From: an uncultured Pseudomonadota bacterium | GTDB taxonomy: Bacteria; Pseudomonadota; Alphaproteobacteria; Rs-D84 | Assembly (NCBI GenBank): GCA_902774305.1 | Contig: CACYHY010000006.1 | Location: 5,649 to 37,648 of the forward strand | DNA length: 32,000 nt | Direction of reading: 5' to 3' | Part shown: positions 1-32,000 of the stretch, one piece after another | How the letters are laid out: the number at the start of each line of letters is the position of its first letter | Numbering within the stretch: position 1 is the first letter of the stretch | The notes under the pieces: generated by a model | Database searches by the model: none | Seen by the model: only the letters and a program-made list of their open reading frames with translations | What the model was told of the DNA's origin: nothing | Position numbers and translations under genes: made by a program

Positions 1-243
1 CGATATATCAAAAGTATCAACATATTTAGCCCCATATGCACTTAAACATAATGGGATATCCCCGCTGCCCATCACAGATAAAGCCGTTTTTCCCTGTGGT
101 CGCAGGCAATTCATTATTTCAGATACACTTTCATTAGATTTTAAATATGCGGGCGAATAGGCAACAAAATCCTCTTTACACCTAACCTCATCGGTATAAC
201 ATTTTTTAGCCATTTCTGAATCTAAATTATATTTTTGCCACAT
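1..243 (-). CDS. Partial CDS (first 81 codons; continues past the left edge): class-I SAM-dependent methyltransferase-like protein
   Basis: Edge-truncated, so absent from the ORF track. Manual reverse translation from ATG (243-241) reads MWQKYNLDSEMAKKCYTDEVRCKEDFVAYSPAYLKSNESVSEIMNCLRPQGKTALSVMGSGDIPLCLSAYGAKYVDTFDIS with no stop to nt 1. AAGGA lies 5 nt upstream. ALSVMGSGD...YVDTFDIS resembles methyltransferase motif I plus the acidic beta-2 end. The function call is weak. Confidence 0.45.
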   Translation of the reverse strand, partial: MWQKYNLDSEMAKKCYTDEVRCKEDFVAYSPAYLKSNESVSEIMNCLRPQGKTALSVMGSGDIPLCLSAYGAKYVDTFDIS

Positions 244-260
244 ATTAGTCCTTTTAAGAG

Positions 261-288
261 ATTATAGACAAATATATTATTATGTCAA
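261..288 (-). promoter_or_regulatory. Sigma70-type promoter of the partial methyltransferase-like gene
   Basis: Minus strand: TTGACA (288-283), 16 nt, TATAAT (266-261), then AAGGA and ATG at 243. Confidence 0.55.
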
Positions 289-300
289 TACTAAATAAAA

Positions 301-335
301 AAATAAAAAAAACAAGTGCCGGAATCCGGCACTTG
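301..335 (-). terminator. Rho-independent terminator after the 726-aa gene
   Basis: Perfect 10-bp stem caagtgccgg/ccggcacttg (313-322 / 326-335) with a 3-nt loop. On the minus strand it is followed by a T-rich run (complement of 301-312). Confidence 0.75.
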
Positions 336-354
336 CATATAAATTTTGATTATC

Positions 355-2535
355 TTAATGTTCTATGACATCAACTCCTGCATTTGGTGCCACAGGTGTC
401 ACTGGCCCCACAGGTTGTGGTATCACACCATTTCTTGGGCATGCACCGTAAGACACCGCCACAGAACGATTTTCTATACATACACTACCCGCCATTCTGC
501 AAGCGCTGCGTACAGGTACTGTTGTATTACGCCCTGGTCTTTGATAATTGATTACCACAGCGTTACAATCTGCTTGGGTTGTGTACATACCACATGTATC
601 AATCCAGTCTTGGCAAGATGTTACGCGGGCTGTTGGACTGATAGAATCAGCAACACGCAAATTCCATTTTACATAGTAATCTTTCAAAGATCCTATTGTA
701 TATGACTTACCAAATCCAACTACCTCTAAACCATCACCGACATGGCAAGAAATATTATTTCTTTCAACAAATGCGGTAATCGCTGTTGCAACACCACCAG
801 CACCCAAACCAATACCAGCACCAACCAATGTTGTCTTTACTCTATTTGATTCTTGACCCTGCAATATTGTCAAAGTATCAAATATACCAGCAACTTCTTT
901 GATTTGGTTTTTAATTGTTGTTTCATCAACACAGGTTGCCGAAGAACCGCTGCACAAACCATCACCTTCTTTGTTCAATGCCTGACCATTATTCAGCATA
1001 GTTGTATATTTGCATGGTTCTGTCAAACTGCCATATGTTGAACACATACTTTTGCAAACATTCAATGCTTCTACGCTCTCTGCAGACAATAAAACTGGCA
1101 GATTTTCAAATTCCATTTTGTATGTGCCGTCTTCATTTTGAGTCCAATTCAAAGAATTAACAGTTGCGCAATCATTCAATGGTCTAACACCCTTGTCACC
1201 CAAATCTATTTCACATTTTCTTGTTTGTGGTGTACACATTTCAACGGCTTTAACACGTTTCATATATTCTGCATACAAATCAAGCAATTCAGAACACTGA
1301 CTTGTAGAAATATTTGATCCATTTAATGGTTCAGACAAATATTTTGCAACTTTCTTTTCCAAACCATTATCTTTTATCTGTTTCCACAATTCATTACGCA
1401 TACTTTGATCGCCACATTTGAAATCACGAGCGCCATGACCTGACAAAGCACCAATACCAGCACCCAACAGTGTTCCACCGCCCATACCCAAAACAGCAAC
1501 AGTCTTGGTATTATTCATCAGCGAGAAATCAAACAAATCTTTATTGCAAGTAAATGTTGTTCCAGCATCTTGCCATACTTCGGCATCTTTATCATCGCCG
1601 ACAGCACCCAACAACCAGCTGTTACTAATCATTTTATCTTTATTGTACGCAGCAACGCGGATTTTACAAACACCTTCGGTTGCATCCCAACGAGCATAAT
1701 GGCCACGTTCACCATCAACACCGGTATTACCATTCGCAGTAGTATTCACTGTGGCACCTTGTGGGTTTGCTTTGGACAAACTGCCACTTTGTTGGTTGTT
1801 ATATGCACCAATCTTGTTTGCATATTCCGAAGTTACTTCGTCAGTCACACCAGAAACCGCGGCAAAAGATTTACCATAAGTATTTTTATCCAACAATTGG
1901 CAAACATTTTCAGCCTGATTTGGTGTCAAACCTGTTCTACGCAGAACAAAATCATAGTACGCAGGTTGAACAATTCTGGAATTGAAATCCAACCACACAT
2001 CTGTTGCGGCATCATAAACTTTGTGACAATCTACACGCACTTCGCGGATACATTTATCAATTTCCTTCGCGCAAATACCCATACCGCTCATAATAGAATT
2101 ACGCAAATCTTCGTTGTACATGTCATTCAGACCATGTGGTAAAACACCACTTTGGATACAACTGGAAATAGACTGAACACAGTTTTCCGCTGTAAATTCA
2201 GAATTTTCCACACCACCATCTGGACATACCAATGGTGTTGGATTTGGATCAGGGTTTGGTGTTGGTGGTGTTACACCACCGCCATTACCGCCACCATTAC
2301 CGCCGCCATTGTAACCATTATTATCCGTTGACACGCCAGAAACCGCGTGGGTCCCCACAGTATTGATTGACATAGTCGGCATAGTCGGCATACGTGCAGT
2401 AGTCGTAGCAGCACGACCGGCCGTTGCACCACCTGTCATAGAACGGCTCGCAGCATTCGCATCAAATGCGCTAACACACACAACTGCGGCAATTCCCGCA
2501 ATACAAGACCACAACAATTTAGACGTTTTTTGCAT
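355..2535 (-). CDS. Orphan secreted cysteine-rich protein, 726 aa (no family recognised)
   Basis: Long ORF with its own promoter, RBS (GGGAG 8 nt before ATG) and terminator. Sec signal peptide MQKTSKLLWSCIAGIAAVVCVSAFDANA|A. T/A/G/N/P-rich spacer including (NGGG)3. 26 Cys after the signal peptide. Two glycine-zipper-like hydrophobic segments (aa 346-368, 569-590). Confidence 0.85.
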   Translation of the reverse strand: MQKTSKLLWSCIAGIAAVVCVSAFDANAASRSMTGGATAGRAATTTARMPTMPTMSINTVGTHAVSGVSTDNNGYNGGGNGGGNGGGVTPPTPNPDPNPTPLVCPDGGVENSEFTAENCVQSISSCIQSGVLPHGLNDMYNEDLRNSIMSGMGICAKEIDKCIREVRVDCHKVYDAATDVWLDFNSRIVQPAYYDFVLRRTGLTPNQAENVCQLLDKNTYGKSFAAVSGVTDEVTSEYANKIGAYNNQQSGSLSKANPQGATVNTTANGNTGVDGERGHYARWDATEGVCKIRVAAYNKDKMISNSWLLGAVGDDKDAEVWQDAGTTFTCNKDLFDFSLMNNTKTVAVLGMGGGTLLGAGIGALSGHGARDFKCGDQSMRNELWKQIKDNGLEKKVAKYLSEPLNGSNISTSQCSELLDLYAEYMKRVKAVEMCTPQTRKCEIDLGDKGVRPLNDCATVNSLNWTQNEDGTYKMEFENLPVLLSAESVEALNVCKSMCSTYGSLTEPCKYTTMLNNGQALNKEGDGLCSGSSATCVDETTIKNQIKEVAGIFDTLTILQGQESNRVKTTLVGAGIGLGAGGVATAITAFVERNNISCHVGDGLEVVGFGKSYTIGSLKDYYVKWNLRVADSISPTARVTSCQDWIDTCGMYTTQADCNAVVINYQRPGRNTTVPVRSACRMAGSVCIENRSVAVSYGACPRNGVIPQPVGPVTPVAPNAGVDVIEH
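2275..2310 (-). repeat. In-frame 12-nt tandem repeat x3 encoding (NGGG)3
   Basis: Plus strand reads accaccgccatt / accgccaccatt / accgccgccatt. Translates as NGGGNGGGNGGG (aa 76-87 of the 726-aa protein). Confidence 0.9.
2371..2391 (-). repeat. In-frame 9-nt tandem repeat x2.3 encoding MPTMPTM
   Basis: catagtcgg catagtcgg cat on the plus strand; aa 49-55 of the 726-aa protein. Confidence 0.9.
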
Positions 2536-2559
2536 AAAACATTCTCCCTTTTTTTTATC

Positions 2560-2568
2560 ATTATATCA
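2560..2568 (-). promoter_or_regulatory. Extended -10 promoter (TGaTATAAT) of the 726-aa gene
   Basis: Minus strand TGATATAAT (2568-2560), about 17 nt upstream of GGGAG/ATG. There is no good -35, only an AT-rich upstream region. Confidence 0.4.
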
Positions 2569-2618
2569 TAAAAACAGTATAAAAAAAATATTTTTTGTAT
2601 ATTTTTTATCATTTTTAT

Positions 2619-2646
2619 TTGACAAAAAATATATATTGTCTATAAT
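2619..2646 (+). promoter_or_regulatory. Near-consensus sigma70 promoter, leaderless-type, for the 328-aa membrane protein
   Basis: TTGACA (2619-2624), 16 nt, TATAAT (2641-2646). The ATG at 2654 is only 7 nt after the -10, with no SD in between. Confidence 0.6.
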
Positions 2647-2653
2647 AATAAGC

Positions 2654-3640
2654 ATGTCAAAGGTCTTAGATTTTATTAAAAAATGTAAATTGCCAATTTT
2701 ATGGACAATTGGCTATGTATTTTCAGTATGGTTGATTATGCAGTTTTTATTCTACTTTGACATTTTCAACATTCAACATTGGACAAAGGTTTCACACGCG
2801 CATTTACATGGTTTAGGCGGATTAACTTTTTGCATTATTGTATTTGCCGCCGTCCCATTATATATCGCGACCACAACAATCGTTGCCAGAACACAAAAAT
2901 TATTAATCACAATACCTGTTCCAAATTTTATTAAAAACATACTAGAAAAAGTATTTTCTAAACCAGCACCAGTTAAAGAAGAAACAAAAGAAGAATCAAC
3001 CGAATCGGAACCAGAACATCCAACGAACGAAGAATTATCATCTGTACCGGCTGAAATGCGTGGTGCATTTATTCGTGCACGCACACGCGTTAACAAAATA
3101 CCTGCACCTATTTGTGGTGCATGCAGTGTGAATCCAAATGTATATCCTGGGTCAGACACCAAACCAGCTGAACCAACAAATGTACCTGATGATAATTTAC
3201 CCCTGCCCCCGGACTTTGATTTTGACGAAACCGAATCGGCGCCAACAACACCATCTGCGCCAGTATTCCAAGACATAAATTTATATGACGACTTTGACGA
3301 CATAGAAACATCCGCAGAAGACGACAACAATGTTGTATTAAAACACTTTGACGCAACGAATCGGAAATACAACGTTACAGACGATGAAATTATAGTAACA
3401 GATACATCAGCAATCGCGGTACATAACGACCCAGAATTTTGGATTATGGACGACCCAATGTGGTTTGCATCCGGTCAAACACGCGTTTCACCAATACAAT
3501 TGTTACTAGAAACGGCAGAAAAAAATAATATAACCCCAGTATTATTCTTGGGCGCAACAAACATAATGAACTTTGCAGAAAAATGTAAAGAATGGAAATC
3601 CAAAGGCATCAAAGTCGTAACCGATTTATCTGAATTATAA
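2654..3640 (+). CDS. Orphan inner-membrane protein, 328 aa: two N-terminal TM helices, acidic/Pro-rich linker, ~100-aa C-terminal domain
   Basis: ORF-track frame 2363-3640 trimmed to the first ATG downstream of the promoter (MSKVLDFIKKCKLPILW...). The upstream part of the frame overlaps gene 355-2535 and the promoter. Hydrophobic stretches at aa 15-35 and 53-77. D/E/P-rich aa 100-225. CGAC motif at aa 154-157. Confidence 0.7.
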   Translation: MSKVLDFIKKCKLPILWTIGYVFSVWLIMQFLFYFDIFNIQHWTKVSHAHLHGLGGLTFCIIVFAAVPLYIATTTIVARTQKLLITIPVPNFIKNILEKVFSKPAPVKEETKEESTESEPEHPTNEELSSVPAEMRGAFIRARTRVNKIPAPICGACSVNPNVYPGSDTKPAEPTNVPDDNLPLPPDFDFDETESAPTTPSAPVFQDINLYDDFDDIETSAEDDNNVVLKHFDATNRKYNVTDDEIIVTDTSAIAVHNDPEFWIMDDPMWFASGQTRVSPIQLLLETAEKNNITPVLFLGATNIMNFAEKCKEWKSKGIKVVTDLSEL

Positions 3641-3642
3641 TT

Positions 3643-3673
3643 AAAAAAAATCCCCCGATTGGGGGATTTTTTT
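3643..3673. terminator. Bidirectional Rho-independent terminator shared by convergent genes
   Basis: aaaaaaaa-tccccc-gatt-ggggga-ttttttt: GC stem 3651-3656/3661-3666 flanked by an A-run and a T-run. It lies between the stop at 3640 (+) and the stop at 3672-3674 (-). Confidence 0.8.
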
Positions 3674-6506
3674 AATACAACTTTATTGTCTTGGAGGTTT
3701 CTTTTTGTTCACCCCATTTTTCACAATAATTTTTCTTGACCTTGCTACAGTTCTGGGTAATTGTCGTTTTCGTACACTCACCCGATACAGAATTAAACAT
3801 AGTCGTTATATTCGCCTTGTAATTCCATTGATCAACCACTGCTGAACCAGCGACACTAGCAGATGTCGCAATTGTAGCAGCAGCAGCAGCAGCACCAACT
3901 GCCACCGCACCACCAGCAATAGCACCAGCTGTCGACATTGCCACAGGTATTGCTACTGCACCAGCCGCACCGAACGTGAACACAGTAGCAACAACAGCAA
4001 CCGCAGCAATCAAACCAACCGCAATCCATTTACCCGCCTGTGATACTTTTGGTGCTTCAGATACAGGCATTTTACTATTTTCTGCCCAGTCCGCACATGT
4101 TTTCTCTGCCGTCTTTGCCAAATTATCTTTATCAATCTTTTGTGCCGCCTTTACTTGATCCTCCATCATACGTTCAATTTCTTCATCGTATTTTTTCAGA
4201 TAATTTTCACGTGCATTTTTAATTGCCGATGCCGCAATAATTTGACGAATTTGCCCTGTCAAATTCGGGAATCTGGCCTTGCCCGCGCGTCCAATCATTT
4301 TATCGTTTAATCCTTGGACTTGACGTCCGGTCATACAGAATTGAACTTTGGGATCTGATTCAATCGCGTTAATCGCGTTATTGATTGCGCTTTCCAATTG
4401 TTTAATTTCGGTTCCAAAGACACGATCATGAATTATCTGTATTTCTTCTGTTGTCGGTTTATGACCCGCCGCCTTTAATTTTTCTATATATTGGTCTTGG
4501 TTGGTCAGTGCAAACTTGCCATCTGCACCTTCTTCATATGCTATATCACCCCAATATATTGTTCCAGATAATTTACCAGCCCAACCTTTGCCATCCGCTA
4601 ATTTCAAATCTTGTGTAGCGATACCATCTAAGGAATCACGACATATACCATTCCAATTAATATCTTGCGCTGTAATACTATCATACTGGCAAACCTCATA
4701 CTTGAACGAACGTTTACCCGCACCATCGTCAACAACCAAATTATCACAATTTTCTGTATCACCGCAAACCTTTACCATAGATTCATTCATCGCGTTTTGA
4801 CATTGAACCAAGAAAGAGTTATCCATGTTCAACATCAAACCTTCGATTATGTTTTCTATGTTTGCGTAAACTTCTTTTTGACTTAAAGTTTTACCAGCAG
4901 AATCCACATTACATGCAGTTAATTTTTCTGACGGACACATATTGATAATTGTATCTGTATCCAAACCGATACAATTTGCATAATCTTTGCCACAACGATT
5001 GTCATCAGTTAAACAACTTTTAACTTCGTTTGTACATGCGTCAACACGCATAGATGCCAAACGTGCGTAAACATAATCCAAAATCTTTGGTTCTGCCGCA
5101 ACGCATGGGTCAATTTGAACTTTACACAAACTGCGCATTGTATCTGGACGCGACAAACATAAATCGTATGAACCATCTGGGTCATTTGGATCTATGTTAT
5201 CTTTACATGCTTTTTGGAAACATTCAGAAATATTACCAATACAACTCATACGAACATTGGATTCTGCAATCAGTTCCGCAGATTTAATCTCTGGTGCCGC
5301 CTCTTTCAAAAACGCATCCCAAACTTTATCTTTGACCGCGACACAATTCTTTGTCACAGATTCACACATAGGCTTTTTTGCAGTCAATGTATCGTATGTC
5401 GCCGCCGCAATTTCAACAGTGGTCATACCTGTATCGATTTTATACGTCTTTACTACTTGCTTTTTTCTTGTTCCAACTTTGTTTTGTGCATTTTCTGTTG
5501 CAACAATAGATGCACATTTTGAAAAGTCGTCACCACACCCTGCTGTTTGTTGCATACATTCTTTGAAACGAATTGTACACTGACCTAAATCATATTTATT
5601 TTGATTTTGGTATTGTTCCAATGCGGCTTCACGCATTGCTTGTTGGGCTGTTTGTAATTTTTTAGCCGATGCATTTCTTTGTTGCTTCAAACTGTTTTCA
5701 TATGCGGTACAATCAGATTTAATCTGTTGCGTGTACATCATTTTCAACATAGAAAATTCTGGTGAACATTCTTGCATTTGACCAAAACACAGACTTGATA
5801 CAGCCGCATGCAATTCATCACCTTGTTTATCACTTAAATCATTTGTATTACCAAAGATATTAGAAACATCATCAGCAAAAGAAATATCTGTATTCCACGC
5901 ATCCAGATTCAACTTTCTGGCTTTCTTTTGGGTTTTATCTGTATCCTTGTTTTTGTTGGCCCCCGCAACTTTTTCAACCATAGCATTAACCGCATCAGCA
6001 CTTTCGCCCATATTTATGCGTTCAACGCCATCTGTTGCCATAGCATAACTTTGTTCATCTAACTTTTGAATTTCTTCCAATACTTTATCTAACTCTGCAT
6101 TACGATTGCTGCATAAACAACGACCACCATTTGCGTTATCTAACATACAAAAAGAATCCATACAACCATAATATTTTGTTTTGCACTCTTCACTGACAAT
6201 GGTATTTGTGGTTGCACCTGCTATCTTGGTTCCTGAATTTATCACTTTCTGGGTTGTTGCCGCACGCGCAGAAATTCCCCCAGATTTTCCTGACGCAGCC
6301 TTTGTTACCGTTCCACCAGCACTTGGTACTTTTCCACGTGTTACCGCTGCACGTGCCGATGTTGTTGGTGTTGGGGTTACATTATTCGTTGCACTTACTG
6401 TTGCCGGCGCACGTCCACGCGTAGCAGTTGCCGACACACGCGCAGAAAAGGCATCTCCAGCAAATAAAACAGAACATATTACACCCAGTGCAACAAATTT
6501 TTTCAT
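3672..6506 (-). CDS. Orphan secreted cysteine-rich protein, 944 aa (no family recognised)
   Basis: Signal peptide MKKFVALGVICSVLFAGDAFSA|R. T/A/R-rich spacer. 36 Cys after the signal peptide. Coiled-coil-like stretches. 64-aa Gly/Ala hydrophobic block (aa 827-890) followed by a 54-aa tail with 3 Cys. GGAG 7 nt before ATG. Confidence 0.85.
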   Translation of the reverse strand: MKKFVALGVICSVLFAGDAFSARVSATATRGRAPATVSATNNVTPTPTTSARAAVTRGKVPSAGGTVTKAASGKSGGISARAATTQKVINSGTKIAGATTNTIVSEECKTKYYGCMDSFCMLDNANGGRCLCSNRNAELDKVLEEIQKLDEQSYAMATDGVERINMGESADAVNAMVEKVAGANKNKDTDKTQKKARKLNLDAWNTDISFADDVSNIFGNTNDLSDKQGDELHAAVSSLCFGQMQECSPEFSMLKMMYTQQIKSDCTAYENSLKQQRNASAKKLQTAQQAMREAALEQYQNQNKYDLGQCTIRFKECMQQTAGCGDDFSKCASIVATENAQNKVGTRKKQVVKTYKIDTGMTTVEIAAATYDTLTAKKPMCESVTKNCVAVKDKVWDAFLKEAAPEIKSAELIAESNVRMSCIGNISECFQKACKDNIDPNDPDGSYDLCLSRPDTMRSLCKVQIDPCVAAEPKILDYVYARLASMRVDACTNEVKSCLTDDNRCGKDYANCIGLDTDTIINMCPSEKLTACNVDSAGKTLSQKEVYANIENIIEGLMLNMDNSFLVQCQNAMNESMVKVCGDTENCDNLVVDDGAGKRSFKYEVCQYDSITAQDINWNGICRDSLDGIATQDLKLADGKGWAGKLSGTIYWGDIAYEEGADGKFALTNQDQYIEKLKAAGHKPTTEEIQIIHDRVFGTEIKQLESAINNAINAIESDPKVQFCMTGRQVQGLNDKMIGRAGKARFPNLTGQIRQIIAASAIKNARENYLKKYDEEIERMMEDQVKAAQKIDKDNLAKTAEKTCADWAENSKMPVSEAPKVSQAGKWIAVGLIAAVAVVATVFTFGAAGAVAIPVAMSTAGAIAGGAVAVGAAAAAATIATSASVAGSAVVDQWNYKANITTMFNSVSGECTKTTITQNCSKVKKNYCEKWGEQKETSKTIKLY
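3876..3893 (-). repeat. (AGC)6 trinucleotide repeat encoding Ala6
   Basis: agcagcagcagcagcagc on the plus strand, i.e. (GCT)6 on the coding strand; aa 872-877 of the 944-aa protein. Confidence 0.9.
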
Positions 6507-6533
6507 AGAATAACTCCTACAATTATCTTATAT

Positions 6534-6562
6534 ATTTTACCATATTTTTACCTATTTACAAA
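6534..6562 (-). promoter_or_regulatory. Candidate extended -10 promoter of the 944-aa gene
   Basis: Minus strand TGgTAAAAT (6542-6534) with TTGTAA/TTTGTA 16-17 nt upstream (6556-6562), about 20 nt before GGAG. Confidence 0.4.
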
Positions 6563-6583
6563 ACGCTTTTTCTTGTTGTGCAT

Positions 6584-6613
6584 AAAAAAAAGACCCCACA
6601 AAATGCAGGGCCT
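6584..6613 (-). terminator. Rho-independent terminator after rplQ
   Basis: Minus strand AGGCCC..(10-11 nt loop)..GGGUCU (6 bp including one G-U) followed by U8 (complement of 6584-6591), about 20 nt after the rplQ stop. Confidence 0.5.
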
Positions 6614-6633
6614 TTTTAATTTGTAAATTTTTA

Positions 6634-7200
6634 TTATTTACCAGTTGCACGACGTTTAACTGCAACAGTCTTTTTTGCTGTTGTAGCTTTGGCTTTTGGT
6701 GCATCTTTTTCAGCCTTTGGGGCTTTCTTTTCAGCATCAGCCTTTACCGCTTTTGGTGCTTTTTCAGCAGTTTTTTCTTCTGCAACAGGGGTTTCTGCCT
6801 TGGCTGCTTCAGTTTTAACTGTTTTTTTAGCATTTACGTCCCTGTCCACCAATTCGATAATTGCCATTGGTGCTGCATCACCATAACGGAAACCCGCTTT
6901 TAATACGCGTGTATAACCGCCAGGACGTTTTGCATAACGTGGTCCCAACACAGTAAACAATTTTTTAACAGTTGCACTTGTGCCATTGCCTAATTCAGAT
7001 GCAACCAAACGGCGATTTGCAACAGTGTCAACTTTTGCACGTGTAATCAATTTTTCAACGACACTACGCAAATCTTTTGCTTTTGGCAATGTTGTTTTAA
7101 TTTGTTCACGTTCAATTAAATTTTTCGCCAAGCCAATCATCAAAGCTTTGCGAGCATTTGTATCGCGATTAAAAGTGCGACCTGCTTTCATATGTCTCAT
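6634..7200 (-). CDS. rplQ: 50S ribosomal protein L17 with a ~68-aa Lys/Ala/Glu/Pro-rich C-terminal tail
   Basis: [20 protein letters not shown]...[10 protein letters not shown]...GGYTRVLK...IELVDR is the L17 pattern. It follows rpoA. Confidence 0.95.
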
Positions 7201-7250
7201 TGATTACTCCTTTTGTTTCTGCCCCAGCAAGCCAGGGATTTATCGAGACA

Positions 7251-7282
7251 TCGTGCCCTGAGAATAATTCCCAGTAGCACGA
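7251..7282 (-). promoter_or_regulatory. Bipartite RNA hairpin in the 100-nt rpoA-rplQ spacer
   Basis: Minus-strand UCGUGC/GCACGA (6 bp) enclosing CUGGGA/UCUCAG (6 bp). One of the inner pairs is a G-U that pairs only in the minus-strand RNA. Confidence 0.4.
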
Positions 7283-7300
7283 TTTTTTTACTTTTCCTTA

Positions 7301-8329
7301 TTATTTATAAGGGTCTTCATATTTTTTAGACAATTCAGCAATGTTTTCTGGTGGCCATCCTGGTACTTCCATACCCAAACCTAAACCCATTGCTTCCAAT
7401 TGGATTTTGATTTCGTTCAAAGACTTACGACCAAAGTTTGGTGTTTTCAACATATCTGCTTCGGTCTTTTGAACCAATTCACCCAACCAATTGATTTTGT
7501 CATTCTTCAAACAGTTGTTTGCACGAACAGACAATTCCAATTCATCAACATGCTTTAACAATTTTGGATCAAATGGCAAAGCATCTTTGACTTTATCTTC
7601 GTCTGATGGTGCATTAACCTGTGCAGGATCTTCAAAGTTGATAAATACAACCAATTGATCCGTCAAAATGCGTGCCGCAAAAGCAATTGCATCTTCTGGT
7701 GTAACTGAACCATTTGTTTTAACAGTCAATTCCAATTTGTCATAATCTGTGGATTGACCAACACGTGTTTGTGAAACCGCAGACGAAACATTCAAAATTG
7801 GTGAAAAGATAGAATCAACAGGAATCACACCCAATGGCAAGTCAACATCATGTGCATTCGCAGCAACATAACCACGACCAGAATCCAATGTGATTTCCAT
7901 ATCGAAAGTTGCATCTTTATCCAAAGTGCAAATTTCAACATCTTTATTCATAACCTCGACACCGCCAGTTGTTTCAATCATACCAGCTGTAACAACGACT
8001 GGGCCTTTGGCTTTAATCATTGCCTTGTGTTGACCTTCGGTCAATGCTTTGAAATAAACACCCTTCAAATTCAAAATAATGTCAGAGATATCTTCACGAA
8101 CACCAGGCAAGCTGCTGAATTCGTGTTGAACACCATCAATCTTGATATATACAGGTGCACATCCTTGCAAAGAAGACAACAATACACGACGTAATGCTGT
8201 TCCCAAAGTTAAACCAAAACCTTTTTCCAAAGGTTCAGCGATTAAAGTTGCAATATTTGGATTTTTTTCATCGACTTTGATATTCAATTTTTTTGGCTTA
8301 ATCAAAGTCATCCAGTTTTTTTCAATCAT
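7301..8329 (-). CDS. rpoA: DNA-directed RNA polymerase subunit alpha
   Basis: 342 aa. N-terminal ...[14 protein letters not shown]... and C-terminal ...[11 protein letters not shown]... motifs. Positioned between rpsK and rplQ. Confidence 0.97.
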
Positions 8330-8410
8330 ATTTTCTCCATTCGGCTTAGTTTATTATTTTCGCCAATCGGCACGCACCAAAAAACCAATATTTCCAATGC
8401 GTGCATAGAT

Positions 8411-8437
8411 TTTATACCGCCAAAATAAAAAAGTCAA
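8411..8437 (-). promoter_or_regulatory. Candidate internal promoter for rpoA-rplQ
   Basis: Minus strand TTGACT (8437-8432), 15 nt, TATAAA (8416-8411), immediately downstream of the rpsK terminator. The spacer is short. Confidence 0.35.
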
Positions 8438-8440
8438 CAA

Positions 8441-8479
8441 AAACAAACAAAAAAATCTGCCATTTTGGCAGATTTTTTC
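8441..8479 (-). terminator. Rho-independent terminator/attenuator between rpsK and rpoA
   Basis: Minus strand AUCUGCCA-AAAU-UGGCAGAU (8 bp, 8474-8455) followed by UUUUUUGUUUGUUU. It begins about 20 nt after the rpsK stop. Confidence 0.6.
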
Positions 8480-8495
8480 ATATTGCAGTGATGTA

Positions 8496-8879
8496 TTACA
8501 CACGACGCACTTTCTTTGGACGGCACCCGTTGTGTGGAATACGTGTTGTATCAGTAATACTTTGCACAATCAAACCCGCATTTGCCAAACCACGAACAGC
8601 GGATTCACGACCTTGACCAATACCACGCATTAAAACATCAACTGTTTTCATACCCATTTCTGCAACTTTTTTACCAACCGCGTCAGCGACAACTGTTGCA
8701 GCATAAGGGGTAGATTTTTTTGCACCCTTAAAATTATTAGCACCCGCTGTGGCCCATGTTAAAACAGCGCCAGTTGGGTCTGTAATTGTAATACGTGTAT
8801 TGTTATTTGTAGCAACGACATGTGCAATGCCATGTGATACTTTTTTTACAACTTTCTTTTTTGATTTAGTAACTGCCAT
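8496..8879 (-). CDS. rpsK: 30S ribosomal protein S11
   Basis: 127 aa; ...GIAHVVATNNNTRITITD... and the C-terminal ...TDTTRIPHNGCRPKKVRRV. Confidence 0.97.
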   Translation of the reverse strand: MAVTKSKKKVVKKVSHGIAHVVATNNNTRITITDPTGAVLTWATAGANNFKGAKKSTPYAATVVADAVGKKVAEMGMKTVDVLMRGIGQGRESAVRGLANAGLIVQSITDTTRIPHNGCRPKKVRRV

Positions 8880-8940
8880 TTTTTTACCTTTATTTAGATG
8901 TCTTCAATTAACTATCGTGTTAATCTCTACCTATGTTAAA

Positions 8941-9318
8941 TTATTTACCCTTAGTCGCAGATCCAGCAACCACAACACGTTTACCTTTACGTGTTCTGGC
9001 ATTTGTCTGGGTACGTTGACCACGAACCGGCAAACGGTTACGGTGACGAACACCGCGGTATGTTTTCAAATCTTGCAGACGTTTGATGTTCATTGCAACT
9101 TCACGACGAACATCGCCTTCTACCTTAAAGTTTTGTTCAATGTAATTAGAAATTTTGATAACATCTTCGTCAGTCAAATCTTTCGCGCGCAAACCATCTT
9201 TCAATTTCAACGCAGCGCAAACCTGAACAGCTTTTGCTGGGCCGATACCATGGATGTATGTCAACGCAACTTCGATGCGTTTTTCTGATGGGATGTTAAC
9301 ACCTGCTATACGTGCCAT
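8941..9318 (-). CDS. rpsM: 30S ribosomal protein S13
   Basis: 125 aa; [10 protein letters not shown]...[26 protein letters not shown]. Confidence 0.97.
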
Positions 9319-9376
9319 CTTATATTTTCCTTTTTTATTTAACTTTGAACGAATTTACTTCGTCCGATTACTTTCC

Positions 9377-9401
9377 AAAATCTTGGGGTGCCCAAAATTT
9401 T
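9377..9401 (-). promoter_or_regulatory. Hairpin in the secY-rpsM spacer (leader or weak terminator)
   Basis: Minus strand AAAAUUUUGGG-cac-CCCAAGAUUUU, 11 bp including one G-U. Confidence 0.35.
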
Positions 9402-9421
9402 GTTTTTGATTTCGCCTGTTT

Positions 9422-9449
9422 ATATTATATCAAAACAGACAAAAGTCAA
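9422..9449 (-). promoter_or_regulatory. Candidate promoter upstream of rpsM
   Basis: Minus strand TTGACT (9449-9444), 16 nt, TAATAT (9427-9422). A TATAAT is also present at 14-nt spacing. Confidence 0.3.
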
Positions 9450-9466
9450 ATCTTGTTTGTTGTTTC

Positions 9467-10813
9467 CTAACCGCGGAAACGACCTTGCCTGTGTGTTTTT
9501 TGAACAACACCGCTATATTGTTTTGCAACCAAGTATGATTGAACCTGATTCATAGTATCCAATACCACACCAGCCACGATCAATACACTGGTTCCACCAA
9601 TTACCAAAGGCATACCCGCATGAGTATTCAAGATAATTGGAATAACGCAAACAACAATCAGATAACAAACACCAATTGCAGTTGTTCTGGACACAACAGC
9701 ATCCAAATAAGTTTGTGTTTGTTCACCAGGACGAACACCTGGAATATATCCACCAGCATTTCTTAAATTATTACTGGTCTCTTCAGAATTAAATACCACA
9801 GCAGTTTGGAAGTATGCAAAGAATACAATCAACACTGTGTACAATATGATGTATGACCATGCACCATATGTAAAGAATCCGATAATAGATTGCACAACCA
9901 AACTATCACTTTGTGCAAATCTTTGGATAAACGCAGGTAACATCATAATAGATGCAGCAAACACAGGTCCCATAACACCAGACATATTCACTTTAATTGG
10001 TAAATATGAAGCATTAGTATTCACAACACCATTTGCCATAACCTGACGAGGATATAAAATTTGAATACGACGTTGTGCCTGTTCAAAGAAAGCGATTAAA
10101 GCAACAATACCCACAACAAATGCGACTATTAACATAATCATTGTTGGTGATACCTGCCCAACACTACCCAACGAGAACAATTTACCAATTCCAGATGGAA
10201 CTTCGGCGATAATACCCGCAAAAATCAACAGCGATGCACCCTGTCCTACACCACGTGCAGTAATCTGTTCGGCCAACCACATAACAAATACAGTTCCACC
10301 GACCAGCGCAATCAATGCTGTTAATTCAAATGACCAACCTGGATTTACCACTGCAGGCACACCATTAACCGGTGCCATAGATTCCAATCCACGAATAACC
10401 GCCCAACCTTGAACAACAGCCAACACAACCGCCAAATAACGAGTGTACTGATTAATTTTGATACGACCAGATTCACCCTCTTTACGCAAATCTGTCAATG
10501 ATTTGCTGGTTGCTGTTAACAATTGCAAAACGATGGATGCAGAAATGTATGGAAAAATATTCAATGCTAAAACAGACATACGGGATAAAGATCCACCCGC
10601 AAACATATCGAACATTCCCAGCATTCCACTGCCTTCGCCTTGGAACAAGTGTAAAACAGCCGAAGCATTAACACCTGGTAATGGAATAAAAGAACCGATA
10701 CGGTAAACAATCAAAGCGCCCAACGTAAATAAAATACGTTTCTGCAAATCTGTCAGATTTTTGAAAAAGTTTTTTATTGCTCTCATCGCTTTACTTTTTT
10801 GAATTGGATTCAT
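9467..10813 (-). CDS. secY: Preprotein translocase subunit SecY
   Basis: 448 aa, multi-TM; ...RILFTLGALIVYRIGSFIPLPGVN... signature. It follows rplO. The alternative start at M10 is not excluded. Confidence 0.95.
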   Translation of the reverse strand: MNPIQKSKAMRAIKNFFKNLTDLQKRILFTLGALIVYRIGSFIPLPGVNASAVLHLFQGEGSGMLGMFDMFAGGSLSRMSVLALNIFPYISASIVLQLLTATSKSLTDLRKEGESGRIKINQYTRYLAVVLAVVQGWAVIRGLESMAPVNGVPAVVNPGWSFELTALIALVGGTVFVMWLAEQITARGVGQGASLLIFAGIIAEVPSGIGKLFSLGSVGQVSPTMIMLIVAFVVGIVALIAFFEQAQRRIQILYPRQVMANGVVNTNASYLPIKVNMSGVMGPVFAASIMMLPAFIQRFAQSDSLVVQSIIGFFTYGAWSYIILYTVLIVFFAYFQTAVVFNSEETSNNLRNAGGYIPGVRPGEQTQTYLDAVVSRTTAIGVCYLIVVCVIPIILNTHAGMPLVIGGTSVLIVAGVVLDTMNQVQSYLVAKQYSGVVQKTHRQGRFRG

Positions 10814-10839
10814 GCCCCAGAATACAATATTCTAGGGGC
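10814..10839 (-). promoter_or_regulatory. Hairpin abutting the secY start codon
   Basis: Minus strand GCCCC-u-AGAAUA-uug-UAUUCU-GGGGC (11 bp, one bulge). The 3' arm ends 1 nt before the ATG at 10813. Confidence 0.45.
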
Positions 10840-10852
10840 ATCGAATAAATTA

Positions 10853-11311
10853 TTATTTATTAGAAATTTTTCCACCTGCTTTCACAATTGCTTCTTCAGC
10901 AGCTTTGGACCATTTATCAGCAACAACAGTCACAGCTGTTTTAATTTCGCCTTTGGCCAAAACTTTCAATCCAGATAATTTACGATTGATAATTTTTGCA
11001 GCCAACAAAGAATCCATTGTGATAGTAGATTTTGCATCAATTTTACCACTCGCGATAAACTTTTCGATATCACCTAAATTGATTGTTACATATTCTTTCG
11101 CAAAAGGATTTGTAAAACCAAATTTTGGGAAACGACGCAAGATTGGCATTTGACCACCCTGGAAAGTTGCTTGTTTACGAGACCCCGCACGAGCCTTTTG
11201 ACCTTTGGTTCCACGACCGCAAGTTTTACCATAACCACAAGCCAAACCACGACCAACGCGTTTAACGTCTTTACGTGCACCCATATTATCCATCAATGCA
11301 TTTAATTTCAT
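10853..11311 (-). CDS. rplO: 50S ribosomal protein L15
   Basis: 152 aa; ...GRGLACGYGKTCGRGTKGQKARAG... Confidence 0.95.
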   Translation of the reverse strand: MKLNALMDNMGARKDVKRVGRGLACGYGKTCGRGTKGQKARAGSRKQATFQGGQMPILRRFPKFGFTNPFAKEYVTINLGDIEKFIASGKIDAKSTITMDSLLAAKIINRKLSGLKVLAKGEIKTAVTVVADKWSKAAEEAIVKAGGKISNK

Positions 11312-11332
11312 TTTTTTTCCTTTTTGTCCTAC

Positions 11333-11377
11333 GACTATACATATAGTCTATGTCGCACATAATACAAGATTATGTAC
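11333..11377 (-). promoter_or_regulatory. Two adjacent hairpins in the 81-nt rpmD-rplO spacer
   Basis: GACTATA/TATAGTC (11333-11348). GUACAUAAU-cuugu-AUUAUGUGC (11377-11355) contains a U-G pair that is valid only in the minus-strand RNA. Confidence 0.4.
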
Positions 11378-11392
11378 TCGGTTTTATTTTAA

Positions 11393-11572
11393 TTATTTTT
11401 CAACGATTTCAACAAGGTGTGAAACACGTGCAACCATGCCACGCACACTTTCTGTATCATTGACTTCTTTTGTTTTGCCAATACGGCCCAAACCCAAAGC
11501 AGCGACAATTTTACGCTGATATTCTGGGCGACCGATAATGCTTTTTACTTGTTTTACAATTATTTTAGCCAT
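11393..11572 (-). CDS. rpmD: 50S ribosomal protein L30
   Basis: ORF trimmed to the ATG at 11572 (MAKIIVKQVKSIIGRP...), with GGAG 7 nt upstream. Confidence 0.9.
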   Translation of the reverse strand: MAKIIVKQVKSIIGRPEYQRKIVAALGLGRIGKTKEVNDTESVRGMVARVSHLVEIVEK

Positions 11573-11597
11573 GTCTATCTCCATTTATTACCAGCAA

Positions 11598-12155
11598 TTA
11601 TTTTTCTTCTTCTGCTTTTTCTAATTTTTTGCCATCACGACCTGCGATGATTTCAGCAACTGTTTTACCACGACGTGCAGCAACAGTTTTTGGAGAATTC
11701 ATTTTCGCAAATGCCAAGAAAGCAGCTCTGATCATATTGTTTGGATTATTTGAACCTTGGGATTTAACCACAACGTCTTGAACGCCCAAACATTCAAATA
11801 CAGAACGTAAAGCACCACCAGCGATAATACCAGTACCAGGAACAGCACTACGTACAACCAATTTACTTGCACCGTATTTAGAAGAAATATCATGGTGTAA
11901 TGTACGACCTTCTTTCAAAGGAACTCTAATCATTTTTGCTTTTGCAGCCTTGGTTGCTTTTTGAACTGCACTTTGTACTTCCAAAGCTTTACCTTTACCA
12001 AAACCGACACGACCTGCTTTATCTCCAACAACGACCAATGCGCTGAAAGACATATTACGACCGCCCTTCACGGTTTTAGAAACACGGTTGATAGAAACTA
12101 ATTTATCTACCAAGTTATCTGTTTGCAATTTTTTATCATCAAAACGTGCCATCAT
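11598..12155 (-). CDS. rpsE: 30S ribosomal protein S5
   Basis: 185 aa; ...[24 protein letters not shown]... Confidence 0.96.
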
Positions 12156-12169
12156 AAATCTCCGTTTTA

Positions 12170-12526
12170 TTAAATTCTAACACCACCTGCGCGAATCGCT
12201 TCACACAGAGCTTTTACACGACCATGATAACGAAAACCACCACGGTCAAAATAACAGTTGTCTGCAATACCGGCTTTCACGACACGTTCAGCAAATGTTT
12301 TGCCTACTAATTCTGCACCAGCAACATTCCAACCTTTGCCAGCAAAGCCTTTTTCTTTACTTGATGCTGCACACAATGTATGGCCACGTGTATCATCAAT
12401 CGCCTGAACTTCGATATGACGTCCAGAACGAAAAACAGATAAACGAATTTTACCAGGATTTTTTCTTTTCAACGCACCGCGATTCGCCAAAGTACGTCTT
12501 TCACCCGAAGTCAAATGTTTTAACAT
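12170..12526 (-). CDS. rplR: 50S ribosomal protein L18
   Basis: Trimmed to the ATG at 12526 ([11 protein letters not shown]...), AAGGA upstream; ...[15 protein letters not shown]... Confidence 0.93.
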
Positions 12527-12576
12527 TTTTTGTCCTTTTGTTTCGATTCCCGTAACAGCGGAAACCATCTTATTTA

Positions 12577-13128
12577 TTATTTCTTTTTACCTTCTTTACG
12601 GCGGATATTTTCACCCTTATAGAAGATACCTTTACCTTTATATGGATCTGCTTTACGGATTTTGTGAATCTTGTCCGCAAACAGCCCCAACAAGCATTTA
12701 TCAATTCCACTGATTGTAAATTCAGTTGGTTTTTCACCCATTTTTACAGAAAGTCCTTCTGGAATTTCCATAACCACATCATGAGAAAAACCTACAACCA
12801 ATGTAAATTTGTTGCCACTGACCGATGCTTTATAACCAACACCGTTCATATACATATCTTTTGAAAAGCCTTTTGATACACCTTCTACCGCAGACTTGAT
12901 ATTGCGAGTCATAGTTCCCCACATAGCGCGAGAAGTTTTATCTTCAGAATCTTTTGGTGTGACAACGATACTGCCGTCTTTGATTTCAACATCAACCAAA
13001 TGCGAATTTTTTGTATCCAACAGAACTTTCAATTCACCTTTTGGACCTTTTACAACCACAGCATTGTCTTTGATTTCCGCAGACACGCCGTCTTGTAATT
13101 TAACTGGATATTTTCCTGCACGAGACAT
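12577..13128 (-). CDS. rplF: 50S ribosomal protein L6
   Basis: Trimmed to the ATG at 13128 (MSRAGKYPVKL...), AAGGA upstream; C-terminal ...PYKGKGIFYKGE... Confidence 0.93.
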   Translation of the reverse strand: MSRAGKYPVKLQDGVSAEIKDNAVVVKGPKGELKVLLDTKNSHLVDVEIKDGSIVVTPKDSEDKTSRAMWGTMTRNIKSAVEGVSKGFSKDMYMNGVGYKASVSGNKFTLVVGFSHDVVMEIPEGLSVKMGEKPTEFTISGIDKCLLGLFADKIHKIRKADPYKGKGIFYKGENIRRKEGKKK

Positions 13129-13147
13129 TTCTTCATCCTTATTTCTA

Positions 13148-13546
13148 TTAGATAACCTTGCACAATACTTCGCCACCAACATTCATCAAGCGTGCTTTGT
13201 GATCAGTCATAACGCCATGAGGTGTAGAAACAATTGCGATACCCAAACCATTCAAAACTCTTGGCATTTTTGCACAACCTGAATAAACACGACGACCAGG
13301 TCTGGACACAACTGCAATTTCTTGGATTGCGCCATTTCCGCCATTGTATTTCAATTCAATAATCAAATTAGAACGATGTTCGTCAATTTGTTCTTTGCGA
13401 AAATCAGTGATGAAACCTTCATCCTTCAAAACAGTCAAAACTGCTGCACGCAATTTGCTGTTTGGGACAGTTACAAATTCTTTACCGGCTGCTTGACCAT
13501 TACGAATACGAGTCAGCATATCTCCGATTGGGTGTGATAATGACAT
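13148..13546 (-). CDS. rpsH: 30S ribosomal protein S8
   Basis: Trimmed to the ATG at 13546 (MSLSHPIGDMLTRIRNG...), GGAG upstream. Confidence 0.95.
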   Translation of the reverse strand: MSLSHPIGDMLTRIRNGQAAGKEFVTVPNSKLRAAVLTVLKDEGFITDFRKEQIDEHRSNLIIELKYNGGNGAIQEIAVVSRPGRRVYSGCAKMPRVLNGLGIAIVSTPHGVMTDHKARLMNVGGEVLCKVI

Positions 13547-13619
13547 CTTTTTACTCCTTGTTTGTGGATAATTCCACATTCAACCCCAGCTGCATTGTCC
13601 ACAACTGGTATTCTTGTTT

Positions 13620-13922
13620 TTACCAACTAGATTTACGTACGCCTGGCAATTTGCCTTCGGATGCCATTGTACGAACTTGTTGACGGCACAAACCAAACAT
13701 ACGTGAATAACCACGTGCACGGCCAGTTACCGAACAACGATTATGCAAACGTGTTGGATTAGCATTGCGTGGCAATTTTGCCAATTTTTTCATTGCTTCC
13801 ATACGTTCGTCTGGTGTTGCATTAACAGACATTTTTTCTTTGATTGCAGCACGCTTTTTAGCATATTTTGCAACCAATTGTTCGCGTCTGTGTTGCTTGT
13901 TAATCAATGATAATTTAGCCAT
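13620..13922 (-). CDS. rpsN: 30S ribosomal protein S14 (long form)
   Basis: 100 aa; ...RLHNRCSVTGRARGYSRMFGLCR..., ends KSSW. Confidence 0.95.
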   Translation of the reverse strand: MAKLSLINKQHRREQLVAKYAKKRAAIKEKMSVNATPDERMEAMKKLAKLPRNANPTRLHNRCSVTGRARGYSRMFGLCRQQVRTMASEGKLPGVRKSSW

Positions 13923-13939
13923 CTTTTTTCCTTACTGCT

Positions 13940-14485
13940 TTATTTCAAAACCAATGGCAAGCCGATTTTTGTCAGCAATGCACGAGCTTCGTCATCTGTT
14001 TTTGCTGTTGTTGCAATGACAATATCCATACCACGGATAGAATCAATTTTATCAACAGAAATTTCTGGGAAGATTAAGTGTTCTTTGATACCAAATGCGT
14101 AATTTCCACGACCATCAAATTTAGATTTTGACAATCCACGAAAATCCTTTACACGTGGCAAAGCAACTGTAATCAATTTATCCAAGAAATCATACATTCT
14201 TTTACCGCGCAATGTAACCTTGGTACCAATAGCCTGACCTTCACGCAAACGATATGTAGCAATTGACTTTTTCGCATGCGTAACCACAGGTTTCTGGGCA
14301 GCAATAGCTGTTAAATCAACAACTGCTGCATCCAATTTCTTTTTATCAGACACTGCTTCACCAACGCCCATGTTCAAAACAATTTTATCAAGTTTTGGCA
14401 CAGCCAGTGCATTTGTATAGCCGAATTCTTTTACCAATTCTGGCACAACTTGTTTTTCATAAAATTCACGCAATCTACTTTGCAT
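13940..14485 (-). CDS. rplE: 50S ribosomal protein L5
   Basis: 181 aa; ...[11 protein letters not shown]...[18 protein letters not shown]... Confidence 0.96.
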
Positions 14486-14532
14486 TTTTTTATCCCCTAT
14501 TCTTGTCTCCGTAACAGCGGAAACGATTAGTT

Positions 14533-14835
14533 TTATAATTCTGTTCCAGACTTTTTAGAAACACGAACCTTTTTATCACCCTTCATTGTGTATCCAACAC
14601 GAGTTGCTTTCTTTGTTTTTGGATCAACCAAAGCAACATTAGATACATGAATTGGTGCTTCGCGGTCAATAATATGACCTGCTTGTTCTTGTGTTGGTTT
14701 GATGTGCCATTTGTGACGATTGACACCTTCGACAACAACACGTGATTCTGCTGGACGCGCCTCTAACACTTTGCCTTTGACGCCTTTGTATTTTCCTGAA
14801 ATAACTACGACTTCATCGCCTTTTTTAATTTTCAT
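14533..14835 (-). CDS. rplX: 50S ribosomal protein L24
   Basis: 100 aa; [18 protein letters not shown] (KOW motif). Confidence 0.95.
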
Positions 14836-14855
14836 CTTTCAGTCCTTTGAATCTA

Positions 14856-15230
14856 TTAAATAACTTCTGGTGCCAAAGACACAATCTTTTGAACATCATA
14901 TTTACGACGAACTTCACGTGCAATAGGTCCAAAAATACGTGTTCCAATTGGTTCAAAATTATTTTTGTTAATCAAAACAACCGCATTATCATCAAAGCGG
15001 ATTATTGAACCATCTGGACGTTTTACTGGGAATTTTGTTCTAACGATAATAGCACGTTGAACTGTTCCCTTTTGAACTTTTCCACGTGGAATTGCTTCCT
15101 TAATAGCGACAACAATTTTGTCGCCAACTGTTGCATAACGACGATGTGAACCGCCCAAAACTTTGATGCACATAGCCTTACGTGCGCCAGAGTTATCAGC
15201 AACTGTCATAACTGTTTCATTCTGAATCAT
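14856..15230 (-). CDS. rplN: 50S ribosomal protein L14
   Basis: Trimmed to the ATG at 15230 ([28 protein letters not shown]...), AAGGT upstream. Confidence 0.96.
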
Positions 15231-15250
15231 TTTTTTACCTTTTTCCTGCA

Positions 15251-15269
15251 CACGGGGCAATCCCCCATG
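15251..15269 (-). promoter_or_regulatory. Hairpin 20 nt upstream of rplN in a GC-rich 102-nt spacer (S10/spc boundary)
   Basis: Minus strand CAUGGGG-gauug-CCCCGUG (7 bp). The U-G pair works only in the minus-strand RNA. Confidence 0.4.
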
Positions 15270-15332
15270 GCTTTGTTAACGGGTCCCGACTGTCATTCGA
15301 CCTCAAAGAACCCACCCTTTTGACCGACAGAT

Positions 15333-15602
15333 TTAGTCAGCCACTTCCACAGAACCATCTTTGGCCACACCAACGCGACCTTTCACAATCCAAGTTTTTG
15401 TCTTGGAAATTGGACGATGTTCTTCAATAGCAACAACGTCGCCAACTTTGTATTCATTAGCTTCGTCATGTGCTTTGTATTTTTTGTTCTGCTTCACAAA
15501 TTTACCGTACAAAGGATGACGAAAACGACGTTCGACTTCAACGACAACCGTTTTATCATTCGCTGTACTTTTAACTGTTCCTTGCAGTATACGTTTTGGC
15601 AT
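15333..15602 (-). CDS. rpsQ: 30S ribosomal protein S17
   Basis: 89 aa; [34 protein letters not shown]... Confidence 0.94.
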
Positions 15603-15629
15603 AACTGTTATTCCTCTATTTTTTTTGTC

Positions 15630-15675
15630 GATTTTGGTTATGATATACTAAAATTTAGAAAAAACAACCAAAATC
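15630..15675. repeat. Perfect 10-bp inverted repeat in the 84-nt rpmC-rpsQ spacer
   Basis: gattttggtt (15630-15639) and aaccaaaatc (15666-15675), separated by 26 nt. Confidence 0.6.
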
Positions 15676-15686
15676 AACATCTATTC

Positions 15687-15881
15687 TTATTTTTTCTCTG
15701 CGTTCAATTTTGTTTTCACGCGAGCAATTTCACGACGGGTTTTGCGCAAAACATGCGTTTTTGGCATTTGGCCAGCCGCCAATTGAAAACGTTGATTCAT
15801 TTGTTCTTTTTTCAAATCAACCAATTTGCTTTCTAATGCTTCACGTGTCAAAGATTCTGATTTTACTTTTTTTTCTGCCAT
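15687..15881 (-). CDS. rpmC: 50S ribosomal protein L29
   Basis: Trimmed to the ATG at 15881 (MAEKKVKSESL...), GGTG 6 nt upstream. Confidence 0.9.
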   Translation of the reverse strand: MAEKKVKSESLTREALESKLVDLKKEQMNQRFQLAAGQMPKTHVLRKTRREIARVKTKLNAEKK

Positions 15882-15895
15882 CTTATTCACCTTTT

Positions 15896-16309
15896 TTAGT
15901 TGATTTTACGTTCAACGATTTTCGTTTTTACAGGTAATTTAGCCGCAGCCAAAGCGAACGCTTCATATGCGATTTCTGGTTTAACACCATCTAATTCGAA
16001 CATGATACGACCTGGTTTAACACGGCATACCCAATATTCAACGGCACCCTTACCTTTACCCATACGAACCTGAGCAGGTTTTGTTGTCACAGGAACATCT
16101 GGGAAAATACGAATCCATAATTTACCCATACGTCTCATATGACGAGTAATAGCACGACGTGCAGCTTCAATCTGACGTGCAGTAACACGTTCAGGGCTCA
16201 TCGCCTTCAGACCAAACGACCCAAAAGCCAATTCACTACCGCCCTTGGCGACACCGTGAATACGACCTTTTTGCAGTTTGCGAAATTTTGTTTTATTTGG
16301 CATTAACAT
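15896..16309 (-). CDS. rplP: 50S ribosomal protein L16
   Basis: 137 aa; [16 protein letters not shown]... Confidence 0.96.
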
Positions 16310-16332
16310 GATTAAAATCCTTTTTTACGATT

Positions 16333-17034
16333 TTATTTGCTTTTTCTTTCGCTTGTGCCGGCATATTCTGTTGGACGCGCCATTTCAGAAGCCAACTTTT
16401 CTTTGTTTACGACATCACCTGTGTAAATCCAAACTTTCACACCGATAACACCGTATGTTGTTTTTGCTTGAATTGAAGCATAGTCAACATCAGCACGCAA
16501 AGTATGTAATGGAATACGACCTTCGCGGATTTGTTCACTACGAGCAATTTCAGCACCGTTCAAACGACCAGAACACATAACCTTGATACCCTGGGCACCA
16601 ACTTTGACGGCATTTTGAACAGCTTTTTTCATTGCGCGTTTGAAAGATACACGGCCTTCGATTTGTTGAGCAATGCCCTGTGCAACCAATTGTGCATTCA
16701 AATCAGGACGACGTACTTCATAGATATTAACGACAACTTGGTCATTTTTAACCAATTTCTTAATATCGTTACGCAACGCTTCGATATCGGCACCATTTTT
16801 ACCGATAATCATACCAGGACGAGATGTGTGAATTGTCACAACAACTTTCTTAGCAAAACGTTCAATAACAACTTTTGCCAAGCCTGCTTTCTTCAATTTC
16901 TTTTCAATAAATTTGCGAATTTTGATATCTTCGGCCAAAAGATTAGCATAATCTTTTTTACCGGCAATCCAACGAGAGTCAGTGACTTTGTTGATAAATT
17001 CGCGTAATGAAATAGGTGATACTTTCTGTCCCAT
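16333..17034 (-). CDS. rpsC: 30S ribosomal protein S3
   Basis: 233 aa; [11 protein letters not shown]... with KH-domain pattern. Confidence 0.96.
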
Positions 17035-17057
17035 TTTTTATTTTCCTTACGTTTATC

Positions 17058-17113
17058 ACAAGTGTTCTTGAAACTTTTCAGTTTTATTCAAGGGTTTCCC
17101 CTATACCACTTGT
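17058..17113 (-). promoter_or_regulatory. Nested inverted repeats in the 86-nt rplV-rpsC spacer
   Basis: acaagtg (17058-17064) / cacttgt (17107-17113) enclosing cttgaa...ttcaag. Confidence 0.4.
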
Positions 17114-17120
17114 CTTTTTC

Positions 17121-17525
17121 TTATTTAGCCTTTTTAGCTTTTGGTTCTTGTTTTTTTGCGTCCGTAGCTTTACCTGATTCCAAAACGATTGTCAAATTAG
17201 AAAAAGGTTTCAAAATCGGACGTGCACTACCGCGTGGTCCTGGCATAATGCGCTTCATTGTTAATGCTTTGCCACACCAAATTTCTTTGACGAACAAAGT
17301 ATCAACAGGTAAGTTTTTGTTGTGTTCTGCATTTGCAACAGCAGACAACAAAGTTTTCAAAACTTCATCAGAAACACGTTTCTTTGAAAATTTCAAAACA
17401 TCAACGGCACGATCAACTGGCAAGCCGCGAACCATATCACAAACCAGATTTAATTTCTGGTGGCTGATGCGAATCATTTTATTGAACGCACGAACCTGAT
17501 TGTCTTTAATTCCATATCTTGACAT
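17121..17525 (-). CDS. rplV: 50S ribosomal protein L22
   Basis: 134 aa; ...IRISHQKLNLVCDMVRG... Confidence 0.93.
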   Translation of the reverse strand: MSRYGIKDNQVRAFNKMIRISHQKLNLVCDMVRGLPVDRAVDVLKFSKKRVSDEVLKTLLSAVANAEHNKNLPVDTLFVKEIWCGKALTMKRIMPGPRGSARPILKPFSNLTIVLESGKATDAKKQEPKAKKAK

Positions 17526-17537
17526 AATTCACCTACC

Positions 17538-17819
17538 TTATTTTGCTGCCGCTTTTTTGTTTGCTGCATGTCCTTTGAAAGTACGTGTTGGTGCAAATTC
17601 GCCCAATTTGTGTCCAATCATATCTTCGACAACAGACACAGGGATAAATTTGTTACCATTGTGTACTTCAAATGTTAAACCAACCATTGGTGGCACGATT
17701 GTGCTACCGCGGGACCATGTTTTAATAGGTTTGTGGTCATTTCTTTCATTTGCAACCGCAACTTTCTTCAAAAGTGACGGATGAATATAAGGACCTTTCC
17801 ATACTGAACGAGACATCAT
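17538..17819 (-). CDS. rpsS: 30S ribosomal protein S19
   Basis: 93 aa; [10 protein letters not shown]...[16 protein letters not shown]. Confidence 0.95.
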
Positions 17820-17835
17820 TTACTCCGTTTTTTTA

Positions 17836-18669
17836 TTATTTTTTCTTCGCCAAATGTCTGCTACGGATAATCATCGGGCTTGTACGTTTATTGCTACGGG
17901 TACGATATCCCTTGGCTGGAATACCTGTACGTGAAACTGGTTCGTGACCTTTTGAATGTCCGTTACCACCACCCATTGGGTGATCGTTAGGATTCTGTGC
18001 CATACCACGAACAGATGGGCGAACACCCAACCAACGTGCACGACCGGCCTTACCCAAATTCACATTACGTTGGTCAGGGTTAGAAACACTACCAACTGTT
18101 GCTAAACAATCGGAATGAACTTTACGCAACTCGCCACTGTTCATTTTAATCTGAGCATAAACGCCGTCTTTACCCATCAATTGAGCATAGCAACCAGCAC
18201 TACGTGCCAATTGACCACCTGCCCCTGGTTTCAATTCAACGTTATGAACGATTGTACCGATTGGCATATTTTTCAAAGGCATTGCGTTACCTGGTTTAAT
18301 ATCTTCACGTTCACCAGAGATAACAACATCACCTGCCTTCAAATCACGTGGTGCCAAAATGTATGAACGAATACCATCCTTGTATTCAATCAAAGCGATA
18401 AATGCTGTACGATTTGGGTCATATTCCAAACGAACAACTGTCGCTGGTACACCGAATTTTTTACGTTTAAAGTCAATTAAACGATAACTACGTTTGTGAC
18501 CGCCACCTTGGTGCATAACAGTCACTTGACCAAAATTATTACGTCCACCGTGGGATTTCAATCCAACGGTCAAAGCCTTTTCTGGTTTACCACGATGCAA
18601 TTCCGCGCGACTGACCAAAGTCAATCCACGTGTTCCTGCGGTAACCGGCTTATAATGCTTTAATGCCAT
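17836..18669 (-). CDS. rplB: 50S ribosomal protein L2
   Basis: 277 aa; ...[16 protein letters not shown]... Confidence 0.97.
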
Positions 18670-18734
18670 TTTTTCTATCCTTATTTTTCTTGAACAATAA
18701 CACCCATCGTTATTATAGGTTCTCTGTCCAAGGG

Positions 18735-19076
18735 TTATTTACTCTGTGCTTCTACCGACAGATCAACTGTTGCGTCTGCTGGTAATGACACATATGCTTT
18801 TTTAATATCGCGTTGTTTGCCTGTGCTGCGACCACGGAAAGTTTTCACTTTACCTTTTGTAATAACGATGTTTACCTTGGTTGGTTTAACACCATAAATT
18901 ACCTGCATAGCACGAGCAACGTCCGATTTTGTTGCATTTGGTGCAACTTCGAACACAACGCCGTTGCTTTCAGACAATTTTGCAGATTTCTCTGAAACGA
19001 CTGGACGAACCAAGATGTCATAGACACCGGCTGTCGCAACTAATTTCTTTTCTGTATTAACTTTCTTTTCTGCCAT
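18735..19076 (-). CDS. rplW: 50S ribosomal protein L23
   Basis: 113 aa; ...[13 protein letters not shown]...; positioned between rplD and rplB. Confidence 0.92.
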
Positions 19077-19091
19077 CTTCGAATCCTTTCA

Positions 19092-19712
19092 TTATGCCAA
19101 TCTGGCCTCTACGGATTTGACGGCATCGGCTGTCAAAACCAATTTTTCATGTTTCAAGATGTCCAAAACATTCAAACCAATCGTTGGCAAAGCATCAACA
19201 TTGACAATATTCGCCACAGATTTTTTGAAGTTTGCATCCAATTCTGTGCTACCCACAAACAATACAGAATTCAAACCCAATTTTTTCAATTGTTTTGCAA
19301 CTGTATTTGTTTTAGCTGCCTTCACTTTTTCAGAATCGATAACAACCAAATTGCCATCTTGTAATTTAGAAGACAAAGCCATTTTCAAACCCAATGCACG
19401 GATTTTCTTTGGCAAGTCAATGCTGTGATCACGGACGACTGGACCATGAACAACACCACCGCCACGCATGTGAACATTGTATCTTTCACCTTGACGAGCA
19501 TTACCTGTCTTCTTTTGTTTAAATGCTTTACGGCCACTACCTGCTACATCAGAAACAGTTTTAACCGCATGTGTTCCAGCGCGAGCATTTGCACGTTGCC
19601 AAGTAACAACACGATGCAAAATATCCGCACGTGGAGAAACACCAAATACACTGTCAGACAAATCAACTTTGCCAACTGATTTACCATCAAAATTTATAAT
19701 ATCTAATTGCAT
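19092..19712 (-). CDS. rplD: 50S ribosomal protein L4
   Basis: Trimmed to the ATG at 19712 (MQLDIINFDGKS...), AAGGTGG upstream. Confidence 0.93.
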   Translation of the reverse strand: MQLDIINFDGKSVGKVDLSDSVFGVSPRADILHRVVTWQRANARAGTHAVKTVSDVAGSGRKAFKQKKTGNARQGERYNVHMRGGGVVHGPVVRDHSIDLPKKIRALGLKMALSSKLQDGNLVVIDSEKVKAAKTNTVAKQLKKLGLNSVLFVGSTELDANFKKSVANIVNVDALPTIGLNVLDILKHEKLVLTADAVKSVEARLA

Positions 19713-19725
19713 TTTTTCCACCTTA

Positions 19726-20451
19726 CTATTCCGCAACAGTTTCTGTTTCGGTTGTTGCTACTGGCTCAGCTTCAGCTACTACTTTTGTTGCAGTTGGAAC
19801 TGGCAATTCTTTTTGTTCTTTTTTAATAGCATCTGTAACCAATACAAATGTGCCATTTGCACCTGGAACAGCGCCTTCAACAAAGATTAAATTTTCAGCT
19901 TCATCCATGCCGAAAACTTTCAAGTTTTGAACGGTCACGGTTTCATTACCCATTTGACCGGACATCTTTTTACCTTTCAATACACGACCTGGCCATTCAC
20001 GCATACCTGTAGACCCCAAAGAACGATGAGCTTTTAACACACCGTGTGATGCTTCCTTACCGCCAAAGTTATGACGTTTCATTGCACCTTGGAATCCTTT
20101 ACCTTTGCTGGTCGCTTGGACATCAACAAATTGTCCGACAACGAAATGAGACGCAGACAATTGTGTCCCTGCTGGGATAACACAATCATCCGACACGCGG
20201 AATTCCACAACTTTGCGATATGGTTTAATACCGCTTTTTTCCGCCGCCACTGCTTGTGGTTTTGCAACATGTTTTGCTTTGGCTTCGCATACACCCAAGA
20301 TGTTTGCGACATAACCGTTCTTTTCCATTGTACGATTACCAATAACCGCACAATCGCCCACAGATAAAACTGTGACAGCGTGAGCGACACCTGCATCATC
20401 ATACAGACGAGTCATTCCTATTTTTGTTGTAATTAATCCGCTACGTTTCAT
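19726..20451 (-). CDS. rplC: 50S ribosomal protein L3
   Basis: 241 aa; MKRSGLITTKIGMTRLYD...KGKGFQGAMKRHNFGG... Confidence 0.95.
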   Translation of the reverse strand: MKRSGLITTKIGMTRLYDDAGVAHAVTVLSVGDCAVIGNRTMEKNGYVANILGVCEAKAKHVAKPQAVAAEKSGIKPYRKVVEFRVSDDCVIPAGTQLSASHFVVGQFVDVQATSKGKGFQGAMKRHNFGGKEASHGVLKAHRSLGSTGMREWPGRVLKGKKMSGQMGNETVTVQNLKVFGMDEAENLIFVEGAVPGANGTFVLVTDAIKKEQKELPVPTATKVVAEAEPVATTETETVAE

Positions 20452-20509
20452 TTTTTTATGCCTTTTTGTTTGTCAGAGGTTAATAAACACACCTTTATCA
20501 ACCTAACAA

Positions 20510-20821
20510 TTACAATTTAATTTTTACATCAACACCAGACGCCAAGTCCAACTTCATCAAGGCATCGACTGTCTGAGGGGTTGGATTAACAATATCGACA
20601 ACCGCTTTATGATTACGGATTTCGAATTGTTCACGTGATTTTTTATCAACGTGTGGAGAACGATTGACTGTAAACTTTTGAATTAATGTCGGCAAGCGAA
20701 CAGGTCCTACGACATCCGCGCCAGTACGCTTTGCAGTCTTGACTAATTCGTCAACCGATTCAATTAACACACGGTGATCAAACGCCGTCAATTTAATGCG
20801 AATTTTAGATGTTGGTACCAT
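20510..20821 (-). CDS. rpsJ: 30S ribosomal protein S10
   Basis: 103 aa; ...[16 protein letters not shown]... Confidence 0.96.
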
Positions 20822-20852
20822 TTTGTTCGTTTCCTTTATTTGTTTTATATTG

Positions 20853-20894
20853 TGACAACGGGGAACAAGTTTAGCAAACTTTTCCCCGCTGTCA
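20853..20894 (-). promoter_or_regulatory. Long (~19-bp) hairpin in the tuf-rpsJ spacer (S10-operon leader, processing or attenuator element)
   Basis: Minus strand UGACAGCGGGGAA...UUCCCCGUUGUCA plus an inner AAGUUU/AAACUU stem. The G-U pair is valid only in the minus-strand RNA. No U-tract follows on the sense strand. Confidence 0.45.
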
Positions 20895-20902
20895 ATTTTT
20901 TA

Positions 20903-22090
20903 TTATTTGTTGATCTTAGATACAACACCGGCACCAACTGTGCGTCCGCCTTCACGGATAGCAAAGCGGCGGCCTTCGCTCATAGCAATAGGTGCAATCA
21001 ATTGCACTGTGATACGAACGTTATCGCCTGGCAAAACCATTTCTTTGCCTTCTGGCAATGTGATTGTACCTGTCACATCAGTTGTGCTGAAGTAGAACTG
21101 TGGACGATAGTTAGAGAAGAATGGAGTATGACGTCCGCCTTCTTCTTTTTGCAAGATGTACACTTCTGCTTCAAAGTCTGTATGTGGTGTAATAGAACCT
21201 GGTTTGCAGATAATCTGACCACGTTCGACTTCTTCTTTTTTGGTTCCACGTAACAACAAACCAACGTTATCACCGGCTTCACCTTGATCCAACAATTTGC
21301 GGAACATTTCAACGCCTGTAACTGTTGTTTTTTGTGTTGGACGCAAACCAACGATTTCACATTCTTCACCAACTTTGATTGTACCAGCTTCGATACGACC
21401 TGTAACCACTGTACCACGACCTGTGATAGAGAACACGTCTTCGATTGGCATCAAGAAAGGTTTATCTGTTGGACGTTCTGGCATTGGGATGTATTCATCG
21501 CAAGCTTTCAACAAAGCATCAATAGATTCTTTGCCCAAACCGTCAGATTTGCCTTCCAAAGCGGAAATAGCAGAACCACGGATAATTGGAGCATTGTCAC
21601 CATCAAAACCGTTTGTTGTCAACAATTCACGAATTTCCATTTCAACCAATTCCAACAATTCTGGATCGTTTGCCAAATCACATTTGTTCAAATAAACGAC
21701 GATTTTTGGAATACCCACTTGACGTGCCAACAAAATGTGTTCACGTGTCTGAGGCATTGGACCGTCAGTTGCAGCAACCACCAAAATAGCACCGTCCATC
21801 TGAGCAGCACCAGTAATCATGTTTTTAACATAGTCAGCGTGTCCTGGGCAGTCAACGTGAGCATAGTGACGTGTAGCTGTTTCATATTCAACGTGTGCAG
21901 TGTTAATTGTTATTCCACGTGCTTTTTCTTCTGGAGCACTATCAATTTCGTTAACACCCTTGTTAGCATCAGCACCAACACCGTAGTAGTGAACAATAGC
22001 AGCAGTCAAAGTTGTTTTACCGTGGTCAACGTGACCAATAGTACCAATATTGACATGTGGCTTTGATCTTACATATTTTTCTCTTGCCAT
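20903..22090 (-). CDS. tuf: Elongation factor Tu
   Basis: 395 aa; ...[14 protein letters not shown]...DCPGHADY...NKCD... Confidence 0.98.
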
Positions 22091-22128
22091 AGTTTTTTCT
22101 CCTTAAGGCTTTTTTTGCTTGTTAAACT

Positions 22129-22179
22129 GATTTTTGAAATCTAGTTTCGAATACAATCATAAACCAGAAATCAAAAATC
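22129..22179 (-). promoter_or_regulatory. Long imperfect hairpin in the 100-nt fusA-tuf spacer
   Basis: 19-nt arms gatttttgaaatctagttt (22129-22147) / aaaccagaaatcaaaaatc (22161-22179), with 16 matches plus 1 wobble and a 13-nt loop. Confidence 0.4.
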
Positions 22180-22190
22180 GCAATCTTTTT

Positions 22191-24272
22191 TTACTTTGTC
22201 ATTTTCTTTATGACTTCATCGGCAACATTTTGCGGCACTTCGTCATAGTGCGACAATTCCATATATGGATTTGCACGTCCCTGTGACAAAGAACGCAGGG
22301 TCTTTACGTAACCGAACAAATTCGCCAATGGAACGAACGCGGAAATCACTTGGTTACCAAATTGAGTTTCAATTCCGTTGATTTGACCACGACGACTGTT
22401 CAAGTCACCGATAATGTCACCGACGTATTCTTCCGGTGTGTTAACCGAAAGTTTCATAATCGGCTCCAATAATTTTGGCGATGCTTTCTTCATCGCTTCG
22501 CGGAAGCAAGCACGCGCCGCAATTTCAAAGCACAACACATTAGAGTCAACTTCGTGATATTTACCATCTACTAATGTTGCCTTGAAATCCACAGTAGGAT
22601 AGCCAATCAAAACACCTGTTTGTTGTGCTATCTTCAAACCCTTTTCAACGCCAGGGATGTATTCTTTTGGAATCGCACCACCGACAATCTTGTTTTCAAA
22701 CTCATAGCCCTTACCTGGTTCCAATGGTTCAAATTCAATTTTAACCTGAGCATATTGACCGGAACCACCAGACTGTTTCTTGTGAGTATATTCTTCGGTA
22801 ACTGGTTTGCGGAATGTTTCACGATATGCAATACGTGGTTCACCGACATTAACATCGACTTTGAATTCACGTAACAAACGATCAACCAAAATTTCCAAAT
22901 GCAATTCACCAACACCTGACAAAATTGTTTGACCAGATTCTTCGTCCACAGAAACGCGGAATGAAGGATCTTCTTTTGCCAATGCTTGCAGTCCCAATGA
23001 CATTTTTTCAATATCAGCTTTTGTTTTTGGTTCCACAGCAATAGACATAACTGGTTCTGGAATATGGATGCTTTCCAAGATAATTGGATTAGCTTCATCG
23101 CAAAGTGTATCACCAGTAATTGTTTCTTTCATACCAACCAAAGTGATAATGTCACCTGCGGATGCTTCTTTGATTTCTTCACGAGTATTTGCGTGCATCA
23201 ACAACATACGACCAACACGTTCACGTTTATCACGGTTAGAATTATAGATATAAGAACCTGATTGCAATTTACCAGAATAAATACGGATAAACATCAAGTT
23301 ACCAACGAATGGATCGTTTGCAACTTTAAATGCCAATGCGCTGAATGGTTCTTTTGGATCTGCATGACGTTCATCAGGTGTTTCACCGTCCATTTTAGTT
23401 CCTTTAATAGCAGGAATATCCAATGGAGATGGCAAGTAATCAACAATTGCATCCAACAATGGTTGAACACCTTTATTCTTAAATGCAGTTCCACACAATA
23501 CAGGATTAAAGCTCTGATTAATTGTTCCCTTACGAATCAATTTTTTAATTGTATCGACATCTGGAACTTTACCTTCCATGTATGCTTCCATAACAGCATC
23601 ATCTTGGGTAACAGCTTCTTCAATCAATTTATTGTGTAATTCTTCAGCTTTGGCTTTCAAATCTTCTGGAATTTCAATTGTCACAGGATGAGAACCTGTT
23701 TCATCTTCCCAAATCAAGCCTTTCATTTCCAAGACGTCAACAACGCCTTTGAATTCTGCTTCTTGACCAATTGGGAAATTCAAAACTAATGGATTTGCGC
23801 CCAAACGTTCACGGAACATATCAATGCAACGGAAGAAGTTTGCACCAGTTCTGTCCATTTTGTTCACAAAACAAATACGAGGAACATTATAACGATCAGC
23901 CTGACGCCAAACTGTTTCAGATTGTGGTTGCACACCAGACACAGATTCAAAAACAGCGACCGCACCGTCCAAAACACGCAAAGAACGTTCCACTTCCATA
24001 GTAAAGTCCACGTGTCCTGGGGTATCAATCAAATTAATACGATGATCGCGCCAAAAACAAGTAGTCGCAGCAGATGTAATTGTAATACCGCGTTCTTGTT
24101 CTTGAACCATCCAGTCCATAGTCGCGGCACCATCGTGCACTTCACCGATTTTATATGTTTTACCTGTATAGAACAAAATACGTTCTGATGTTGTAGTTTT
24201 ACCTGCGTCAATATGCGCCATAATTCCTATATTACGGTACATATGTAAAGGGGCGGTTTTTCCAACAGACAT
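22191..24272 (-). CDS. fusA: Elongation factor G
   Basis: 693 aa; ...[24 protein letters not shown]... Confidence 0.98.
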
Positions 24273-24296
24273 TGTCTTTCCTTTTCTTTTATATTA

Positions 24297-24773
24297 TTAC
24301 CAACGGAAGTGAGCAAACGCTTTATTCGCTTCTGCCATTTTATGAGTATCGATTTTCTTTTTAACTGCGCCACCGGTACCATTCAAAGCGTCACGCAATT
24401 CTGCAAACAAACGGTCCTGCATAGAACGTTCACCACGTTTGCGAGCAAACATAACCAACCAACGCAAAGCCAATGTTTGTTGACGTTCTGGACGAACTTC
24501 CACAGGAACTTGATAAGTCGCACCACCAACACGACGACCTTTTACTTCGACAGATGGTTTCAAAGCATCAACTGCTTCCAAGAACAGAGCCAATTCATCT
24601 TTACCATCTTTGGCCAAAGTTTTTAATTTATCTAATGCACCATAAACAATGTTTTCTGCGACTTCTTTTTTACCGTCCCACATAACAACATTGATACATT
24701 TTGCAACAACCAGATTATTATATTTGGAATCTGGCAAAATTTCACGCTTTGTTGCAGCTTTACGTCTTGACAT
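24297..24773 (-). CDS. rpsG: 30S ribosomal protein S7
   Basis: 158 aa; [18 protein letters not shown]..., ends FAHFRW. Confidence 0.97.
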
Positions 24774-24815
24774 ATTTTTTATCCTTTATTTCTTCACCCG
24801 GATTTCCGGATTACT

Positions 24816-24834
24816 CATCTGAACGATTCAGATG
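24816..24834 (-). promoter_or_regulatory. Perfect 8-bp hairpin directly after the rpsL stop (rpsL-rpsG spacer)
   Basis: catctgaa-cga-ttcagatg (24816-24834). In E. coli, S7 autoregulates at the rpsL-rpsG intercistronic region. The functional link here is inference only. Confidence 0.35.
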
Positions 24835-25206
24835 TTATTTTTTACTTTTTGCCCCATATAAAGAGCGACCTTGTTTTCTAGATTCGACACCCTTGGTATC
24901 CAAAACACCACGAATAATGTGATATTTCACACCAGGCAAGTCCTTTACACGACCACCACGAATCATAACAACGCTGTGTTCCTGCAAATTATGTCCTTCG
25001 CCAGGAATATATGCAGTAACTTCACGACCATTTGCCAGTTTCACACGGGCAACTTTACGTTGAGCAGAGTTAGGTTTCTTTGGTGTTGTGGTGTACACAC
25101 GTGTGCAAACGCCACGTTTTTGCGGACTTTCCATCATATCAGGAGCGGTACTTTTGACCACTTTTCTTTTACGAGGTTTCCGAATCAGTTGATTTACTGT
25201 TGGCAT
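24835..25206 (-). CDS. rpsL: 30S ribosomal protein S12
   Basis: 123 aa; [13 protein letters not shown]...[14 protein letters not shown]... Confidence 0.98.
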
Positions 25207-25357
25207 TCAAAATCTCTTTGTTTTTACTTTACTTTTTTGTTACACAAAACACCCCATTCAGACTTATTCCAAACGCATGCGTCTGGTTATAAATCTGCCC
25301 CAAGGTGCAGTTTTCTGTGTTTTTTGCACTCTCCTTGCTTACACGGAAAGCAGGATT

Positions 25358-25386
25358 AGTATAAACGCGAAGATGCGAATTGTCAA
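25358..25386 (-). promoter_or_regulatory. str-operon promoter
   Basis: Minus strand TTGACA (25386-25381), 17 nt, TATACT (25363-25358). This implies a ~145-nt leader before rpsL containing the palindrome acgcatgcgt. Confidence 0.6.
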
Positions 25387-25463
25387 GAAATATTCTGGAA
25401 AAAACCGCAGTTTTTTAAGTGGCGGACCAGTTTTTATACGGATTCCCGCCGTGTTCAAAAATA

Positions 25464-25490
25464 AAAGACCACCCATTTGGGCGGTCTTTT
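25464..25490 (-). terminator. Rho-independent terminator after the outer-membrane protein gene
   Basis: Minus strand AAGACCGCCC-aaau-GGGUGGUCUU (the G-U pair is valid only on the minus strand) followed by UUAUUUUU. A T-run is also present on the plus side. Confidence 0.7.
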
Positions 25491-25508
25491 GTTTTTAATG
25501 GTTTCAGA

Positions 25509-26324
25509 TTAGAAATCAATACCGAATTTAGCACCAAAGCCAAAGCCGTCATCCCAACCCCATTCGTCAGCAGCATTGCCATCGTGATGGTTCAAAGAAC
25601 CTTTAACATATGCACCAACGAACTTTGTTGCATCGATGTTATAGTTTACACCAAACATACCGTTCCATGTACCAGCATTTTTAACTTTAAGACCTTCGAC
25701 ATCATCATCCATAACGCCTCTGTATTCAACACCTGCAACCAAGTTCAATTTGTCACACAATACATATTGACCATCAACACCCAATCTTAATGCATGAAAA
25801 CCATCATCACCCCAGTTAAAGGATTCTGTGTTCAAGTAATCGAACGCAACATGACCTGCAACTGTGAACAAAGATGTTGTGTAACCACCACGAACACCTG
25901 CTGTCCATGTATAACCAGTCAAACCTTTATCCAAAAATTCTGAATGATCAGCCCACATTGGATCAACAGTGTAAGCGCCCAATACATCTAATTTCCATGC
26001 GCCCATATCCAAAGCGCGGAAAGCAGCAGCAAATGTTGTTTCTTCCCAAGCTACTTGATCAAATGTATCATTTTCCATCATTCCTGTAGAAATTTGGACA
26101 GCCAATTTATCTGTGATACCATAACCAAAATCTTCGCCTAAATTCCATTTATTGATTTGTTCATCTCCATTAACAAATTTATCCGTATGAGAAGACAAAT
26201 CTGTTACACTGTAAAAATGATTCGCTTTTGGCATATATAATGGATTACCGTCAATAACGTTTGCAGCGTGTGCGCCAGAAACAGCAAATACAGCAATTAA
26301 AGATGATAAAGCTAATTTTTTCAT
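25509..26324 (-). CDS. Outer-membrane beta-barrel protein (porin/Omp-like), 271 aa
   Basis: Trimmed to the ATG at 26324 (MKKLALSSLIAVFAVSGAHA|A signal peptide; AAGGA upstream). Alternating amphipathic strands, Gly/aromatic-rich, C-terminal ...GAKFGIDF with terminal Phe. Confidence 0.7.
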   Translation of the reverse strand: MKKLALSSLIAVFAVSGAHAANVIDGNPLYMPKANHFYSVTDLSSHTDKFVNGDEQINKWNLGEDFGYGITDKLAVQISTGMMENDTFDQVAWEETTFAAAFRALDMGAWKLDVLGAYTVDPMWADHSEFLDKGLTGYTWTAGVRGGYTTSLFTVAGHVAFDYLNTESFNWGDDGFHALRLGVDGQYVLCDKLNLVAGVEYRGVMDDDVEGLKVKNAGTWNGMFGVNYNIDATKFVGAYVKGSLNHHDGNAADEWGWDDGFGFGAKFGIDF

Positions 26325-26382
26325 AATATATCCTTTCCTTTTTGTTATTTTAGAACAGGCAACCTGTCGTCCTGTTAATACC

Positions 26383-26412
26383 ATTTTACTATGCTTGGAT
26401 TCCTAATGTCAA
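26383..26412 (-). promoter_or_regulatory. Promoter of the outer-membrane protein gene
   Basis: Minus strand TTGACA (26412-26407), 18 nt, TAAAAT (26388-26383). Confidence 0.5.
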
Positions 26413-26424
26413 AAAAAAGATTGT

Positions 26425-26453
26425 TTGATTTTTTATCGTTTGTGTGTTATAAT
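26425..26453 (+). promoter_or_regulatory. Orphan plus-strand extended -10 promoter, back-to-back with the OMP promoter
   Basis: TTGATT (26425-26430), 17 nt, TGtTATAAT (26445-26453). No plus-strand CDS lies downstream. Confidence 0.4.
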
Positions 26454-26459
26454 TCGCGC

Positions 26460-26519
26460 TGAATTTTTCGCAAGCTTTATAATCAACGCAGTTCCCTAGG
26501 AAACTGCTATTTTTTTATT
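26460..26519 (+). ncRNA. Candidate ~55-60-nt small RNA (hypothetical)
   Basis: Predicted TSS about 7 nt after the -10. Hairpin gcagtt...aactgc (26488-26507) followed by tatttttttatt. No ATG in the transcript. Caveat: the stem is better on the minus strand (a U-G pair instead of a C/A mismatch). Confidence 0.3.
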
Positions 26520-26575
26520 AAAAGTTTTAATGATTTTGTTTTTAATCAAAAAAGCAAATGTCGATATCAAGAATT

Positions 26576-27583
26576 TTATTTTTTTATATTTTTAATCACG
26601 CGCCAGTCAGCATGGTTTTTCAAATGTTCTTCATAAGAATTTGAAAATTTATGTCCACCCTGCCCGTCAGCCACAAAAAACAAATAATTCGTATCGGCTG
26701 GTCGCAACACTGCCTTTATCGCCGCCGCGCCAACATTTGCAATTGGTCCAGGTGGCAACCCAGCATTACGGTATGTATTATACGGGCTGTCCAATTTCAA
26801 ATGTCCTGTCAATAATGCCTCGCCTTGCATATCGCCCAATCCATCTGTCAAAACATACACAACCGTTGGATCAGCCTGCAACCGCATACCACTGCGCAAT
26901 CTGTTCAAATAAACACTGGCAACAATCGGCATTTCAGATACCTTTGGGGTTTCTTTTTGAACAATCGATGCCAATGTAATAACATCATGCCAACTGGTCA
27001 GTGGACGTGGCAAACTGCGTGATTCCATTTTCGCACGAACACTGTCCATTTTACGCCGTGCCAAATCCAACACAGCCAAACGCGGTGTTCCACGCGCAAC
27101 TTTATATGTATCTGGGAAAATATCGCCATCACGAATATTACACACCGGCGCCATATTACCCCCAACACAATTTACATCCCCAGACAGACTAGTATCATTT
27201 GCTAATAATATTTTTATTTGTTTTATTGTTAAACCTTCGGGAATTAAAATCTTGGTTGTTGCAACATCACCGTTAACCAACATCTTGGCGATTCGCCAAG
27301 CAGACGCCCCACGCGGAATATCATATTGTCCAACCCTAATCTTGCCACCTTGGGCGCGCACAGCCAATTTGAACGAAGCCGCCGAATCTATCAAATCATT
27401 TTGTTTTAGTATATTTGCAATGTCCGACACAGTTGCCCCAGATGGCACTGTCACCAACACAGGCTTGCGCGTTGCAAATCCAAATAGCATAAAACACACA
27501 ACCACCACAACCAAAACAACAAAAAATATAAATGGATGTTTTTTGATTGTATGCTTGAAAATTTTTTTGAATGTTTTCGCCAT
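26576..27583 (-). CDS. mltG: Endolytic murein transglycosylase MltG (YceG-like)
   Basis: Trimmed to the ATG at 27583 (MAKTFKKIFKHTIKKHPFIFFVVLVVVVV..., N-terminal TM). ...LASIVQKETPKVSEMPIVASVYLNRLRSGMRLQADPTVVY... is the YceG signature region. Confidence 0.85.
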   Translation of the reverse strand: MAKTFKKIFKHTIKKHPFIFFVVLVVVVVCFMLFGFATRKPVLVTVPSGATVSDIANILKQNDLIDSAASFKLAVRAQGGKIRVGQYDIPRGASAWRIAKMLVNGDVATTKILIPEGLTIKQIKILLANDTSLSGDVNCVGGNMAPVCNIRDGDIFPDTYKVARGTPRLAVLDLARRKMDSVRAKMESRSLPRPLTSWHDVITLASIVQKETPKVSEMPIVASVYLNRLRSGMRLQADPTVVYVLTDGLGDMQGEALLTGHLKLDSPYNTYRNAGLPPGPIANVGAAAIKAVLRPADTNYLFFVADGQGGHKFSNSYEEHLKNHADWRVIKNIKK

Positions 27584-27617
27584 GACTAATCGATTATCAC
27601 AAAAATAAAATTCATTG

Positions 27618-28064
27618 TCAAAGTGATAAGGCAAAAAAACTTTCTAATTTTTTTTGATTCAAAAAATTTTGCGCAGGCAAAAACAAATTTTCTTTATGCT
27701 TTTTCAACATATAATCTACATTCATCCAATACCATCCAGAACATTTATCCGGTTCCATAACATATGCTGTACGAAAAACAGGTAATTTTGCATGACAATG
27801 TATCGTTATATAATGCTTATCAGAAAATATATCATTTGTTACACCAACAATACGAAAATCATCTGGTTTTAAATGAATATTTGTTTCTTCAATCAATTCA
27901 CGTGCTGCACATTGTTCTGGGGTTTCACCGAATTCCAAATGGCCACCCGGTGGTGCCCATGTGCCATTACCATGTTTGGACAAGCGATATCCAAATAAAG
28001 TCTGTCCATTTGGGTCTTGAACCCAAGCCCCCACACCAACACGAACAATATTATTTTCAGACAT
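27618..28064 (-). CDS. Nudix hydrolase, paralogue 1 (148 aa)
   Basis: Nudix box GGHLEFGETPEQCAARELIEETNI. Start placed at the ATG at 28064 (GGAG 6 nt upstream); the ATG at 28076 is also possible. Confidence 0.85.
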   Translation of the reverse strand: MSENNIVRVGVGAWVQDPNGQTLFGYRLSKHGNGTWAPPGGHLEFGETPEQCAARELIEETNIHLKPDDFRIVGVTNDIFSDKHYITIHCHAKLPVFRTAYVMEPDKCSGWYWMNVDYMLKKHKENLFLPAQNFLNQKKLESFFALSL

Positions 28065-28084
28065 TTTTTGCTCCATATACCTAC

Positions 28085-28112
28085 ACTATAACCCCCAATA
28101 AACGAAACACAA
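28085..28112 (-). promoter_or_regulatory. Candidate promoter for Nudix-1/mltG
   Basis: Minus strand TTGTGT (28112-28107), 16 nt, TATAGT (28090-28085). Confidence 0.35.
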
Positions 28113-28128
28113 TTATTTTTTATAAAAA

Positions 28129-28159
28129 TTGACAAACAATATCTTTGTATTATTATAAT
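28129..28159 (+). promoter_or_regulatory. Promoter, leaderless-type, of the radical-SAM gene
   Basis: TTGACA (28129-28134). TATTAT at 16-nt spacing or TATAAT (28154-28159) at 19 nt. The ATG at 28166 is 6 nt after the -10, with no SD. Confidence 0.5.
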
Positions 28160-28165
28160 AATACC

Positions 28166-29002
28166 ATGAATAAAGAATTAGTTATCAGTTTCAAAATTAC
28201 AAATTGGTGCAATCTACACTGCGACCACTGTTGTGAACGCAGTAATAAACACAACAAACCAAACTTTATGTCTTTGGAAAAAATGGAAAGATTTTTATCT
28301 GAATCCAAAACTATGGACATTCGCCCAAACCAATTATTAACTATTGGTGGTGGCGAAGCATTGGCACCATATATGTTTGGACAACCACAATATATCCCCA
28401 GCGCACTGGATTTAATATATTCTTATGATTATATTCCTACATTAAAAACAAATGGAACATGGGGCAATAATAATTCTTTGCGTCCACTGATATTATCAGA
28501 TATTGCGCGTTGCGCGTATAAACATATGAAACTGGTAACATTGGATATATCTGTGGACGAATTCCACGACAACAAAAGTGGCGTTATAAAAATCATGCGC
28601 GATATATTATGCACCCCCGATTTATGCTACGCGATTCGCATTTGTCTTGTTGGATTTAATACACCAGAATCCGCCGCAACATTGCTTAATGTAAAACAAC
28701 AATTAACAGAAAATAAATTTGAAATAGATGAATTGCCTAATAAAGATTGGGCGGTTTATGCCCCGAATCAATCTTATGGTGCATATGTAATAAATAATTT
28801 TGGTGCCCCTATTTATAACTTGGGACGCGCAAAACAAACAAAAACATTTACATCAATCGCAAACCCAAATGGCAACGATGGTTCTAATTGTTTACAAATC
28901 GATAATAACGATTACGCAATTTTGAATTACACATATCGTGAGCCAATTAAAAATCGCACATTAAATGAAGTCGTTTCTTCTTTGATGACAAAAGCACGTT
29001 AA
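28166..29002 (+). CDS. Radical SAM enzyme of unassigned subfamily (278 aa)
   Basis: CNLHCDHC = CX3CX2C at aa 15-22. TIGGGEAL (GGE SAM motif). ...LKTNGT... I saw no SPASM-like C-terminal Cys cluster. Start set at the ATG at 28166 (the ORF track begins at TTG 28145). Confidence 0.8.
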   Translation: MNKELVISFKITNWCNLHCDHCCERSNKHNKPNFMSLEKMERFLSESKTMDIRPNQLLTIGGGEALAPYMFGQPQYIPSALDLIYSYDYIPTLKTNGTWGNNNSLRPLILSDIARCAYKHMKLVTLDISVDEFHDNKSGVIKIMRDILCTPDLCYAIRICLVGFNTPESAATLLNVKQQLTENKFEIDELPNKDWAVYAPNQSYGAYVINNFGAPIYNLGRAKQTKTFTSIANPNGNDGSNCLQIDNNDYAILNYTYREPIKNRTLNEVVSSLMTKAR

Positions 29003-29409
29003 AGAACTTTTTGATTTAATAAATTTTGCACAGGCCAAAACAAGTTCTGCGGTAAATTACCCATATCAAACCAATACCATCCTGCGCATTTATCTTTCTC
29101 TATCACAGATGGCATCATTTTTACATCTTTCACACGATAATGAGCATTTATATAATGCAACCCATTTGCTATATCTTCCGTTTTACCTAAAGATTCCAAC
29201 ATACGTGGCGTTATATGAATACCCGTTTCTTCCCACGTTTCACGAATCGCGGCATCAACCAAACTTTCACCCGCATCAGGTTTACCGCCTGGTACAGACC
29301 ACATACCATAACCCTGTTTAGACAAACGCAATCCCATTAAAACCTGATTATTTGGATTAAACAACCAAACCCGAACACCTGTCTTAATAATATTTTCATT
29401 TGGTGTCAT
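28999..29409 (-). CDS. Nudix hydrolase, paralogue 2 (136 aa)
   Basis: Nudix box [24 protein letters not shown]. Trimmed to the ATG at 29409 ([15 protein letters not shown]...), because the upstream part of the ORF is read through tRNA-Pro. Confidence 0.85.
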
Positions 29410-29440
29410 AACAAACCCTATGCATATAAAAAACAAAATA

Positions 29441-29517
<77 letters not shown>

Positions 29518-29561
29518 TATTGCAATAGATGTTAGCAATATAAAAACAAAACACAATTATT

Positions 29562-30812
29562 TTATTTTACACGTTTAAATATCACAGAAGCATTTGTTCC
29601 ACCAAATCCAAACGAATTACTTAAACTTGCATTTACTTCACGTTTTTGTGCAACATTCGGAACAAGGTTAAAACTACCAACTTCGGGGATAGGATTTTCC
29701 AAATTGATTGTTGGTGGCACAATGTTATCGCGAATAGCCAAAATACTGAATATCGCCTCTATCGCACCAGCCGCCCCTAACAAATGTCCTGTCATAGATT
29801 TGGTCGAAGACATACACGCGCCATTATCACCGAATAATTCACGCACAGCCTCTAATTCACCGACATCACCCAATCCTGTGGACGTTCCATGTGCATTAAC
29901 ATAATCAACATCCGATGGCTTCATACCTGCATCACGCAATGCCATTTGCATAGCACGCATACCACCCGCACCATGTGGCGCTGGGGCTGTTATATGATGT
30001 GCATCAGCGGTCATACCATAACCTGCAACTTCGGCATAAATTTTTGCGCCACGAGAAACAGCGTGTTCATATTCTTCCAAAACCAAAACACCGGCACCTT
30101 CGCCCAAAACAAAACCATCACGCGCTGAATCCCATGGACGCGATGCATGTGTTGGATCATCATTGCGTGTTGACAAAGCCTTCATAGCAGCAAATCCTGC
30201 AACCGCCAAAGGTGTTACTGCCGCCTCGGTTCCACCAGCCAACATTAAATCCGCTGCTCCATTTCTAATAAAAGAAACAGCCTCGGCAATTGCATGCGAA
30301 CCTGTGGCACACGCAGTTGCCACAGAAATATTTGGGCCACGCAAACCATATTTTATAGAAACCTGACCCGCAGTCATATTGATAATAGCCTTGGGCACAA
30401 AGAACGGACTAACAAAACGCGGACCAGAATTTGTTAATTCCAAACACGTATCATAAATTGTTTGAACACCGCCAATACCACTACCAATAGACACACCAAA
30501 CAAATCCTTATCGCCATCATAATCGATTAAACCAGCGTCTTTCATAGCCTCATCTGCAGCAACCATTCCATACATCATCGCCGGATCCATCTTGCGTTGT
30601 TCGCGTGGTTCGACAACAGTATCAGGATTAAATTCACCAGCTTCGGTTCCACGTACAGGAACACCTGCAATCTGGGATGCATATTCAGAAACATCAAATT
30701 TATCAATTTTTCGTATTCCCGACACACCATTCAAAATATTTTTCCATGCATATTCAACCCCAGTTCCAACTGGCGATACAATACCCATACCGGTTACAAC
30801 AACTCTTCTCAT
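29562..30812 (-). CDS. fabF: 3-oxoacyl-ACP synthase II
   Basis: 416 aa; MRRVVVTGMGIVSPVG...ATACATGSHAI...NAHGTSTGLGD...NSFGFGGTNASVIF. It follows acpP. Confidence 0.95.
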   Translation of the reverse strand: MRRVVVTGMGIVSPVGTGVEYAWKNILNGVSGIRKIDKFDVSEYASQIAGVPVRGTEAGEFNPDTVVEPREQRKMDPAMMYGMVAADEAMKDAGLIDYDGDKDLFGVSIGSGIGGVQTIYDTCLELTNSGPRFVSPFFVPKAIINMTAGQVSIKYGLRGPNISVATACATGSHAIAEAVSFIRNGAADLMLAGGTEAAVTPLAVAGFAAMKALSTRNDDPTHASRPWDSARDGFVLGEGAGVLVLEEYEHAVSRGAKIYAEVAGYGMTADAHHITAPAPHGAGGMRAMQMALRDAGMKPSDVDYVNAHGTSTGLGDVGELEAVRELFGDNGACMSSTKSMTGHLLGAAGAIEAIFSILAIRDNIVPPTINLENPIPEVGSFNLVPNVAQKREVNASLSNSFGFGGTNASVIFKRVK

Positions 30813-30873
30813 AACTATATATCCTTTATGTTAAATCGGTCTTATCATAATATATTTCGGAAAAAATATACAG

Positions 30874-30902
30874 AAAAAAAATCCGCCGGCAATCCCGGCG
30901 GA
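30874..30902 (-). terminator. Rho-independent terminator/attenuator between acpP and fabF
   Basis: Minus strand UCCGCCGG-gauug-CCGGCGGA (perfect 8-bp GC-rich stem, 30902-30882) followed by U8. Confidence 0.75.
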
Positions 30903-30922
30903 CATATAACTTAAATCAGATA

Positions 30923-31156
30923 TTATTTTTTGTGAGCATCAATGTATTTAACAGCATCACCGACTTTTTCCAATTTCACTGCATCTTCATCTGGAATTGT
31001 GATATTGAATTCTTTTTCGACTTCCATAACGAATTCAACAACATCCAAAGAATCAGCGCCCAAATCATTGACGAAAGTTGCATCTTCCTTAACATCTTCT
31101 GGTTTGACACCTAATTTTTCAACTATAATCTTTTTAACTTGTTCAAAAGTTGACAT
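30923..31156 (-). CDS. acpP: Acyl carrier protein
   Basis: 77 aa; ...[20 protein letters not shown]... (DSL phosphopantetheine site); AAGGA RBS. Confidence 0.97.
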
Positions 31157-31222
31157 TTTTAATCCTTTAAGTTTTGTTAACTCTGTTGCCCTTCAAAACC
31201 CATCGGGCACTAATTAGCCATA

Positions 31223-31251
31223 AATGTATCATTTTAAGGTTCGACTGTCAA
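31223..31251 (-). promoter_or_regulatory. Candidate acpP promoter
   Basis: Minus strand TTGACA (31251-31246), 17 nt, TACATT (31228-31223). Confidence 0.4.
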
Positions 31252-31284
31252 GACATTATAACAAATTATAACAAAACCTTGACA
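31246..31284. repeat. Symmetric element: 7-bp inverted repeats flanking two perfect tandem 10-mers
   Basis: tgtcaag (31246-31252), ac, attataacaa (31255-31264), attataacaa (31265-31274), aac, cttgaca (31278-31284). Confidence 0.85.
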
Positions 31285-31294
31285 AACAATTTTT

Positions 31295-32000
31295 TTAATA
31301 TATACCGAATTTTTCCAATAAATTATTCATATTCGTACGCAAATCTTCACGGTCAGATGCCCAAACCAATTGTCGCATAAAGAATTTATACACATCATCC
31401 ATACGCAAATTTGGCATACCTGCCGCAGTTGCAACATTATGCCAGGCTGTGCGTGGATCCATCAAATGATTCTTGCAGCGACCTACAAAAACCCAATCGC
31501 CATCTTGGGGCATATTTTCCAACAACACAACCGCCACATCTGGCAACGGCCATTCACGCCATAAATAATGATTAAAATCTAATTCATCCCAGCGCATAGA
31601 TAAAACTTTATTCTTTGGCAAAAACGAATAAATCATCATCAAGAATGCATTTTTCATAACTTCGGTTTCTTGACTTTTGATAACATCCAATAAACGCAAA
31701 ACCTTTTCTTCGTTTAATGGGCTAAGCCTACGTTGTTGAACAATTTTTGGCAATCCCAAAACAGGATTATTTTTTGCATATCCTTGATCTATTGCGTATT
31801 TAAACAAACTGGCTAAAACCTCTTGCATACGAGCAGCAATAGCCCTGCCCTTAATTTTTCCGATTACACTTTCGACATCTGCTTTGGAAATATCAGAAAC
31901 ATTTTTATCAAATAATTCGCCCAAATGCATATTTACAGCACGCACCAATTTAACTTCGGAATCTTCACTTCTGCGCACCTGATTTTTTAAATAAATGTCC
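31295..32000 (-). CDS. P4-type tyrosine-recombinase (integrase)-like protein, apparently catalytically degenerate and C-terminally short; 5' end off-window
   Basis: The frame stays open from nt 32000 (...DIYLKNQVRRSEDSEV...) to the stop at 31295. ...ISKADVESVIGKIKGRAIAARMQEVLASLFKYAIDQGYAKNNPV... and ...LMMIYSFLPKNKVLSMRWDELDF... follow integrase core-binding and box-I patterns. The box-I Arg, the HxxR box and the Tyr region are not recognisable. Confidence 0.5.
   Translation of the reverse strand, partial: DIYLKNQVRRSEDSEVKLVRAVNMHLGELFDKNVSDISKADVESVIGKIKGRAIAARMQEVLASLFKYAIDQGYAKNNPVLGLPKIVQQRRLSPLNEEKVLRLLDVIKSQETEVMKNAFLMMIYSFLPKNKVLSMRWDELDFNHYLWREWPLPDVAVVLLENMPQDGDWVFVGRCKNHLMDPRTAWHNVATAAGMPNLRMDDVYKFFMRQLVWASDREDLRTNMNNLLEKFGIY

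What the first reader, a model, noticed from the sequence alone, without database searches (positions are those of the whole stretch)
355..6506. Orphan three-gene envelope locus: two giant cysteine-rich exported proteins bracketing a 2-TM membrane protein
Three genes lie between a methyltransferase-like gene and rplQ: 355-2535 (-), 2654-3640 (+) and 3672-6506 (-). Each has its own near-consensus promoter and clean terminators, and I recognise no family for any of them.

Both large proteins share one design:
- a Sec signal peptide (AFDANA|A; GDAFSA|R);
- a T/A/R/G-rich low-complexity spacer;
- a long region with 26 and 36 Cys respectively (counted in the translations, both even numbers);
- coiled-coil-like stretches;
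- Gly/Ala-rich hydrophobic blocks towards the C-terminus.

Export together with many paired Cys implies a heavily disulfide-bonded periplasmic or surface structure. By analogy only, Chlamydia builds a disulfide cross-linked envelope from the Cys-rich proteins OmcA/OmcB. The locus could be an envelope scaffold, an adhesin or a host-interaction module in what looks like an alphaproteobacterium.
Basis: partly seen in the sequence, partly recalled or inferred. Interest (0 to 1): 0.7.

Follow-up and report, generated by a model that had tools for sequence, protein, structure and literature searches.

The report
Orphan cysteine-rich envelope gene island
Three genes with no known relatives, two of them encoding very large exported proteins held together by many cysteines, belong to a larger conserved gene island in tiny-genome gut bacteria and probably build part of the cell envelope or surface.

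Summary
ORFs A (355-2535, -), B (2654-3640, +) and C (3672-6506, -) are real. Each has its own promoter and terminator. A has 26 and C has 36 cysteines after the signal peptide.

No Pfam, NCBIfam, PHROG, PDB-sequence or Foldseek match exists. The host belongs to order Rs-D84 (Candidatus Enterousia and relatives), gut Alphaproteobacteria with genomes under 1 Mb.

- C relatives occur in 284 species genomes.
- A and B lie within 10 kb of C in 57 of 80 loci, always as a divergent pair.
- Cys-Cys spacing of exactly 7 (CX6C) is about tenfold enriched in A and C.
- Cysteines are nearly invariant and are gained or lost in twos.
- The trio is part of a larger island that holds more CX6C families (D, E, H) and G, a cysteine-rich protein with an OmpA peptidoglycan-binding domain.

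Best reading (about 0.45): A and C are fully extracytoplasmic, disulfide-stapled envelope or surface scaffold proteins. They are held at a membrane by Gly/Ala-rich hairpins closed by disulfides. B is an inner-membrane partner co-regulated with A.

Function, the oxidation machinery and which membrane is involved remain untested. The chlamydial parallel is analogy only.

The parts
355..2535 (-). Gene A: 726-aa exported cysteine-rich protein (26 Cys after the signal peptide)
   Evidence: ORF. 721+ homologues, all unnamed. 22 of the 26 Cys are invariant in 22 sequences.
2452..2535 (-). A signal peptide (residues 1-28, ...AFDANA|A)
   Evidence: Hydrophobic core at residues 3-30. The Cys inside it are not conserved, so it is not a lipobox.
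2356..2397 (-). A conserved leader motif ARMPTMPT..IN..G (residues 47-60) inside the G/T/P/N-rich spacer (residues 29-103, 2227-2451)
   Evidence: R47, M48, P49, P52 and G60 are invariant. The same motif occurs in the neighbouring E family; hhalign A-E probability is 89% over the N-terminus.
1516..2226 (-). A N-domain (residues 104-340), 9 invariant Cys, the most conserved part of the protein
   Evidence: Mean top-residue frequency 0.78; length 231-237 in 57 homologues. 9 Cys in 55 of 57. AF2 gives pLDDT below 50 here.
1438..1512 (-). A glycine-zipper hydrophobic segment 1 (residues 342-366, GGGTLLGAGIGALSG), flanked by invariant C330 and C374
   Evidence: Kyte-Doolittle maximum 1.68. G352, G353, G357, G361 and G365 are invariant. 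Conservation 0.77.
841..1437 (-). A middle domain (residues 367-565); hypervariable core at residues 431-527 (955-1245)
   Evidence: Core conservation 0.26; length 40-133. The Cys count is always even (4 to 14) in 57 of 57 homologues.
757..840 (-). A glycine-zipper hydrophobic segment 2 (residues 566-593), flanked by C535 and C597
   Evidence: Sub-threshold Gly-zipper Pfam hits in 3 of 22 family members.
436..756 (-). A C-domain (residues 594-700), 7 invariant Cys including three CX6C pairs
2560..2568 (-). Extended -10 promoter of A (TGATATAAT); GGGAG ribosome-binding site at 2544-2548
   Evidence: Read from the sequence. TGnTAnnnT lies 23-26 nt upstream of the A start in 33 of 55 relatives.
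2619..2646 (+). Promoter of B, perfect TTGACA-16-TATAAT, ending 7 nt before the ATG; probably a leaderless mRNA
   Evidence: A comparable promoter ends 4-9 nt before the B start in most of the 48 of 55 relatives that carry one.
2654..3640 (+). Gene B: 328-aa membrane protein. TM1 2696-2764, TM2 2810-2884, Pro/acidic linker 2885-3388, conserved C-terminal domain 3389-3637
   Evidence: The K-rich N-terminus and the R/K after TM2 imply an N-in, C-in topology (inference). No family or PDB match.
3651..3666 (.). Bidirectional terminator hairpin between the convergent genes B and C
   Evidence: TCCCCCGATTGGGGGA with T-runs on both strands.
3672..6506 (-). Gene C: 944-aa exported cysteine-rich protein (36 Cys after the signal peptide)
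   Evidence: 1310+ homologues. 925 representatives at 50% identity. 34 Cys invariant and 2 near-invariant.
6186..6506 (-). C signal peptide (6441-6506) and T/A/S/G/R-rich spacer ending in the conserved ARAATTQKVI..GTK motif
4047..6185 (-). C ectodomain (residues 108-820), mostly long helices, 33 Cys. Twin-CX6C modules at residues 310-331 (5514-5579) and 491-512 (4971-5036)
   Evidence: AF2 pLDDT 60-87 over most of this region. 11 of 35 Cys intervals equal 7 against 1.08 expected.
3834..4031 (-). C hydrophobic block: a TM-like helix (residues 826-849) followed by a Gly/Ala-rich stretch of variable length (850-891)
   Evidence: Kyte-Doolittle maxima 2.43 and 1.86. Length 2-135 in homologues.
3675..3833 (-). 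C tail domain (residues 892-944), predicted beta-hairpins, 3 Cys here and 5 in most homologues
   Evidence: AF2 predicts strands at 882-941 with pLDDT about 58-83, mostly 74-83. Positions 914 and 938 are Cys together or not at all across many clusters.
6534..6561 (-). Promoter of C (TTGTAA-16-TAAAAT with TG); AGGAG ribosome-binding site at 6514-6518
312..336 (-). Terminator after A (11-bp stem, T-run)

Best explanation
A, B and C are core chromosomal genes of Rs-D84 (Ca. Enterousia-like) gut Alphaproteobacteria. They belong to a larger conserved island of lineage-specific, cysteine-rich envelope genes beside the ribosomal-protein operon.

Shown:
- A and C carry Sec-type signal peptides.
- Their cysteines are almost all invariant.
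- The cysteines are spaced CX6C far more often than chance allows.
- Cysteine numbers change only in steps of two.

Inferred:
- The cysteines form disulfides that staple helical hairpins (twin-CX6C modules such as C310/C317 + C324/C331).
- All domains of A and C, including A's middle domain and C's tail, lie outside the cytoplasm.
- The Gly/Ala-rich hydrophobic segments are therefore membrane-dipping hairpins. Each is closed at its base by a disulfide between flanking invariant Cys: A C330-C374, A C535-C597, C C804-C911.
- These hairpins hold the proteins at a membrane surface.

Together with the neighbouring D, E and G proteins (G carries an OmpA-type peptidoglycan-binding domain), A and C would form a disulfide-stabilised protein scaffold of the periplasm or outer envelope. 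A's hypervariable middle domain is the best candidate for an exposed face.

B is an inner-membrane protein with a cytoplasmic domain. It is always transcribed divergently from A and is likely an assembly or regulatory partner.
For: - Conservation and linkage: C relatives are encoded in 284 GTDB species genomes. A and B lie within 10 kb of C in 57 of 80 loci. The B-A pair is divergent in 57 of 57, with a median gap of 144 bp.
- Cysteine invariance.
- CX6C enrichment: C has 11 of 35 intervals equal to 7 (1.08 expected, p<5e-5). A has 6 of 25 (0.75 expected, p=1e-4). This is the top spacing in families C, A, D, E and H, against 2.3% in other ORFs.
- Paired gain and loss: C positions 914/938, 606/622 and 108/115 co-occur.
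- Parity by region: the C ectodomain has 31, 33 or 35 Cys and the tail 3, 5 or 7. Each is odd and the sum is even in about 80 of 90 sequences. In A the N-domain has 9, the middle is always even (57 of 57), and the C-domain has 7 or 13.
- Envelope context: the neighbour G has CarboxypepD_reg and OmpA domains. D and E share a module with C (hhalign 71% and 64%); E-D scores 93%. A likely outer-membrane beta-barrel gene lies in the window.
- Glycine-zipper glycines are invariant. Weak Gly-zipper Pfam hits appear in family members.
- Core-gene behaviour: uniform GC, strong promoters and ribosome-binding sites, and high conservation of A's N- and C-domains (0.78 and 0.71).
Against: - No experiment supports it, and there is no structural or sequence relative.
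- AF2 confidence is low to moderate (pLDDT 52 and 61), and model coordinates could not be inspected for Cys-Cys distances.
- Parity and co-occurrence counts are not phylogenetically independent. Families E, G and J have mostly odd counts by my crude signal-peptide cut.
- Rs-D84 are anaerobes without a respiratory chain (PMC12306168). The usual DsbB-quinone route for periplasmic oxidation may therefore be missing, and I could not check for Dsb or VKOR genes.
- The 23-residue helix in C (Kyte-Doolittle 2.43) would normally act as a stop-transfer anchor.
- About nine loci with full flanks lack A and B near C.
- Paralogue expansion and a hypervariable domain fit an adhesin as well as a scaffold.
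Confidence: 0.45

Rival explanations
1. Partner- or host-interaction apparatus. A and C would be surface adhesins or contact-dependent pore formers. Their glycine-zipper segments would insert into a partner cell's membrane, or form a channel, to obtain metabolites for a bacterium that lacks biosynthesis and standard transporters.
For: - Rs-D84 are predicted obligate symbionts or parasites that lack uptake systems and many pathways (PMC12306168).
- A has a hypervariable, indel-rich middle domain, and C has a variable block at residues 601-700.
- C has tandem duplicates and distant paralogues.
- Neighbouring island proteins carry surface-type repeats (Flg_new, Ephrin_rec_like).
- By background knowledge, GxxxGxxxG zippers are typical of homo-oligomeric channels. 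The zipper glycines are invariant here.
Against: - The non-variable parts are very strongly conserved across an entire order, and the genes sit in a fixed housekeeping position. This is more typical of core envelope components than of adhesins under host pressure.
- No recognisable adhesin, toxin or secretion-system domain was found.
- No partner organism is known.
Confidence: 0.3
2. Classical inner-membrane topology. C would be a bitopic protein with a periplasmic ectodomain and a cytoplasmic tail. A would cross the inner membrane twice, leaving its middle domain in the cytoplasm, where B's cytoplasmic domain could contact both.
For: - The hydropathy of C residues 826-849 is typical of a stop-transfer helix, and A has two hydrophobic segments.
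- Some C homologues have only about 25-30 hydrophobic residues.
- B's large domain is predicted to be cytoplasmic.
Against: - Cysteines in C's tail are gained and lost in pairs. Both the tail and the ectodomain carry odd counts that sum to an even number.
- A's hypervariable middle domain always has an even Cys number.
- A's segments are Gly-rich with marginal hydropathy (1.6-1.7).
Confidence: 0.15
3. The cysteines are not structural disulfides. They would be metal (Zn/Fe) ligands or redox-active thiols, for example for metal storage or for handling sulfur or electrons in an anoxic gut.
For: - The habitat is anoxic and the organism has no respiratory chain (PMC12306168), which makes oxidative folding problematic.
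- The cysteines are invariant.
Against: - The dominant spacing is CX6C, not the CXXC or CX2CX2C typical of metal or Fe-S sites. Spacing 3 tops only the background ORFs.
- No His or Asp co-ligand pattern and no metal-binding family hit was found.
- Pairwise gain and loss fits bonded pairs.
Confidence: 0.07
4. Mobile-element cargo or spurious ORFs.
For: An integrase-like ORF lies at 31295-31978.
Against: - The integrase-like ORF is 25 kb away.
- GC is uniform.
- Synteny is conserved across the order.
- Hundreds of full-length homologues show invariant residues.
- There are no PHROG hits.
Confidence: 0.01

Closest known systems
Chlamydial outer membrane complex cysteine-rich proteins (OmcA, OmcB, with MOMP)
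   Same: These are exported, cysteine-rich envelope proteins of a reduced-genome, host-dependent bacterium. Several cysteine-rich proteins act together, and disulfide cross-linking stiffens the envelope (background knowledge; PMC6752827 abstract).
   Different: There is no sequence or domain similarity: no Chlam_OMP6 or DUF11 hits. OmcB is a beta-rich repeat protein and OmcA a small lipoprotein. A and C are helix-rich, built from CX6C modules, carry Gly/Ala hydrophobic segments and have no lipobox. Intermolecular cross-linking is not shown here.
Mitochondrial intermembrane-space twin-CX9C / twin-CX3C (CHCH) proteins
   Same: Pairs of cysteines at a fixed helical spacing on two antiparallel helices, stapled by two disulfides, in the compartment equivalent to a periplasm. 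C310-X6-C317...C324-X6-C331 has the same logic.
   Different: The spacing is 6, not 9 or 3. The modules are embedded in 700-950-aa Sec-exported proteins rather than in about 10-kDa proteins. There is no CHCH Pfam hit and no evidence of homology or of a Mia40-like oxidase.
Glycine-zipper membrane segments (Pfam Gly-zipper_Omp / YMGG / Rick_17kDa_Anti; SlyB/Pcp-type lipoproteins; VacA-type channels)
   Same: Invariant GxxxGxxxG runs in short hydrophobic segments of A. Sub-threshold Gly-zipper_YMGG and Gly-zipper_Omp hits appear in family members.
   Different: The hits lie below the curated cut-offs. A is not a lipoprotein. Its zippers sit between large cysteine-rich domains and are flanked by invariant Cys.
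Helicobacter cysteine-containing helical repeat proteins (Hcp Sel1-like repeats; CagY middle repeat region)
   Same: Helical repeat units, each stabilised by a disulfide, in exported or envelope-spanning proteins (background knowledge; PMC10706595 abstract for CagY).
   Different: There are no Sel1 or CagY hits. The spacing differs and there is no regular tandem repeat.
OmpA/Pal-type peptidoglycan-anchored envelope proteins
   Same: The island neighbour G carries an OmpA-like domain, which links the island to the cell wall.
   Different: A, B and C themselves have no OmpA-like domain.

Membership tests
Chlamydial OmcB/OmcA | Chlam_OMP6 / DUF11 repeat domains (OmcB); small lipoprotein with a lipobox (OmcA) | tested here: not met
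   No such Pfam hit for A, B, C or 67 family members at E<=0.05. The Cys in the signal peptides are not conserved and are not in a lipobox context.
TraN (conjugative cysteine-rich outer-membrane protein) | Pfam TraN domain; neighbouring transfer genes | tested here: not met
   No TraN hit. The neighbours are ribosomal, methyltransferase-like and other orphan genes.
Autotransporters / trimeric autotransporter adhesins | C-terminal beta-barrel translocator (Autotransporter or YadA_anchor Pfam domains) | tested here: not met
   No hit. C's tail is predicted as four strands but is preceded by a hydrophobic Gly/Ala block and contains conserved Cys.
Twin-CXnC CHCH proteins | Two helices, each with CX9C (or CX3C), linked by two disulfides; CHCH Pfam domain | tested here: not met
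   The spacing is CX6C and there is no CHCH hit. The helix-loop-helix around residues 306-342 is predicted by AF2, but disulfide geometry could not be inspected.
Glycine-zipper families (PF13488, PF13441, PF05433) | GxxxGxxxG hydrophobic segment that matches the Pfam model above the gathering score | tested here: inconclusive
   The motif is present and invariant. Pfam hits appear in only 3 of 22 members at E 0.008-0.036, below the cut-off.
Sec-exported (SPase I) proteins | N-terminal basic n-region, hydrophobic h-region and small-x-small cleavage site | tested here: met
   By inspection and hydropathy for A and C and their homologues. No SignalP was available.
Disulfide-bonded extracytoplasmic proteins | Conserved Cys in exported domains; even counts; paired gain and loss; an oxidising system in the genome | tested here: inconclusive
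   Invariance, even totals and paired changes are met. Presence of DsbA/DsbB/VKOR in the genome could not be tested.
OmpA-like peptidoglycan-binding proteins | OmpA Pfam domain | tested here: not met
   Absent from A, B and C. Present in the island neighbour G.
Sel1-like Helicobacter cysteine-rich proteins | Sel1 repeats (PF08238) | tested here: not met
   No hit.

The most novel reading that the evidence does not exclude
The island would encode a previously unknown type of bacterial envelope. It would be a lattice of unrelated orphan proteins built from twin-CX6C helical hairpins and pinned to membranes by disulfide-closed glycine-zipper hairpins. Its thiol/disulfide state would act as a switch: reduced and pliable (or channel-competent) in the anoxic gut or on a partner cell, then oxidised into a rigid protective shell when the cell is shed into air. 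This would be a transmission form analogous in logic, but not in ancestry, to the chlamydial elementary body.
Probability: 0.12. Interest if true: 0.85.

Novelty: categorically new. Interest (0 to 1): 0.62.

Why it matters
Rs-D84 / Ca. Enterousia bacteria are widespread in human, ruminant, bird and termite guts. Their genomes are under 1 Mb and lack most biosynthesis and known transporters, and nobody knows how they live (PMC12306168).

An order-wide conserved island spends several percent of such a genome on giant orphan cysteine-rich exported proteins. That makes it the most obvious candidate for the structure that defines their envelope or their contact with partners.

The results give concrete, testable targets:
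- specific predicted disulfides;
- specific topology predictions;
- a likely exposed variable domain.

They also raise a biochemical puzzle: how does an anaerobe without a respiratory chain oxidise dozens of cysteines per protein?

The rating 'categorically new' refers to the families and their architecture, since no sequence or fold relative was found. The function is still inferred.

Tried and rejected
- Family searches for A, B and C, and for 67 aligned homologues, against Pfam, NCBIfam and PHROGs gave only sub-threshold, compositional hits: DUF2207_C, DUF4476, Trypan_PARP and Psb34.
- Profile searches against PDB sequences found nothing.
- A-C paralogy is rejected: BLASTP gives nothing and hhalign gives 1.5%.
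- A lipoprotein reading is rejected because the Cys in the signal peptides are not conserved.
- Whole-protein Cys parity as a statistic is only partly useful. Families E, G and J come out mostly odd with my crude signal-peptide cut, and members are not independent.
- I could not look for Dsb or outer-membrane biogenesis genes.
- The ten least-similar C-family representatives among the 150 listed (of 925 hits) showed no other phylum. Only 'Rickettsiales bacterium' or unnamed entries appeared.
- Literature searches for CX6C periplasmic proteins or a comparable system found nothing relevant.
Full report
**Observation**

The window holds exactly the three ORFs described: A 355-2535 (-), 726 aa; B 2654-3640 (+), 328 aa; C 3672-6506 (-), 944 aa. 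They lie between a DUF3419/BtaA-like methyltransferase-type gene (start at 243, minus strand; its homologues carry PF11899) and rplQ (6634-7200; PF01196 on the identical gene of L082).

A has 28 Cys and C has 37. Both proteins are 3.9% Cys, against a median of 1.2% for ORFs in related loci.

Both start with a basic n-region, a hydrophobic core and an AxA-type site. T/A/G/S/R/P-rich spacers follow.

- B has two N-terminal TM helices, at residues 15-37 and 53-77.
- Hydrophobic Gly/Ala blocks occur in C (residues 821-891) and twice in A (345-365 and 568-590).

**Expression signals**

- B has a perfect TTGACA-16-TATAAT at 2619-2646 that ends 7 nt before its ATG.
- C has TTGTAA-16-TAAAAT plus AGGAG.
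- A has an extended -10 TGaTATAAT at 2560-2568 plus GGGAG.
- A strong terminator follows A at 312-336. A bidirectional hairpin at 3651-3666 separates the convergent genes B and C.

The total number of promoter-like sites in the region is not above chance (19 against 20.9). The argument therefore rests on position and on conservation.

- A comparable promoter ends 4-9 nt before the B start in most of the 48 of 55 related loci that carry one, which points to a leaderless mRNA.
- TGnTAnnnT lies 23-26 nt before the A start in 33 of 55.

**Who carries it**

C has more than 1310 homologues, A more than 721 and B 49 in the word-indexed search. All are unnamed and come from 'Alphaproteobacteria bacterium' MAGs.

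A profile of C finds 925 representatives at 50% identity. It also finds relatives encoded in 284 species genomes of the GTDB set. These are titled Candidatus Enterousia, uncultured Alphaproteobacteria or Rickettsiales, from rumen, faeces, termite gut and one spring, and include a circular 958,618-bp chromosome.

This is order Rs-D84:

- genomes are under 1 Mb;
- they have no respiratory chain and no TCA cycle;
- they have few transporters;
- they are predicted to depend on a partner (PMC12306168).

The GC of Ca. Enterousia avicola is 39%, as in the window (PMC8035907).

**Linkage**

In 80 loci around C homologues, 57 hold both A and B within 10 kb.

- In all 57 the pair is divergent, with a gap of 114-523 bp (median 144).
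- In 44 the pair lies within 700 bp of C.
- The commonest order is rpoA-rplQ-C / B-A, as in the window.
- The B-A block is sometimes inverted or moved to the other side of C.
- Some genomes have tandem C copies or more distant C paralogues.
- About nine loci with full flanks lack A and B nearby.

**No known relatives**

- Pfam, NCBIfam and PHROGs give nothing above threshold for the three proteins or for 67 aligned homologues.
- Profile searches of PDB sequences give nothing.
- AF2 models are of modest quality. C has pLDDT 61 and pTM 0.40, with long helices of 37-60 residues and a C-terminal beta-hairpin domain. A has pLDDT 52, and its highly conserved N-domain is unmodelled.
- A and C are not detectably related to each other.

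**New anatomy 1: a CX6C signature**

Consecutive cysteines are exactly 7 apart in 11 of 35 intervals in C (1.08 expected, p<5e-5) and in 6 of 25 in A (0.75 expected, p=1e-4).

C contains two C-X6-C-X6-C-X6-C runs: 310-331 (CTIRFKECMQQTAGCGDDFSKC) and 491-512. AF2 places a helix-loop-helix around the first run. I read these as antiparallel helices stapled by two disulfides. The logic is that of mitochondrial twin-CX9C proteins, but nothing indicates homology.

**New anatomy 2: cysteines behave as bonded pairs**

- In C, 34 of the 36 Cys are invariant and 2 are near-invariant. In A, 22 of 26 are invariant.
- Variable Cys columns in the C family co-occur: 606/622, 108/115, and an extra pair at positions 914/938. 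That pair is CC or xx in many separate sequence clusters and almost never mixed.
- In 90 full-length C homologues the ectodomain has 31, 33 or 35 Cys and the tail has 3, 5 or 7. Each is odd, changes in steps of two, and the sum is even in about 80 of 90.
- In 57 A homologues the N-domain has 9 Cys in 55. The hypervariable middle domain always has an even number (4 to 14). The C-domain has 7 or 13.

The simplest reading is that every domain folds oxidatively, so none is cytoplasmic. One disulfide would bridge each hydrophobic segment through the invariant flanking Cys: C804-C911 in C, and C330-C374 and C535-C597 in A. With those three bridges, every remaining domain count becomes even.

This is inference. 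The counts are not phylogenetically independent, and the same crude parity test gives mostly odd counts for three neighbouring families.

**New anatomy 3: conservation profile of A**

| Region of A | Mean top-residue frequency |
|---|---|
| N-domain | 0.78 |
| Glycine zipper 1 | 0.77 |
| Glycine zipper 2 | 0.79 |
| C-domain | 0.71 |
| Middle core (residues 431-527) | 0.26 |

The middle core also varies from 40 to 133 residues in length. The zipper glycines (G352, G353, G357, G361, G365; G571, G575, G579, G580) are invariant. Three family members give weak Gly-zipper Pfam hits.

**The trio is part of a bigger island**

ORFs rich in Cys around C in the 82 loci fall into further families.

| Family | Typical size | Features |
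|---|---|---|
| D | about 288 aa, 20 Cys | CSRxNLTxCLDSACAIN...ARCQYCG |
| E | 450-760 aa | Some members carry the same ARMPTM leader motif as A |
| G | about 766 aa | CarboxypepD_reg N-terminus, cysteine-rich centre, OmpA-like peptidoglycan-binding C-terminus |
| H and I | about 657 and 246 aa | Inserted between rpsK and rpoA in about ten genomes |
| J | about 234 aa | - |
| F | about 170 aa | Small membrane protein |

A D-E(-G) operon lies within 10 kb of C in 40-46 loci.

The window's own genome has it too. The contig L082 is identical to the window and extends past its left edge. It shows MT, then E (753 aa) and D (286 aa) on the opposite strand, then F.

Profile-profile comparison links E-D (93%), A-E (89%, N-terminal leader only), C-D (71%, over the ...C..PEC...SDC.A...C...C....CG.DFS.C module) and C-E (64%). 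These values are suggestive, not proof. CX6C is the top Cys spacing in C, A, D, E and H.

One island protein in a relative carries Flg_new and Ephrin_rec_like repeats.

The window also encodes a signal-peptide protein that ends ...GAKFGIDF (25509-26324, minus strand). It looks like an outer-membrane beta-barrel, so the cell is probably diderm (no family hit).

**Mechanism, with confidence**

- I take as shown: the genes are real, conserved, linked and orphan; A and C are exported; their cysteines are under strong pairwise constraint.
- I infer, at about 0.45: A and C are wholly extracytoplasmic, disulfide-stapled, helix-rich proteins held at a membrane by disulfide-closed Gly/Ala hairpins. With D, E and the peptidoglycan-binding G they form an envelope or surface scaffold. 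A's variable middle domain is the exposed face.
- B has a predicted N-in/C-in topology, a Pro/acidic linker with conserved short motifs (PAEMRGAFIRAR, PLPPDFDFD, APVFQDINF) and a conserved C-terminal domain. It is co-regulated with A from a shared divergent promoter region and is probably an assembly or regulatory partner.
- Which membrane the hairpins enter is open.

The main rival (about 0.3) is an adhesion or pore apparatus directed at a partner cell. This fits the lifestyle, the variable domains, the paralogue expansion and the channel-like glycine zippers. A classical inner-membrane topology (about 0.15) and metal or thiol chemistry (about 0.07) are less consistent with the pair statistics and the CX6C spacing.

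**Comparison with known systems**

The chlamydial OmcA/OmcB complex is the nearest functional analogy, but its membership features fail. The same is true for TraN, autotransporters, Sel1-type Hcp proteins and CHCH proteins. Glycine-zipper membership is inconclusive. The families, the twin-CX6C module and the stapled-hairpin arrangement have no described counterpart that I could find.

**Verdict**

The families and their architecture are new. The function is inferred only. A real open puzzle remains: how oxidative folding happens in an anaerobe without a respiratory chain.

Noticed in passing
window 25509-26324 (-): An orphan ORF with a signal peptide (MKKLALSSLIAVFAVSGAHA), an aromatic/Gly-rich sequence and a C-terminal ...GAKFGIDF. 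It looks like an outer-membrane beta-barrel protein. It has no Pfam, NCBIfam or PDB hit.
   Followed up: partly
window 2619-2654; B-A intergenic regions of L003-L080: B appears to be translated from a leaderless mRNA. A sigma-70-like promoter ends 4-9 nt before the start codon in most of the 48 of 55 relatives that carry one.
   Followed up: partly
L001 13191-16354; L003 2777-5892; also L010, L061, L063, L065, L067, L077: In about ten relatives, three orphan genes are inserted between rpsK and rpoA. They are about 105 aa, about 657 aa (28-34 Cys, leader ANVATTAGSNLTAYNGTG) and about 245 aa. This splits the otherwise universal alpha operon. The window lacks the insertion.
   Followed up: partly
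L082 9434-14024 (same genome, just left of the window edge): The window's own genome continues with the methyltransferase-like gene, then a 753-aa protein (46 Cys) and a 286-aa protein (20 Cys) that are both exported, then a 167-aa membrane protein. The trio is therefore cut off from its neighbours by the window boundary.
   Followed up: yes
L015, L028, L034, L038, L050, L069 (e.g. L050 16177-21971): A subclade lacks A and B near C. Instead it carries two more distant C paralogues (about 720 and about 800-890 aa) and a 234-aa family with the leader ATPWWQQPTVCRLNPTNCY.
   Followed up: partly
L050, L054, L055, L058, L060, L064, L073, L076, L078, L079 (C match spans 5-6 kb): Tandem duplicates of the C gene occur in several genomes.
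   Followed up: no
window 243-1 (-) and homologues (L001 3500-4372): The DUF3419/BtaA-like SAM-dependent enzyme gene travels with the island in 43 of the related loci, next to B, C or A. It might modify an envelope lipid or protein.
   Followed up: partly
window 9318-9467: secY is followed directly by rpsM. No adk lies between them, unlike in many Alphaproteobacteria (background knowledge).
   Followed up: no
window 31295-31978 (-) and 29441-29517 (-): A weak phage-integrase-like ORF (below the Pfam cut-offs) lies near a tRNA-Pro(CGG) gene at the far end of the window.
   Followed up: no
window 2227-2451 and 6186-6440: A and C both begin, after the signal peptide, with an Arg/Ser/Thr/Ala-rich stretch that ends in a conserved short motif (ARMPTMPT in A, ARAATTQKVI in C). 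The A motif recurs in the unrelated E family and could be a shared sorting or anchoring signal.
   Followed up: partly
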